From assembly GCA_964534625.1 (NCBI GenBank), contig CAZHRF010000010.1:12004-76003 (forward strand): a stretch of 64,000 nt of DNA, written 5' to 3'. How positions within the stretch are numbered: the first letter of the stretch is position 1; every line of letters starts with the position of its first letter. Below the pieces are notes generated by a model. The model made no database searches. It had not been told where the DNA came from and saw nothing but the letters and a program-made list of their open reading frames with translations. The position numbers were made by a program, and so were the translations under genes. Of the stretch, positions 1 through 64,000 are shown in pieces. Source of the stretch: an uncultured archaeon (GTDB lineage Archaea > Asgardarchaeota > Heimdallarchaeia > Heimdallarchaeales > Heimdallarchaeaceae).

Positions 1-253
1 ATTATAACTAACACGTCTTCAAGAACAGTGCTAAATAACAATTTGTGACGTTTCAATAGAGAACACTGCATAGTAAAGAGAAAATAATTGTGTTACGGAC
101 TGAACAGATCAAGAGGAGATAATCCAGCACCTTGATACAGTACACACACCAGTATAAGAAGTCGGAAAGTATCCCCTTGCATTTCGTTTGGGATTAGTGG
201 ATGCTGTATTCGTCCGTTTGTCTGATAATTGATTGTAACTGACGTTTCTATGA

Positions 254-431
254 GTGACTTTCTCCTCAACATTTTTGATATAAAAGTATTACGGAAAAAT
301 GAGGAGAAACATGAGAAAGAAAACATGCCAGATTATTCGTGAAGAAGCAAATGGAACAGAATAATAACATTTAAGCAGTTAGTATTTCTCCTCAAGAAAA
401 CAAGTAGATTTTTAAATGGGGAGAAAGTCAC
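254..431. mobile_element. MITE-like non-autonomous element (178 bp)
   Basis: 12-bp perfect terminal inverted repeats GTGACTTTCTCC (254-265) / GGAGAAAGTCAC (420-431). Flanked by direct repeat TATGA (249-253 and 432-436). Motif TTTCTCCTCA at 259-268(+), 300-309(-), 385-394(+) and a variant at 417-426(-). No credible ORF inside. Confidence 0.6.
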
Positions 432-521
432 TATGACGACAAGAGCAATTAAAGTAATTTTTAAAAATTGTTACCCATGAACTTCTAAAAAAATCTATAA
501 AAGAATACATTTTTTAATGTC

Positions 522-549
522 TATACTCCCCTTTTTTTAGGGGTGTATA
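522..549 (+). promoter_or_regulatory. 5' hairpin overlapping the moxR ribosome-binding site
   Basis: TATAC-T-CCCCT / loop TTTTTT / AGGGG-T-GTATA; the 3' arm holds the SD-like GGGGTG upstream of ATG 552. TATA-like TCTATAAAA at about 494-502. Confidence 0.35.
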
Positions 550-551
550 TT

Positions 552-1568
552 ATGAGTCCCAAAAAAGAAACGACTTCACAAGAAATTTCTAATATTTCCA
601 ACATAAAAATTACGAATGTGGCAAAAAAACTTCAAAATGTACGAGAAAACGTAGCTAAGGTAATTGTAGGACAAAAACAAATTATTGACGCTATGATTAA
701 TGCACTGCTCTCTGATGGACATGTACTTATGGAAGGAGTTCCGGGTATAGCAAAAACATTAATGGTCAGAGCACTTTCTAGAGCTATTTCAGCTGAATAC
801 AAACGAATACAATTTACGCCAGATATAATGCCTTCAGATATCACAGGTGTAATGGCCTATCGCCCCGAAACAGGAGACTTCTATTTTAAGAGCGGTCCAG
901 TTTTTACAAATATTCTTTTAGCAGATGAAATTAATCGTGCTCCCCCTAAATCTCAAGCTGCAATGCTTGAATCAATGCAAGAGAGACAAGTAACAATTGA
1001 AAAAACATCCCACGTATTACCAGCTCCATTTTTGTGCTTTGCTACCCAAAATCCTCTTGAAACAGAGGGAACATACCCATTACCAGAAGCGCAATTAGAT
1101 CGTTTTGCATTTAAAATTTTAGTTTCTTATCCAGAAGAATTTGAAGAAGTAGAAATTTTAGACCGATTTACAGGCGAATACACCTCTTACGACAAACTGG
1201 ACGACATTAAACCTATTTTAACCAGTAAGGAAATTATTCAATACCAAAAATTCATTCGTACAAAAATATCTATTTCTGAAGAATTAAAGAAATATATAGT
1301 AAGAATTGTTAATTTAACACGAGAGAGCGAAGAAGTGTCACTAGGCGGTAGTCCTCGAGCAAGTTTATGGTTGGCTATTGCAGCCAAATCTTCAGCAGCT
1401 ATGGAAGGGAGAACATATGTCAATCCAGCTGATATCCAAAAAGTTGCAAAAAATGTCCTCCGTCACAGAATAATTATTAAACCAGAATATGAGTTCGATG
1501 GAACAACTTCCGAAATTATTATCGATAGAATATTAAAACACACCCCTGCACCCACTATAGAAAAATAA
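552..1568 (+). CDS. moxR: MoxR family AAA+ ATPase
   Basis: Walker A variant GVPGIAKT, RIQFTPDIMPSDITG, Walker B LLADEINRAPPKSQAAMLESMQE, ATQNPLETEGTYPLPEAQLDRF, SPRA lid. GTG at 543 is an alternative start. Confidence 0.95.
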   Translation: MSPKKETTSQEISNISNIKITNVAKKLQNVRENVAKVIVGQKQIIDAMINALLSDGHVLMEGVPGIAKTLMVRALSRAISAEYKRIQFTPDIMPSDITGVMAYRPETGDFYFKSGPVFTNILLADEINRAPPKSQAAMLESMQERQVTIEKTSHVLPAPFLCFATQNPLETEGTYPLPEAQLDRFAFKILVSYPEEFEEVEILDRFTGEYTSYDKLDDIKPILTSKEIIQYQKFIRTKISISEELKKYIVRIVNLTRESEEVSLGGSPRASLWLAIAAKSSAAMEGRTYVNPADIQKVAKNVLRHRIIIKPEYEFDGTTSEIIIDRILKHTPAPTIEK

Positions 1569-1579
1569 AGGCGAATAAG

Positions 1580-3736
1580 ATGTTTTCAAGAAAACAAGCG
1601 ATAGTTTTATTGGTTTTTACCCTTCAAATCTCGCTTCTTTTTAGTGTGGGATTTATAGGATATAATGAGACGAGCTCACAAAACAATAGTGTCTCTGCTC
1701 AAGAAGGATTAACAGTTACTATTCGCCGAGAGCAACAATATTTTATTAATGATACTGTTATTACTCATGGATATATTCATTGGTCCGATTTAGCAGATGG
1801 ACAATTATATCTTTACACCAACACATCAGAACTTTTTGAATATGCATTTTGGGATGCAATTGGCAATTATAGTGACGAAAGAGTCATTGATGATGGTGAC
1901 AAACTAATTATTCGTATTCGAACAACCGAGCTTTACTATAAAATAAGTGGTGTCTATCATCCCGATTACTTTATGGACACCAATTTTATTGTTATATTTA
2001 ATACATTCTGGGCACAATTCAGTTATATTACCCCCGATAATGAACAAAGGTATGCACCAGTTAATTATTATAATAAACAATTACTGCCAAAAGGGGCAGG
2101 TATTGTGAGTTTTGCCCCTACAGATGGCGCCACTATTATTAGAGAAAAAGGGTCATTTGGAGTAGTTTGGGGGTATGAAGAACGTGCCATGGATCCTTTC
2201 CATGATCCTTTAACTTATGAAATCACATATAATTTTGATCCTATTTATCTTCAATTTACAGAACAAATGTTTGAAAAACAACAGCAAATCGATCAACAAC
2301 AAAGAGAACAACAATTACTGGATCAATTAAGAGCAAGTTTTAGATTCATAGCATTTTTGGCATTAATTCTCAGTTTACTAGCTTCCTTAATTGGTTATTT
2401 ACTAGCAAAAAGGAAACTACAAACAAAATTGGACGAAGCCCGCAGTCTTCCACGAAGATTATTGAGAGATATTGAGGCTGAAGAAGAACCGGGAAAACGT
2501 GTATCTTCGATGTTTAGTTTGGTTTTTATTGGTTTGGTATTGAGTTCATCACTGATTGCTTTAAATATAGACCAAGAAATGGGCGGATTGGTCGATAATC
2601 AACAAATGGGCATAGGATTATCCAATGTACAACCATTACAAGAAAATAGAAGGATTAACTATAAAACAATAATAGATCTTGGAAGAGAAGGTATTGCATT
2701 AGAATCTGTTACAATGGAGTTACCATATACAGTAGGTAATTTTTCTATCTGGGTACAAACAGATGAAATTGTCGATTTTAAAGCATATGATGAAAGAGGC
2801 GTACAAGTTTCTTATCAAAAATTTTCTAATCGATATCTTATCACTAATGTTGAAGGCTATATTAGATATGAGATGATTAGACCGTATACTTATTACAATA
2901 ATTCCAATATACTTGTATATCTTGATTATTTCTTTTTGGAATTTTATGATTACGAACTTGAAGATTATTCTAAAGCAGATATATCGTTTACAGTAATAAT
3001 TCCAGAAGGAGCTTTTCTTTATAGTGCATCTCCTTCAAACTTATTAGAGATTAGTTATACACCCGAAGGGAGAACCAAAGTTATTTTCACAGACGAAAAT
3101 AGAGCTATTGATCCATATCATGATCCCTTCTCAGCTCAAGTTACCTATGCTTTTATTGATGTTCTTGAGGCAATACAAGATGAAGAAGCAATCATACGCC
3201 ATTTTAGAACGAGAACTGAATTAACTGAAGAAGAGATCAAAACACTAAGACAAAATGTAATTTTCATTAGTTTAATAGCTCTTATTGCTCCAATATTGGC
3301 ATTTTTACTTTCATATTATATTATGCGAAACAAGATGTTGAAGAAAATTAAAGAAGAAGAAGAAAAACACGAATTATTAATTCCTGTTGAAGAAGTACAA
3401 ATTCAATCATTAATAGAAGCCCAAAAGATAGACTTAGACAAAGAACCTTGGAAGGCCATATTAGGGGGATACTGGGAATTATTAGCTTATTTAAGTAGAT
3501 TTACACCAGTAAACCTTCTTTCTGCACAACCAGAAAAACATAAGGAAATAATCACCAAATATATGCCATCATTTCTTATTACGGAAACATTAGAGTTTCT
3601 TTCTGTAGGAAAAAGTATAAATGAAAAACTCGAAAACAATGAACAGATTTTCTACAATAAGGCACAAGCAAGGGATTATTTAACTTCAGTTATGAAATTA
3701 ATGGAGAAACTTGAAAAATGGAGGAACGAACAATAA
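1580..3736 (+). CDS. Large membrane protein with internally duplicated extracellular domain-coiled coil-TM module and a C-terminal helical domain
   Basis: 718-aa ORF 11 bp after moxR. Signal/TM at the N-terminus. Two repeats sharing (L/I)PxGA and RAxDP(F/Y)HDP, each followed by a coiled coil and a TM with basic cap. Confidence 0.8.
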   Translation: MFSRKQAIVLLVFTLQISLLFSVGFIGYNETSSQNNSVSAQEGLTVTIRREQQYFINDTVITHGYIHWSDLADGQLYLYTNTSELFEYAFWDAIGNYSDERVIDDGDKLIIRIRTTELYYKISGVYHPDYFMDTNFIVIFNTFWAQFSYITPDNEQRYAPVNYYNKQLLPKGAGIVSFAPTDGATIIREKGSFGVVWGYEERAMDPFHDPLTYEITYNFDPIYLQFTEQMFEKQQQIDQQQREQQLLDQLRASFRFIAFLALILSLLASLIGYLLAKRKLQTKLDEARSLPRRLLRDIEAEEEPGKRVSSMFSLVFIGLVLSSSLIALNIDQEMGGLVDNQQMGIGLSNVQPLQENRRINYKTIIDLGREGIALESVTMELPYTVGNFSIWVQTDEIVDFKAYDERGVQVSYQKFSNRYLITNVEGYIRYEMIRPYTYYNNSNILVYLDYFFLEFYDYELEDYSKADISFTVIIPEGAFLYSASPSNLLEISYTPEGRTKVIFTDENRAIDPYHDPFSAQVTYAFIDVLEAIQDEEAIIRHFRTRTELTEEEIKTLRQNVIFISLIALIAPILAFLLSYYIMRNKMLKKIKEEEEKHELLIPVEEVQIQSLIEAQKIDLDKEPWKAILGGYWELLAYLSRFTPVNLLSAQPEKHKEIITKYMPSFLITETLEFLSVGKSINEKLENNEQIFYNKAQARDYLTSVMKLMEKLEKWRNEQ

Positions 3737-4449
3737 TGAAGCTATTTACAAAAATAATTATCATTACGCTTTTTTGTGCAATGAGTTTTATCATACCTTT
3801 GAAACCTACAATGGCATCAGAAGATAATGTTTGGACATCACCTGTCACTGAGTTTCAAATTAGTGAAGGAACCAACTTTTCAATATATACAAAAGGACCA
3901 ACAGTTTGGACATTTAAGAGATATACAACGTTAACATATTATTTTAATGCAACAGCTCTTGCTTCAAATGATAGCATAACTATTATCTCTGTTTCCGCGG
4001 GATACAACATTTCTGGAAGAGAATTTGCAGATTTCAAAGGAGGACCAGTAATTAATGAAACTTTTACAGAAGTCAATCAAGCTGTAAACGTTAGTTGGGA
4101 GTATATTATAGAAGAAGAGGATGTTGAAGATTTCTTTATCACACTTAGAATCACTGCTAAAAACTCAACAATGGAAAACAATGAAGATTTTTATACCATA
4201 TTTCCAGGTAGAGGAGAGGATATTGTTGTCGTAACAGAGATAGATTTGGCAATAATAGATCTCCCGGGTTTCCCTAATCCAGAGACTTTTATTATATGGA
4301 TTATCATTTTTTCCATTCTACTTATTTCTATTACTTTACCAGCATTATTTACAGCAAGCTTCAAAACGAAAAATGCCATAAAAAGGCATAGACGAGAGAA
4401 TAAAAAAACCAAACAGAACCCAATCCTTGGAGGTACTAATGATGAGTAG
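3736..4449 (+). CDS. Secreted protein with C-terminal membrane anchor
   Basis: TAATG stop/start overlap at 3734-3738, signal peptide MKLFTKIIIITLFCAMSF, beta-rich region with many N-x-S/T sequons, TM plus basic tail. Confidence 0.8.
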   Translation: MKLFTKIIIITLFCAMSFIIPLKPTMASEDNVWTSPVTEFQISEGTNFSIYTKGPTVWTFKRYTTLTYYFNATALASNDSITIISVSAGYNISGREFADFKGGPVINETFTEVNQAVNVSWEYIIEEEDVEDFFITLRITAKNSTMENNEDFYTIFPGRGEDIVVVTEIDLAIIDLPGFPNPETFIIWIIIFSILLISITLPALFTASFKTKNAIKRHRRENKKTKQNPILGGTNDE

Positions 4450-6031
4450 AGAAAAACCAATGTCTCCCTTGGAAAGAGGAATGAGAAAACTAGATGTTCT
4501 TATGCGTACATTTGGATTACGGACCAGAATTTTCAAAGGATCTAGTCGAGCTATCGTAAAAGGAACAAGGAAAACCTACCCTTATGAGATAGAAGCAACG
4601 GTTCTTGAAACAGCAAGAGGAATAGGAATACGTGTGAACCCTGATAAGATTTGGTATAGTTTCTTAAAAGTTATTCCTTTTGTTATTTTACTGGGGTTGA
4701 GTATAACACAGTTTGTGGCACCACAAGCAGGTAAATCAATTAGTGACGGGATTGGTGTTAATTTATTTCTTGCAGTACTGGGACATACCGTTAAACCCAT
4801 AGGTTTGTTTATCGTTCTTCCCTTAGTGGCCTCACTAGTGGTTGGAGCAGAAATACTTGAAAGACATATCAGAATGAATTATATTAAAAACCGAATGCCT
4901 CGGTTTTTATCCGGAGCCGAATGGGAAGTAGCTGAACCACCAATCTTTTTAGATCTTATTATATCAGCTAATAACATTTTATGGTTAATGTGGGTGGTTT
5001 TAATCATTATTTTTGCTCCTTTCACATTCTCTGAACAAATTGTTAGTAAATTTATTGATGTTTATGGTACAGAGCTAAGTGCTTTAAAGGAGAGTACAGT
5101 ATGGATTTCACTATTCGATATAGGGATAATGACAGGTGTGTTTTTTGCTATTGCATACAAGCAGTTTGCAGAATTTAGAGGTAGTCTAGATAGAAAGCAA
5201 TTTAGACAAGATATAGAACTTGAATGGGAAACGAGGGAATTATTACAAACAGGCTTTGGCGCTACCGTTGTTGGTTTCATTGAGCTTTCTATTTTTTGTT
5301 TCATGTTCTGGTCGAATATTAGTATTGTGCAAGCTATTATTTTTATTCTTATAACGTTAATTTCCAGTCAAATAGGGATATGGCTGTTTTGGCAAAAGGA
5401 ATCTTACAACTATATAGCAATCGAGTTATGGTTGTTTCTTAGTGTCGTTATTATGGTCTTTCTCAATGCAAACAATAAAGGGTACTCATGGATGATCATA
5501 TGTCATTTATTTTTAATCTTAATTGTACTAGGGGTATTTTTAAACAGGTATTTCGAAGAATACCTCAATGAAAGAGATATATTTGAACCTAGCTGGATTT
5601 TTAATCCCCTCCCACTAATTCCTTTAATAGAAGTTCTCAAAAAAACCAGATCAAAAGCACCAAAGGGTGTTAGAAGAGAACTCGAAGAGATCCAAGAAGA
5701 GGATATGAAGGATAAACTCAAGGAAAAAGAACCTGTAATACTTAATTTGCAAAAAATCACACATAAAGGCAAAGACGTAGAAAAAATAATTCGTGTGTAT
5801 CAAAAAATAGTTGATAGAGCAATAAAAACAAAAATCAACATCTTATCAATTGCTACGCTTAAAGAAACTATAGTTCAAAACATACAAGATGAAGAAATTA
5901 TTCAAGATGCAGAGAGATTTCTAGAAACAGTAGATCAATTACTATGGAATGATAATTTCAAACTTAAAGAAGAAAAAGATGTTTTAGAACAAGGAAATAG
6001 AGTTTACAACTATATTTTAAAGAGAGGTTAA
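4439..6031 (+). CDS. Multi-pass membrane protein with cytoplasmic C-terminal helical domain
   Basis: About 8-9 hydrophobic segments, GGAGGT RBS, overlaps the upstream gene; part of the operon. Confidence 0.8.
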   Translation: MMSREKPMSPLERGMRKLDVLMRTFGLRTRIFKGSSRAIVKGTRKTYPYEIEATVLETARGIGIRVNPDKIWYSFLKVIPFVILLGLSITQFVAPQAGKSISDGIGVNLFLAVLGHTVKPIGLFIVLPLVASLVVGAEILERHIRMNYIKNRMPRFLSGAEWEVAEPPIFLDLIISANNILWLMWVVLIIIFAPFTFSEQIVSKFIDVYGTELSALKESTVWISLFDIGIMTGVFFAIAYKQFAEFRGSLDRKQFRQDIELEWETRELLQTGFGATVVGFIELSIFCFMFWSNISIVQAIIFILITLISSQIGIWLFWQKESYNYIAIELWLFLSVVIMVFLNANNKGYSWMIICHLFLILIVLGVFLNRYFEEYLNERDIFEPSWIFNPLPLIPLIEVLKKTRSKAPKGVRRELEEIQEEDMKDKLKEKEPVILNLQKITHKGKDVEKIIRVYQKIVDRAIKTKINILSIATLKETIVQNIQDEEIIQDAERFLETVDQLLWNDNFKLKEEKDVLEQGNRVYNYILKRG

Positions 6032-6035
6032 GAAA

Positions 6036-6974
6036 ATGTCTGGTACTGAATCAAGGGTGACAGTTGCTAAGAAAGGAAAACAAGAGATCAAGATTCCATT
6101 AAAAAAACTTAAACAACTAGAAATCTTAGCTAAACATAAATCAACGAGTTTCTTACAAGGTCACCGGAGATCAATTTTTAGAGGACCAGGAACAGAGTTT
6201 ACTGATTTAAGAGAATACGTCGAAGGTGATGATCTCCGTTTTGTAGATTGGAATGCTTCTGCACGAAAACCCAAGGAACTAATTGTAAGAAATTATGAAC
6301 AAGAACGAAACATGAATATCATTCTTATGATGGATACCAGCTATTCTATGCAACTAGGTGATCCAATCCCAAGATTAAAAATGGGCGTTGAAGCAGTTGC
6401 TACATTAGCTTATACTGTTATGAATAACAGAGACAATTTTGGATGGATATCATTTTCAGATAGAATACATAATATTATCCCTCCAAGAGGAGGTAAAACA
6501 CATTTATACCATATATTCAGTGAAATGTTAAAAATCTCACCTATGGGTAAAACTGAGATAGGAAAGACATTACGGGAGATTGCTTTGGCACAGAAAAAAA
6601 GAGCGATAATACTTATTCTCTCTGATCTTCACAGCAACTTAAAAGAAGCAATGGAAGGTTTCAAAGTCGCTAATGCAAAAAAACACGAGGTTAAATTAAT
6701 TCACATTCATGATCCTGAAGAATACTTATTTCCAAAGAATCCTCGTCAGGTTAAATTTGAAGACCCAAAAACAGGGGAAATGAGAGTCGTCAACTTCAAA
6801 AATTTGTTGGAACGTGGAAGATACATGTATGAAATTGGCCTTCAAATTAAAGAGATTAATGAATTTAAAAGGAAAATACGTGGGCTAGAAATTGATGTAA
6901 TTGATGCACCAACAACCGTTCTTACAGAAAAATTATTATTGGCTTATTTTGGAAGTCGTAGGGGGAGGACTTAG
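6036..6974 (+). CDS. DUF58 family vWA-like protein (MoxR partner)
   Basis: GHRRSIFRGPGTEFTDLREYVEGDDLRFVDWNASAR, MIDAS-like DTSYSM, LILSDL. Confidence 0.93.
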   Translation: MSGTESRVTVAKKGKQEIKIPLKKLKQLEILAKHKSTSFLQGHRRSIFRGPGTEFTDLREYVEGDDLRFVDWNASARKPKELIVRNYEQERNMNIILMMDTSYSMQLGDPIPRLKMGVEAVATLAYTVMNNRDNFGWISFSDRIHNIIPPRGGKTHLYHIFSEMLKISPMGKTEIGKTLREIALAQKKRAIILILSDLHSNLKEAMEGFKVANAKKHEVKLIHIHDPEEYLFPKNPRQVKFEDPKTGEMRVVNFKNLLERGRYMYEIGLQIKEINEFKRKIRGLEIDVIDAPTTVLTEKLLLAYFGSRRGRT

Positions 6975-6980
6975 ATAAAA

Positions 6981-8834
6981 ATGAAATATACTAGAAAACT
7001 TACAGCTAATCTGTTGATTATTTTAGTTATATTAAGTTCAGTTTCTGTTGTAATTACCACATCAATTAAAGTTACTGCGGGAAGTAGTAGTTCTGGAGAT
7101 GTTCCACCACCGTCTGGGGGAAATGGGGATACAAGTGGAGGAGGAGCAGCGGGTGGCATGTACTTTAATTATCGGATACCCCTTATATTTAAGGAGGGGG
7201 AATTTGGTCCAAGCATTGTCACCATTACAGTGGTACAGAATGGTACAGCCTTATTCTTTAACTTTATATCACCAAAATATGGTAACCAAACCACGCTATT
7301 TAGTGGTGAACCACTGGTATTAAATCCAAAAAATGAACCTGAATTAACAAATGGTTCTTTGATTCAATCAACTGGTCCACTTCAAATAAATGTTTACCAC
7401 TCCTCTAAATCTGAATTATATGACGATAGTTACTCTTATTCAGTTTTAGTTATGTCAATGTGGGGAAGACTTTATCAGTCACCTTTTGACAACATAAAAG
7501 CAAAAATCATGGCAGGTTTTAATAATACAGAAATACAGATTAATCACCCCGATTCAGATATACAAGAAGAAAACCTTGATACCATTGGAGATAGTCTTGA
7601 TGTTACTTTATTTAAAGGCTCGATTATTGAAGCAAATGGTCCAATAGGGGTAGTTTTATACAATATGAGCACCACTACTGGTACTTTTGCCTTTACATCT
7701 ATCCCTAAATACCTTTGGGGAACAGAATATTCATTATCCTCGATTCCTGAAAGTCAAAATATAGTAGGATTAACTGATAACTCTGCATATGCTATTTCGA
7801 CAATTAATGAGATGGGAACAATCTTTTTTACAGATATCTATGAAGAGATCAACACTCAAACGATTGCTATTAACGAAACTATTTCATTATCTGCGTCTCT
7901 TGATGATAACTATTATGAGAAAGCCATTTCTACATCCGCCAATTATTCAATTACACTATGTTATGATTATGAGATTAACGACACTAGACACAAATCAGCC
8001 TTTCAGTTTATTTCACCAGATAATATGAAATGGGCAGAATTATATTATACATCAGTTGACCAGAGTCATAATTTGCTAAGATCAATATTTGTGAGTGATA
8101 ACACGACAGTAATTCCATTCGCTCTCTACGATAATGGTACTCAGATAGCTTTTGGCGATCCTGTATCAGGAGACATAGGTACTTTCATTACGTTTGGTGC
8201 AGATATACCATTTGGTTTATATGCAGAGGGATATTTATTTAGTTATATTTTTTCAGAAGCACCTGAAAGATTTAACTGGAATAGCACAGCTCATCTATTA
8301 TATCCCTTGAATTTATACTCTTATATTGATAATACTTCTACATCTTTTCCTTCTTGGTATAGATTTCCAGATTTAAATGTGAGAAGAATGGAGATTTATC
8401 CTGAAAATCCTACCGAACTCAGAAATTTAAAATTGGACATAATAATTCAGAATAATGGAACCATTCCTTGCGCACCGTTTTATACAACAGTTTTCATCAA
8501 CGATACTCTAAGAATACATAAAAAAATTGATGGGTTGGATATAAATGAAACATTTTCTATACCCTATGAACAGTTTCAAGGATTTGGTATAAAAACGTGG
8601 AATGTCTCTGTTTATGTTGATTCTCGAAATCAAATCTTTGAATTAGCAGAATTCAATAATTCATATGAAATGATGGTGGTTATATCTCGTAATTGGAATA
8701 TTATCTATATTGGTATAGCTGTTCTAGTTATTAGTCTTAGTATATCTGTTTTTGTGATCATTAAAAAGGCTATAAAAAAGAGAAGAGAAAGCAAAAATAG
8801 ATATGACATGATTTTTAGTGAGGTTGAAGTCTAA
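6981..8834 (+). CDS. Cell-surface protein: IgGFc-binding-like region plus CARDB domain and C-terminal TM
   Basis: Signal peptide, G/S/P linker, repeats ending MWGRLY and PKYLWGTEY, CARDB signature PDLNV...IQNNGT...VDSRNQIFELAEFNN, TM plus KKRR tail. Confidence 0.7.
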   Translation: MKYTRKLTANLLIILVILSSVSVVITTSIKVTAGSSSSGDVPPPSGGNGDTSGGGAAGGMYFNYRIPLIFKEGEFGPSIVTITVVQNGTALFFNFISPKYGNQTTLFSGEPLVLNPKNEPELTNGSLIQSTGPLQINVYHSSKSELYDDSYSYSVLVMSMWGRLYQSPFDNIKAKIMAGFNNTEIQINHPDSDIQEENLDTIGDSLDVTLFKGSIIEANGPIGVVLYNMSTTTGTFAFTSIPKYLWGTEYSLSSIPESQNIVGLTDNSAYAISTINEMGTIFFTDIYEEINTQTIAINETISLSASLDDNYYEKAISTSANYSITLCYDYEINDTRHKSAFQFISPDNMKWAELYYTSVDQSHNLLRSIFVSDNTTVIPFALYDNGTQIAFGDPVSGDIGTFITFGADIPFGLYAEGYLFSYIFSEAPERFNWNSTAHLLYPLNLYSYIDNTSTSFPSWYRFPDLNVRRMEIYPENPTELRNLKLDIIIQNNGTIPCAPFYTTVFINDTLRIHKKIDGLDINETFSIPYEQFQGFGIKTWNVSVYVDSRNQIFELAEFNNSYEMMVVISRNWNIIYIGIAVLVISLSISVFVIIKKAIKKRRESKNRYDMIFSEVEV

Positions 8835-11014
8835 TGGATAATGAGAGTACACAATTCCAGAAAAACACTAAAAAAGAAGAATCCTTTGTACCATTAGACA
8901 TTATTCTCAGTAGAGACTTGATATTTATGGAATGGGGGGTTAGATTTGGTTCACAGATTTTAGGATTAATATTAGGCATCGTATTAGGATACATTTTTGG
9001 CATTAATATGTGGATGGGAATGACGGGAGAATCTGAGGCATTAAAAACTTATGCTATTATTGAAATAGCTATAGGGCTGTGTTTTATCGGCTTTTCCATA
9101 TATTATACACAAAAAATGGGTGTAAAAATTAATTTCAAAAAAGACTTGGCTCACAATAAGTTATATATTCTCAAAATCTTATTATTTTCTTTATCGTGGA
9201 TACTTGGTCTTTCATTTATTTACAATTCATATGTTGCTCCATGGGCAACAAAAGTTTCTGGTGCTGATGATTCTCAAACAGGTAATGGAGGAGAAAATGC
9301 AGACTTTGAAATTGACTTAGGGTCCACAAATGATTTTCTATTATATGTTTTTGCCATTTTCATTGTTGTAGCTTTGACTGCCATTCTATATGCAGGATTA
9401 TTATATGGAATAAATAAAAAAATAAAAACGCAAAACGGTGTTGCTGTACTGCTACCAACGATTCTACTTACATTTCTATTTCTTTCCCCACCACTACTGC
9501 CTTCTGCCTTCTTAGATTACTTATTTACTGAAAAATTTCCGATTTTTTTCATGCAGCTTATATTCTTTTTTTTACTTGCATTTATAGCTATGCTCAGTTA
9601 TCACCTAAGTGGTAGAATTGAAATTGCAATAATTACAACCTTTTTAGCTTTTTCCCTAAATTATGGTTCTCCATCTACTTTACTTAATGCTGCTATTATT
9701 ATAAAATGGGGTTTCCCTAATTATAGTGACGGTGTTACGACAATTCAAGACGTCATATTTCGAACTATAGATTATAGCCAAATAGTGGGTTTATTTGGAA
9801 TGATTGTGTTTCCGATAATCTTCTATCAAGATACAATTAATTTTGGAAAGAGAGCATTAGAAACTGTCAAAAAACAATTACTCCCTATCACAGTCTTTTT
9901 TATCGCCAATTTCGTCATTGAAATTATTATATCATTTCTTGCCAATCTCTTATCTTTCTTTTTCTATTTAATAGCTTTTATAATTATAGTCTCTGTAGTC
10001 AACTCAATCATTTCATCTAAATATGGTAAAAAAAGTTATACTGCGCTTTTACAAACATTAGAATCTGCAGTAAAAATTAATGAACCTCTTATCCCTTCAT
10101 TTGATAAACGCATTGAATTGCTTGAGACTAATGAAAGTAAAAAAGAAAAAACCTTCCTGATTTTGAACACATTATTATCTGTAGTTGTTTATTTTGTACT
10201 CGTGTACATTACAACTGCAATAACAAATCAAAACAGCCTTTGGGAAGTTTTATTTTTCATCTTTATTCTCCCTTTAGCAATTGCTTTCTCTAGTTTTGCT
10301 ACGACTTTTTTCTTTAAAAGGGATCCGTTAATCAAAAATTATTACTCATATCCTGTAAAAGCAGTATCAATTGCTTCATTAATCGTTTTTTATATCGTGA
10401 GTTTTAATCGTTTAGTCTATACAAATGTTGGATTATTTCCTCTTTTTGCTTTATTTTTTGGAGTTTTAATATATATTCCAATCAAAACAAGAAAAAGCAT
10501 AGGCGAACTAATTTTGTATCTAGCAAGCGAAGAAAGGGCGAGAACCATAAAGAAACTAGACATGAAAGAAAAGAAAGAATTAAATTTAGTCGAAGAAAAA
10601 TTATATGAAACACCAATATTTTTACAATCAATTTTAGTTATTCTTTTATCTAAAAAAGGGAGTTCTGCAGAATTATTGACTGTTTTGGATACATTGTTGA
10701 AGAGCTCTTTTGAAACAAATAGAGCTATCGCAAGTTTATGCTTACTTTACTTGAACAATCAAGAATCAAGAGATCGTTTAATTGATCTATTGGAAAATGA
10801 TAAAGAAAATCAAGTCCGAGAAAGTATTGCCTATGGGTTCAGGTATACCAAGCATAGACTCGATGAAGAGTTGTTTAAGCGATTAATTGATTCTCAGCAT
10901 TATGAAGAAAATCCACAAGTTCTAGAAACTTTAAAAGAGACAATAGGCATTTTAGAACAACGTTTTGCACGTAATAAAGAAGAAAAAGAATTGGAAGAAA
11001 TTTTTATTGATTAA
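8834..11014 (+). CDS. Polytopic membrane protein with C-terminal HEAT-repeat-like domain
   Basis: About 13 hydrophobic helices; C-terminal LIDLLENDKENQVRESIAYGF HEAT-like motif; TAATG overlap with the upstream gene. Confidence 0.75.
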   Translation: MDNESTQFQKNTKKEESFVPLDIILSRDLIFMEWGVRFGSQILGLILGIVLGYIFGINMWMGMTGESEALKTYAIIEIAIGLCFIGFSIYYTQKMGVKINFKKDLAHNKLYILKILLFSLSWILGLSFIYNSYVAPWATKVSGADDSQTGNGGENADFEIDLGSTNDFLLYVFAIFIVVALTAILYAGLLYGINKKIKTQNGVAVLLPTILLTFLFLSPPLLPSAFLDYLFTEKFPIFFMQLIFFFLLAFIAMLSYHLSGRIEIAIITTFLAFSLNYGSPSTLLNAAIIIKWGFPNYSDGVTTIQDVIFRTIDYSQIVGLFGMIVFPIIFYQDTINFGKRALETVKKQLLPITVFFIANFVIEIIISFLANLLSFFFYLIAFIIIVSVVNSIISSKYGKKSYTALLQTLESAVKINEPLIPSFDKRIELLETNESKKEKTFLILNTLLSVVVYFVLVYITTAITNQNSLWEVLFFIFILPLAIAFSSFATTFFFKRDPLIKNYYSYPVKAVSIASLIVFYIVSFNRLVYTNVGLFPLFALFFGVLIYIPIKTRKSIGELILYLASEERARTIKKLDMKEKKELNLVEEKLYETPIFLQSILVILLSKKGSSAELLTVLDTLLKSSFETNRAIASLCLLYLNNQESRDRLIDLLENDKENQVRESIAYGFRYTKHRLDEELFKRLIDSQHYEENPQVLETLKETIGILEQRFARNKEEKELEEIFID

Positions 11015-11024
11015 ATGGATTTAT

Positions 11025-11717
11025 TCATTCTTTTAAAATGATCCGTGCATCGACAGGAAACAGTCCGTCCTCATTTGCGATAATTGGATTGATATCCATT
11101 TCACCTATATAATCCTTATATTCCCAAGCAAGTTTTGACAGCTGTTCGACTAATCTGGCTAACCCGTTACGGTCAACTTTTGGCATTCCTCTAAATCCAT
11201 TTAGAAGATTTTGCGTTTTAATCTCATCAATTGCTGACAATGCATTGTCCTTTGATGTAGGACACATTCTAAATACTACATCCTTCAAGGCCTCAACGAA
11301 TATTCCACCGGGCCCTACAAGTATTACAGGTCCAAATGTTTTATCAATCTGTGTTCCTACAATGAGTTCTATTCCTGGTTTAACCATTTTTTCGACTAAA
11401 ACACCAGCAACATCAACATCTGAGAATCGTTTCATAAAATCTTGATATATCGCTTGAACTTTTTCTTCAGTATCTAACCCTACAACAACTGCACCCATAT
11501 CAGTTTTATGTAATACTTGTGGTGACATTAACTTCATTACCACAGGTAATCCAAATTCATTAGCTGTTTTTAGTGCATCAGCTTCTGTACTAACTATTTT
11601 AGAAGGAGGGATATTTACACCTATTTTTTTTAGAATTGTTTTAGCCTCATGTTCTAAAAGAGCGGTTCGTCCATCTTCTTTAATCTTTTCAAATATTTCT
11701 TGTATTTCATTAGTCAT
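11025..11717 (-). CDS. acdB: ADP-forming acetate/acyl-CoA ligase beta subunit (ATP-grasp)
   Basis: LLEHEAK, PVVMKLMSPQVLHKTDMGAV, FGPVILVG, EMDINP, DARI. Confidence 0.92.
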   Translation of the reverse strand: MTNEIQEIFEKIKEDGRTALLEHEAKTILKKIGVNIPPSKIVSTEADALKTANEFGLPVVMKLMSPQVLHKTDMGAVVVGLDTEEKVQAIYQDFMKRFSDVDVAGVLVEKMVKPGIELIVGTQIDKTFGPVILVGPGGIFVEALKDVVFRMCPTSKDNALSAIDEIKTQNLLNGFRGMPKVDRNGLARLVEQLSKLAWEYKDYIGEMDINPIIANEDGLFPVDARIILKE

Positions 11718-11728
11718 TCTTAAACCTC

Positions 11729-13150
11729 CTAATAAGCCTCTGGTTTTTCTCCATGTTTTTTAAGATATTTAGCATAGTCAGTAAGCATTCCTATTGCTTT
11801 TACTGCTCGTCCTGGGCTACGAAAAACGGGTATGTCTTCTGATAGTAATTTATTGAACGCATAATCAGCTTCACCTCCACCAATTAAGGCGGTTACAAAG
11901 GGTTTTTTACCTCTTTTGGCAAGATCACGAGTTACGTCAATATACTCATTTATATCTAATCCAGGAATACATGGAATACAAATATTTACAACACTATCAA
12001 CAGATGCATCATTATAAGCAGCTTCTAGCGCCTTATAATAATCGTCAGCATTTGCACTTCCTGTAATGTCAATAGGATTTGTTGTAGCATAAAAGATAGG
12101 AAATATTTCATCTAAATGAGCTTGAACGTCAGGTGAAAAGGTAGCCAAGCTAAGATTGCAATCTGAAACCATGTCTGAAGCCATTACTCCTGCACCACCA
12201 CCATCGGTTATAATTGCCACATTATCTCCTTTAGGTAATGGTTGTGTTGCAAATGTTAGAACACAATCCTCAAGCTCATCCCACGTAATCACTCGAATCA
12301 TTCCTGCTTCAGTTAATAAATCGTCAACAATTGCATTATCAGACGACAATGCTGCGGTGTGAGAGGCTCCAGCTTTTGCACCTGCCTCAGTTCTATTCGC
12401 TTTTATACCCATAATTGGCTTTTTCAGAGAAACTTCTTTAGCCAAATTCATAAATTTCCTGCCATTTTTAAAATCTTCAATGTAAATAAGTACCATCTTA
12501 GTATCAGGATCATGACCTATATACTCAATACAATCAGCTTCATTGATATCAGATGCATTACCATATGAAATGAATTTAGATACCCATTTACCTGTTCCTA
12601 ATCGGGATAATTGATCGATAAAAGCTGCACCAAAAGCACCTGATTGGGTGGATATTGAGACTTTACCAGGCTTGGGTCTTTTTAGTTTATTTTCAGGTAG
12701 AAACATAGTGTCATAACCTAATGAAGGGGCATATAAACCTAAACAATTTGGCCCTACAACATTTATGTTATATTCTTCCATGTAATTATACATTTGTTGC
12801 TGTAATTTAACACCTTCTTCACCTATTTCACTAAAACCACCAGTAGTTACAATTACATTCTTTATGCCTTTTTTTCCACATTGTTCCATTGTTTGTGGAG
12901 CATATTTGGCTGGAACAATAATAATAGCTACATCAATTTGATCTTCAATATCCAAAACCGATTTGTGGAGAGTATACATAGTACCAGCAAATTCATGTTC
13001 TCCTCCTTTTGGGTTAACAAGATATAATTTACCAGGAAAGTTCTTTGCAAAATTTTCTGCAACTACTCCACCAGGTTTTTGGGGGTTTGTTGAAGCACCG
13101 ATCACACAAAATGATTCAGCATCAAAGAATTTTTTCAATTTTGATGTCAT
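11729..13150 (-). CDS. acdA: ADP-forming acetate/acyl-CoA ligase alpha subunit
   Basis: VIGAS, GPNCLG, TQSGAFG, phospho-His motif ASHTAAL, NPIDITG. Confidence 0.92.
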   Translation of the reverse strand: MTSKLKKFFDAESFCVIGASTNPQKPGGVVAENFAKNFPGKLYLVNPKGGEHEFAGTMYTLHKSVLDIEDQIDVAIIIVPAKYAPQTMEQCGKKGIKNVIVTTGGFSEIGEEGVKLQQQMYNYMEEYNINVVGPNCLGLYAPSLGYDTMFLPENKLKRPKPGKVSISTQSGAFGAAFIDQLSRLGTGKWVSKFISYGNASDINEADCIEYIGHDPDTKMVLIYIEDFKNGRKFMNLAKEVSLKKPIMGIKANRTEAGAKAGASHTAALSSDNAIVDDLLTEAGMIRVITWDELEDCVLTFATQPLPKGDNVAIITDGGGAGVMASDMVSDCNLSLATFSPDVQAHLDEIFPIFYATTNPIDITGSANADDYYKALEAAYNDASVDSVVNICIPCIPGLDINEYIDVTRDLAKRGKKPFVTALIGGGEADYAFNKLLSEDIPVFRSPGRAVKAIGMLTDYAKYLKKHGEKPEAY

Positions 13151-13360
13151 AGTTAATCGTATCCAATTTCATAGTTTAAATTAAAAATTTTTGCACACAT
13201 ACCTATAAATTAAGAGATAGAAAAAAAGCGGTTAAAATCCTTTGAACAATAATTTACAACCGAAAACCAATTAAACATTTAATGAATCTAATACCATTTT
13301 ACATAAAAATACAGTTTACCTATGACCAAAAGATATATAGTCAGAAGTACAAATTAAATT

Positions 13361-13894
13361 ATGGCTAGAAATCGTATACTATTTGACATATTAGCTTTTA
13401 TTTGTGGGATAGCTACAATTATGCTTATCGTTTTTTTGATACGGGATAGCAATAACTTTTTAGGCCTTTTAGGAGTATTGACGGGCGGATTTGTTATGGG
13501 TTTTATAGCCTATAATAATGATGGAATCAAAATAGCTCTTTTTACAGGATTAGGTGTTTTTATTTTTGGTTTAATTACGGGTATTTTAATTATAACTGGT
13601 GTTTTGGGAGAAATGACGACGGCAGAAGGTTTACAAGGAATAGTAAATGCTATAGTTGGACCAATTATAATAATAATAGCACTTATACTTATACTTCTAT
13701 CAGGTGTTATTGGAGCCATTCTCGCAATAGGTGCAGCTATTGGCGGCGCAATTGGTCAAAATATTTGGGATGATAACAAAGGAGAAGAAAAAGTCACAGA
13801 ATATCAACAAGTAAGCAATGTATGCCAATCATGTGGTGCAAAAAATCCCCCAGATAACACCTACTGTAAGGATTGTGGTAGGAAATTGAGATAA
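13361..13894 (+). CDS. Membrane protein with C-terminal zinc ribbon
   Basis: Four Gly-rich TM helices followed by CQSCG...YCKDCG. Confidence 0.8.
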   Translation: MARNRILFDILAFICGIATIMLIVFLIRDSNNFLGLLGVLTGGFVMGFIAYNNDGIKIALFTGLGVFIFGLITGILIITGVLGEMTTAEGLQGIVNAIVGPIIIIIALILILLSGVIGAILAIGAAIGGAIGQNIWDDNKGEEKVTEYQQVSNVCQSCGAKNPPDNTYCKDCGRKLR

Positions 13895-13950
13895 AACAAT
13901 CCAAAAGCATATGAATAACTTTTTTATCACTCTTCTTTTTTATTATTTAT

Positions 13951-15126
13951 ATGAGCAAAATACCCCTATATTGGCATACTCCATATAAGCGTGAGATTAT
14001 AACAAAAATAAAAAAAATAATAGAAAATAAAATTGAATTTGAAAAAACTATTTTCTATCCTGGCGGAGGCGGGCAACCTTGTGACACAGGTTTGATGGTT
14101 TACAATGATAATTTATACACTATAAACAATGTCATTTGCGAAAATGGATCAATTTGGCATTTTTTTAATACAAAAGCGCTAACTGAACTTCACCAAGGTC
14201 AAGAAGTCTTACTAAAACTAGATTGGGAAAGACGTTATGCTTTGATGAAAGCCCATACCGCACAGCATTTGGTTTCATATTCTCTTCATTCTCTTCATAA
14301 TAGTACTACTCTGAAAGCTACTTTTGAACCGGGTAAAATAGAGATAGAAATTGATAAAGAATTGACCATCGAAGAGATTTTGCAAGCCTTAGATAAAACA
14401 AATCGTAAAATCATAGAAGGAGGGACAGTAAAGTCTGAAATTGTATCCAAAAATACGTTTACAAAAGAATATAGTCCCAAGGTTCGAGGAAATTGTGAGG
14501 TGAACAATCACAATATCAGAATTATCATCATAGATGATTTCGATATAGTTTGTTGTGGAGGTACTCATATTAATGATTTAAATGAGATCAAAGGGATATT
14601 TTTAGATGAGTTTAAACATCACAAGCTTAAACTATATGTGGGTCTTGTAGAAAGCGAGACAATAAATGATAAATTGGCAAGTCTCCAAAAATTAGAAGAG
14701 ATTACAACAAAGAGAGAGAATAAACTCATTGAGTTTGTCAAAAACAAAATGCTTGAAAATGAAAAACTTGAAATCAGCGAAAGTGATCTTTTAGGATATA
14801 TATTTACGCACATAGATGCCCATACAAAAATGCTTGCTGGTGTTCCTTTTAATCACATTCATTTGCCTTATATTGGGAGAAAAACCATACAAAAAAACCT
14901 GAGAGAAATAAGTATTCCACTTTTTCTCTCCATCTTAGGAGAAGATTCTACATTATACCTTATTTCTAATATTGAAGAAGTACATGCAAACAAAATAGCC
15001 CAAAAATTTATTGAAACAACGAACTCTAAAGGAGGAGGCAATAAAAACTTTGCACAGATTGCATTACAGAACCTTGAAACGCTTGATGTAGAAAAATTAG
15101 TGAAAGAATTGATTGAAACTCATTAA
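13951..15126 (+). CDS. alaX: AlaX-type alanyl-tRNA editing protein with DHHA1 C-terminal domain
   Basis: TIFYPGGGGQPCDTG, HTAQH, CCGGTH zinc ligands, KGGGNKNFAQ. Confidence 0.88.
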   Translation: MSKIPLYWHTPYKREIITKIKKIIENKIEFEKTIFYPGGGGQPCDTGLMVYNDNLYTINNVICENGSIWHFFNTKALTELHQGQEVLLKLDWERRYALMKAHTAQHLVSYSLHSLHNSTTLKATFEPGKIEIEIDKELTIEEILQALDKTNRKIIEGGTVKSEIVSKNTFTKEYSPKVRGNCEVNNHNIRIIIIDDFDIVCCGGTHINDLNEIKGIFLDEFKHHKLKLYVGLVESETINDKLASLQKLEEITTKRENKLIEFVKNKMLENEKLEISESDLLGYIFTHIDAHTKMLAGVPFNHIHLPYIGRKTIQKNLREISIPLFLSILGEDSTLYLISNIEEVHANKIAQKFIETTNSKGGGNKNFAQIALQNLETLDVEKLVKELIETH

Positions 15127-15130
15127 TTAC

Positions 15131-16120
15131 TTACCAATAACTATCACTTTTTGCTGTCCAAGTATAAGTCAATGGCTTCGTTTTTTTATTTACTTGTACT
15201 TTATTTTCATCCATTAATTTTTTGATATGTGCTTTCATATTAGCTTCAGACGCTATCCCCACATAAGGATGGTACCAGATCATCCCTATCGATTGCTCTG
15301 TACGTTCTGCAATTTCGTCTAATGAAAGATATTTTTTTTCACTCATCACATCTTCTATCGCTATTTCTGTCTCTCTAAATCCCCTTATCACATCATCAAT
15401 ATATGCATAGATATACTTATCTTGTTGAAACGTATCGTGTGCTGGACATAAATAAGACATTTTCGCCTTTTCAAGAAATTGGATGTTTTTCAACCAACTC
15501 TTATAATTTCCTGAGTTATCAATAAGATAACTATAAGGTATAGCAGGATACATATTTAATGCGTCACCACAAAACATTGTTCTATTGCCAGTATAGAAAT
15601 ACATGGTATGTCCTTTACAATGTCCATCAAAATTTATGGCCATAATTGAAGACGAACCCAATTTGAATTTATGTCCATCCTTGAATAAAATTTCTGGTTC
15701 TATACTATCCATCTTATCAAATGGATCTCTTTTAATTGCAAAATATAACCGTTCTTTTCTTCCAAAGTTGAAATTTTCTGTTTTTAAGTAATCATTTGGA
15801 GCCTTTACGACTTCTTTGCACTTTTCATTTATTGCAACTTTTGCTTTTGGAAATTTTTTCTTAAAATTTATTATATCACCGGCAGTATCAGGATGATAAT
15901 GGGTTAAAAGAATATATTTGACATCTTTTAGGTCTTTACCCTTATCATATATTGCTTGTTCAATTTGTGAGGGTAAACCTTGAGAACGATTACCAGTATC
16001 AATAATGGCCAATTCATCCTTACCAACTAAATACCCTTTATTATGTTCTCCTCCATCACCAAACTTTGAACTGATAACAATTAGATGATCATCAACTATA
16101 TTAATTGCATCGCTTATCAT
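15131..16120 (-). CDS. MBL-fold metallo-hydrolase with variant metal motif
   Basis: IIDTG, THYHPDT (HxHxDH variant), GHCKGH, FCGDA, CPAH. Confidence 0.85.
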   Translation of the reverse strand: MISDAINIVDDHLIVISSKFGDGGEHNKGYLVGKDELAIIDTGNRSQGLPSQIEQAIYDKGKDLKDVKYILLTHYHPDTAGDIINFKKKFPKAKVAINEKCKEVVKAPNDYLKTENFNFGRKERLYFAIKRDPFDKMDSIEPEILFKDGHKFKLGSSSIMAINFDGHCKGHTMYFYTGNRTMFCGDALNMYPAIPYSYLIDNSGNYKSWLKNIQFLEKAKMSYLCPAHDTFQQDKYIYAYIDDVIRGFRETEIAIEDVMSEKKYLSLDEIAERTEQSIGMIWYHPYVGIASEANMKAHIKKLMDENKVQVNKKTKPLTYTWTAKSDSYW

Positions 16121-16134
16121 TTAATTCACCAAAA

Positions 16135-16959
16135 TTATTTAGCCTCTGCAAGTATATTGGCTACTGTACGTGAAACTTCTTTCATTTTCTTAATTTTTGA
16201 GGACTTCTCTTCTTTTTCTTTTTGATATTCTGTCTCCGATAACTCACCAGTTTGATATTGAACATAGAGAACTTCCAATTTCTTTTGCAATTTCTTTAAT
16301 TTTCGTTCTAAAGCATCAAATGTCTTGCGCATTTTAACAAGTTCCAAATTAAGTTTTTCTTCCAAACGGTTGACGCTCTTTTCATATTTTGTTTCCATTT
16401 CTGTGAAAGTCGCACGACTAACTGACTTATCACGTTTAAGGGTGTTGAGTTTTTCTAGTTTAAGTCGTTCCATATTACGATCTTCAATGATTTCCTCTAT
16501 AGGTAAAATCGCCTCGAAGTCATCAAAATCTTTTTCTTTTTCTTTAATCGTGGTAACTTCTTTTTTTAACTCTTTAATACGTGGTAATGCTTCTCCACGG
16601 GGTATCAATTTATTCTGCAATCTGTCAAGGAGTTTGCTAATTTCTGTATTGACTTCTTTCTTACGTTTGAGTAATTCATTATACTCTTTCCTTTTGAGTA
16701 TAACATCTGAAATTCTAGCAACTAATTCATCATCAGTAAGTTCTTTCTTTTCTTCCTCTGGTTCTTCCTTTTCTTCCTCTGGTTCTTCTATTTTTTCTTG
16801 TAAAGGCTCATATATGACACCAGTAGGAGACGAAGGATCTTCTTTAACTAGCTCTTCAATTTTTTCATCTTCAGTTTCTTGTTCTAAACGTGCACCGCAT
16901 CTACGGCAAAAATTCCAATGGGATTGTACTGGATTGCGACAAAAAGGACATTCATTCAT
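16135..16959 (-). CDS. Zinc-ribbon plus long coiled-coil protein, CdvA-like C-terminus
   Basis: CPFC...FCRRCG, acidic linker, coiled coils, LEVLYVQYQTGELSETEYQK motif. Confidence 0.7.
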   Translation of the reverse strand: MNECPFCRNPVQSHWNFCRRCGARLEQETEDEKIEELVKEDPSSPTGVIYEPLQEKIEEPEEEKEEPEEEKKELTDDELVARISDVILKRKEYNELLKRKKEVNTEISKLLDRLQNKLIPRGEALPRIKELKKEVTTIKEKEKDFDDFEAILPIEEIIEDRNMERLKLEKLNTLKRDKSVSRATFTEMETKYEKSVNRLEEKLNLELVKMRKTFDALERKLKKLQKKLEVLYVQYQTGELSETEYQKEKEEKSSKIKKMKEVSRTVANILAEAK

Positions 16960-17116
16960 TTTTTACACCTACCAATTTTATTAATACTACTCTTTAAACT
17001 CAAAGTATAATTGTATATTGTGGTTCATAAAGATAACTATATAGTTTTTGCTCTTGCTTGAATATAAATTTCAATATGGAGTAAAATTCAAAAAAGGGGT
17101 AATGGTAAACGATTTA

Positions 17117-17674
17117 ATGAAAGCTGTTATTTGTTCAAAGAATCCCATCAAAATTAATGCTGTCAACCAAGCATTCTCTATGTATTTCTCAGACTTTGAC
17201 TTGATTTCAATAAAGATGCCTGCCAATAATCATGGTGAAATTCTCTCTCAACCTATGTCAAGAGAAGAAACAATTGAATCAGCAATCAATAGAACTACAT
17301 ATGCAAAAACCAAGGTTAATGGTGATCTCTATATAGCGTTAGAAGGAGGAATAGCCAAAGATTCACATGGAGCGTATCTAACAGGATATGTTTATATTAT
17401 TAATAAAGAAGGTAAAGACTCTCTCGCTGGTGGGTATCGTATGCCATTGCCCTTACATGTCTATAGCAAATTAGAAAAAAATCCAGATAAAGAATTAGGA
17501 GATATAATAGACCAATTATCAAATGATCACAATACAAAACAAAAAGGGGGAGCTGTTGCTCTTTTTACTAAAAATCAAATACAAAGAGAAGATGTTTTTA
17601 GGCAAGCGGTAATTTTTGCTTTGATTCCTTTCTTTTCTAAATATTGGGAAAAACAAAAGAAAAAACGATACTAG
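17117..17674 (+). CDS. yjjX: Inosine/xanthosine triphosphatase (YjjX/DUF84)
   Basis: SKNPIKINAV, QPMS..ETIESAINR, IALEGG, ELG, KQKGGAVALFT, REDVF. Confidence 0.88.
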   Translation: MKAVICSKNPIKINAVNQAFSMYFSDFDLISIKMPANNHGEILSQPMSREETIESAINRTTYAKTKVNGDLYIALEGGIAKDSHGAYLTGYVYIINKEGKDSLAGGYRMPLPLHVYSKLEKNPDKELGDIIDQLSNDHNTKQKGGAVALFTKNQIQREDVFRQAVIFALIPFFSKYWEKQKKKRY

Positions 17675-17875
17675 AAATCGAGAATAAATTATAAAGAGGG
17701 AGCTGCTCTTCTTTATATATTGAATAATTTAGAGGTGTTTCAATATAACTTAACTTAATAGATATCTTGCTTTCACAACAATTCTAAGTATCTTAAATCC
17801 TTTAAAGAAAGAAAAATAGACAAATAATAGCCTTTAAAAATGCATGACAAAGTATTTTCACAAGGTAGATACCAA

Positions 17876-18118
17876 ATGAAAGATGAAGTTGAACAAGTTT
17901 TAAATAAAATTCGCGTTGCACTCAGACAAGATGGTGGCGATATCGAATTAATAGATATCGATGAAGAAAGTGGTGTTGTAAAAGTACAATTGCAAGGAAC
18001 TTGTGCAGGTTGTCCATATTCGCAAATTACTTTAACAAATTATGTTGAAAAGAATCTTAAAGAACTTGTACCTGGTGTAACAAAAGTTGTAAATGAAAAT
18101 ACACAAATGTCCATCTAA
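17876..18118 (+). CDS. NifU C-terminal (Nfu) Fe-S carrier protein
   Basis: IRVALRQDGGDIEL...LQGTCAGCPYSQITL. Confidence 0.92.
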   Translation: MKDEVEQVLNKIRVALRQDGGDIELIDIDEESGVVKVQLQGTCAGCPYSQITLTNYVEKNLKELVPGVTKVVNENTQMSI

Positions 18119-18216
18119 CATAAAATCTTTTTTTCTTATTTTCAAGTTTTTTAAGGGAAATCTTTTTTATTATGATAGTTTATGAGTTTACAATATGAAT
18201 AGATGAGGAGTATCAA

Positions 18217-20754
18217 ATGGCAGAACAACTACCACCCGAGATAAGAGCACACAAAAATCGGATTAGCGCAGATTTATTAAGTTTCATTAGAGACATAGTC
18301 AAGAATGAATTAAACAATAATTCCTCAAAGGAGTTTGGGAGACTTTTATGGAATATTATCGAAGATCCAATGTTTCAGAAAGATGAAGAAATTCGTTATT
18401 TAGCTAGTAAAATGGCGGTAATTTTCGGACAGTATGATTTATCAGTAAAAAGTATGACTACTACAAGTCGTGGTTCATTAGTTTGGGGGGCGGTAGCTCA
18501 ATTTGAAATCGGAGAAGTAGAATATGCCATAAAAACACTTCAACAAGTAATAGATGAAGAAAATACCGACCTAGCTCCCCTTATAGAAGCCAATATCTGG
18601 ATAATTATTCTTAAATCATTGATTGGAGATCTTACAAACCTTGAACAATATAAAAAGAATCTTGATAACATCTATACTTCTCGCAGAGCTAGGGTTATAC
18701 CCAAACAATTTAAAGTACTTAAAGACTTTGTAGAAGGGATCATTTCCCTTAATTCTATCAATAGTATTAGTGGCTATCAAAAAATAGAAGAATTTGAAAG
18801 ACACTGTGCCAATCAAAAAGAAAATTTTTGGCAACTTTATGCTTTACTTATTATGGGAGAACACAAATTAGAAGCTGCTGATTTTTATACAGCGGAAATT
18901 ATCTATAAAAAAGCTGCAAAACTAGCATACAAATTGGCAAATACAACACTTCAACAGGCTGCAGAAGTAGGTAGAATTCATAATCTTTATTTAAGGGGGA
19001 TGTTAAAAGAAGCAAATCTAGCTTCACAATTAACAATTAGTAAATTAGAAGGTAAATCTCAATATCATTTAGCTCGAGCTCACCTATTGAGAGGGTATAT
19101 TCTATCTAAGCTTGGACAACACTTGAAAGCAAGAGAACACTTTGAATATGCTAGTCTTTTAACTTTAAAATATAATGATATCAATAAAACGCTTCAAGCT
19201 ATGCTAGCAAAAGCTGAAGACTATATTAGTACAAATGAATTGAATGAAGCAAGTAAAATTTACGATAAAGCTTACAACATGGTTCTTAATATTTCGGATA
19301 AAAAACAGTTCATTCAAGCTCTCGTTAAAATTGTCAAAGGCGATTATCATCAAGGTAAAATAGATAGTGCATATGAAAAAATCAACAAGATAGAAACGAT
19401 GTCAGAAGAAATCCTCTATCAAAAAGGAAAAACTGATGCTTTACGATTAAGAGCACAAATTAATATTGAGAAAAACATCGATATCAAAAAGCAGATTGAC
19501 ACATTAAAGGCATGTAAATTTTTGTATTTAGAGATAGGCGATGTCGTCTCCAGTGCTAATTGTGATATTATTTTAGCCAAAACATATATTCATGTATCCA
19601 AAATTGACCAAGCACAAATGCATCTTAAAAAGGCAAAAGACTATTTCATTAAGGTATCAGATAACATCCGAATTGCAGAAATCAAAGAACTGGAAACAGA
19701 ATTCGATGTTATCAAGGGTAGATATGATGAAGCCCTGGTAAAATTGAGATCATCTTATACTCGACATTCAGATGTTTTCAATAAAAGTGGCAAATCTAGA
19801 TGTTTAAGGAAAATAGGCGATGTTCTGGCGTTAAAAGGGAATGTAGATGATGCTCTTACTAGATATAAAAGAGTTGAGAGAGAGTTAGTACGATCTAATC
19901 AAATAAATGATGAGACTTTTATAACAAGAATTAACATTGCCAGAATTTACACATATAAAGGCGAGTATAGTAAAACCAAAGAAATACTTTCAAAAATACA
20001 AAATTCATTGAAAGAAGAAGATAAAGGATTAATAAAAATAAAAAAACAAATACTAGATAGAGAAAAAGGGCTAGTAGCATTGAGACAAGGGAAGATGGAT
20101 GTCTTATATGATATTATTTCCTCATTGAAGAGTAAAAAAAGCATATCATCAACAAACCATTTAATAGAGAAATTGTATGAAGCTCTTTACTTTTATGAAG
20201 TTGGCGAAAAAGAAAAAAGTCAAGGACTTTTTAACAATTTATTAGCTGAATCTGTTGATAAACCTGACAGAGTCTCATCCACTTTTGTTTTCCTTTATTA
20301 TTTGGATAATTATTTGAAAGAACACGAACAAAAATTTAATGATGAGAATGTATTAGAACAATTTGAATCTTACATTGGTATGCTCAAAAGCTTAGCAAAA
20401 AACATCAATTTTTACCAAATTTATGGCATAACTCAATTACTTGAAATAGCTCTCGAAGTTTTAAAGGATAATCAAGATGAAGTTTTTGCATTAATTAATA
20501 GTGCCTCTGAATATTTCAGTCAAACAGGAATCGAAACTACAAATAATTTAATATTAAATGTACAGTACAATGTTAACAAATGGTTAGGCACAAATAATCA
20601 AATTATAGACAAATATTTCAAAACACCAGTTAATTTTGAGAGTCCAGTTGAATTATTACAATACGCATTAAATATTGGTAAAGACATAATTTGTTTGGAG
20701 AAAATAAGGTATACTAAAAACGAGATTACAGACATTCCATTTAGTGCTTTTTAG
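18217..20754 (+). CDS. Large tetratricopeptide-repeat protein
   Basis: 845-aa alpha-solenoid with repeated G-x-x-x-x-A...Y/F-x-x-A patterns; GAGGAG RBS. Confidence 0.8.
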   Translation: MAEQLPPEIRAHKNRISADLLSFIRDIVKNELNNNSSKEFGRLLWNIIEDPMFQKDEEIRYLASKMAVIFGQYDLSVKSMTTTSRGSLVWGAVAQFEIGEVEYAIKTLQQVIDEENTDLAPLIEANIWIIILKSLIGDLTNLEQYKKNLDNIYTSRRARVIPKQFKVLKDFVEGIISLNSINSISGYQKIEEFERHCANQKENFWQLYALLIMGEHKLEAADFYTAEIIYKKAAKLAYKLANTTLQQAAEVGRIHNLYLRGMLKEANLASQLTISKLEGKSQYHLARAHLLRGYILSKLGQHLKAREHFEYASLLTLKYNDINKTLQAMLAKAEDYISTNELNEASKIYDKAYNMVLNISDKKQFIQALVKIVKGDYHQGKIDSAYEKINKIETMSEEILYQKGKTDALRLRAQINIEKNIDIKKQIDTLKACKFLYLEIGDVVSSANCDIILAKTYIHVSKIDQAQMHLKKAKDYFIKVSDNIRIAEIKELETEFDVIKGRYDEALVKLRSSYTRHSDVFNKSGKSRCLRKIGDVLALKGNVDDALTRYKRVERELVRSNQINDETFITRINIARIYTYKGEYSKTKEILSKIQNSLKEEDKGLIKIKKQILDREKGLVALRQGKMDVLYDIISSLKSKKSISSTNHLIEKLYEALYFYEVGEKEKSQGLFNNLLAESVDKPDRVSSTFVFLYYLDNYLKEHEQKFNDENVLEQFESYIGMLKSLAKNINFYQIYGITQLLEIALEVLKDNQDEVFALINSASEYFSQTGIETTNNLILNVQYNVNKWLGTNNQIIDKYFKTPVNFESPVELLQYALNIGKDIICLEKIRYTKNEITDIPFSAF

Positions 20755-21547
20755 GAGTAGAAACATAGTCGTAAGAAAGTTCATTTACCTTCTTATCAAT
20801 AAAGGATAGTACAAGTTGCTTTATTTGCTGTATTTCTTCGTTTTCTGGTAATAAGGCTGTTATTCGTTCTATAACTCCAGATTCTTGTAACAATTTAAAC
20901 GAATAATTAAAATGCAAATTGAAGACCCAGCTCATATGTAATAGCTTTAACTCTAAAATTGTTTCAATTTGATTATAGGCTATAGTATTTCCCTTTATTA
21001 CATGATTAATAATCTCCTTAGAGCATTTATTTTCATTTTTATAATTCAAGGTTATATAATCATCATTTTCAGGTGACTCATAATTTTCAGCTAAAATTCT
21101 CCAAATGTCTAATTTATCTGCATCTCTAATCATGCGGCAGAAAAGAAATTGTATATTGGAAAGCCCTTTACTTGGTAAATCTTTGACATTATGCAACAGT
21201 ATAGCTCGAAGAATGATACTTCTCTTTTTATAATTAAGGAAACCGAGTAAACGATTGCTTTTTAGGATGTTTACACTTAATTCTGCATGATTTACTGATA
21301 ATGTATCATCGAATGTTTTATAGGTTTTAAATTGTTGAAATCTTCCGACATCATGAAATAATCCTATGATATTAGCCATGAATTTTTCTTCACCATAAAG
21401 CCCTAGCCCTTTTGCTAATTTTTCCATATTACTTTTAACAATGAAAGAATGTTTTTCTTTTAAAAGTATGTTTCTTTGAATTACTGGATCAGTACTGTAA
21501 AATTGTTTGACATAATTAGAAAATATCTCGTCTATATCTAATCCCAT
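20741..21547 (-). CDS. HD-domain phosphohydrolase
   Basis: KEKHS, GLFHDVGRF, NHAELS, HN, RDADKLDI. Confidence 0.9.
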   Translation of the reverse strand: MGLDIDEIFSNYVKQFYSTDPVIQRNILLKEKHSFIVKSNMEKLAKGLGLYGEEKFMANIIGLFHDVGRFQQFKTYKTFDDTLSVNHAELSVNILKSNRLLGFLNYKKRSIILRAILLHNVKDLPSKGLSNIQFLFCRMIRDADKLDIWRILAENYESPENDDYITLNYKNENKCSKEIINHVIKGNTIAYNQIETILELKLLHMSWVFNLHFNYSFKLLQESGVIERITALLPENEEIQQIKQLVLSFIDKKVNELSYDYVSTPKKH

Positions 21548-21670
21548 AAAAATCTACCCAGAAGATTTAGCCATCAAAGTCTTGATTCAACCTATTATCT
21601 TGATGTATTAAGTATTTCTCAATTATCATCGTTCAAAACAAGAAAAAAATCATTTAAAAATGATAATGGA

Positions 21671-22933
21671 TCACAATAATTGTCCAATATCATTTCTATA
21701 AAAAATTTTACCTTCTATTTTAGGTACATTTTCATATGCCTTTTCTCTTGCCTTATCAAGTGTATTCCCCTCACCTACTATTGCCAATGCGCGACTCGTA
21801 GTTGTTCTTATCTTTTGTTTATCTCTATACACAGATGCAAAATATAGCTCATTTTTAAGGTCAAAAGGTATTTTCAAGTCATTATTAGGTTCGGGTTTAG
21901 TAGGATACCCTTTTGGAACGACATACACACACACAGTTGCTCTTTTCTCAAATTCGATTTCTACAAGATTATTTTCTAATATACTTTTGCAGATAGTATT
22001 AAAACCCGTTTTCAGTAGTTTCAAAACATTTATCGCTTCTGGATCACCAAATCGTACATTAAACTCTATTAAATATATGCCTTTTTCATTTTTCATAAAT
22101 TGTCCATATAATATCCCCTTGTAAGCAATACCCGTTTCCTCTTTAATTGCTTTAATAGTATGTCTAAGAATAGACATTGCTTTCGCCATGTCCTTCTCGT
22201 CTATAAAAGGCAAATTATGGGCAGGTAAAGAATATGAACCCATGCTTCCAGTATTTGGGCCTTGTTCATTATCATAAGCACGTTTGTAATCACGAACAAG
22301 GGGCATTATTTGAAGGTTTTTTCCGTCTGTAAAAGCTTGTAAAGAAAACTCTTTTCCTATAACTTTCTCCTCAATTAAAAAGGAAGCGTGTTTTTCTAGT
22401 ACTTGTTCCGCATATTTCACTAACGCTTCTTTTGTTTGAAAATGATCTCCGTAAACTTTTACTCCTTTTCCTCCAGTTAAACCATCAGGTTTAATAGCAA
22501 CTTCTAATCCTAGTTTGTCAATAGCTGTATCCAGCATAGATAGATTATTACAAACAAAAAAGTTGGGATTACCATTTATTGAATGTTTTTTGAGTAACTC
22601 ACGTGCAAAAACTTTACTAGTTTCTATTTTTGCTACAGATTTCCTTGGACCACACGTAGGTATGTGTAATTTATCCTCAAGATAATCAACTATCCCTTCT
22701 GCCAATGGTGCTTCTGGACCAATAAAGGCATAATCTATATTTTCCATAAAACCACAATTTTTCAAACATTCAAAATTGTTTAAATCATCAATGACATATT
22801 CATTTGACAGATTGGCTATTCCCGGATTTTCTCTTGACATGAATGAATACAATACTCCATTATCCTCTACTATTTTTTTAGCTACTGCATGCTCTCTTGC
22901 TCCATTTCCTACCAATAATACTCTATATACCAT
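21671..22933 (-). CDS. purD: Phosphoribosylamine-glycine ligase
   Basis: VGNGAREHA, IGPEAPL, KPDGLTGGKGV, DYKRAYD..GPNTGSMG, EFNVRFGDPE. Confidence 0.97.
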   Translation of the reverse strand: MVYRVLLVGNGAREHAVAKKIVEDNGVLYSFMSRENPGIANLSNEYVIDDLNNFECLKNCGFMENIDYAFIGPEAPLAEGIVDYLEDKLHIPTCGPRKSVAKIETSKVFARELLKKHSINGNPNFFVCNNLSMLDTAIDKLGLEVAIKPDGLTGGKGVKVYGDHFQTKEALVKYAEQVLEKHASFLIEEKVIGKEFSLQAFTDGKNLQIMPLVRDYKRAYDNEQGPNTGSMGSYSLPAHNLPFIDEKDMAKAMSILRHTIKAIKEETGIAYKGILYGQFMKNEKGIYLIEFNVRFGDPEAINVLKLLKTGFNTICKSILENNLVEIEFEKRATVCVYVVPKGYPTKPEPNNDLKIPFDLKNELYFASVYRDKQKIRTTTSRALAIVGEGNTLDKAREKAYENVPKIEGKIFYRNDIGQLL

Positions 22934-22934
22934 C

Positions 22935-24329
22935 TTATGCACCTTCATAATGACTTCTTGACTTTAACTCCCCATTCAAATATTTTATCCGTATCTCTTC
23001 AGCATATGGAGTGGGGTAGCTCCCTGACAAACAAGCTGTACAGAGATCAGTATTTTTTATTGCTTTTTTTAGATCTTCTATTTTTTGATAATAAATATTA
23101 TCTACATTAAGAATCTTCTTTATTTCTTCTAATGTATTACCAGAACCAATTAATTCTTTATCTGATGTAATATCAATACCATAATAACAAGGATATCTTA
23201 CCGCGGGGCAGGTTACTCCAAAAAAAATCTTTTTTGCTCCCATTGCTCTCAAGTCAGCTACAATCTTTTTGCTTGTAACTCCCCTTACAATTGAATCATC
23301 TATAACAAGAATATTTTTATCCTTAATAAAAGAAGGAATATATAAATACTTCCTTTTGGCCGCTTTAGAGCGTTCTTTATCACTTTTCATAATGAACGTT
23401 CTCTGAAGATATCTGTTTTTGATTATTGCCTCTCTTACTGGTATGTTCAAAACTTCAGATAAACCTTGACAAGCGGGACGAGAGGTATCTGGTACAGGGA
23501 CAAGATAATCGAGATCTAAATTGTCTTCTTTTATCCGCTCTCCTAGTATTTTACCTAATACGATCCTTGCTTGATAAACAAGTCTTCCCTCAATAATTGA
23601 AGTTGGGTTAGCAAAGTAAACATATTCAAACATACAATGAGCATGATCCCGAATTAACTTTTGTTCTTTTTCTTCATGTTTAGTAAAAAGGATAAGCTCA
23701 CCAGGATTTACATCCCTAAAATGCATTATACCCATATTCTGAAGTACAACGCTTTCGGAGGCTGCGATAGTGAGTTTTGCATTTCTACCTATAACCAAAG
23801 GTCTTATACCTCGAGGATCCCGAAACGTGAATATTTGATCATTTAATATGCCAATTATAGAATAACTCCCATCAACCAATTCCATAAAGGTTTTTACTGC
23901 TTGAGATAAATTCCCCTCACTACTATCAATTTGTTTTCCCAAGTAATCGACAATAAAATTCGCATCACATTCATATCTTTTGTCTGATAATTGGCTAATA
24001 TTAGCTATATTCCCATTATGAACAATGCCTAATATACCATACTTAGTTTTTTTTACAAAAGGTTGAGCATAAAGATCAATGTTACTACTATCTGTACGAG
24101 TACCATAAGTAGGATAACGCGTTGATCCAATAACTTGATTTACTTGTTCTGATTCATCGATGTTTAATAAATCAGGATATCCATCTACTTTAGTAACCTT
24201 TATTTTGTTTTTACTGTTGTGGTTCCAAGCAAGACCAGATGCATCTTGTCCTCTATGGGTTAACATTTGTAAGAGGATCCTAGCTTGTCCGAGTGTAGTT
24301 GAACCTTTTATCCCTAAAACACCACACAT
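22935..24329 (-). CDS. purF: Amidophosphoribosyltransferase (Fe-S type)
   Basis: N-terminal MCG, HRGQD, HNGN, RDPRGIRPL, CMFEYVYF, DDSIVRG, CYYGID, CTAC. Confidence 0.97.
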   Translation of the reverse strand: MCGVLGIKGSTTLGQARILLQMLTHRGQDASGLAWNHNSKNKIKVTKVDGYPDLLNIDESEQVNQVIGSTRYPTYGTRTDSSNIDLYAQPFVKKTKYGILGIVHNGNIANISQLSDKRYECDANFIVDYLGKQIDSSEGNLSQAVKTFMELVDGSYSIIGILNDQIFTFRDPRGIRPLVIGRNAKLTIAASESVVLQNMGIMHFRDVNPGELILFTKHEEKEQKLIRDHAHCMFEYVYFANPTSIIEGRLVYQARIVLGKILGERIKEDNLDLDYLVPVPDTSRPACQGLSEVLNIPVREAIIKNRYLQRTFIMKSDKERSKAAKRKYLYIPSFIKDKNILVIDDSIVRGVTSKKIVADLRAMGAKKIFFGVTCPAVRYPCYYGIDITSDKELIGSGNTLEEIKKILNVDNIYYQKIEDLKKAIKNTDLCTACLSGSYPTPYAEEIRIKYLNGELKSRSHYEGA

Positions 24330-24938
24330 TTACTTTTTCACCTTAACTTTTCTATTTTTAATAATTTGTAGTTTTCCTGTTGAGAGTAGTTTAATTGCTT
24401 GAGGAAAGAGTTTATGTTCTTCTATCAATATTCTTGTAGCCAGTGATTTTTCAGTATCATTCTCTTTAACTTCAACACATTTCTGCAAAATAATTGGACC
24501 ACCATCAACAGTTTCATTCACAAAATGTACGGTACATCCACTAACTTTAACGCCATAGTCTAATGCTTGTTTTTGGGCATGAAGACCCGGAAAAGCGGGC
24601 AAAAGAGAGGGATGTATGTTTATAATTCGTCCTTCAAAGTTTCTTACAAACATCCCAGATAAAATACGCATAAAACCAGCTAAGACTATTAATTCAATAT
24701 CATTATCTTGCAAGACTTTAATTAATTCCGTATCGTATTCTTCTCGATTTTTAAAAGTTGATTGGTCAATAATTATTTTGTCTTTTTGAAATATTTTTGC
24801 ATATTGAAGTCCTTTGGCTTCTGGATTATTTGATATAACTAATTCTATACTAGCTTGACCTATCTTACCTTCCTTTTCAGCTTCTAATATTGCTTTAAGA
24901 TTTGATCCTCGACCAGAAATTAAAACTGCTGTTTTCAT
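24330..24938 (-). CDS. purN: Phosphoribosylglycinamide formyltransferase
   Basis: ISGRGSNL, LAGFMRIL, NIHPSLLP, GCTVHFV, DGGPII. Confidence 0.97.
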   Translation of the reverse strand: MKTAVLISGRGSNLKAILEAEKEGKIGQASIELVISNNPEAKGLQYAKIFQKDKIIIDQSTFKNREEYDTELIKVLQDNDIELIVLAGFMRILSGMFVRNFEGRIINIHPSLLPAFPGLHAQKQALDYGVKVSGCTVHFVNETVDGGPIILQKCVEVKENDTEKSLATRILIEEHKLFPQAIKLLSTGKLQIIKNRKVKVKK

Positions 24939-25981
24939 TATATTGACCTCTCAATTGTTACATTATAATCATTTATTTTGACAATGGGTTCATCTATTAT
25001 TGTACCCAAAGGATATGATTCAAAGTGTTTATTTAATAGAGAGAGAGCATTTTGTTCACTTTCTTCAGATACAATTACCATGAACCCTATACCCATATTG
25101 AAGGTAGTAAACATTTCTCTGTAATCTATCCTTCCAATTTGTTGTATTTCAGAAAAAATTAATGGAGGATTAGGAAAATGTTTGAATTCAAACCCTAGAT
25201 TAGTTAGTCTAAATAATTTTTTGAATCCTCCACCAGTTATATGGGCAAGACCATGGACATCACAAGAATCTAATAACTCAGATATTGCTTTAACATAAAT
25301 GCGTGTGGGTTTTAATAGTTCTTCATATAATTTTCCGCCACCCGGAATTACATCAGTTAATTTATATTTCTGTAACAACACTTTTCTAGCTAGTGTAAAA
25401 CCATTCGAATGAATACCATTACTAGAAATACCCAAGATAGAATCTCCAGTTTTAACCTTTGTTCCATCAATGATTTTACTGAGATGTACAATCCCTAGTG
25501 CAGTTCCTGCCACATCAAAACTATTTTCTTTTTCAGCTAACAACTCAGGAATAGTGGCAAGTTCTCCCCCCAAAATCGGAATAGAAGCTAACTCACAACC
25601 CTTATAGAGCCCTTTCATTATTTCTTCAGCTAACTCAACATTTAGCTCTGAAACAGCAAGGTAATCAACAAAAGCTTTAGGGATAATGCCCATAGCCAAA
25701 AGATCGTTGACATTCATAGCAACGCAATCAATACCGATAGTATCAAATTTTTTTATTTGTTGAGCTATCAGTAATTTTGTACCTACTCCATCTGTAGCCA
25801 AAGCTATACCATGATCGCCTAGTTTAATTAAATTTGCATAATGACCTTCTGCTGCAATAACATTACCAAATGCAAAAGATTTTTTTACATATTGGTTGAT
25901 CGAAGATAAAACTTTTGCTTCTTCTGATAAATCTATACCAGCTTCTGCATAACTAGAGGGGATAGGTTTTTCTTCACTCAT
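24938..25981 (-). CDS. purM: Phosphoribosylformylglycinamidine cyclo-ligase
   Basis: YAEAGID, TDGVGTK, DCVAMNVND, SNGIHSNG, HITGGG, TFNMGIG. Confidence 0.97.
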   Translation of the reverse strand: MSEEKPIPSSYAEAGIDLSEEAKVLSSINQYVKKSFAFGNVIAAEGHYANLIKLGDHGIALATDGVGTKLLIAQQIKKFDTIGIDCVAMNVNDLLAMGIIPKAFVDYLAVSELNVELAEEIMKGLYKGCELASIPILGGELATIPELLAEKENSFDVAGTALGIVHLSKIIDGTKVKTGDSILGISSNGIHSNGFTLARKVLLQKYKLTDVIPGGGKLYEELLKPTRIYVKAISELLDSCDVHGLAHITGGGFKKLFRLTNLGFEFKHFPNPPLIFSEIQQIGRIDYREMFTTFNMGIGFMVIVSEESEQNALSLLNKHFESYPLGTIIDEPIVKINDYNVTIERSI

Positions 25982-27284
25982 TCTTTGCACTCCTGTTCAA
26001 TTTGTGTATGAAACTATCAACTACTTCTGATGCTAATCCTACGTAATTCATAGGATCAAGAATATAGTCAATTTCTTCATCAGAGAAGTACTCCATAATC
26101 TGTTCATTTTGCTTAACCGCATTAGCAAAATCGCTTTCTTTTGATAATCTTTTTAGCAGGAAATGAGCTTTTTGTCTCCCAATTTTGTCACTCAGTTTAA
26201 TCATTAAGTGTTCTGCGCATTGTGCACCATCTTGATAATATAGATTATGTCTTATATTTTCAATATTGAAATTAAGAGATTTAAGTACTTTAATCATCTC
26301 AAGAATTATAAAATGGGTTAATATTGATGATTCTGACAATAAAATGCGTTCAGAACTCGAGTTAGTCAAATCTCTTTCATGTTCTAAAATAATATTCTCA
26401 AGTGCAACAGATATTCCTGATCGAATATTCCTCGCTAAACCACATATCCTCTCACTTTTTTCGGGATTCTTTTTTTGAGGCATAGTTGACGATCCAACTT
26501 GTTTTGAGATAAATGATTCTCCGATTTCATTAATTTCTGTTCTCTGCAAATTTCTTATTTCCCTTCCAAAATGAGCCAATACAGTTGCTATTAGTCCTAA
26601 AGCCATTACATATCTAGCGTGTACCACCCGGGAAACAACTTGAGTTGTTACATCTTGCTTTTTAAGATCTAGTTTATCTAAAACATACGTTTCTATCTCT
26701 TTCGTTCCATAGGATGCGTATGTACCAACAGCCCCAGATATTTTTCCATAAGCTACTTTTGCATCAATTAGTTGTTGTTTAGCTAAAAGTAATTCATTTA
26801 AAAAATTTGCAAATTTCATTCCATATGTGGTTGGAACAGCATGTTGACCATGAGTTCTGCCTATACAAACTAGATCCTTGTATTTGAGAGCTAATCTTTT
26901 TGTAACATCAACCAACTCATCTAAAGCATCTAGAATTGTTTTTCTGGCTTCTTTTAATTGTAATGCTCTTACAGTATCTTGAATATCATATGAAGTGGCC
27001 CCAAGATGTATATATCCCCCATAATCCTCACACTGTTCTGCTATAGCTAAAACAACTGCCATCATATCATGATGAATATCTGCTTCAATCTCCTTTGCCC
27101 TATCAAGTTTAACATGTTCAGGGGTACATTTCTTTTTAATAATCTTAATAGCAGCCTCAGGAATCTTTCCTGCATTATAGTTAGCCTCAGCTAATGTCTT
27201 CTCCACCAATAATTGATATTTAAATTTTCTTTTGGTAGAAAAAACCTCATTCAGACTTGTAGTATATCTTTCAATTTCAAGCAT
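25974..27284 (-). CDS. purB: Adenylosuccinate lyase
   Basis: [39 protein letters not shown]. Confidence 0.97.
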
Positions 27285-27666
27285 TCTTTTTCACGCCTAG
27301 AATTCTTAGGGCTAAATAAGCAGCATTTTGACCATTGTCTATCCCAACTGTTGCAACGGGGACACCTTTTGGCATCTGTACAATAGACAGCAATGCATCT
27401 AGACCATCTAATGCCGCTTTAACTGGGACTCCAATTACCGGTTTCTCGGTTAAAGCAGCTACAACTCCGGGTAAAGCTGCTGCAAGACCCGCTATACAAA
27501 TAAAGACTTCTCCATCAGCATTCTCTACATATTGTACTAGTTTCTTATGTTCTCTATGAGCAGAAATATAATTCACATTATATTTTACAGAATGCTCATC
27601 TAACACGTTCGTCACTTTTTCAACTATTTTTTGATCACTTTTACTTCCAGCTATTATTTCTATCAT
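27277..27666 (-). CDS. purE: AIR carboxylase family protein PurE
   Basis: [42 protein letters not shown]. Confidence 0.95.
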
Positions 27667-27669
27667 TGT

Positions 27670-29850
27670 TTATACCTCCATGTAATTAGTAATTGCGCGT
27701 TTCCATTTCTCTTCTATACTCTTAAGGGTTATATCACCAATTTCTTCGATTTCTAGTATTGGCTTTTCTTTTGTGTCTCCCAATATTGCATAAGGAATTT
27801 TATTTGTTTCTAGTATCTCTGTAACAGCGATAATATGTTCTTCAGATACTTCAACAATATACCTCGCTGTTGATTCAGAGAATATTTTTTCTTCAAGAGA
27901 TAATTCCTTTTCGACTGGTAAATTTTTAAGAGAAACTTTTGCCCCAATACTATTTTTTATCATCATCTCACCTAAAGCTATAATTAACCCCCCTTGTGAG
28001 ATATCGTGACAACTTCTAATATATCCCATGGTTTTTAATTTCATAATACCATTTATAGAAAGTAGTTCTTTTTCTTTTTTATACAACGGAACTGGTCCTT
28101 GTAGGATTTTGTGGTTGTACCTCAAATATTCCGTTCCATCCAATCCTGTGTCTGTTTCTCCTACTACCAAAATTTTACTATTACTCTGTTGAAAATGATT
28201 TTCTATTATCTCTTCTTCATTATCAATTAGCCCCATCACACCTATGACGGGTGTTGGATTAATACGTCCTGTTTTTCCCTCTTTCATTGTTTCATTATAG
28301 AAGCTTACATTACCTCCAACTATAGGAATCTCAAAATCATGACTAAATTGACCTAATCCCTTTACTGACTCAACAAATTGCCAATAAGAATCAGATTTTT
28401 CTGGATTTCCAAAGTTCAAACAATCTACTAATGCCAATGGCCTAGCTCCTACAGCGGTTAAGTTACGTATAGCTTCCGCTGCACTATTTGCAGTACCATT
28501 ATAAGGATCTAAATAGACCATAAACGAATTACAATCTAACGTCAATGCAATGTATTTGCCATTATCTAATCTTAATACTGCAGCATCACTACCCGCTTGA
28601 ATATTGGTGTGTGTTTGAACGTGTTGATCATATTGTTGATACACCCATGATTTATCAGCGATATTGGGAGAACCAAATAATCTCAAAATTTCTTTTGTTA
28701 TGTCCCGTGCTAGAGGCAAATTCAAATCTTTTCTTTTACCTATATAATTTGGTTTCTTCATAATTCTCTTTGGTTCTGGAAAGCCATCAACTATCAAGTC
28801 AACAGGGAGGTGACTAATTTTATTACCTTTATAATAGGCAATATAATGAGAATTATCTGTCACTTCTCCAATTATTCCATAAGGAAGATCATTTTTCTTT
28901 AATATTTCTACTACTTGATTTATTTTTTGGGATGAGACAATACCTAGCATTCTTTCTTGTGACTCGGATACAAGGATCTCCCATGGTTGCATATCAGATT
29001 CACGTAAAGGAACATCTTCAAGTCGGACTATGGCTCCCGTTTTACCAGTAAACGCCATTTCTGATATAGCACAAGACAAACCCCCACCTCCCAAATCTTG
29101 CAATCCATCAAGAAGATTCTCTTCAATTAATTCTAGCGTTACATCAATTAACACTTTTTCCATTAAAGGGTCTCCAATTTGTACTGCTGGCCTTTCTTTC
29201 TGGCTTTTTTCACTCAAATCCTTTGATGCGAAAGACACCCCATGGATTCCATCTCTACCCGTCCTCGCCCCATATAACAAAATAAATTGACCGGGAGTGG
29301 TGGCTTTACTTCTGACTATTTTTTCCCTATCAACTACTCCAACACACATTACATTTACTAGACAGTTATTTTCAAAAACTGGAGCAAACTCTACTTCTCC
29401 TCCAACAGTAGGGATACCACAACAATTACCGTAAAAAGATATGCCTCTTACAACATTTTCAAATAAATACTGCGAATGCTTGGAACCAAGGTTCCCAAAT
29501 CGGATAGCATCTAAAAGTGCAATCGGCTTACATCCCTGAGACAAAACATCACGAATAATCCCGCCTACACCTGTGGAAGCACCATCATATGGGCTGATGG
29601 CGGAAGGATGATTATGGCTTTCTAATGCCAATCCAACTAAGGAATTATCACCTAAATTAATGATACCTGCCCCCTCACCTAACCCTAATTCTAAATGACG
29701 AGCTGACGTATTGAAAACATGGAACCATCGTTTTGATGATTTATATGAACAATGTTCTGACCACATAGCATCTAATATTGCAATTTCAGCTCTATTTGGT
29801 GCTCTCTTAAGTATCTTTACCACTTTTGCATGTTCTTCACTTGTTAACAT
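27670..29850 (-). CDS. purL: FGAM synthase large subunit
   Basis: MWSEHCSYKSS, ESHNHPS, GARTGRDGIHG, SESQERM, CLNFGNPE, GGNVSFYNE. Confidence 0.97.
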   Translation of the reverse strand: MLTSEEHAKVVKILKRAPNRAEIAILDAMWSEHCSYKSSKRWFHVFNTSARHLELGLGEGAGIINLGDNSLVGLALESHNHPSAISPYDGASTGVGGIIRDVLSQGCKPIALLDAIRFGNLGSKHSQYLFENVVRGISFYGNCCGIPTVGGEVEFAPVFENNCLVNVMCVGVVDREKIVRSKATTPGQFILLYGARTGRDGIHGVSFASKDLSEKSQKERPAVQIGDPLMEKVLIDVTLELIEENLLDGLQDLGGGGLSCAISEMAFTGKTGAIVRLEDVPLRESDMQPWEILVSESQERMLGIVSSQKINQVVEILKKNDLPYGIIGEVTDNSHYIAYYKGNKISHLPVDLIVDGFPEPKRIMKKPNYIGKRKDLNLPLARDITKEILRLFGSPNIADKSWVYQQYDQHVQTHTNIQAGSDAAVLRLDNGKYIALTLDCNSFMVYLDPYNGTANSAAEAIRNLTAVGARPLALVDCLNFGNPEKSDSYWQFVESVKGLGQFSHDFEIPIVGGNVSFYNETMKEGKTGRINPTPVIGVMGLIDNEEEIIENHFQQSNSKILVVGETDTGLDGTEYLRYNHKILQGPVPLYKKEKELLSINGIMKLKTMGYIRSCHDISQGGLIIALGEMMIKNSIGAKVSLKNLPVEKELSLEEKIFSESTARYIVEVSEEHIIAVTEILETNKIPYAILGDTKEKPILEIEEIGDITLKSIEEKWKRAITNYMEV

Positions 29851-30533
29851 TTTAATGTCTCCTTTAAATTACTAAATATAACTCGCCCATCTATTCCCCT
29901 TAGATAGTTGAAGCTTGCTCGCTCAGGATGAGGCATCATACCCAGTATATTTCCAGTTTTATTTGTTATTCCAGCGATATTTAATAAAGAACCGTTAGGA
30001 TTGGATTTAGAGGTTATTTTTCCTTCTTCATCACAGTACTGTAAAATTATTTGGTGATTTTTTTTCAGAGATTCAATGTTTCGTTTAATATCATAATAAT
30101 TTCCTTCATAATGTGCTATGGGGAGTTTGAGAACCTCGCCCGCTAAATTTTTTAATAAAGGAGTAACTGTTTCATTAACTCGAATATTTACCCATTTTGA
30201 AATAAATTTTGTTGAGGTGTTAGTTAGTAATACACCAGGTAAAAGACCAGCCTCACACAACATTTGAAATCCATTACATATTCCCATAACTACTGATCCG
30301 TTCTTAGCAAACTCAATAACTCTAGTCATTAACTGAGAATGTGCTGCTATTACACCAGGTCTAAGATAATCACCATAAGAAAAACCACCAGCCAATACTA
30401 TTGCATCCATATTAGAAACAAGATGAGATTCGTAGTGTGGAATATAAACAACTTTCATATCCAAGTCATGTAGTATCCTCGCCACATCTTGTTCATTATT
30501 GGTTCCAGGAAATTTGGTTATTCCAATTTGCAT
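29844..30533 (-). CDS. purQ: FGAM synthase glutaminase subunit
   Basis: FPGTN, GGFSYGDYLR, GICNGFQ, PIAHYEG, NPNGS, GMMPHPER. Confidence 0.97.
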   Translation of the reverse strand: MQIGITKFPGTNNEQDVARILHDLDMKVVYIPHYESHLVSNMDAIVLAGGFSYGDYLRPGVIAAHSQLMTRVIEFAKNGSVVMGICNGFQMLCEAGLLPGVLLTNTSTKFISKWVNIRVNETVTPLLKNLAGEVLKLPIAHYEGNYYDIKRNIESLKKNHQIILQYCDEEGKITSKSNPNGSLLNIAGITNKTGNILGMMPHPERASFNYLRGIDGRVIFSNLKETLKC

Positions 30534-30560
30534 TTAATTCACCATACATCCACATTTAAT

Positions 30561-31544
30561 TCATTCTTCAAAGACTACTTCCATTTCAAAGTCTTCAATT
30601 AAAGGATTGGAGAGGATTTCCTTACAAATTTTTTCTGTCTTTTTGACTAAGTTATCCGATGGAACTTCTGTGAACTCTAATAGAGCACACTTACCAAGTC
30701 TTACCAGCTCCAGATTTTCATATCCTAAACGCTTTAATGCTCTGTGAGTTACCTCACCAGCTGGATCAAGAACAGAGGATTTCAAGGTTATGGAAACAAC
30801 TATTTTAGTCTTGAGATCTAAAATAAATGGTTTAATCTCACTTAGTCTATTATTTATTTCATCATAATGCTTAATTACATCTCCCAAGTTTTTCCTATAT
30901 CGATCTTTATCTTTTATCTCACCCGTTTCTTTTTCCCATAAACGCATAGAATCAGCAGAAATTTCATCAGCAAGAACTAATCGCCCATCATTAGTTATAC
31001 CAAATTCCAGTTTGAAATCAACCAATTGTAATGAAATTTTATTAAATAATTCAATCAATATTTTATTTGTTGCCCGAGTTATAGCTTCCATAAGCATGGC
31101 TTGCTTTTTATTAACCCATCCTAGTTTAATAGATGCTTCTTTATTTACTAGCGGATCATGTAATTCATCATCTTTATAGAAAAATTCTATCAATGGTTCT
31201 GGGAAATGTTCTCCTTCTTTAATTCCATATCTTCGGCAAAAACTACCCGCAGTTATGTTTCTACAAACTACTTCTACAGGTAATATGTTAACATAATCAC
31301 AGATTAAAGAGGTTTCAGATAACTTGGAGATATAATGGGTAGGAATACCATTTTTTTCTAATAATTCAAATAATAATACAGTAGTCTTACAATTTGCTCG
31401 ACCTTTACCTTCTAATTTATCTGTCTTTTTTCCATCAAATGCAGTAATTGAATCTCTAAAAATCAATTCAACTTTCCCATCTTCTCTTACAATAACATCT
31501 TTTGCTTTTCCTGAGTACTTTGTCACTAATAACACCTTTTGCAT
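30561..31544 (-). CDS. purC: SAICAR synthetase fused to PurS
   Basis: PurC motifs (GKAK, EVVCRN, DELHDP, DFKLEFG, ADEIS, DKDRYR), then about 80 aa PurS (ITLKSSVLDPAGE...VRLGK...ILSNPLIEDF). Confidence 0.93.
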   Translation of the reverse strand: MQKVLLVTKYSGKAKDVIVREDGKVELIFRDSITAFDGKKTDKLEGKGRANCKTTVLLFELLEKNGIPTHYISKLSETSLICDYVNILPVEVVCRNITAGSFCRRYGIKEGEHFPEPLIEFFYKDDELHDPLVNKEASIKLGWVNKKQAMLMEAITRATNKILIELFNKISLQLVDFKLEFGITNDGRLVLADEISADSMRLWEKETGEIKDKDRYRKNLGDVIKHYDEINNRLSEIKPFILDLKTKIVVSITLKSSVLDPAGEVTHRALKRLGYENLELVRLGKCALLEFTEVPSDNLVKKTEKICKEILSNPLIEDFEMEVVFEE

Positions 31545-31788
31545 TACAATGTAAATTGTTCTTTTTGTGAATTTGTGAATTCAAATGAGTTGTATTAATA
31601 AACTTTACGGCTCAGAAGAAAAAAGCATAAATAGACGACAAAAAAAACAACGGGTCAAATATTCAGAAAAGCATAAAAGAAAAGCAATAAAAAGGAAGAA
31701 TTTTGCAAAACCTTGCAAAAAACGAATCCCTATGAACCTATGAAAACCAAACCAATAACTTATTAGTTATTATATCTATTGCTTAGAT
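31545..31788. promoter_or_regulatory. Divergent pur operon / regulator control region with short repeats
   Basis: TTTGTGAA x2 (31564-31579), AAAAGCA(A)TAAA x3, TTGCAAAA x2 (31701-31720), CCTATGAA x2 (31729-31744), palindrome AATAACT-N4-AGTTATT (31754-31771). Confidence 0.5.
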
Positions 31789-32559
31789 ATGCTACCTGAA
31801 AGTGTAATCGATGCTCAAGAGAAAATTATGGCAATAACTTTACTACAAATGGCTTTTAAAAAACAGGATATGACACTTGAATCTATGAGCAATTTATTAG
31901 AAAAACAAGGGATCTCTCTATCTGTTGCAAACATATCTCGATATGTCAGGGGAAAAGCACTACCAAAATCAAAATTAAAAGACGAATTACTCAACTTTTT
32001 TGTGGAAAATAAAAATTTGGAGTTAAATATCTCACATCTCATTGAAAATCATATTACAGTTATTTCAAGAGAATCTAAGACAACAGTAATTAATAACACC
32101 CATCTATTAAATGACTCTAACACACTTCAGATAATACTTTTTTCAGCCATATATCAAGGAATAATCCCGAGGGAAATAAATAAAGTCATTACATCTGAGG
32201 TTGATGGAATACCTGTTGCTATGACTCTTGCACATCTACTTAATGTTGATGGGGTATATGCCAGAAGAAAAAAACCCGTTGGTACTACAAAATTTATTTA
32301 TGAAGATATTGAATCAACAAGTTCAAGCAGAATCGAAACTATCTTTTTTCCTGATAAATTCATAAGACCAAAAGAAAAAATTTTGATAGTAGATGATATT
32401 ATTCGATCAGGTGCAACACAGAGAGCACTAATTAATCTGGTTAGAAAAGCGGATGCCATTCCCACAAAATGTTTGGGTTTAATAGGTATTGGAGAACAGT
32501 GGAAAGAGATAACAGAATTAAAATCTGTGCCCTTTAAAGTCCTAAAGGTAATATGTTAA
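31789..32559 (+). CDS. HTH plus phosphoribosyltransferase-fold protein (PurR-like regulator)
   Basis: N-terminal HTH (LSVANISRYVRGKALP), PRT fold with TSEVDGIP, ARRKK and PRPP loop ILIVDDIIRSGAT; divergent from the pur operon. Confidence 0.8.
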   Translation: MLPESVIDAQEKIMAITLLQMAFKKQDMTLESMSNLLEKQGISLSVANISRYVRGKALPKSKLKDELLNFFVENKNLELNISHLIENHITVISRESKTTVINNTHLLNDSNTLQIILFSAIYQGIIPREINKVITSEVDGIPVAMTLAHLLNVDGVYARRKKPVGTTKFIYEDIESTSSSRIETIFFPDKFIRPKEKILIVDDIIRSGATQRALINLVRKADAIPTKCLGLIGIGEQWKEITELKSVPFKVLKVIC

Positions 32560-32629
32560 CGAAATGATAGCAATTAATACCAGCAAAATGTTTTTTTAGT
32601 ATGATGATTAATGGTTCTTGGTTAGGTCT

Positions 32630-33526
32630 ATGAATCCTTATGAAAAAATGTCATCTAATCTCCATCAAAGTGTTTTAGCTCTTATACTAGGTTTAATCTT
32701 TAGTGCGCTTTTGATACCTGTTTTTGCAATCAATCCAGACCATATCAATAATGTGTTAATTTTAGTAATATTTGCGGTTCCACTGTTATTTATTGTGGCT
32801 CTTATTGCCATCTCAGAGTGTATTTATTGCTATAAAGATGATGTTGATCTTGATAGAACCCTAGCCATGATAGGTCCTATGATGAAATCACTCTTTCTAT
32901 CCATTCCTGCAGTACTCTTATATAGCGCCATAATTATTATTTTAAAAGCCTTAATTGAAGAGTTTGATAAAGCTATAGAACCTATTTTTTCAGAAGTAAT
33001 ACAAGGAGTAGACCCTATTGTTGCTATTCCTATTATTAACTTTTTACCAATTTTTGTGATGATCACCGCTTTACCATTCATATTGTTCTTATATGGTAAG
33101 ATACATGTATTAATCTGGGGAGAAAAAGAATCAAAGGAAGAAATGAAAAAATCCGAAAAAGAAAGGCAGGAGAAGACTTACCAAGAGAGACTAGAATCCG
33201 TATTAAAAAATTATAATACGCACATGAGGCAACTCAATTTATATGCAATGCAGATCCAAACAATACCAGATGAGATAGAACGAGTAAATGATCCAACCAA
33301 ATATAAGAACCTCCATATGCGATTAGTAATGATGCGAGATTATGTATCTTCTATCGAAGTGAATACAGAAACAAAAAGTTATCAAAGGATAAAAGAGGAA
33401 GATAAAGTAAAAAGTAAGATAGAACAATTTGAGAAAATAAAAAGTACACTGACAAAACTGATTAAGGAAAGTATAGCTACACTTGAAGAAGATAAAAAAG
33501 AGTTCAAGCCTAGTGATGATGATTAA
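32630..33526 (+). CDS. Membrane protein with C-terminal coiled coil
   Basis: Four TM segments then a charged helical tail. Confidence 0.7.
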   Translation: MNPYEKMSSNLHQSVLALILGLIFSALLIPVFAINPDHINNVLILVIFAVPLLFIVALIAISECIYCYKDDVDLDRTLAMIGPMMKSLFLSIPAVLLYSAIIIILKALIEEFDKAIEPIFSEVIQGVDPIVAIPIINFLPIFVMITALPFILFLYGKIHVLIWGEKESKEEMKKSEKERQEKTYQERLESVLKNYNTHMRQLNLYAMQIQTIPDEIERVNDPTKYKNLHMRLVMMRDYVSSIEVNTETKSYQRIKEEDKVKSKIEQFEKIKSTLTKLIKESIATLEEDKKEFKPSDDD

Positions 33527-33771
33527 TTTCCTCTTAAATAATGTGAGCAACAGGTGTTCCTGTCATCAAATCATTTATTTCTTTAAGTATTCCAATAATT
33601 TAAAACCCGTGTGTGTATTCAATAATTGATTTTCAGACAAATTTATAACCACAATAATAATTAGTCATTGGGTAGAAAAAACTGAATGAAAAGAACAAGT
33701 TAGTTGAGTGGTTATCAATTATAGCAGAAAGATTATACATAAATGAGAGAAGTAAAGCAGCCTTACTCCTC

Positions 33772-34986
33772 ATGTCAATCATTGCCATGATCCCGTTATC
33801 AATCTTTGGTGCATATGTTGGTCTCTTCTTGGAAGAGATTGGAACAATAAACATCATAATTGGATTTGTTTTGGCAATGCGCAATATATTTCAAATTTTC
33901 TTACGTGTTCCTATGGGCAATTTTTCACAGATTATTGGAAGGAGACCATTGCTTCTTAATGGTGTGTTCTGCTACTCATTTTCTTTATTTATTTTGTTTT
34001 TTTCTTCTCATTGGATTTTTGTGTTAATCGCAGTTTTTTTCTTGGCGTTAGGTATGGCGAGTTATTGGCCTGTACTCTTTTCCTATATTGGTGATATTGA
34101 GAAAGAAAATATAGGTAATGTTCAAGGCCGAGTGTTCCAAGCCAATGATATAGGAACAATTATTGGATCCATTTTTGCTTATTTGTTACTAGAAAAATCA
34201 GGTGTAGGATTAGAACATCTGTTTGGTTGGGGAGCTCTAATTGGATTTGTGGGTGTAATAACTCTTTTTTATTTGCTTCCTGAAACACTACCTAAAGAAC
34301 AACGATATCAAGTTGATTCTAAAATATTGGCACTTCTCAATTCTTTTGTATCAATGCTCAGAACAGTATATAAGACTTCGAAAAACAAGTCGTTAGGACT
34401 TATTTACCTTTTTCAGCTGGTTATAAGTTTCTTAGAATATTTCGTATCATCATTCTTTCCCTTTCTAATTGTTTTTAAAGGGTATTCTAAAGGGGTAGTA
34501 GCCCAAATAGTGTGGATAACAGCTGCATCATTATTGTTTTTCAAACCTTATTTTGGTGGGCTTATTGACAAATTTGGGGTTAAGAAGCCGCTTAGTATTA
34601 GTTTAATCTTATCTGCATCTGCTGTTTTTCTTCTCATTACTGTTGATTCACTTCTTTTTTTGATTCTTATCTATATGCTCTATAGTGCAACAATATTAAC
34701 TTGTTATTTAGGAGTTAATACAGGTACCACTTTAGCTTCTTCTCAAAAAGACAGAGGGATGGCACTAGGCACACTTGGTTTTTATGTTTCTTTAGGTAGA
34801 TCTGTTTCAACAATAAGCTTATCGCCTCTGTGGGGTCCATTGGGTTTGGAAATGTTATTTGTATTAACAGCCCTTTTTGTGATTTTAACATCAGTGCTCT
34901 TATTATTTTTATCAAGAAATGTTACTATCGATAGTATGAAGGAAATCCAATCCATAATGAGACAAGAAAGCGATAATAACAGTTAA
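33772..34986 (+). CDS. MFS transporter
   Basis: About 12 TM helices, motif A-like GNFSQIIGRR and GGLIDKFGVK. The frame is open upstream to about 33676, so the true start may be earlier. Confidence 0.88.
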   Translation: MSIIAMIPLSIFGAYVGLFLEEIGTINIIIGFVLAMRNIFQIFLRVPMGNFSQIIGRRPLLLNGVFCYSFSLFILFFSSHWIFVLIAVFFLALGMASYWPVLFSYIGDIEKENIGNVQGRVFQANDIGTIIGSIFAYLLLEKSGVGLEHLFGWGALIGFVGVITLFYLLPETLPKEQRYQVDSKILALLNSFVSMLRTVYKTSKNKSLGLIYLFQLVISFLEYFVSSFFPFLIVFKGYSKGVVAQIVWITAASLLFFKPYFGGLIDKFGVKKPLSISLILSASAVFLLITVDSLLFLILIYMLYSATILTCYLGVNTGTTLASSQKDRGMALGTLGFYVSLGRSVSTISLSPLWGPLGLEMLFVLTALFVILTSVLLLFLSRNVTIDSMKEIQSIMRQESDNNS

Positions 34987-35062
34987 ATCCATTTGTTCGC
35001 AAATTCTTTACTTTTGCTTTTTAAGAAAAAAATGTTAAAAGAAAAAAGAGATTACACTGATT

Positions 35063-35722
35063 TTAAGACTTTTTATAAGCTTCCATTATTTTCTCTACAA
35101 AATGCTCTTCTGGGACAGCGCCTTCAAAAGACACTTTACCTTGATTAACTACAATCCTAGGTACTCCCATGACATGAAATTTATTAGATAATTCTGGGAA
35201 TTCTTGTGCTTCTATCATTTCTCCAATTATATTATTATTAGCCATTGCTATCTTATGCGCCATTCTTACTGCGCCAGGACAATAAGGGCATGTGGGTGTA
35301 ACAAATACCATTATATGCATGGGTTTATCTATTTTCTCAATTTTCTCTAAATTTTCTTTTTTCAAAGTTACACGCCCGAGAGAGAGATCAATAATATCTT
35401 CAATAATACTCCCAAATTCATATCCTGAAAATATTCCAGAAAATCTGATGTCTCTGTCATGTCCGCCATACAAGATTGTTGTGGGAAATCTTGTAACATG
35501 GTATTTTTTGAAGGTTTCACTGTCTTTTTCTTTATTATAGATCTGAAGATCGATTTTATTTTCTGGTGCTAAAGTTTTAATTAATTGTAAAATCTCTTCA
35601 GTTTGCTTACATGTTAAGCATCTCTCTTCTGATACAAAAAGTTTAATTGTTACAGTGTTTTGCATGTGCTTTAATAATTCTTCAACTTGTCTTTTTACAT
35701 TATCTTCTATATCTAATGACAT
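35063..35722 (-). CDS. Protein disulfide oxidoreductase (two thioredoxin folds)
   Basis: CLTC and FVTPTCPYCP, GVPRIV, FEGAVPE. Confidence 0.92.
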   Translation of the reverse strand: MSLDIEDNVKRQVEELLKHMQNTVTIKLFVSEERCLTCKQTEEILQLIKTLAPENKIDLQIYNKEKDSETFKKYHVTRFPTTILYGGHDRDIRFSGIFSGYEFGSIIEDIIDLSLGRVTLKKENLEKIEKIDKPMHIMVFVTPTCPYCPGAVRMAHKIAMANNNIIGEMIEAQEFPELSNKFHVMGVPRIVVNQGKVSFEGAVPEEHFVEKIMEAYKKS

Positions 35723-35946
35723 AAATTACACTCTCTAATCACAAATTAAATACCTTTTTATGTATCAAAAATGTGAAAAATAACATATAAAACAAGAGAA
35801 TATCCACTTTTTAGACATTATGATGAACATATTGATGATATAAAATTTGCAGAAGAGATTAAATAGAGAGATGAACTACTCCACCCCAAGTGAGTGGGCA
35901 TTCTGGCTAGTATAGGTAAAAAAATTGAAGAACTTCAAATCTTTTC

Positions 35947-36639
35947 TTATTCTAATATAATCCTAGCATCTATTGCCTTTATCCCTTTTTCTGTAACCAT
36001 CAAAGGATTAAGATCTATTTCTTTAATTATAGGGTTGTTTTCCACCAAGCCAGAGATGTTTAACATCAGTTCAGTTAATTCATTCATATCTATTGCAGGT
36101 TGTCCTCTAAATCCATGTAAAATTTTTTTCCCCGTAATTTCATCTACCATTTCCTCAACATCTTCTTTTGTAATAGGAATTAAGCGAAATGAAACATCTT
36201 TGTATACTTCCACAAATACCCCTCCTATACCAAAGGCAATCATTTTACCGAATTGAGGATCAGTTGTTTGTCCAATTATTATTTCTACTCCGCTAACCAT
36301 TTCTTCTATGCTTACACCTTCAATTTCAGCCTCAGGATAATTTTGCTTTATACTCTCCATCATATCGTCATATGATTCAACTAGTTGTTCTTCTGCACTA
36401 ATACCTACTTTTACTCCACCGGCATCACTTTTGTGAATAACATCTTCAGAAATAATTTTCAGAACTACAGGATAACCAATCTCTTTTGCTTTTTCCTTAC
36501 ATTCATCTATATTTTTTGCTACTGCCATCTTATTGAGAGGTATATTAGCTTTTTTCATTACTTCACGTGATTCCTCATAAGTCAAAACCGTTCTATTTTG
36601 TTGCTTAATTTCATTTAATATATTACTAATTTCTGGCAT
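35947..36639 (-). CDS. acdB: ADP-forming acyl-CoA ligase beta subunit (second copy)
   Basis: GYPVVLKIISEDVIHKSDAGGV, DPQFG, EIDLNP, DARI. Confidence 0.92.
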   Translation of the reverse strand: MPEISNILNEIKQQNRTVLTYEESREVMKKANIPLNKMAVAKNIDECKEKAKEIGYPVVLKIISEDVIHKSDAGGVKVGISAEEQLVESYDDMMESIKQNYPEAEIEGVSIEEMVSGVEIIIGQTTDPQFGKMIAFGIGGVFVEVYKDVSFRLIPITKEDVEEMVDEITGKKILHGFRGQPAIDMNELTELMLNISGLVENNPIIKEIDLNPLMVTEKGIKAIDARIILE

Positions 36640-36641
36640 TT

Positions 36642-38081
36642 TTACTCGTCCTTTAGATTCTTTTTTCTCTTTTTTACCTTTTGTTTTCTAAGATATACTC
36701 CTCTATCAATTAGAGCTTTCATTGCTACTATTGTTCGTTCAGGGGCACTCATTGTTGGTATTCCTTGATGATTTAACCATTTAAAAGCATCCAGGTGCTC
36801 CATTCCTACAAAAGAAGTCACCATTGGTTTTGTTGTGTTTTTTGCTACTTCCCATATAGCTTTGGCTACTTTAGCAGGTTCAGCTCTACTTCCAGGATTG
36901 AATAAGGGACATACTCCATGGACTTCAGGAGATTCAACCAATATCTGAAGTACATCTTTATATCTAATATGATCCGCGTCTCCAATGATATCAACAGGAT
37001 TACTTTTACTCCATGTTGAAGGGCAAATTTCATCAATTTTGTCCGTTGTATCGTTAGAAAGTTCAGCGAGTGTTAATTCTATATCAGCACACTTGTCAGC
37101 TGCTATAACAATCACACCCCCTGCATTACTTACCAAAGCCACTTCTTCTCCCTCGGGGGGTAATTGAGTTGAAAATGCTTGTGCAACATCAAACAATTCA
37201 AACCATTCTTTAGCACGATACACGCCAGCTTGTTTAAAAGCTGCATCATAACTTGAATCGACAGTACTGATTGCTCCCGTATGACTTGAAGCTGCATTGG
37301 CTCCGTATTGAGTCCTCCCACTCTTAAGAACAACAATCGGAACACGATAAGTTAATTTTTTTGCCTCCTCATAGAAATTGCGCCCATTAGGCATGCTTTC
37401 TACATATAATCCTATACATTTAGTCTTTTCATCATGAGCAAAATAATTCAGTAAAGCTGCATCATCCACGTCAGGTTTATTCCCTATACTTACAAAATGA
37501 GAATACCCAATCCCAATTTTGTTACTGTGTAAAATTGCGGATATACATAAAGCCCCTGATTGACTCACAAAAGCTATATGACCCTTCTCGGGTGCTTCGT
37601 CGGCAAAAGTCCCATTAAAATTAATATGGGGATTATATATCCCCAGACAATTTGGACCAATTATCCTCAGATTATATCTATGGGCAATGTCAACTATTCT
37701 TTGCTCCTCCTTTGTTTTTCCTACTTCAGCGAATCCCGCAGTAATAATTACTACAGACTTAACATTTTTTTTTCCACATTCTTCAACAACCCCTTCAACA
37801 TATTTTGGGGGAACAACAATAATTGCTTGATCTACAGGACCCGGAATATCTAAAACAGTTTTATAGGCTTTATATCCCATAATTTGATCTGCTGTAGGAT
37901 GAACGGGATAAATTTTTCCTTTAAAACCTATTTTTGTATCTGCTCTTCCCACTTCGCCATGAACTAAATTATCAATCACACGGTTACCTATTTTATTGGG
38001 GGTAGGAGTAGCGCCAATTACTGCAACACTTTCAGGTTCAAAGAAAGCCTTAATATTATCTTCAATTACCAATGAAGTCAC
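36642..38081 (-). CDS. acdA: ADP-forming acyl-CoA ligase alpha subunit (second copy)
   Basis: FEPESVAVIGA, GPNCLG, SQSGAL, ASSHTGA, NPVDIIGDA. Confidence 0.92.
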   Translation of the reverse strand: MTSLVIEDNIKAFFEPESVAVIGATPTPNKIGNRVIDNLVHGEVGRADTKIGFKGKIYPVHPTADQIMGYKAYKTVLDIPGPVDQAIIVVPPKYVEGVVEECGKKNVKSVVIITAGFAEVGKTKEEQRIVDIAHRYNLRIIGPNCLGIYNPHINFNGTFADEAPEKGHIAFVSQSGALCISAILHSNKIGIGYSHFVSIGNKPDVDDAALLNYFAHDEKTKCIGLYVESMPNGRNFYEEAKKLTYRVPIVVLKSGRTQYGANAASSHTGAISTVDSSYDAAFKQAGVYRAKEWFELFDVAQAFSTQLPPEGEEVALVSNAGGVIVIAADKCADIELTLAELSNDTTDKIDEICPSTWSKSNPVDIIGDADHIRYKDVLQILVESPEVHGVCPLFNPGSRAEPAKVAKAIWEVAKNTTKPMVTSFVGMEHLDAFKWLNHQGIPTMSAPERTIVAMKALIDRGVYLRKQKVKKRKKNLKDE

Positions 38082-38260
38082 CGAATTGAACTATGTAGGT
38101 AGTTTAAAGGCAATATAAAAAATATTCTACTAAACATGATATAGCCAGTCCAAATAAACTCTCAAAGATTAAAGAGAGTGAGGGGGAGGTGAATAAACAA
38201 AGGTAAATATTCAATTCCATAAGTTTTATATTTTTCTAAATTATCTCTCTCTTGAAAAAA

Positions 38261-40285
38261 ATGTCTGAACCTCTAATAATTAAGTTATCTGATGAACTTC
38301 CAGAATATCCCGAATTTGATGAAGAATATAGAAGAGCACCTGTGAGAAAAGTTGACCCACCATTAACTGAGGATGAGATAACCTTAGCTGTCAAAAATGC
38401 TTTAAGATATGTTCCTGAATATTTGCATAAACAGTTGGCTCCCGAATTTCTAGAAGAGCTTCTTACAAAAGGCAGAATTTATGGTTATAGATATCGCCCT
38501 AAGGGTAAAATTTATGGCAAGCCAATCAATGAATATAAAGGTATTCAAGAGGCACGGGCTATTCAAGTAATGATTGATAATAATCTTGATTTTGATGTCG
38601 CTCTTTATCCTTATGAACTAGTAACATACGGAGAATCTGGTCAAGTGTGTCAAAATTGGATGCAATATCAATTAATCAAAAAATATCTCCAAATTATGAA
38701 AGAAGATCAGACGCTTGTAGTTATGTCAGGTCATCCATTGGGTCTTTTTCCTTCAAAAAGAAATGCACCCCGGGTTATTTTCACTAATGGTTTGATGATA
38801 GGCATGTATGATACATCAGAAGACTTTCATCGAGCTCAAGCTCTAGGAGTAGCTAATTATGGCCAAATGACAGCTGGAGGATGGATGTATATTGGCCCTC
38901 AAGGTATCGTTCATGGTACATATCTTACCTTGTTAAATGCTGGTAGGAAATATCTGAATTTAGGAGCTGAATCTGATTTAACAGGAATAACATATGTTAG
39001 CTCAGGTTTAGGCGGCATGAGTGGAGCCCAAGGTAAAGCAATTGAAATAGCCAATGGAATAGGGATAATAGCTGAAGTGGATTACTCAAGAATAGAAACA
39101 AGAGAGAAGCAAGGATGGATAACCAAGGTTTCTGCTGATTTGGATGAAGTCTTCAAATGGGTTGAAGAAGCGAAAAAGAAAAAGGAATCTATGTCAATAG
39201 CATACTATGGTAATATAGTAGATTTATGGCAATATACTGTTGATAATAATATAACAATAGACTTGGCATCGGATCAAACAAGCTGTCATGCAGCATATGA
39301 AGGGGGATATACACCTGTTGGATTGAGCTTTGAAGAAGGAAGGAAATTGATTGAGAACAATGAAGAAAAATTCAAAGAAAAAGTAGATGAATCATTAAGA
39401 AAACAATATGAATTAATTAAAACAATGACAGAGAGAGGAACAAAATTCTGGGATTATGGTAACTCTTTTCTTAAGGCAGTGTTTGATGCGGGAGTTGATG
39501 ATATAGCAAAGAAAGGCGACCCCAGACATGGATTCGTTTTTCCTTCCTATGTTGAGGATTTGATGGGGCCAATATGTTTTGATTATGGTTATGGTCCATT
39601 TAGATGGGTATGCCTCAGTGGAAAACCTGAAGACTTAGATAAAACTGACCAATCAGCATTAAAGTACATTAAAGAGATAGAAGAGTCAAGAGAAGTAAAA
39701 AGAGGTCAAGACCATGATAATTATATCTGGATACGTGATGCAAAGAAGAATAAATTAGTGGTGGGAACACAAGCAAGAATACTTTATGCAGATGGTGAAG
39801 GAAGAATAAAAATAGCCTTGAAATTTAATCAAATGGTTAGAAAAGGAGAAATAGGACCAGTAATGCTTGGAAGAGATCACCATGATGTTTCAGGTACAGA
39901 CAGCCCATTTCGCGAAACAGCCAACATACATGATGGGAGTAACATTATGAGTGATATGGCACATGTTGCGTGGGCAGGCAATGCAGCACGAGGTATGACA
40001 ATGTGTGTGCTCAGTAATGGAGGAGGAGTAGGTACTGGGAAAGTAATTAATGGCGGGTTTGGGTTAGTATTAGATGGAAGTGAAAGAGTAGATAATATTA
40101 TTAAAATAGCTCTAGATTGGGATGTTAATTGTGGAATAGCGAGGAGAGCATGGGCTAGAAACCCCCACGCCATTGAAACAGCAAATGAATGGAATAAAAA
40201 GAGCGATGGATATATTTCCATACCTTCAATTCCAAAAGAGGGATTCGTTGAAAAACTAGTGAAAGAGAGATTGGAAAATAAATAA
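38261..40285 (+). CDS. hutU: Urocanate hydratase (long form)
   Basis: NNLDFDVALYPYELVTYG, YGQMTAGGWMYIGPQGIVHGT, GLGGMSGAQ, DQTSCH, GRDHHDVSGTDSPFRET. Confidence 0.97.
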   Translation: MSEPLIIKLSDELPEYPEFDEEYRRAPVRKVDPPLTEDEITLAVKNALRYVPEYLHKQLAPEFLEELLTKGRIYGYRYRPKGKIYGKPINEYKGIQEARAIQVMIDNNLDFDVALYPYELVTYGESGQVCQNWMQYQLIKKYLQIMKEDQTLVVMSGHPLGLFPSKRNAPRVIFTNGLMIGMYDTSEDFHRAQALGVANYGQMTAGGWMYIGPQGIVHGTYLTLLNAGRKYLNLGAESDLTGITYVSSGLGGMSGAQGKAIEIANGIGIIAEVDYSRIETREKQGWITKVSADLDEVFKWVEEAKKKKESMSIAYYGNIVDLWQYTVDNNITIDLASDQTSCHAAYEGGYTPVGLSFEEGRKLIENNEEKFKEKVDESLRKQYELIKTMTERGTKFWDYGNSFLKAVFDAGVDDIAKKGDPRHGFVFPSYVEDLMGPICFDYGYGPFRWVCLSGKPEDLDKTDQSALKYIKEIEESREVKRGQDHDNYIWIRDAKKNKLVVGTQARILYADGEGRIKIALKFNQMVRKGEIGPVMLGRDHHDVSGTDSPFRETANIHDGSNIMSDMAHVAWAGNAARGMTMCVLSNGGGVGTGKVINGGFGLVLDGSERVDNIIKIALDWDVNCGIARRAWARNPHAIETANEWNKKSDGYISIPSIPKEGFVEKLVKERLENK

Positions 40286-40322
40286 AGTCCAATCTTCACT
40301 CTTATTTTTTTTATATTAATTT

Positions 40323-40715
40323 TTATGAAAACTTTCCTTTTATCCATTTCAAGGTGCCAAAAAAAACTGCTGCTGTTCCGGATATGATTGATAGTGATCT
40401 TAAGCCCGCTTTCAAAACAGAATAGTTTATGATAACACGGTTATTAAATAAAGTAAACCAAATATCATCTGAATAATCTAGTGGAATGCCTAAAACTCTA
40501 ACTAACAAGGGGTATCTTTCAAAATTAAAGTGAAGTAGACCAAACCATACCCAAGAATAGCTTAGAGAAAATATTACGAGAATACTTAAAAGAAGGATCA
40601 TAACCAGCCAATAAATAGCAACTTCCTTTTTAGATAATATTACTAATACAAAAACTATTCCAAAAAGACAGCATGCAATGAGAATTATTCCAAATAAAAT
40701 GTATAAGAGATCCAT
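40323..40715 (-). CDS. Small membrane protein
   Basis: 130 aa with 2-3 hydrophobic segments. Confidence 0.6.
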   Translation of the reverse strand: MDLLYILFGIILIACCLFGIVFVLVILSKKEVAIYWLVMILLLSILVIFSLSYSWVWFGLLHFNFERYPLLVRVLGIPLDYSDDIWFTLFNNRVIINYSVLKAGLRSLSIISGTAAVFFGTLKWIKGKFS

Positions 40716-40992
40716 ATTTACATCAATATATTATTATTCGAATAATTCATAAACATTGTTGCTAACATTTTCACATTAAGATTAGTCCACTAGATTAAAC
40801 ATAATTTAACATAGGGGTGTTGAAGCATAGAAAAATACAAACACAAATCTTTTTATCTTATTAACTGTCTAAACGCGATTAGTTTTCATACATTGGAACT
40901 AAAGATACCTTATGAATAAAGATGATTCTTTATTATTTTGATTAAACATGTTGCAAACAGAAAACTTATTTTTAACATAGCGATTTCTCCTT

Positions 40993-42342
40993 ATGAAAGT
41001 TATAATAATTGGACATGGAGCTTCAGGGTGGACTGTAACTTACACATTACGTGTGTGGGATAGAAAGGCAGATATCACAGTTGTTGATGCTAAAGATTAC
41101 GATGTTTATCACCCTTGTGCTTTGCCTTACCCTATTGGAGGAACTCTTGAAGATGAAGAAACCCTTAAAGAGTCAATAGATTATGATAGAATGAAAATCA
41201 ATTTCTTGCGAAAACACAAGGCTTTATCGATCGATCGTAAGAACAAAGTAGTTTCAGTCAAAGATTTAGAAAGCGATGAACAAAAAAATCTCGAATATGA
41301 CCATCTTGTACTTTGTACAGGATCTAAAGCATGGGCACCCCCCATACCTGGGAAAGATGCACCTAATGTTTACAAACTTAAATGGGTAGAAGATGCCACA
41401 AAAATACGCGAAGCAGCTGAAAAAAATTCAAAAGCAGTTGTAGTTGGAGCATCTGCAATTGGATTAGAAGTAGGTACTGAACTTGCACATAGAGGAATTA
41501 ATACCACAATTGTTGAATTACTGCCTCAAATTTTACCACGGGCATTAGATGATGATATTGCATCTACTGTTCAAGATCACCTTGTTTCAAAATATGATAA
41601 ACTTAAAATTTTAACTGGCGTCTCCGCAAAAGAAATTGTTGTTGAAGATGGAAAAGCTAAAAAAGTTATTACTGACAAAGGCGATTTTGAAGCTGATTTT
41701 ATTGTGATGGCTACGGGTGTACGTCCAGAAGTCACTCTTGCCAAAGAGGCAGGATTAGAAATTGGAGAACGAGGAGGAATTAAAACCGATAAAGAGATGG
41801 TTACGTCTGATAAAAATATTCTTGCAGCGGGTGATTGTGCAGAAACAGTAGATTTGATAATGAATGAACCTTTACTCCCTTTGTTAGCTACAAGTGGTGT
41901 ACGTATGGGTCGTGTTGCAGCGATGACAATAACTAAACCTAATAAGGTCACTTTTCCAGGAACGTTAAATAATTTTGTAGTTCCATTGCATGATCTTCAT
42001 GTCGGTTCAATAGGTTTTCCAACCGAGTATCTCAAAGAAAAGGGGTACAAAATAGTGCCAGGAAAAATAAGAACCCATGATAAACCTGAATATATGCCAG
42101 ACGCTACAGAATTCTATTTCAAGGTCTTAATAGACAAAAAAACAGGAAAATTTTTAGGAGCACAGGCAGTCGGAGCTTCCCAGGTCACAGATAACTTGAA
42201 TGTTATTTCAATGGCTATGCAAAATGACATGACTTTTACAGATGTGCTGGAATCAGACCTATGCTATGCTCCAGCTATAAATGAAACAATTTATCCAGTT
42301 ACTAAAGCTATAGAAATTGCTGCAAGAAGATTATTAAGGTAA
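40993..42342 (+). CDS. FAD-dependent pyridine nucleotide-disulfide oxidoreductase (CoA-disulfide reductase/NADH oxidase family)
   Basis: GHGASG FAD motif, single Cys in YHPCALPY, GASAIGLE, ATGVRP, AAGDCAE, CYAP. Confidence 0.9.
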   Translation: MKVIIIGHGASGWTVTYTLRVWDRKADITVVDAKDYDVYHPCALPYPIGGTLEDEETLKESIDYDRMKINFLRKHKALSIDRKNKVVSVKDLESDEQKNLEYDHLVLCTGSKAWAPPIPGKDAPNVYKLKWVEDATKIREAAEKNSKAVVVGASAIGLEVGTELAHRGINTTIVELLPQILPRALDDDIASTVQDHLVSKYDKLKILTGVSAKEIVVEDGKAKKVITDKGDFEADFIVMATGVRPEVTLAKEAGLEIGERGGIKTDKEMVTSDKNILAAGDCAETVDLIMNEPLLPLLATSGVRMGRVAAMTITKPNKVTFPGTLNNFVVPLHDLHVGSIGFPTEYLKEKGYKIVPGKIRTHDKPEYMPDATEFYFKVLIDKKTGKFLGAQAVGASQVTDNLNVISMAMQNDMTFTDVLESDLCYAPAINETIYPVTKAIEIAARRLLR

Positions 42343-42556
42343 TTCTTCATCCTTTCTTTTCTATTTTTTTCGTGAAGTGTGACGTTCATCTTATGTGTTT
42401 TTCAGCTCTAAATATTAACCAACAAAAATACTTTTGGTTGTCAACAGAGATGAACTCAAAGGTACATGTCTTCTTTTTTGTCTTTTAAAGTACAACGTAC
42501 TATACGTACAATAACGTTTTTATTAGTTATTTGTGATTTTTTATTCGGTAATTATA

Positions 42557-43714
42557 ATGAGTGAAGAAGCTAAAAAAACCCAATTGTGGGAATGGCATGA
42601 AGATAATGGTGGAACGATGGTAGATTTTGCTGGGTGGTATTTGCCTGTAAAATTTACCGATATAGTCGAAGAGCATATGGCTGTTCGAGATAACATGGGT
42701 ATCTTTGATGTTTCTCACATGGGACGTTATGAGATTAAGGGAAAATATGCTACTAAAGCTGTTGAATTATTAGTTCCCCGTAAGATCCGTGCTATGCCTG
42801 AAATGAAATGTGGTTATACATTTTATCTAAATGAAAATGGTGGTTTTAGAGATGACACAATCGTTGGAAAAATTAATGAAGAGCATTATTGGATTGTATG
42901 TAATGCAGGTAATCTTGAAAAAATCATGGCTTGGGCTAAAATGGTTTGTTTAATGGTTGAAGATATAACAGGCGAACCTCTTGAATTCAAAAATTATTCC
43001 GCTGAAACAGCTATGTATGCAGTTCAAGGTCCTAATGCCTATAAGATATTAGAACGTCTTGGTGTGGCTGATACTGGTCGTTGGTTGATTGTGAATGCTG
43101 AAGTTGAAGGGATAAAATGTATATTTACGGGTACCGGGTATACAGGGGAATCGGGATTTGAAGTCACAGTATTCGATACAACAGTAGATAAGCCTATTAA
43201 TGCTATTAAAGTTTGGGAAAAGATTTTGGAAGTAGGAGATGATCTAGGATTAGTACCTTGTGGTTTGGGAGCGAGAGATTCATTGCGATTAGAAGCTGGT
43301 TTACCGCTCTATGGTGATGAAATAACGGAAGACATCAACCCTGTTGAAGCAGGTTTAGATCTATCCTTCTTTATGAATTTAGAAAGAGAAGAATACTTTA
43401 TTGGTAGAAGTGCAATTGAAGAGATTAAAAAGAAGGGAGTAAACAAAAAAAGAATAGGGTTCATTATGAAAGGAAAAGGCATACCTCGTCACGAATATAA
43501 AATACTCAATGAAGATGAAGAAGAGATAGGCATTGTTACTAGTGGTGCTTATTCACCATTAAACGAGACAGGAATAGGCATGGGCTATGTTCCTATCGAT
43601 TATACTGAACCTAAAACGCCAATAATTATTCAAATTCGTAATAGAAAAGTAGATGCGGAAATAGTAAAAATACCATTCTATGACCCAAGCAAATATGGCT
43701 GGAAAAGAAAATAA
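42557..43714 (+). CDS. gcvT: Glycine cleavage system T protein
   Basis: FAGWYLP, EHMAVR, FDVSHMG, TGYTGESGFE, GLGARDSLRLEAG, VTSG. Confidence 0.96.
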   Translation: MSEEAKKTQLWEWHEDNGGTMVDFAGWYLPVKFTDIVEEHMAVRDNMGIFDVSHMGRYEIKGKYATKAVELLVPRKIRAMPEMKCGYTFYLNENGGFRDDTIVGKINEEHYWIVCNAGNLEKIMAWAKMVCLMVEDITGEPLEFKNYSAETAMYAVQGPNAYKILERLGVADTGRWLIVNAEVEGIKCIFTGTGYTGESGFEVTVFDTTVDKPINAIKVWEKILEVGDDLGLVPCGLGARDSLRLEAGLPLYGDEITEDINPVEAGLDLSFFMNLEREEYFIGRSAIEEIKKKGVNKKRIGFIMKGKGIPRHEYKILNEDEEEIGIVTSGAYSPLNETGIGMGYVPIDYTEPKTPIIIQIRNRKVDAEIVKIPFYDPSKYGWKRK

Positions 43715-43806
43715 GGTGAAATAACAATAAAACGTAAGTGTATTATACAAACAATATAACTAGAAGCAAAAGCAAATAACCGACCTTTTCTTTTTATAAT
43801 CTTTTT

Positions 43807-44634
43807 TCAACCAATTATTTCTTGTTCTTTTTTAAGCTCTTCAAGATATTTATCAGGATCAGACCAAATGGGTATTTCCCCTTGTATGTGTTCATTTAGG
43901 AAAATAGTTGCGGCAGTATCTACATCAAGTTTTCCGCCTTTTTTGAGTCTATGTCTTTTTTTTGCAAATTTTCGCATAAAATCAACTGGGTCCTCATATT
44001 TTATTTCATAAGTTTTTGTAAGAACATCAGGATTTATTTCATCAATTTTGTTAACTAATGCCCAAGCTGCTTTTAAAGCGTCGTCTAATTGTTCGTGCCT
44101 TTTTACGCCTAATAATATCTGTTCGATCATAGGTAATGTAGTGGGAATTACTCCTGGTGTATCAAATATACGTAATCGAGTGGTTATTCGTAATATCTGC
44201 TCTGCTTTTGTATATCCAGGTATAGGAGCAACTGGTGCACTAGATCTACCTTTAAGTACATTCATTAATGAGCTTTTGCCAGTATTGGGTTGTCCAATAA
44301 AACAAGCAGTAATATAAAAATACTCATCACCTGCTTCTCTGATTATGGTTCTTTTTAGTACAGCTGTACTTAATCTTTTTGTAGCAGAGGTAGTTAAAAC
44401 CGTAAAACCCTCATTTTTAATAAGATTTCTCCATTTGTTTACAATATGATCGGGAACTAGATCAACTTTATTCATAACTACAAGTAGCTTCTTTTTAGGA
44501 TCACGGGTAACTTTTTTTTCATAGTGTCTATTACGAGAAAGCATAGGAAAACGTGCATCGATAACTTCAACTACAACATCACTTTTTTTAATCATTTTAT
44601 TAACTGTACGACTGTAACTTCTTTTTTTAGGCAT
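43807..44634 (-). CDS. Circularly permuted ribosome-biogenesis GTPase (YlqF/RbgA/Nog2 family)
   Basis: EVIDARFP, NKVDLV (G4 first), GQPNTGKSS, PGYT, DTPG. Confidence 0.92.
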   Translation of the reverse strand: MPKKRSYSRTVNKMIKKSDVVVEVIDARFPMLSRNRHYEKKVTRDPKKKLLVVMNKVDLVPDHIVNKWRNLIKNEGFTVLTTSATKRLSTAVLKRTIIREAGDEYFYITACFIGQPNTGKSSLMNVLKGRSSAPVAPIPGYTKAEQILRITTRLRIFDTPGVIPTTLPMIEQILLGVKRHEQLDDALKAAWALVNKIDEINPDVLTKTYEIKYEDPVDFMRKFAKKRHRLKKGGKLDVDTAATIFLNEHIQGEIPIWSDPDKYLEELKKEQEIIG

Positions 44635-44654
44635 CTAATCAACTCCAGTATAAT

Positions 44655-44840
44655 TTATTTTTTTGGAGGGCCCAAATCAGGATGATCTGGTTCTTTAAAG
44701 GGAAAATCTGGTGGAGTTGGTTTGCTTGGAAAGGGAAAATCTTTATCTTTGACATATTTTTTAAGAATTCTTTTTAATTGCGATACTTCTTTTTCCAATT
44801 CTGAAACTCTTTCTTCCAGAGATTTAATCCTATCAGACAT
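44655..44840 (-). CDS. Small coiled-coil plus proline-rich protein
   Basis: MSDRIKSLEERVSELEKEVSQLK followed by DFPF..P repeats; 20 bp upstream of the GTPase on the same strand. Confidence 0.65.
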   Translation of the reverse strand: MSDRIKSLEERVSELEKEVSQLKRILKKYVKDKDFPFPSKPTPPDFPFKEPDHPDLGPPKK

Positions 44841-44851
44841 AATTAACCGAG

Positions 44852-44889
44852 TATGATTCTTGTTATAAAACCTATGATTCTTGTTATAA
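44852..44889. repeat. 17-bp direct repeat in a divergent intergenic region
   Basis: TATGATTCTTGTTATAA at 44852-44868 and 44873-44889 (21-bp period). Confidence 0.9.
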
Positions 44890-44891
44890 TA

Positions 44892-45659
44892 ATGAGATTT
44901 CACGATGCACATTGTCACTTAACAAAAAATTATTTTTATAATAATATTGATAATCTTATAACGGATTGGAAACAACAAGGGTTAGAACAGGTTATTGGTG
45001 TTTCAACAACGATTAGAGAAGCACAAACAGCTATTGAATTACATGAGAGATATCCAGAAATAATACCCGGTATAGGTATTCATCCTTGGAAGGCAAAGAA
45101 ACCATTAAACGAAAAAGTAAAAGAAAGTATACAAACTATACTTGATACACATGAAACGTTAGTATTAGGAGAAATTGGTTTAGATTTTCATTTTATTAAA
45201 GAAAAAGAACGCTATAAACATCAGCGAGAGTATTTACATTATTTTCTAGAGTTAGCAGAAAAAAAGCAATTACCTATTAATTTGCATACGAAAGGAGCAG
45301 AACATGAAATAATTGAGATGCTTGAGAGCTACAAATTAAAACCAACTAAGATTCTAATTCATTGGTACTCAGGACCAGAGAACATATTGAAAAAACTATC
45401 CGATAACGAAGTCTTTTTTACTATTAATCCTTCAGTCTTAACTAATTCAACTCATAAAGAAGTTATTGAAATTGTTAAACTGGATCAGATTCTAACTGAG
45501 TCAGACGGAGATGTAAAATATACAGTTGATGGAAAGAGAATCAAAGGAACACCAGTTTTAGTCCCTAGAATTATTGAAAAGATAGCCAGTATAAAAGGTA
45601 AATCGATTCAAGAGATAACTGAGATATTGCATAATAATTTCTTAAGATATATTTGGTGA
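44892..45659 (+). CDS. tatD: TatD family nuclease
   Basis: HDAHCH, GIHPW, GEIGLD, NLH, HWYSG, TESD. Confidence 0.92.
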   Translation: MRFHDAHCHLTKNYFYNNIDNLITDWKQQGLEQVIGVSTTIREAQTAIELHERYPEIIPGIGIHPWKAKKPLNEKVKESIQTILDTHETLVLGEIGLDFHFIKEKERYKHQREYLHYFLELAEKKQLPINLHTKGAEHEIIEMLESYKLKPTKILIHWYSGPENILKKLSDNEVFFTINPSVLTNSTHKEVIEIVKLDQILTESDGDVKYTVDGKRIKGTPVLVPRIIEKIASIKGKSIQEITEILHNNFLRYIW

Positions 45660-45664
45660 TATTA

Positions 45665-46693
45665 ATGGTAATTCAATCTTTACAAGAACTATATTTACAA
45701 AAAGAAAAATATCAATCAGACATTTTTTCTCGTTTAATTGAAAAAACTCCCAAGGTAGCATATCATTTCAACTGTACAGATGGTACATGTTCTGCTGCAA
45801 TTATTAGATCTCTATATCCGGATAAAGAACTACTCTTTCTTCCAATTGATCATCCTCTTTTTAATGATACTCAGATTGGTCCTTTAATGAAAGAGATTGA
45901 ATGGTTTGCTATTTTAGACTTACCACCTTTCTCGGATAAAAAATTAGAGATTTATGTTGATCATCATGTCTCTGTAGCAGGACAGCCCATGAGAGCGGAT
46001 ACAATTCACTTTGTAGCTGGTGCTCCTAGTGCTACAAATCTCCTTTATCTGACATATCAAGAGAGATTGCCTGCATATTTAAAAGAGGTAGCAGAAATAA
46101 CAAAAATTACCGATACAGCTTCTTACAAAATTGCAGCACCTATGGAACTAAAAACCGAATGGGAAGATTACTCGTGGAATGAAAAAGTATGGTTCTTGGA
46201 AGATGCGTGTAAAACAGCATATATAGTTGAAGAACATGATGAATTAATTCAAATTTTAGCTAAGGAAGGGATCAATGGATTATGGAAAAAAACTGTACTG
46301 GATAGGATTATAGATCTTAGGGAATATAGGAAAGGATCATGGGTAAAAGCAAATGAAATTGAAATAGAAGAGTTCATTATATTAATAGATGATCCGCTAT
46401 CATATAATTTGCCATTTATCGCCCATGAACTAATGCACAAAGGAGCAATAGGTACATCTTATCTAACTGTTTATCCAGAAAATGTCAAAATCAGTTTTAG
46501 ACTAAATAAGAAACTCTCAGAAAACGAAATTGAGAGGTATAGAACAGATATTTTAGCAAAAAAGATGGGAGGAGGAGGTCACAAACCAGCATCAGGTGCC
46601 CAAGCTCACTCATTAGAATATGCATTAGAAATGATTCAAGAATGGGCAAAAAAAATGGGGTTCAAAACCAAAATTGTTGATTTAAGAAAATAA
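45665..46693 (+). CDS. DHH/DHHA1 family phosphoesterase
   Basis: YHFNCTDG, LDL, VDHH, C-terminal GGGGHKPASG. Confidence 0.85.
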   Translation: MVIQSLQELYLQKEKYQSDIFSRLIEKTPKVAYHFNCTDGTCSAAIIRSLYPDKELLFLPIDHPLFNDTQIGPLMKEIEWFAILDLPPFSDKKLEIYVDHHVSVAGQPMRADTIHFVAGAPSATNLLYLTYQERLPAYLKEVAEITKITDTASYKIAAPMELKTEWEDYSWNEKVWFLEDACKTAYIVEEHDELIQILAKEGINGLWKKTVLDRIIDLREYRKGSWVKANEIEIEEFIILIDDPLSYNLPFIAHELMHKGAIGTSYLTVYPENVKISFRLNKKLSENEIERYRTDILAKKMGGGGHKPASGAQAHSLEYALEMIQEWAKKMGFKTKIVDLRK

Positions 46694-46727
46694 AAAAAAG
46701 AATTTTTTAGATATACTTCCCTATTTT

Positions 46728-48185
46728 TTATCCTTTAATGTTACCTATAGGTCTTAATCTTACTATAGGTTTTCCTATATTAGCCACCTTTAATGCTTTA
46801 ACAACTTTATCAATGTCTTTATAGGCTATACCAGCTTCTTCAGCTAGACCGGCCATTGAAGCTCCCTTTATGTAGATGCCTTTTTCTCTTAATTCTTTCA
46901 GAAGTGTTTCTCCCCATACTTCTCTCTTTGCTTGACTTCTACTCATTGTTCGTCCAGCACCATGAGCAGTTGAACCAAAACTAACATCCATAGATCCTTG
47001 AGTTCCAGTTAAAACATATGAACCTGTTTCCATTGAACCTCCAATTAAGACTGGTTGTCCGATGTTTTGGTAATCTTTAGGAACTTCTGAATGATTTGGT
47101 GGGAAAGATCTAGTTGCCCCTTTACGATGAACTACAACTTTACGTTTTTCGCCATTAATAGTATGATCTTCAAATTTAGCAATGTTATGAGCAACATCAT
47201 AAACTAGTTTAATGGCAAGTTCATCTTGATCTTTTCCAAAAACTTCAGAAAATACTTTTCGAACATTATTGGTTATAACTTGTCTATTTGCAAAGGCCAT
47301 ATTAGCTGCACAACTCATAGCTGCGTAATAATCTTGTCCTTCTTCAGACTGAATAGGAGCACTAGCTAATTCTTTATCTCTAATTGGTATATTATATTTC
47401 TTCATTGCTTTAAGAAAAGACCTTAGGTAATCAGATCCAATTTGATGTCCAAAACCCCTAGAACCACAATGTATCATAATTGTAACATTACCAGGTTTCA
47501 GATTCAATTGTTTAGCTATTTTTTCATCAAAAACATCATTTTCACTCAAAGTTTGTATTTCTAAAAAGTGATTACCAGAGCCTAATGTTCCAACCTGTTT
47601 ATAACCCCGATTCATTGCTTTTTGACTTACTGCCGCGGGATTCGCTTGTTCAAGATGTCCTTCATTTTCTGTGTGTCTAACATCTTCTTTAGTCGCATAA
47701 CCATTTTCTTCACACCACTTTGATCCTCGTGTTATAACCCCTTCAAACTCTGATTTACTAATATGTAAAGCCCCTTTTACACCCACACCAGCTGGAACCT
47801 GTTGAAAAAGTTTTTCAACTAAATGTTTAATTTTAGGCCTTACTTCATCTTCGGCAAGATTAGTTGTCAATAATCTTACACCACAATTAATATCAAATCC
47901 TATACCTCCTGGGCTTATAACTCCTTCTTCTATATCCATAGCTGCAACGCCTCCAATTGGAAAACCATATCCAACGTGGGCATCGGGAAGTGCCAAAGAA
48001 TAATTTTGAACACCAGGTAAAGTAGCTACATTGGTTATTTGGTCAATGACTTTTTTTTCAATAAATTCCTTAATTTCAGGTGTAGCAATAATTCTGGCAG
48101 GAACTTTCATTCCGTTCTTGTAGGAAGTGGGGATTTCCCATGTAAAATCGTTAATTTTCTTCATTTGTATATTATCTAATGACAT
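46728..48185 (-). CDS. rtcB: RNA-splicing/repair ligase RtcB
   Basis: PDAHVGYGFPIGG, DINCGVR, GTLGSGNHFLE, HCGSRG, HNIAK, HRKGAT, STAHGAGR. Confidence 0.97.
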   Translation of the reverse strand: MSLDNIQMKKINDFTWEIPTSYKNGMKVPARIIATPEIKEFIEKKVIDQITNVATLPGVQNYSLALPDAHVGYGFPIGGVAAMDIEEGVISPGGIGFDINCGVRLLTTNLAEDEVRPKIKHLVEKLFQQVPAGVGVKGALHISKSEFEGVITRGSKWCEENGYATKEDVRHTENEGHLEQANPAAVSQKAMNRGYKQVGTLGSGNHFLEIQTLSENDVFDEKIAKQLNLKPGNVTIMIHCGSRGFGHQIGSDYLRSFLKAMKKYNIPIRDKELASAPIQSEEGQDYYAAMSCAANMAFANRQVITNNVRKVFSEVFGKDQDELAIKLVYDVAHNIAKFEDHTINGEKRKVVVHRKGATRSFPPNHSEVPKDYQNIGQPVLIGGSMETGSYVLTGTQGSMDVSFGSTAHGAGRTMSRSQAKREVWGETLLKELREKGIYIKGASMAGLAEEAGIAYKDIDKVVKALKVANIGKPIVRLRPIGNIKG

Positions 48186-48323
48186 TAATCTCAAACTGTA
48201 GTAAACTTTATTTTTTAATAAACTCTGTCATTCATCAGTTTTTTGTAAATTCTCATCCATCAAAGTATTTTTTAAAAACTGCTAATATTTTTTATTCAAT
48301 AGAATAGTATAAATGTGATAGAT

Positions 48324-48755
48324 ATGTATAATATCAATATTTTAGAAGATAGAATTATTGGTGACTTCGAGTTTGAAGTTACCGCTGATTCGCTTAATGA
48401 ATTGTTTACGGGTGCGGGTATTGCTACGGTTAAAGCAATGGTAGATCCTACTTCAATCAGTAATAATAAATCATGGAAAATAGAACTTGAGGAACAAGAT
48501 TTAGAATTTTTATTATTTGATTTCTTAAACGAGATTATAGCATTAAAAGATAGTAAAACTGTTCTTTTTAGAGACTTTAGTGTAGATATATCAAAATCTG
48601 ATGAAATGTATATACTTAAAGCCAGTTTTCATGGAGATAAAATAGATTATAATAATACCTCATTATTAACTGATGTAAAAGCTGTTACAATGCATGAATT
48701 TATCGTTGAAAAAAGAGATGAAATGTGGTTTTGTCACGTTATACTTGATTTATAA
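48324..48755 (+). CDS. Archease
   Basis: LLFDFLNEII and DVKAVTMH...VILDL C-terminus; adjacent to rtcB. Confidence 0.92.
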   Translation: MYNINILEDRIIGDFEFEVTADSLNELFTGAGIATVKAMVDPTSISNNKSWKIELEEQDLEFLLFDFLNEIIALKDSKTVLFRDFSVDISKSDEMYILKASFHGDKIDYNNTSLLTDVKAVTMHEFIVEKRDEMWFCHVILDL

Positions 48756-48872
48756 ATGAACCCTCACGTTATTCTATGTTGAATTTTTTTACACAGTAGT
48801 TGCTTGATAAAACTTTTAAGTAAACTATCTAACCTAGAACACGATTCAGAGAATCATATGAGGTAAACAAAA

Positions 48873-49283
48873 ATGACTGATGTAATAAAAGTTTTAGATA
48901 AATATAGCGTTAGAAAAGACTGTTTGTACACTGAAAACCACGAATGGGTTCGCAAAGAAGGCGAAATCTACATTTATGGGATTTCCGACTATGCTCAACA
49001 AAAACTTGATGCATTAACTTTTGCAGAAGTTCCTGACGAAGGTTCTTCTTTTGATAAAGGAGAGGATATGGGTTTTGTCGAAGCACTAAAAACAACCGAA
49101 GACTATTATGCGCCTTTTGACTGTGAAGTTGTTGAAGCTAACAAAGACTTAGAAGAAGATGCTGAAGTTATAAATGATTCACCCTATGAAGATGGATGGA
49201 TTGTTAAGATCAAAGCATTAGGTGAAGTAGAAGGATTACTTTCAGCTGAAGATTACGTAGAATTTATTAAAAATAATGAATAG
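48873..49283 (+). CDS. gcvH: Glycine cleavage system H protein
   Basis: YTENHEWV, GISDYAQ, lipoyl-Lys in VEALKT, INDSPYEDGW. Confidence 0.95.
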   Translation: MTDVIKVLDKYSVRKDCLYTENHEWVRKEGEIYIYGISDYAQQKLDALTFAEVPDEGSSFDKGEDMGFVEALKTTEDYYAPFDCEVVEANKDLEEDAEVINDSPYEDGWIVKIKALGEVEGLLSAEDYVEFIKNNE

Positions 49284-49296
49284 GAGCAAAAACTCT

Positions 49297-50691
49297 ATGA
49301 ACAATTTTTCGCACCCTTATCTTGGCAATTCTTCACAAGATATTCAAGAAATGCTAGATTTTTTAGGACTAAAATCTGTTGAAGATCTTTTTGCAGATAT
49401 TCCTGACTCAATCAAATTTAAAGGAAAACTAACCAAAATCCCTCATTTTACGAGTGAATATGACGTTCTTCAACACATTGAAAAAACTCTCGCAAACAAT
49501 ATAACAACTCGAGAGTTTCACTCATTTTTAGGGGGCGGAATTCTTGACGTATATATTCCAGCTTCACAAGACGAACTACTACGCCGTTCTGAGTTTTATT
49601 CTGCATATACACCGTATCAACCCGAGATAAGCCAAGGTATGCTTCAAAGTTTATTCGAATATCAGAGTTATATGTGTGAATTATTAGAGATGGACATTTC
49701 TAACTCTTCATTATATGATTGGGCAACAGCACTAGGTGAATCTGCCCTTATGTGTGCACGTATAACTGGAAAAAACAAGTTCTTATATACACAAGCTATT
49801 TCTCCGCACAGATTGAAAGTTTTGGAGAACTACACCAAAGGGGCAGATATACAATTAATACCAATTCCTTATAATCCGACTACTGGAAAAATGGATATTG
49901 AGAAGGCTAAAGAATTAATTGATGATGAAACAGCTGGAGTGTATTTTGAGAATCCAAACTATTTTGGGATAATTGAAGACAATATCCAGGAGATTACAGA
50001 TTTTCTTAAAGATAAAAAAGCCTTAGCAGTAGCAGGAGTTGAACTTTCGACTCTTGGAATTATGGAAGCACCAGGTAATTATGGTGCAGATGTAGCAATT
50101 GGAGAAGGACAAACAATTGGTTCAGGACCGTTAAGTTTTGGAGGACCACTACTTGGGGTATTCACAATGAAATTTGAAAGAAGATGGATACGCCATGCAC
50201 CAGGTAGAATTGTAGGTCAAACCATCACTCAAAATGAAGGAGAAGTTGCATACGTAAATACATTACAAACACGAGAGCAACATATACGAAGAGAAAAAGC
50301 AACAAGTAATATCTGTACTAATCAAGCATTAGCCGCTGTTAGTACAACCATCCACTTGTCATTGCTTGGACCTCAAGGTCTTCGAGAAACGGGTGAAAAT
50401 ATGTATTATAATGCCCACTACTTGGCTGATGAGCTAAGAAAAGCAGGAATAGATCTAAAATATTCTGGGGGATTTTTCAATTCGTTTGTGATAGATTTGA
50501 ATATTGCAGAGAATATCAGAGAAGATTTTGTCAAGTACATGATTAGTAAAAAGATTTTCCCGGGCATTCCAATACTCAATGAAGATGGTTCTGCGGATTA
50601 TTTAGTTACTACTAGTTATTTGTTAAAAAAGGATAGTCTGGATACATTTGTTAAAGCATTAGTTGAATGGAGGAATGGAAATGGAATATAG
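49297..50691 (+). CDS. gcvPA: Glycine dehydrogenase subunit 1
   Basis: YTPYQPEISQGMLQ, SLYD, FGGP, LQTREQHIRREKATSNICTN. Alternative start at 49276. Confidence 0.96.
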   Translation: MNNFSHPYLGNSSQDIQEMLDFLGLKSVEDLFADIPDSIKFKGKLTKIPHFTSEYDVLQHIEKTLANNITTREFHSFLGGGILDVYIPASQDELLRRSEFYSAYTPYQPEISQGMLQSLFEYQSYMCELLEMDISNSSLYDWATALGESALMCARITGKNKFLYTQAISPHRLKVLENYTKGADIQLIPIPYNPTTGKMDIEKAKELIDDETAGVYFENPNYFGIIEDNIQEITDFLKDKKALAVAGVELSTLGIMEAPGNYGADVAIGEGQTIGSGPLSFGGPLLGVFTMKFERRWIRHAPGRIVGQTITQNEGEVAYVNTLQTREQHIRREKATSNICTNQALAAVSTTIHLSLLGPQGLRETGENMYYNAHYLADELRKAGIDLKYSGGFFNSFVIDLNIAENIREDFVKYMISKKIFPGIPILNEDGSADYLVTTSYLLKKDSLDTFVKALVEWRNGNGI

Positions 50692-52186
50692 ACAAGCAAG
50701 GCACAATGAACCACTAATATTTGAGCTAAGCAAAAAGGGGAGAAGAGCATCTTTTCCAACACAGACAGATGTTCCAAAAAAAGATATCACTATACCCAAA
50801 AATATGCTGAGAAAAAACTCACCTTTACTACCAGAAATGAGTGAAGGAGAAGTTTATCGCCATTTCTTGAAACTCTCACAAATGAATTATGCAATTGATG
50901 TGGGAACTTACCCATTAGGCTCTTGTACAATGAAATTCAATCCAAAAATTAACGAAACAGTAGCGAGATTACCAAAAATAGCATATACACATCCCGCACA
51001 ACCTTGTGAAACTGTACAAGGAGTTCTAAAAATCTTGTATGACCTTCAGAATGCTTTAAGTGAATTAGCAGGTCTACCCCATTGTACTCTTCAACCAGCT
51101 GCAGGTGCTCAAGGTGAATATGTTGGATTAGCACTAATTCGAGCATACCATCATGATCATGGCGATACGCAAAGAGATGAAATTATTGTTCCTGATGCTA
51201 GTCATGGTACTAACCCAGCTAGCTCGTCCATGAATGGGTTCAAAACCATTGTAATTTCAACCAACGAGAAAGGACAAGTTGATCTTGATGAACTCAAAGC
51301 CGCTGTATCAGAGAAAACAGCGGGATTAATGTTAACTAATCCCAATACTATTGGTATCTTTGAATCCAAAATTGAGGAAATTGCAAAAATTGTTAAGGAA
51401 GAAGGTGGGCTTTTGTACTATGACGGTGCGAATTTTAATGCGATAATGGGGAAAATCCGTCCAGGTGACATGGGATTTGATGTATTGCACTATAATCTAC
51501 ATAAAACTTTTTCTACACCTCACGGCGGTGGTGGTCCAGGGGTCGGGGCAGTTTGTTGTTCTAATGAACTTGCTCCATATTTACCAATTCCTATAATAGA
51601 AATTGATGATGAAAAAGGCATTTATACAGCGAATTACGAGAAACCGAAGTCTATAGGAAAAATCCATGGGTTCTATGGTAATATAGGCGTATGTATAAGA
51701 GCATATGCATATATTTGCGCCTTGGGTAAAGAAGGACTGAAAAAAGTGGCAGAACATGCTGTTCTTGTTTCTAACTATATGTTACGAAACATGGAGAAGA
51801 TTGAAGGGCTAAACTTAACTTATGCTCCAGAGACCCCTCGAAAACACGAATTTGTCCTTTCTGCAGATGAACTTAAGAAAGAATATAACATTTCAGCAAT
51901 GGATGTTGCCAAACTGTTATTAAATAAAGGTTTGCATGCACCTACAGTTTATTTCCCCTTGAACATACATGAGGCATTGATGGTTGAACCAACAGAAAAT
52001 GAAAACAAAGAACGAATAGACGCATACGTCAAACTCTTAAAAGAAGAAATAGACAAAGCTAAAAAAGATGAAGAATATGCGCATCAAGCACCCAAAAACA
52101 CAGCTATTGGTCGTGTAGATGATGTATATGCTGCACGCAATTTCTTACTTTCTTGGAGATTGATAAAGCAAAAAAAGAACAAATAG
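50681..52186 (+). CDS. gcvPB: Glycine dehydrogenase subunit 2
   Basis: PLGSCTMKFNP, QPAAGAQGE, HGTNPAS, YYDGAN, NLHKTFSTPHGGGGPG, EPTE. Confidence 0.96.
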   Translation: MEYRQARHNEPLIFELSKKGRRASFPTQTDVPKKDITIPKNMLRKNSPLLPEMSEGEVYRHFLKLSQMNYAIDVGTYPLGSCTMKFNPKINETVARLPKIAYTHPAQPCETVQGVLKILYDLQNALSELAGLPHCTLQPAAGAQGEYVGLALIRAYHHDHGDTQRDEIIVPDASHGTNPASSSMNGFKTIVISTNEKGQVDLDELKAAVSEKTAGLMLTNPNTIGIFESKIEEIAKIVKEEGGLLYYDGANFNAIMGKIRPGDMGFDVLHYNLHKTFSTPHGGGGPGVGAVCCSNELAPYLPIPIIEIDDEKGIYTANYEKPKSIGKIHGFYGNIGVCIRAYAYICALGKEGLKKVAEHAVLVSNYMLRNMEKIEGLNLTYAPETPRKHEFVLSADELKKEYNISAMDVAKLLLNKGLHAPTVYFPLNIHEALMVEPTENENKERIDAYVKLLKEEIDKAKKDEEYAHQAPKNTAIGRVDDVYAARNFLLSWRLIKQKKNK

Positions 52187-52213
52187 GGGAAAATCCCCTT
52201 TTACTATTTTTTA
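52185..52213 (+). terminator. Hairpin plus T-tract after gcvPB
   Basis: AGGGGA-AAA-TCCCCT followed by T-rich run, between convergent genes. Confidence 0.5.
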
Positions 52214-52221
52214 TCTGTTTT

Positions 52222-52689
52222 TTATCTTCTTTTTTCAACTGGAGGATTGAAGAAGACAGCAATTATTAATAAAATACTCATTCCAATTACTTCTTTTAGA
52301 GCTATATTATTTGCTAGATCTTCAGGCATTCCCTCACGAAAAACTTCAATCGCTTGAAATGCAAAGAATATAACAAGAATCTGAATTAAAAGATATAATA
52401 TTATGGCTAGTGTCCCACCACGTAAAATGTATTTCCAGACCAGCTCATCTGTAGGATTACGATTGCGGCTCATCAAATAATCACTGATTAACAAACCTAC
52501 AGCTGTTAACCCAATTGCACCAAAGATAGGAAAAGCTATCAATAACGCTACATAGCCTTCTTGGTTCAATTTCATAATTTCACTTAAATAATAATAATGG
52601 GGTAATTGCGCTAAAATTGACATTGCTAATAAAGCCAAAATTGTAGGCAAACCAGTTGTACGATTCCAAATTTTTATTTTATTACTCAT
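52222..52689 (-). CDS. Membrane protein
   Basis: 155 aa with four TM helices. Confidence 0.7.
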   Translation of the reverse strand: MSNKIKIWNRTTGLPTILALLAMSILAQLPHYYYLSEIMKLNQEGYVALLIAFPIFGAIGLTAVGLLISDYLMSRNRNPTDELVWKYILRGGTLAIILYLLIQILVIFFAFQAIEVFREGMPEDLANNIALKEVIGMSILLIIAVFFNPPVEKRR

Positions 52690-52850
52690 ATTAACAGCCC
52701 TTTTTCTTCTTTGCTACTTACACTAGTCGTTTTTTTAAAACTTTTGATGAAGATTATAATGTTTACTGTCGATGAGCAGTACAAGAATAACACTATTTCT
52801 TAATAGTTGCAAGCTAAAATCAAATCAAATCTAAAAAGAAAGATTTTTTC

Positions 52851-54413
52851 TTATGGTGCATCATCGTGTCCCTCGAAATAGTATCCTTTTTCTATTCTAA
52901 ATTCGCAATATTTGTATCCAGTTCCATGGCACTTTGTTTCTGTCACTATTGGGGGTTCCTTTAAGAGTAGAGATAACCTCCCAGCAATATATCCAGCCAT
53001 GAAATCACATAATGTCTCATTAAGGTTGGTTTCAGATAAATCAGCACCAGAAGCATATGCACATTCATATATGCGGATATACATTTCATCTTCATCTTCA
53101 CCATCATAAATCTCAACAAATGAGTATTCTCTTTTAAGAATATTTGATGGATGAATTAGATATTTATGAAGAAATTCAACCGCTTCTTTCAATGAATCTA
53201 GCGGGAGTTTCTCTGCATCTAGAATTTCATAAATAATATTCTTACCAGGTCCTACAATACCCAACTCTCTTGCTGCTGTATAGAGAAGAGCTGCACAATA
53301 CTTATCTCGAAATTTCAAGGACATAATCTGTTGTTGTAACGTACTAATATGAACATAATCAATATCATTTGGTCTCAACTTTTCTTTCATCATTAATGAC
53401 GCATAGCCATTTTTCATTGTTTCATGAATTAACTCGTAAAACATTTGTTTTCTGTACTCTTCAGCTGGCATGTCTCCAAAAAATTTAATTGTTTTATCTT
53501 CTTCTGATATTTCATGTTTTTTATAAGGGGCATATCCGGGTTCTTTGCCGATATATACGTTTATTTCAAATTCACAATATGGCGCTCCCAACCCCTTACA
53601 ATTTGTTTCAACTACACGGGTTGCAGAACCAAGCATTGCTTCAACAGTACCAGCTATTTCTCCTGCTATGAAGTGACAGAGAGTTTCACCAACATTTATT
53701 GCACCAGCACTATTAACCAAATCATATATACGTAATTTAGCCCTATATCCGTCTAATTCAGCCACATCAGTTTGTGTTGCTAAGTATAGTGGAATTTCAC
53801 TATTGTGACTATAAAGTTTAGCTAATCCAATTAAAACTTCCTGAAATCTTTCAGCAGGATTAATAGTACCAACTTTTGCATTCAAAACAGTAAGATAAAA
53901 AGGAAATGCACCATAAGTCCCTAGTTCGCGACCAGAGAGATAGAGTAATTGAGGAACAAGCGGATCTAATGAAAGTAATGATAATAAAACTTGCTGATAC
54001 ACAGAGATATGACAGTAATCCCCAATATTTTCGCGTAAAAGTTCTTGAGAGATTATACTATCTATAGTATTTTTTGTGAGAACCATCATTGATTCTTTAC
54101 GTCGCGTATGACGTTCTTGAGAAACCATTGTGGGTAAAATTTTTGACCAAATTCGTTCCCGTATTACATCTTCAGTAATCATTCCTTGTGCTAAGATTTC
54201 ATTATTCATCATTAAAACAGGTACGGACATGATTCCATATTGATTTGCTATTTCTTGTTCTTCTGAAATATCAATCTTGGACACATGAATTGTATCTTGC
54301 ATAGATAATCCTACTACTTGTTCGACGATACGTTCAACTTCTGGACAAGCAAAACAAGTTGGACTGGTGAATAAAAGCAATCTTATTTTCTCTGACATAT
54401 CTTCATTTGACAT
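52851..54413 (-). CDS. Thioredoxin-V4R-V4R fusion protein
   Basis: N-terminal FTSPTCFAC...SVP thioredoxin. Two V4R domains: LCHFIAG..ETNCKGLGAPYCEF and LCDFMAG..ETKCHGTGYKYCEF. Confidence 0.88.
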   Translation of the reverse strand: MSNEDMSEKIRLLLFTSPTCFACPEVERIVEQVVGLSMQDTIHVSKIDISEEQEIANQYGIMSVPVLMMNNEILAQGMITEDVIRERIWSKILPTMVSQERHTRRKESMMVLTKNTIDSIISQELLRENIGDYCHISVYQQVLLSLLSLDPLVPQLLYLSGRELGTYGAFPFYLTVLNAKVGTINPAERFQEVLIGLAKLYSHNSEIPLYLATQTDVAELDGYRAKLRIYDLVNSAGAINVGETLCHFIAGEIAGTVEAMLGSATRVVETNCKGLGAPYCEFEINVYIGKEPGYAPYKKHEISEEDKTIKFFGDMPAEEYRKQMFYELIHETMKNGYASLMMKEKLRPNDIDYVHISTLQQQIMSLKFRDKYCAALLYTAARELGIVGPGKNIIYEILDAEKLPLDSLKEAVEFLHKYLIHPSNILKREYSFVEIYDGEDEDEMYIRIYECAYASGADLSETNLNETLCDFMAGYIAGRLSLLLKEPPIVTETKCHGTGYKYCEFRIEKGYYFEGHDDAP

Positions 54414-54478
54414 ACTGCTTTCTAAAATATCAATCCTCTTTTAAACTATAAACATTTCCTATTGGGAAAAATTAACGT

Positions 54479-55183
54479 TTATTTATTATTAATAGGTAAC
54501 AACTGCTCTGCAGGCGCATATCGACTTAAAACATTAAATTTTTCAGCATATTGAACACCACATTCCATTCCATTAGATCGTCTTCTAACATCGAGCCAGT
54601 CACCCATTCCCCAGCCATAGAATTCAGCATAAAGTTGGTAACCAGATCTCACTTTATCAAAGTTTTTTGTTATGTCAACGTGCACAACTCTGAGAGGTGA
54701 ATTACTATCATAATACAAAAACATTGGTACATGATAACGTGGTCTGTGAGGTGGTTCGGGATCAGTTATACGGGGTAATCGTGCATAGGTAAGAGCATCA
54801 TACAGAAGATTAACAGTACCACGATGATCTGGATGGCTGTTCGTTTGGTTCCAAGTTACAATTGCATCGGGTTTTAATTGAGCTATTAATTTAGCCATTT
54901 TAAGAGCATTTTCTCTAGTACTAAAAACTGATGTGTCTTTATGGTCCATAAAGAGAGTTTCACAGTCAATGATAGCTCCAATTTTCTTTCCTTGCTCTTC
55001 TCTAATATCTTTAACTTGATCGAAAGACATACCGTCAAAAAACGAAGCCATTTCACCTGAAGTTGTCCAAGCCAATATGACTTTATCTCCATTATCTACG
55101 TGGTTTACAAGCGTTCCCAAACAGCTTAATTCGTCATCAGGATGCGCAAAACATGCAAAAATGGTTTTCTTTTTTTTATCCAT
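54479..55183 (-). CDS. PIG-L/LmbE family deacetylase
   Basis: FAHPDDE, TSGE, HPDH, YAEKF. Confidence 0.92.
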   Translation of the reverse strand: MDKKKKTIFACFAHPDDELSCLGTLVNHVDNGDKVILAWTTSGEMASFFDGMSFDQVKDIREEQGKKIGAIIDCETLFMDHKDTSVFSTRENALKMAKLIAQLKPDAIVTWNQTNSHPDHRGTVNLLYDALTYARLPRITDPEPPHRPRYHVPMFLYYDSNSPLRVVHVDITKNFDKVRSGYQLYAEFYGWGMGDWLDVRRRSNGMECGVQYAEKFNVLSRYAPAEQLLPINNK

Positions 55184-55366
55184 ACTATTACTTCCAAAAT
55201 TATCAATTTTAATATTACGATTTGGCGACAGTTTAAACAAAAAAATTAACACTATACCTTCTTTCCACAGAAAATAATTATGTATACATTATTAAAATCT
55301 TATATTACTAGTAAATAGCCTTTTATAATTAAATCTTTAAAATTTAAGTACCCAGAGGCTTAATAT

Positions 55367-56098
55367 ATGTACGATAGAACAAGAAGAAACAAACCTTCCA
55401 GGATAGTTGAAGTTCCTATCCCGTCTGATGTATGGGATATCTTAGAAGATCTTATTATGACCTATGGGAATAAAGAAGAAGCAATCATTGAATCTATTAA
55501 AGGGCATCATGAACAGTTATATGGTTCTGATGCACAACCCAAACCCGAACAATCGCCTGAAGACGAGTATGAATATGTTCGTATGCCTAAAAAAACTGAG
55601 AGGCACATAACAGATGGGAGATGGGAGAAGATTACAGAAAATGGTCAAAAGATGCGAATGAGGACAAATGAAGAACTGGAAAAAGTTGATGAATTACTAG
55701 AAAAAGTAAAAACGCTTTTTGAACAGAAAAAACAAGAAGCAAGACCTCAAACACCCATTAATGATAACGACAAAATAAACGAGCTTATTCGAAAAGTAGA
55801 TAATTTATCTAAAATATCCGATTTATCTAGTGAAATTAATTCAATAAAATATTTGCTCCGCAATATGGGCTCAGGAGAGATCAGTAGAAAAGGAAAACGA
55901 GCAGATCTTTCATCTCTAGAAATAAATTTGTCAAAAGGTATAGATCCATCAATAACTTCTCCAGAGCGTCCTTTACTTGAGACAGCTTTAGACAGCATAC
56001 TACTATTTGATGATGAGGATTTCGATGAAGAGTTAGAGACAGAGAAAAATCCAGAAGGAGAAAAAAAGGGAGGATCTGATGAAAAAAATAAAAATTAA
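55367..56098 (+). CDS. Hypothetical coiled-coil protein with acidic C-terminus
   Basis: 243-aa ORF with typical composition and GAGG RBS. Confidence 0.7.
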   Translation: MYDRTRRNKPSRIVEVPIPSDVWDILEDLIMTYGNKEEAIIESIKGHHEQLYGSDAQPKPEQSPEDEYEYVRMPKKTERHITDGRWEKITENGQKMRMRTNEELEKVDELLEKVKTLFEQKKQEARPQTPINDNDKINELIRKVDNLSKISDLSSEINSIKYLLRNMGSGEISRKGKRADLSSLEINLSKGIDPSITSPERPLLETALDSILLFDDEDFDEELETEKNPEGEKKGGSDEKNKN

Positions 56099-56110
56099 AT
56101 TAACACAAAA

Positions 56111-56641
56111 CTATTTTTTTATAGCTTGTTTCACTAAACTATGAGCTAAATCTCTAAAAGCCTCATCCACATGGTCACCAGTAAGTGCACTAGTTTTTAT
56201 GAACTTTTTACTAGCAATTGATTCAACAAGTTCTTTACACTCTTCATCAGAAACAGATATTTTATCAGTTAAGTCTTTCTTATTTCCCACAACAATAGTG
56301 ACAACATTAGGTCCACAAATCTCGACAAGTTCTTTATTCCACTCTTTCAAATCTTGAAGGGTTGATTCTCTTGTCAAATCAAAAACCAGTAATGAAGCTT
56401 TGGCACCTCTGAAAAAATTATGCCTAATGAATTTAAAACGGGATTGTCCAGCTATATCCCATATAGAAAGGGCTACAAGTGTGCCATTCTCCAATTCGAT
56501 ATACTTCTCGCTAGGTTCCATACCTATTGTTAATAAATAATTTTGAGAAAACTTATCATGAATAAAACGTTGGACAAGTGATGTTTTACCAACTGCAGCG
56601 GCACCAAGTAATACTACTTTGAAATTATAGTCGGGATGCAT
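56111..56641 (-). CDS. Rab-like small GTPase
   Basis: FKVVLLGAAAVGKTS, TIG, WDIAGQSRF, FFRGA, GNKKD, TSAL; no C-terminal Cys. Confidence 0.93.
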   Translation of the reverse strand: MHPDYNFKVVLLGAAAVGKTSLVQRFIHDKFSQNYLLTIGMEPSEKYIELENGTLVALSIWDIAGQSRFKFIRHNFFRGAKASLLVFDLTRESTLQDLKEWNKELVEICGPNVVTIVVGNKKDLTDKISVSDEECKELVESIASKKFIKTSALTGDHVDEAFRDLAHSLVKQAIKK

Positions 56642-56668
56642 TTTATTATTAACCTCAATTGCGATAAA

Positions 56669-56968
56669 TTATACTGTTCTGGCATTTTCTAATTCTTGTT
56701 CCAAGCTTTCTAAGAAGTATTTCTCAAATGAACCATCTGCTCTTTTAATTGTAGTCAGTGAGATACATAAATCAAGAACAAAATCATATTTATCTTTTTC
56801 ATTTGATGAATACTTGTAAGCTTCTAATCTGGATTGAACTATTTTTGACATTTTTGATGCTTCTTTTTTATCTATATTACCTTGTTTATACTCAGAAAAT
56901 ATCTCTTGCATTATACTTAAAGCATCATCTGTCGTTTCTATTTTTTTGGGTATAGAAAACTTATTCAT
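56669..56968 (-). CDS. Hypothetical helical protein, likely co-transcribed with the GTPase
   Basis: 99-aa ORF 27 bp upstream of the Rab-like gene on the same strand. Confidence 0.65.
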   Translation of the reverse strand: MNKFSIPKKIETTDDALSIMQEIFSEYKQGNIDKKEASKMSKIVQSRLEAYKYSSNEKDKYDFVLDLCISLTTIKRADGSFEKYFLESLEQELENARTV

Positions 56969-57178
56969 TATACAACATCCTTGAAATAGATTAATATATG
57001 TTTTGCTAACTGAAGAATCTCAGTCAACTGTGAATATAAAATATAGTTAACTAATAGTACGTCTGATAAAAAAAGAAAATGTGATTGGAAAAGGGAAAAA
57101 ATCCCCTCAACGTCCCGTACCCTCATTCCAAAAAGGAATAGAATAATTAATTATTAGAAAAATTAATTATATAGTTCC

Positions 57179-57448
57179 TTAAGCTGATTGTTCAACTTCA
57201 GATTGTTCAGGAAGGAATTCAAATTTACTCCTGAGTTCAGGATCTAAATAATAAAACACACTTCGCATGTCTCTTAAATTAGACATTTTCTTTAGTATTC
57301 CTTTCTCAAGTAATCTACGGATTCCATACCTTACAGTACGCTCGGGTTGGTCAACTGAACGTAATATCTCTTTTTGGGTCATAGGACCGCGTTCATCCAA
57401 TACTTTTATTATGTCCTCGCCACCGCGTGGCAATTTTCTACGTTTCAT
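57179..57448 (-). CDS. Winged-helix (MarR/ArsR-like) transcription regulator
   Basis: GPMTQKEI...PERTVRYGIRRLLEKG...RDMRSVFY, typical of small archaeal wHTH proteins. Confidence 0.88.
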   Translation of the reverse strand: MKRRKLPRGGEDIIKVLDERGPMTQKEILRSVDQPERTVRYGIRRLLEKGILKKMSNLRDMRSVFYYLDPELRSKFEFLPEQSEVEQSA

Positions 57449-57798
57449 AATTCATCACTTCTTTGTTATATTTGTACGACTTGTGGAAATATTTAATCCC
57501 ACAATCAACATTCGAGTTAAATTCTCGGTGATACCATTCGCACGTCTAATATTTATAAATGTTTGCCTTGTTCGAACAGAACAGTGCATTATAATTTACA
57601 TTTAACTAGACGCGTAAAATATGTATATTAGATACATATCAATAGAGTGGTATACTCAACTCGCTAGTATTAAAACTATGTCTTTTTTGATATATAAACA
57701 TTTAGGCTACCTGAACACGTGTAAGGAGAGATTTTCATATATTTGCAATTTTTTCTACAATCAGATAAATTTAAAATGGTACAGGCAAGAGACTATAT

Positions 57799-58173
57799 GT
57801 GACAAATTTCAACAAAAATGAGTTTTTACTATATTATGGTAGTGCCTATTTAGTTGTTGCTATATTGGAAACAGTATTATTTTCTGCCATCTTGGGAGAT
57901 TGGACCTTTAGAATAATAATGCTGAATTTTAGCATTTGGGGTGTTATTTGGTTAGTGTCTATGTTTGCCTTTCCTCTATTTATATTTGATGCAGAACCAA
58001 CTATGTTAGCACTTTCCCCTTATTTATCACTATTAGGCTATGTAATTATCATTGTAGTATTTTATATTACATATAAGATACATATTCACCAATTAGAAAA
58101 ACGTACAAAAAAGAAATTGAATTTTAGTAAAATGATGGATTTATATTTCCCTATTGAAGAAGAGAAAGAATAA
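57799..58173 (+). CDS. Small membrane protein
   Basis: Three TM segments, GTG start. Confidence 0.65.
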   Translation: MTNFNKNEFLLYYGSAYLVVAILETVLFSAILGDWTFRIIMLNFSIWGVIWLVSMFAFPLFIFDAEPTMLALSPYLSLLGYVIIIVVFYITYKIHIHQLEKRTKKKLNFSKMMDLYFPIEEEKE

Positions 58174-58239
58174 AACGGGTGTAAAGATACGTCCATGTTG
58201 AAATAACTTTATATAAACAAGTTCTGTATTTTTACCACT

Positions 58240-59358
58240 ATGTCTCTAACTATAGGTTTCATTCTTAATCCAATAGCTGGATTAGGAGGAAAAAAAGGAT
58301 GGAAAGGCACAGACAATGTTGATAAAGCGTGGGATGTCTATCAAAAAGAAGAAAAATATTCAAGTAAAAGGATAGAACAAGCATTAGATTCCATTCCAAA
58401 AAGTTTCCCGCTTAAGATTTTATATTGTGACACACCAATGGGTAAAAGTATTATTACAGAATATCCATTTGAGAGTAAACAAATATATTCACCTGGAGTT
58501 GACAAGACTACAGCAAACCATACTAAAGAAGCATGTAAGGTTTTTCTTGACAAAAACATCGATCTTCTTGTCTTTGTTGGCGGTGATGGAACAGCTAATG
58601 ATATATATTCAATTATCAAACAAGATAAACCTGTTTTAGGTATTCCATCTGGTGTCAAAATGTTTAGTGGATGCTTTCTTTATCGGCCATCTGACTTTGG
58701 CTCCATATTACAAGCAATACATAATGAAGAAATTGAATATGAAACTGAAGAGATAATGGATGTTGACGAAGAAAAATTTAGAGACAATAGAGTAGAAACA
58801 AGATTAACTGGACATATGAAAGTCCCAATGAAAACGGGATTAATCCAAGGAGGAAAAGTTCCATCTGCCCATTCTTCTGAAAGCGATTATGGATCAATCA
58901 GCAAAGAACTAGAAGAATCCAAGAAAATTCTCGAAGGATTTGTAATTTTAGGTCCTGGTTCAACAGTTTATCATGTAATGAAAAAACTTGGAATAGAGAA
59001 GACATTATTAGGCGTTGATATAATGGAAAATGGTAAACTCATAAAGAAAGATGTAGATGAGCATACACTTCATAATTATTCTAAGAACAGAGTAGCAAAG
59101 ATTGTATTGACCCCTATTGGAGGACAAGGTTTTCTTTTAGGACGAGGTAATCAACAAATTAGTGCTAGAGTCTTAAAATCATTAAAAGATATAGAATTGG
59201 ATATCATTGCAACTGAGTCAAAATCTCAAATTACAAAAACATTAGTTATAGATCTGGAAGAGGAGATAAAGTTTCCGCAAATAAAAAACGGATATATAAA
59301 AATCATAACTAGTTATAGACAATATAAACTAAAAAAAGTAAATCAAAGGAATAATTAA
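58240..59358 (+). CDS. ATP-NAD kinase family protein
   Basis: NPIAGLGG, GGDGTA, GIPSGVKM, GPGST, GGQGFLLGRGNQQ. Confidence 0.88.
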   Translation: MSLTIGFILNPIAGLGGKKGWKGTDNVDKAWDVYQKEEKYSSKRIEQALDSIPKSFPLKILYCDTPMGKSIITEYPFESKQIYSPGVDKTTANHTKEACKVFLDKNIDLLVFVGGDGTANDIYSIIKQDKPVLGIPSGVKMFSGCFLYRPSDFGSILQAIHNEEIEYETEEIMDVDEEKFRDNRVETRLTGHMKVPMKTGLIQGGKVPSAHSSESDYGSISKELEESKKILEGFVILGPGSTVYHVMKKLGIEKTLLGVDIMENGKLIKKDVDEHTLHNYSKNRVAKIVLTPIGGQGFLLGRGNQQISARVLKSLKDIELDIIATESKSQITKTLVIDLEEEIKFPQIKNGYIKIITSYRQYKLKKVNQRNN

Positions 59359-59361
59359 GTG

Positions 59362-59398
59362 TCTCCTTCCTATTAGAAAGTGGGAAGGGGAAACTTTT
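59362..59398. terminator. Hairpin between convergent genes
   Basis: CCTTCC...GGAAGG stem followed by T-rich sequence. Confidence 0.4.
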
Positions 59399-59414
59399 GT
59401 ATTTTCGTACACAA

Positions 59415-60326
59415 TTACAATTCTTTAAAGAACTCTTTTTTCAACTTCTGAACATCAGTATTATATTCTACTAGAACTATAGTATTCGATGATGTAAATT
59501 TTTTATTCAAGAATTCTTCCTTCAAACTGAGTGCCCCTTCAACAACTTCTTTTTTATAAGCCTTTATTAAATATTCTTTTTCTCTCACTTCGTCTAACAT
59601 TTTTGAGAGCATTAATGCTTTTTGTATGATTATAGTTACTGGGAAGATATCTTCAAATACACTATATCGTTTTTCATCTATCATACACTGTTTTAAAGAT
59701 CTTACAATATCAGGTAGAATGACTCCATCCAGTTCCAAATTTATGCTTTTTTCGGTGACTAAGTAATCTAAAATTTGTAAAATCTTCATACGAAGTGGTT
59801 CATCATATAGTTTGAAATCTCTTGGTTTTAGTTCTAAATTATTATCTTTATCATATGCAGAAGGTATATCAACGGTTTTATCTTTAGTTTGAGTAGATTT
59901 TTTTGATTGCTTTTTCTTTTGTTTTAAATCGCTAATAGTTGCATCATCTGGTTTTACAAGTTCATTTTGGAGATGGTAAATTTTTCTGAAATCAAGAAAT
60001 ATACTTTGGCCTTTAATAGTTAATGAATGAGACTCACCTGGCTCACGTATATACTGATTCTTGTATTTTGCTACAGCTTTAAATTCTCCATCTTCATATA
60101 TAGGAAAGCGAACCAAAAAAGATTTTACACCATTTTTTTTCACCAGCTCAAATCTCAACCCCTCTTGTGCTTTTTCAGTTAATCCATTATTCTTCCCAAT
60201 TAATCTCAGTTCATTTACATATTTCTCATCTCCCGAATATTCAATTAGAAGAAAAACAAAGTCCTCCTCTTCAACGTTGACGCTAGAGAGATACAAAGGG
60301 AAGTCCAAATCATTTAGAGTATTCAT
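59415..60326 (-). CDS. Hypothetical protein
   Basis: 303-aa ORF with no recognisable motif. Confidence 0.65.
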   Translation of the reverse strand: MNTLNDLDFPLYLSSVNVEEEDFVFLLIEYSGDEKYVNELRLIGKNNGLTEKAQEGLRFELVKKNGVKSFLVRFPIYEDGEFKAVAKYKNQYIREPGESHSLTIKGQSIFLDFRKIYHLQNELVKPDDATISDLKQKKKQSKKSTQTKDKTVDIPSAYDKDNNLELKPRDFKLYDEPLRMKILQILDYLVTEKSINLELDGVILPDIVRSLKQCMIDEKRYSVFEDIFPVTIIIQKALMLSKMLDEVREKEYLIKAYKKEVVEGALSLKEEFLNKKFTSSNTIVLVEYNTDVQKLKKEFFKEL

Positions 60327-60409
60327 TATGCTTCAGTAAAATACAGCAATACTCTAAAAAAAATGTTTCGGATAGATAAAAAAAAATAAAGAGAAATTAA
60401 AAAAACGAT

Positions 60410-61555
60410 TTAATGTTCTTTTAAATAGTCTATGAGCACATTAGATACATAATGTATATCTTTTTCACTCAATGAAGTTACCATTGGTATTTCAAAATGA
60501 TTTTTGGCTAAAAACTCAGCATTCGGACACTCAACCTTTGAATAATCAGGATACTCTATGACACGTGATAAAGGCCAATTAGATAAATCTTGATAACAAG
60601 GTTGTTGATAAGATAAAATTGAATAAATAGTTCTAGAACCAATACCATTTGATTTTAAGTGCTCAATAACATCTTCAGTTTTTATTCCTTCTTTTTCAAT
60701 GACTGGAGCAAAAAGATAATCACTATGTGAATGTCCAGGTAGAACATTTTGAATTAGCAAATCTCCAACATTCTTGAATGATTCTCTGTAGATACTACCA
60801 TTTCTATGTCTTTTCTGTAGAATTTCTTCTGCCCTATCCATCTGAACATTCATTATTGCTGCTTGCATATCGGTCATTCTATAATTATAACCTATTCTGT
60901 AATGATTGTAACCACCTTTAGGATTACGACCATGATTTTTAATGCTTTTAATCTTTTCAAACAAATCTTCATCATTACAAATGATAGCACCACCCTCTCC
61001 AGCGATTAAATTCTTTGTACCATAGAAAGAAAAACAGCCAAGATCACCAAAATTACCCGTATGTGTGCCATCTATTCTGGCATCATGAGATTGGGCACAA
61101 TCTTCTATAATAAGTAAATTATTATCTTCTGCTATATCGCATATAGCATCCATTTCACAAGGATTCCCAAATATATGTACAGGCATAATAGCTTTTGTTT
61201 TATCTGTTATTGCAGATTCTATTTGTTCTGGATCTATATTGAAAGTATCTCTTTTCACATCTACAAAGATGGGGATGGCGCCAGTAAAGAGAATAGCGTT
61301 TGAAGAAGCAATGAACGTAAAAGGAGTGGTGATCACTTCATCTTTTGGACCAATGTTTAAAGCGGTCAAACCCAAATGTAGTGCTTGTGTTCCATTTATA
61401 ACAGTACTACAGTATTTGGCACCAGTAAAATCACAGAATTTTGCTTCAAATTCTCGGGCATTCTTTCCTTCAATTAAAAATTTACTTTTTACTACTTCCG
61501 TTACTGCTTCGACTTCTTTATCAGTCATATCCAAATTAACTACAGGTAAACTCAT
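60410..61555 (-). CDS. DegT/DnrJ/EryC1/StrS aminotransferase
   Basis: NGTQALH, TPFTFIAS, MPVHIFG, IEDCAQSH, FSFYGTKNL, GYNYRM. Confidence 0.94.
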   Translation of the reverse strand: MSLPVVNLDMTDKEVEAVTEVVKSKFLIEGKNAREFEAKFCDFTGAKYCSTVINGTQALHLGLTALNIGPKDEVITTPFTFIASSNAILFTGAIPIFVDVKRDTFNIDPEQIESAITDKTKAIMPVHIFGNPCEMDAICDIAEDNNLLIIEDCAQSHDARIDGTHTGNFGDLGCFSFYGTKNLIAGEGGAIICNDEDLFEKIKSIKNHGRNPKGGYNHYRIGYNYRMTDMQAAIMNVQMDRAEEILQKRHRNGSIYRESFKNVGDLLIQNVLPGHSHSDYLFAPVIEKEGIKTEDVIEHLKSNGIGSRTIYSILSYQQPCYQDLSNWPLSRVIEYPDYSKVECPNAEFLAKNHFEIPMVTSLSEKDIHYVSNVLIDYLKEH

Positions 61556-61680
61556 ATAATCACAAGTTTTTTACTGAAATAGAGTTAAAATAAATCCTAT
61601 TTAAACTTATTGATGTAAAAAGAGGCTAAGGCAAAAAATAATAACAAAAATAAAAAGTAGAAAAAAAAGGTTCAGATTTT

Positions 61681-63372
61681 TTACATCATACCAGGCATGC
61701 CACCCATGCCGCCCATGCCGCCCATGCCACCCATGCCACCTGGAGGCATTCCACCTGGAGGCATTCCAGCTCCGGGTCCATCACCACTTGATTTGGCTAC
61801 AATAACATCATCAATTCTTAGAATTAAGACTGCACTTTCAGACGCGGATTTGAGTGCTTGTTCAACAACTCTTAGAGGTTCAATAATACCATCTTCAAGA
61901 GCATCAACAATTGCGCCATTCTTGAGTAAATTCAATGCGGCGTTTTTGTTGTCATTTGCATGCTCTGATTTAAGTTGATTAACAATTGAAATAGGATCTA
62001 AACCTGCATTTTCAGAAAGCGTAGATGGAATGATTTCTAAAGATTCTGCAAAAGCCTCTACGGCTAATTGGCGTTTGTCTTTGAATGTACCAGCATACTC
62101 ACGTAAACGGTGAGCGAGAGCCAAAAAAGTAGCACCCCCACCAGGGAGATAATTCTTATCTTCTACTGCGTTACGAACGACACATAATGCATCATGTAAA
62201 GCTCGTTCTGCTTCATCAGTTACGTATTTTGTACCACCCCAAAGTATAATAGTTACAGCTTTAGGATTGATACAGTCTTTAATATAGATGTAATCATCAG
62301 TACCAAGTTTAACTTGCTCAACCAATCCAGCTTTACCAAGATCTTCATCCTCAATATCTTTAAGATTGACAATAATTTTTGCACCAGTAGCACGAGTAAG
62401 TTTTTCCATATCACTTTTCTTTACACGTCGGATAGCCATAATACCTTGTTTTGCAAGATAATATTGTGCCATGTCGTCAATGCCCTTTTGGCAGATAACA
62501 ACATTAGCTCCTGTTGCTACAATGGAATCAACCATTTGTTTAATCTGTTTTTCTTCTTCATCAAGGAATGATTGCATTGATAAAGGGTCACTAATACGAA
62601 CTTCTTTATCCCATTCGCCTTTGCTGACTTCAATATTTTTGTTAACAAGCAATATCTTAGCATCAGATACTTTTGTTGGCATAGCTGCATGTACAACATC
62701 TTTATCTATAACTAAACCTTGTACAAACTCTGATTCAACAAGACTTTTACCCTGTCTTTGAACAATCTTTATGTTATCTAAATCAACGGTATGAGAACCA
62801 TTTTCTTCATCAGCAACTGCAATCACAGATTGAACTGCGAGATCAGCTATTTTTTCTCTTGCTGTGTTAACTGCTTTACTATGAAGAGATGTAGTTGCTA
62901 ATTGAGTTAAAAGATCACGATTTTCTAGTGGTTCAAAAGATATAGCAAGTTCTTGAAGTATTTCTTGGGCTTTTTTAGCTGCTGCTTTGTATCCATCAAC
63001 AATAATAGAGGGATGAACTTTCTTGTCTAACAATCCTAAAGCTAGATGCAATAATTCCCCGGCGATAACTACACTACTAGTAGTACCATCACCAGTTTCA
63101 TCATCTTGAGCTTTTGCTACTTGAATAATCATTTTTGCAGCGGGATGTTTAACATCAAGTTCTGATAAAATTGTAGCACCATCATTGCTAATTAAAATGT
63201 CACCAAGCCCATCAACAAGCATCTTATCCATACCCTTGGGCCCAAGTGTCGATTTAACTGTCTCTCCTATAACTTGGGCAGCCATAATGTTGTTTTGCTG
63301 AGCATCCTTACCTTTGGAACGCTCTGTTCCTTCTTTTAAAATTATTACCGGTACCTGTCCTTGGCCATACAT
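61681..63372 (-). CDS. ths: Thermosome (group II chaperonin) subunit
   Basis: STLGPKGMDKML, NDGATIL, GDGTTS, CQKGIDD, ERALHDALCVV, ILRIDDVI, GGM tail. Confidence 0.97.
   Translation of the reverse strand: MYGQGQVPVIILKEGTERSKGKDAQQNNIMAAQVIGETVKSTLGPKGMDKMLVDGLGDILISNDGATILSELDVKHPAAKMIIQVAKAQDDETGDGTTSSVVIAGELLHLALGLLDKKVHPSIIVDGYKAAAKKAQEILQELAISFEPLENRDLLTQLATTSLHSKAVNTAREKIADLAVQSVIAVADEENGSHTVDLDNIKIVQRQGKSLVESEFVQGLVIDKDVVHAAMPTKVSDAKILLVNKNIEVSKGEWDKEVRISDPLSMQSFLDEEEKQIKQMVDSIVATGANVVICQKGIDDMAQYYLAKQGIMAIRRVKKSDMEKLTRATGAKIIVNLKDIEDEDLGKAGLVEQVKLGTDDYIYIKDCINPKAVTIILWGGTKYVTDEAERALHDALCVVRNAVEDKNYLPGGGATFLALAHRLREYAGTFKDKRQLAVEAFAESLEIIPSTLSENAGLDPISIVNQLKSEHANDNKNAALNLLKNGAIVDALEDGIIEPLRVVEQALKSASESAVLILRIDDVIVAKSSGDGPGAGMPPGGMPPGGMGGMGGMGGMGGMPGMM
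61691..61767 (-). repeat. Coding tandem repeats of the GGM/PPGGM chaperonin tail
   Basis: 9-bp CCCATGCC(G/A) units and 15-bp CCACCTGGAGGCATT units on the + strand. Confidence 0.85.
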
Positions 63373-63653
63373 ATTTTTTTCACCTTTTTTACTAGAACGA
63401 TTTATTTAGTAATTTCATGGGATTTGGTTTTTGTTGATATATAAATCTTACGTTCAGTAGAAAATGTGTGAAGAACAAAGATAAATGAAGTAACATGAAC
63501 AAATAATAGTCGAAATATTTGTTACTCCAAAAGATTAAGCTACAGGCTATAGAATACTGTTTTAACCCTTTGGTTTAACGCATTAACAGCTCAGCCAAGC
63601 TAATAAAATGAAAGAATATATTGTTAAGATGAACATTTTAGAGGTTAAAAGAC

Positions 63654-63669
63654 GGGATTTTAAAATCCC
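63654..63669. promoter_or_regulatory. Perfect 16-bp palindrome adjacent to a TATA-like box
   Basis: GGGATTTTAAAATCCC immediately followed by TTATTATATAT; GGTGA RBS and ATG 63710 downstream. Confidence 0.45.
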
Positions 63670-63709
63670 TTATTATATATGACAGAGTCTTATTACTTGG
63701 TGAAACAAA

Positions 63710-64000
63710 ATGGCAGAAAAAATACAAGAAAAAAACCAAGAAAAATTCTTTCAAGAGAAACCCATGGGTTTTTTTGGCCACTTTTGGGTACAAAATGTTG
63801 TGTTTATATAGGACCATCTTGTAAGAAAGAGTAGACGTGGAAGAAGAAACTCACAAAAAAAACCAGTTGTACTGGAAACAGTGAGAAAACATAACCCACG
63901 TGAAAGTGAGGTCAAGAGAAACAATCTTGATCAGATACTACCTGCTATCCGGAACATGACGATGTTCGAATATCGGGTAAACAGTCAGGTATTCCATGTA
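63710..64000 (+). pseudogene. ORF with in-frame TAG at codon 34, frame open to the window end
   Basis: GGTGA RBS at 63699-63703, MAEKIQEKNQEKFF..., TAG at 63809-63811, then 63 further sense codons. Confidence 0.3.

Follow-up and report, generated by a model that had tools for sequence, protein, structure and literature searches.

The thioredoxin-V4R-V4R gene

The window, by which we mean the whole stretch of DNA that was analyzed (64,000 nucleotides), contains an intact open reading frame (ORF) for a protein with a thioredoxin-type domain at its N-terminus and two V4R units behind it (Table 1). The product was predicted to be soluble and about 59 kDa in size. A preliminary description, made from the sequence alone, had proposed this arrangement, and it was confirmed by the intact ORF and by matches to Pfam Thioredoxin_3 and, twice, to Pfam V4R. 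A Pfam search of the 520-amino-acid protein detected no domain other than the thioredoxin-type and V4R domains. No output domain was found, as the preliminary description had stated. A candidate TATA box suggests that the fusion gene has its own promoter, apart from the upstream PIG-L gene. The sequencing runs listed as containing this stretch were of microbial-mat DNA, with no RNA run among them.

Table 1. Features of the thioredoxin-V4R-V4R gene and two genes near it, in window positions.
Feature	Positions	Strand	Basis or remark
Whole gene, thioredoxin-V4R-V4R, 520 aa (P0001)	52851..54413	(-)	ORF list and translation, Pfam, homologs
Candidate archaeal TATA box, TTTATA	54447..54452	(-)	~39 nt upstream of ATG; putative, read from the sequence
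T-rich tract directly past the stop codon, possible archaeal terminator	52812..52843	(-)	Putative, read from the sequence
Thioredoxin domain, aa 7-95, MJ0307/Mt0807 type	54129..54395	(-)	Pfam, TIGR00411, 1FO5, fold match
CxxC active-site motif, C20-F-A-C23, then Pro	54345..54356	(-)	Alignment conservation
P65, cis-proline of the thioredoxin fold	54219..54221	(-)	Invariant; present in all clades
Long connecting helix, aa 81-121	54051..54173	(-)	DSSP on the full-length model, pLDDT ~61-79
V4R unit 1, full Bet3/V4R fold, aa ~122-290	53544..54050	(-)	Pfam V4R; superposition of MopR and PoxR
Unit 1 predicted zinc-site tetrad, C246/E269/C272/C280	53574..53678	(-)	Alignment to PoxR and MopR
Variable inter-unit linker, aa 291-320	53454..53543	(-)	Low pLDDT; many indels in alignments
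V4R unit 2, aa ~321-510	52884..53453	(-)	Pfam V4R at aa 446-508; similarity to unit 1
Unit 2 predicted zinc-site tetrad, C469/E492/C495/C503	52905..53009	(-)	Spacing as in unit 1
Context: Rab-like small GTPase	56111..56641	(-)	1.7 kb upstream; Pfam Ras, E 3.8e-45
Context: 155-aa four-helix membrane protein	52222..52689	(-)	Downstream of the fusion; no Cys, no family

The thioredoxin domain

The thioredoxin domain matched Pfam Thioredoxin_3 at amino acids 17-86 (E 5e-9), with further matches to Glrx-like and Thioredoxin, and its profile matched 1FO5 in the PDB (E 6e-14). In fold it matched the thioredoxin of T. thermophilus (Z 13.2, rmsd 1.7 Å over 88 residues). Its match to TIGR00411, 'MJ0307 family thioredoxin' (E 3.4e-16), scored 59.1 bits, under the equivalog cut-off of 92.75, so the domain is a relative of that family and not an equivalog. 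MJ0307 and Mt0807 (PDB 1FO5 and 1NHO) share with it a length of ~85 residues, a CxxC followed by Pro, and a cis-Pro loop, but they are free-standing redox proteins, whereas this thioredoxin is attached to V4R units.

All 19 aligned proteins had the cysteines C20 and C23. Conservation of the CxxC, on which the preliminary description depended, extended to every full-length member of a set of 30 sequences from all clades, with the two middle residues varying freely. P65 was invariant in the alignment and conserved across all clades. Conservation of the CxxC together with the cis-proline, with the two residues between the cysteines free to vary, is the usual pattern of a functional redox site. 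Judged by its sequence, the thioredoxin of the fusion is active-looking, with CxxC and cis-Pro intact.

Two V4R units with predicted zinc sites

The two V4R stretches were matched by Pfam V4R (PF02830) with an E of 5.3e-27 (94.1 bits; gathering threshold, 31). Units 1 and 2, of ~195 amino acids each, align with 36% identity (E 7e-26). Within this alignment lie the shared segments pointed out earlier, R-x-x-I-G-D-Y-x-H-I-S...Q-Q and L-L-Y-x-x-x-R-E-L-G, which are present in unit 1 as R-x-x-I-G-D-Y-x-H...Q-Q and L-L-Y-x-x-G-R-E-L-G helices. The two units were sister clades in a tree (SH-aLRT 90; 98 for the unit 2 clade), and by this sequence comparison both come from one ancient duplication.

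Each unit has the ligand pattern C-x22-E-x2-C-x7-C-E-F. The preliminary description had listed these ligands as C...E-x-x-C-x7-C-E-F, and both tetrads are indeed present; in the alignment, each of their residues falls on the corresponding zinc-site residue in PoxR and MopR. In the related DmpR, the zinc ligands are C151, E172, C177 and C185 (PMC7264223). All full-length relatives examined, down to ~30% identity, retained C272 and C280, and nearly all retained the remaining zinc-site residues, with C246 replaced by Asp in a few. The tetrad of unit 2 was conserved in most members and degenerate in a few divergent ones. The conservation of the tetrad and the recurrence of its pattern in both units are not due to chance. 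Zinc binding at these sites is our inference, as are the redox activity, the direction in which electrons flow and the GTPase partner considered below. In addition, R127, G131, D132, Y133, H135 and Q140 of unit 1 were invariant in the alignment.

A single-sequence phmmer search with unit 1 gave no match among PDB sequences, while a profile of the two units succeeded. Its best match among solved V4R structures was MJ1460 (E 4e-7; PDB 2OSO/2OSD), a stand-alone archaeal V4R protein of unknown function on which each fusion unit superposes (Z 11.4-12.0). MJ1460 differs from the fusion in having a single unit and a metal site whose first Cys is replaced by His.

The sensor domains of DmpR, PoxR, MopR and XylR (XylR_N plus V4R) have the same fold as the fusion units and the same Cys-Glu-Cys-Cys site, and form dimers interlocked via their N-terminal segments. 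These proteins are bacterial sigma-54 activators that sense phenols and act through AAA+ and DNA-binding domains; no domain of either kind was found in the fusion by Pfam. They are homodimers without a thioredoxin, whereas the fusion is a tandem. In DmpR and PoxR, the zinc site is viewed as having a structural role and not that of a switch.

Another likeness is to MsvR, the methanogen-specific V4R regulator of M. thermautotrophicus and M. acetivorans. In NCBIfam, the V4R part of the fusion matched the MsvR model only (NF053755, E 5.9e-14), scoring 52 bits where the cut-off is 220. C246/C272/C280 of unit 1 and C469/C495/C503 of unit 2 share the spacing of C206/C232/C240 in M. acetivorans MsvR. 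In that protein, these three cysteines (C-x25-C-x7-C) control redox-dependent DNA binding (PMC3729527), and a passage of PMC7278568 that cites Sheehan 2015 describes reduction of oxidized MsvR by the M. acetivorans thioredoxin system. Unlike MsvR, the fusion has two V4R units, a fused thioredoxin and no DNA-binding domain detectable by Pfam or NCBIfam. Redox gating of the V4R units is plausible by analogy, with MsvR as its closest precedent.

Predicted structure and resemblance to Bet3 dimers

The AlphaFold2 model of the tandem V4R part had a pLDDT of 91.3 and a pTM of 0.91. The full-length model had a pTM of 0.65 and did not place the thioredoxin confidently with respect to the zinc sites. 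The modeled tandem has the two-layer alpha/beta fold common to Bet3 and H-NOX, with Z values of 12-13.5 to MopR, PoxR, MJ1460, Bet3 and Thor-TRAPPC3. Similarity to H-NOX folds was weaker (Z ~10-10.7), and neither the H-NOX family nor TRAPP_Bet3 was matched in Pfam at E up to 1.

The best structural matches were Bet3/TRAPPC3 and the Asgard protein Thor-TRAPPC3 (PDB 7YH2 and 7YH3; Z 13.3-13.5). Thor-TRAPPC3 superposed on the tandem model at Z 13.5, with an rmsd of 2.8 Å over 151 of 156 residues, and Bet3 at Z 13.4. The sensor domains of MopR and PoxR superposed on model residues 15-204 (Z 12.2-12.9), and MJ1460 and mouse Bet3 on residues 217-415 (Z 12.0-12.4). The best superpositions, those of the Thor-TRAPPC3 and Bet3 monomers, spanned residues 25-413, covering the N-terminal helices of unit 1 and the core of unit 2. 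Members of the Bet3/TRAPPC3 family dimerize via two N-terminal helices. The model fits a tandem that packs through its N-terminal helices as a Bet3-like pseudo-dimer and would thereby mimic a pair of the Bet3-Trs33 or Bet3-Trs31 type. A single-chain pseudo-heterodimer of this kind had been suggested from the sequence, and the confidently modeled tandem, with Bet3/TRAPPC3 spanning both units, favors it.

Thor-TRAPPC3 is likewise a zinc-binding protein, with cavities in its interior. The eukaryotic Bet3, a protein of vesicle traffic, lacks a zinc site and has a palmitate on a cysteine, whereas both fusion units carry predicted zinc tetrads. In TRAPP, the subunits are individual chains that combine with longin subunits to form a Rab exchange factor. 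The fusion is a single chain, and its putative links to GTPases and Roadblock come from gene neighborhoods.

The modeled resemblance to a Bet3 dimer in fold and packing might be taken to mean that the tandem is a purely structural, proto-TRAPP scaffold, with the role that a Bet3-Trs33/Trs31 pair would have in a complex regulating GTPases. Its thioredoxin fold would then be a docking module, with cysteines that are metal-binding or structural and not catalytic. The GTPase, Roadblock and longin-like neighbors found in several Asgard lineages are in line with such a role, but it does not account for a CxxC and cis-Pro that are conserved together while the residues between the cysteines drift. The missing TRAPP_Bet3 match and V4R units of the general archaeal zinc type also speak against it, and we regard it as very unlikely.

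Distribution

We found 36 clusters of homologs, with 35-97% identity, and all family members that were found came from Asgard archaea. In the Heimdall-type class, to which the window belongs, the fusion is near-universal and mostly single-copy; Jord-, Borr- and Sif-type genomes have it as well. Full-length copies were present in almost every genome of the Heimdall-type class and, outside it, in four Asgard families. It was absent in full length from the Loki-type family f20 (135 genomes).

No curated family model for the fusion was found in Pfam or NCBIfam, and literature searches on V4R with Asgard, thioredoxin or KaiC turned up no description of the architecture. The preliminary description had not recognized the architecture as characterized, and nothing in these databases or in the literature searched contradicts it. 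An architecture both widespread and already characterized would, by that description, have spoken against its proposal; the architecture is widespread, within the Asgard archaea only, and it is not characterized.

Gene neighborhoods

GTPase and Roadblock genes make up only ~1-1.6% of the genes in these genomes. In genus g13 of family f4, a Rab-like GTPase gene lies 186-707 bp downstream of the fusion. A Roadblock gene divergently adjoins the fusion in 4 of 5 loci of family f5. In family f32, a tandem-V4R paralog without the thioredoxin lies 3 bp downstream of a GTPase gene. Enrichment of GTPase and Roadblock genes near the fusion, estimated post hoc over ~11 lineages, had a p of only ~0.03-0.04. 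Most lineages with the fusion had no GTPase or Roadblock gene nearby; these are the window's own family (28 loci), family f7, and the Jord- and Borr/Sif-type loci.

Two genes of the window were considered and set aside, the Rab-like GTPase as a conserved neighbor and the four-helix membrane protein as evidence of a functional partner. The Rab-like GTPase upstream is near the fusion in none of the 28 same-family loci. Compared with the GTPase flanking the fusion in f4, it ranks only as the tenth-best match and is not the ortholog; its closeness to the fusion is probably coincidental. The four-helix membrane protein follows the fusion in every own-family locus that extends past the 3′ end of the gene, and not elsewhere. 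Its gene has its own TTTTAAAAAA element and appears to have its own promoter. The genes for Gcv, archease and RtcB are likewise syntenic in this family.

In f7, one Heimdall-type clade, a same-strand gene for a peroxiredoxin (AhpC/TSA) follows the fusion in 10 of 11 loci. This could be explained by a role in oxidative-stress defense, in which the thioredoxin reduces Bcp/PrxQ peroxiredoxin or other thiol enzymes and the V4R pair is a regulatory or peroxide-sensing appendage. MsvR-type V4R regulators do control oxidative-stress genes, and another V4R-like gene of the window's genome adjoins a Bcp gene. The peroxiredoxin link is, however, confined to the one clade and absent from the window's own family, and two conserved V4R units would be superfluous for a plain reductant. 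We consider this role improbable.

Split genes in Loki-type genomes

In f20, the family without the full-length fusion, we found a same-strand cluster of a Rab-like (Ras-family) GTPase gene, a thioredoxin gene, a V4R gene and a second Rab-like GTPase gene in 15 genomes of 8 genera. The thioredoxin has CxPC in most, and the V4R protein has 159 amino acids. In one example (L125), 11 and 47 bp separate the first three genes.

Searched against the window's genome, the Loki-type thioredoxin had the thioredoxin domain of the fusion as its best match, and the Loki-type V4R protein had unit 1 as its sole match. The reciprocal match of the thioredoxin won narrowly (E 3.4e-7 against 1.3e-6) and that of the V4R protein was weak (E 0.049). 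The Loki-type V4R protein had a long branch in the tree and was rejected as the nearest single-unit relative; V4R proteins from outside Asgard, such as one of Hydrothermarchaeota, were closer. With these matches and this branch, the split and fused forms are likely, but not certain, to be orthologous.

The preliminary description had offered a stand-alone redox-gated sensor as one of two readings. The word stand-alone does not hold well against the split genes lying between two Rab-like GTPase genes and the several fusion lineages with GTPase or Roadblock genes alongside. According to a structural survey, GTPase genes of the Loki-type strain MK-D1 are generally not in operons with genes for Roadblock, longin or TRAPPC3 proteins, so that its GTPases cannot be matched to partners from the genome (PMC10933270).

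Possible function

The explanation we put forward is that the V4R pseudo-dimer bears a thiol/zinc redox switch and passes signals on to small-GTPase modules; we hold it to be quite possible, if just short of probable. The zinc-thiolate sites would be the redox-sensitive element. The built-in thioredoxin would reduce these sites or a bound partner, or exchange disulfides with them, and this chemistry may alter the pseudo-dimer in its conformation or its ligand pocket. The output would be a protein-protein contact, most plausibly with Ras-superfamily GTPase modules (Rab-like GTPases and Roadblock). The GTPase and Roadblock neighbors of the split and fused forms make a protein partner more likely as the output than none.

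The protein might instead be a self-contained, redox-gated binder or carrier of a small molecule, its V4R pockets holding a hydrophobic ligand or cofactor and the thioredoxin gating binding and release or reducing the ligand, with no dedicated GTPase partner. V4R, Bet3 and H-NOX relatives all have a cavity inside the fold that takes up small hydrophobic ligands (PMC10933270), and the invariant polar residues D132, Y133, H135 and Q140 of unit 1 could line such a pocket. The many fusion loci without a GTPase neighbor, and a fusion gene that looks monocistronic in the window, would also be expected of such a protein. It would leave unexplained, however, the GTPase-thioredoxin-V4R-GTPase cluster of the 15 Loki-type genomes and the operon of the tandem-V4R paralog with a GTPase gene. 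Furthermore, no candidate ligand pathway recurs beside the fusion gene. We therefore think this role rather unlikely.

V4R is thought to be ancestral to the Bet3 subunits of TRAPP, an exchange factor for Rab1 and Rab11. A stronger form of the redox-switch explanation, which we consider doubtful, is that the thioredoxin-V4R module, whether fused as in Heimdall-type or split as in Loki-type Asgard archaea, is a redox-controlled regulator of Rab-like GTPases (exchange factor, GAP or adaptor) and a prokaryotic forerunner of the Bet3-family dimers of the TRAPP core. If this were true, the tandem would correspond to the Bet3-Trs33 and Bet3-Trs31 heterodimers joined in one chain.

These results address the question of how the V4R/TRAPPC3-like proteins of Asgard archaea relate to their numerous small GTPases. 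The Loki-type cluster names a concrete candidate set of one V4R protein, one thioredoxin and two GTPases. The fusion is independent support for a functional link between thioredoxin and V4R, for which MsvR had been the only known case. Should the link hold, GTPase signaling in the closest archaeal relatives of eukaryotes would have redox state as an input.

Domain architecture and duplication

The ORF was intact (see the table of coordinates). In Pfam searches, its N-terminus matched the thioredoxin fold (Thioredoxin_3, E 5e-9; the Glrx-like and Thioredoxin models also matched) and V4R (PF02830) matched in two stretches (E 5.3e-27; 94 bits against a cut-off of 31). Thioredoxin fold and V4R were the only Pfam domains in the 520 amino acids. 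The preliminary description, which had noted a CFAC thioredoxin followed by two homologous V4R units and no output domain, was correct in all that it observed. The thioredoxin part belongs to the small archaeal MJ0307/Mt0807 type, with a match to PDB 1FO5 (E 6e-14) and one to TIGR00411 (E 3.4e-16) that stays below the family cut-off. CFAC corresponds to C20/C23, and the cis-proline of the fold is P65.

The two V4R units (about 195 amino acids each) are 36% identical (E 7e-26). The short Pfam model does not cover the N-terminal helices of either unit, and the identity includes these helices, with R-x-x-I-G-D-Y-x-H...Q-Q and L-L-Y-x-x-G-R-E-L-G, so that the shared segments described earlier were borne out by the alignment. 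In a tree, every copy of unit 1 fell in one clade and every copy of unit 2 in its sister clade (SH-aLRT 90 for the two together, 98 for the unit 2 clade), implying one duplication before the fusion-bearing lineages diverged.

Coordinates of the fusion gene, its neighbours and related loci
Feature	Location	Strand	Remarks
Fusion gene	52851-54413	-	Thioredoxin-V4R-V4R
Membrane protein	52222-52689	-	155 aa, four-helix; downstream of fusion
RtcB and archease (divergent), then GcvH, GcvPA, GcvPB	46728-52186		Housekeeping block beyond membrane protein; family-wide synteny with fusion
PIG-L-family deacetylase		-	Upstream of fusion
Acidic coiled-coil ORF	55367-56098	+	243 aa, no family; between PIG-L and GTPase genes
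Rab-like GTPase	56111-56641	-	Upstream of fusion, beyond coiled-coil ORF
ORF without family	56669-56968	-	99 aa; ends 27 bp before GTPase gene
Fusion divergent from thermosome	L025:5769-7424		Same family; also L018, L038
V4R-like gene, this genome	L005 (C52: 2-1770)		221 aa; two genes downstream of Ras-family GTPase, same strand
V4R-like gene, this genome	L006 (C23: 673-2046)		184 aa; convergent with Bcp-type peroxiredoxin
Two V4R ORFs, this genome	Contigs C15 and C28		301 and 426 aa
Loki-type cluster	L125:3572-6136		Also L121-L124, L126-L130, L113, L114, L117, L119, L120 (f20)
Tandem-V4R paralogue	L134:5571-7964		Family f32, genome G397
CAFC-P thioredoxin	L140:4111-7059		Families f30/f31, L135-L140
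V4R arrays	L131:5320-9321; L132:4874-7367		Complete genomes of family f9

Conservation

A word-indexed search returned 36 homologue clusters; where organisms were named, all were Heimdallarchaeota, Heimdallarchaeaceae or 'Asgard group'. An exhaustive profile search gave 41 representatives at E<=1e-30, with Hodarchaeales and Jordarchaeales among the named members. A scan of species genomes found 52 loci, some of them in Borr- and Sif-type genomes and in the two complete genomes of Ca. Heimdallarchaeum. In a set of 400 genomes from the phylum, nearly all of the window's class carried full-length copies (family f1, about 29 of 30; f3, 3 of 3; f4, 10 of 12; f5, 19 of 22; f7, 12 of 12), and such copies were also present in four further families. 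Three large families of this set, f20 (135 genomes), f31 and f12, had no full-length copy.

Absence of a conserved CxxC had been named as grounds for rejecting the earlier description. In 30 sequences from all clades, both cysteines and the cis-proline were always kept, the two middle residues being free to vary. C272 and C280 were also kept throughout, and a few divergent members lacked C246 and the unit 2 ligands. Given the invariant CxxC, we consider a non-redox scaffold quite improbable.

Predicted packing of the two units

The full-length AlphaFold2 model was moderate (pLDDT 72.8, pTM 0.65), with a 40-residue helix linking thioredoxin to unit 1. The tandem V4R part modelled alone, from a 35-sequence alignment, was confident (pLDDT 91.3, pTM 0.91). 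Its best structural matches, in effect a tie, were Thor-TRAPPC3 (Z 13.5, rmsd 2.8 A, 151 of 156 residues), Bet3 (Z 13.4), MopR (12.9), PoxR (12.2) and MJ1460 (12.0); H-NOX was lower (Z about 10.7). The Bet3 and TRAPPC3 monomers fitted best over model residues ~25-413, that is, the unit 1 N-terminal helices plus the unit 2 core, whereas MopR, PoxR and MJ1460 superposed on single contiguous units. This pattern would be expected if the N-terminal helices hold the two units together as they do in a Bet3 or V4R dimer. Such packing has been described for Thor-TRAPPC3 and PoxR (PMC10933270) and for DmpR (PMC7264223). The suggestion of Bet3-like pairing within one chain thus gained from monomers that span both units, the interface itself being a prediction.

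Metal site and relation to MsvR

A two-unit profile placed C246/E269/C272/C280 and C469/E492/C495/C503 on the Cys/Glu/Cys/Cys positions of PoxR and MopR, which locates the C...E-x-x-C-x7-C-E-F pattern noticed earlier in each unit. The zinc ligands of DmpR are C151, E172, C177 and C185 (PMC7264223). The C-x25-C-x7-C spacing of the fusion's three cysteines is identical to that of C206/C232/C240 in MsvR of M. acetivorans, which govern its redox-dependent DNA binding (PMC3729527). Oxidised MsvR is reported, in a citation of Sheehan et al. 2015, to be reduced by the M. acetivorans thioredoxin system (PMC7278568). The MsvR model was the only NCBIfam match of the V4R part (E 5.9e-14, far below the cut-off), and no NCBIfam family model spans the full-length fusion.

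Neighbourhood of the fusion gene

A TTTATA about 39 nt 5' of the ATG and a T-rich tract 3' of the stop suggest, as sequence signals, a monocistronic gene. The membrane protein gene follows in every same-family locus that reaches past the 3' end; the Gcv, archease and RtcB genes follow likewise, and this adjacency is therefore family-level synteny. In many same-family genomes a thermosome (group II chaperonin) gene occupies the position taken here by the PIG-L-family gene.

No Rab-like GTPase was found near the fusion in other same-family loci, and the GTPase that neighbours the fusion elsewhere is not orthologous to that of the window. It may form an operon with the 99-aa ORF, given the short gap and shared strand.

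In f7, one Heimdall-type clade, an AhpC/TSA peroxiredoxin gene lay directly downstream of the fusion in 10 of 11 loci. This favours an antioxidant role linked to peroxiredoxin; other lineages had other neighbours, and we think such a role quite improbable. In genus g13 (f4), a Rab-like GTPase gene lay 186-707 bp downstream (2/2 genomes). A Roadblock/LC7 gene was divergently adjacent in four of five f5 loci (284-476 bp apart), and three Roadblock-like genes lay 2.3-3.5 kb upstream of an f33 paralogue. Ras-family and Roadblock genes make up ~1-1.6% of genes in the genomes concerned; a binomial estimate made post hoc across about 11 lineages gave an enrichment that was mild (p ~0.03-0.04) and suggestive only.

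A probable split form in Loki-type genomes

Family f20 was searched as a fusion-free family; most of its genomes are deposited under the names Promethearchaeota, Lokiarchaeota or Promethearchaeia. A 159-aa V4R gene was present in 26 of 31 sampled genomes. In 15 genomes of eight genera it came third in a cluster of genes on one strand, after a Ras-family GTPase (E 1e-41) and a thioredoxin (~95 aa, CxPC in most) and ahead of a second Ras-family GTPase (E 2e-47). About half of the loci examined had a zinc-ribbon plus transmembrane protein between V4R and the second GTPase, and TBP was usually next after the latter. In L125, for example, the gaps among the first three genes were 11 and 47 bp.

The thioredoxin-then-V4R gene order is the domain order of the fusion, and the two forms have complementary distributions. 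In this genome, the Loki thioredoxin matched the fusion's thioredoxin domain best (3.4e-7, against 1.3e-6 for the next), and the Loki V4R matched only unit 1 (E 0.049). In the tree, however, the Loki V4R forms a long branch, and the fusion's units are closer to non-Asgard V4R proteins. The split and fused forms are therefore likely, not proven, equivalents.

Related arrangements

In G397, which also encodes a canonical fusion, a 475-aa tandem-V4R paralogue that lacks the thioredoxin CxxC and whose second metal site is degenerate begins 3 bp after a gene for a 320-aa protein (unknown N-terminal domain plus Ras-family GTPase). The free thioredoxin most similar to the fusion's domain (CAFC-P) is encoded by a gene that overlaps the beginning of two KaiC-like ATPase genes; a Roadblock gene precedes it in four of six loci, and a Rab-like GTPase is one or two genes away in all six. 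Complete f9 genomes had arrays of three or four single-unit V4R genes in tandem (193-234 aa) adjoining a longin-like gene (sub-threshold in Pfam) and a KaiC-like gene, with an MglA-like GTPase and Roadblock pair ~2 kb from the array in L131. This combination of genes recalls the set of folds in the TRAPP core.

Interpretation

Database entries are named 'V4R domain-containing protein', 'thioredoxin family protein' or 'predicted hydrocarbon binding protein', and our literature search found no paper on either the fusion or the cluster of Loki-type genomes. In MK-D1, GTPase genes are reported to be generally outside operons with TRAPPC3 genes (PMC10933270). Two kinds of protein that are already known, V4R/Bet3 folds and fusions with thioredoxin, meet in this one, which is a variant of both. 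Its architecture, conservation, single duplication and predicted dimer-like packing are well supported. The reading as a self-contained ligand binder does not account for the GTPase genes of the split form; we regard it as rather unlikely.

The fusion of the domains, their occurrence as adjacent genes and the precedent of MsvR suggest that the thioredoxin acts on thiols of V4R, or that both act on a shared partner. V4R output would be directed to small-GTPase modules. The evidence for this second step is gene neighbourhood, strong where the genes are split and patchy where they are fused. We therefore give slightly less than an even chance to the combined mechanism, in which redox action between thioredoxin and V4R would have small GTPases as its output in these archaea.
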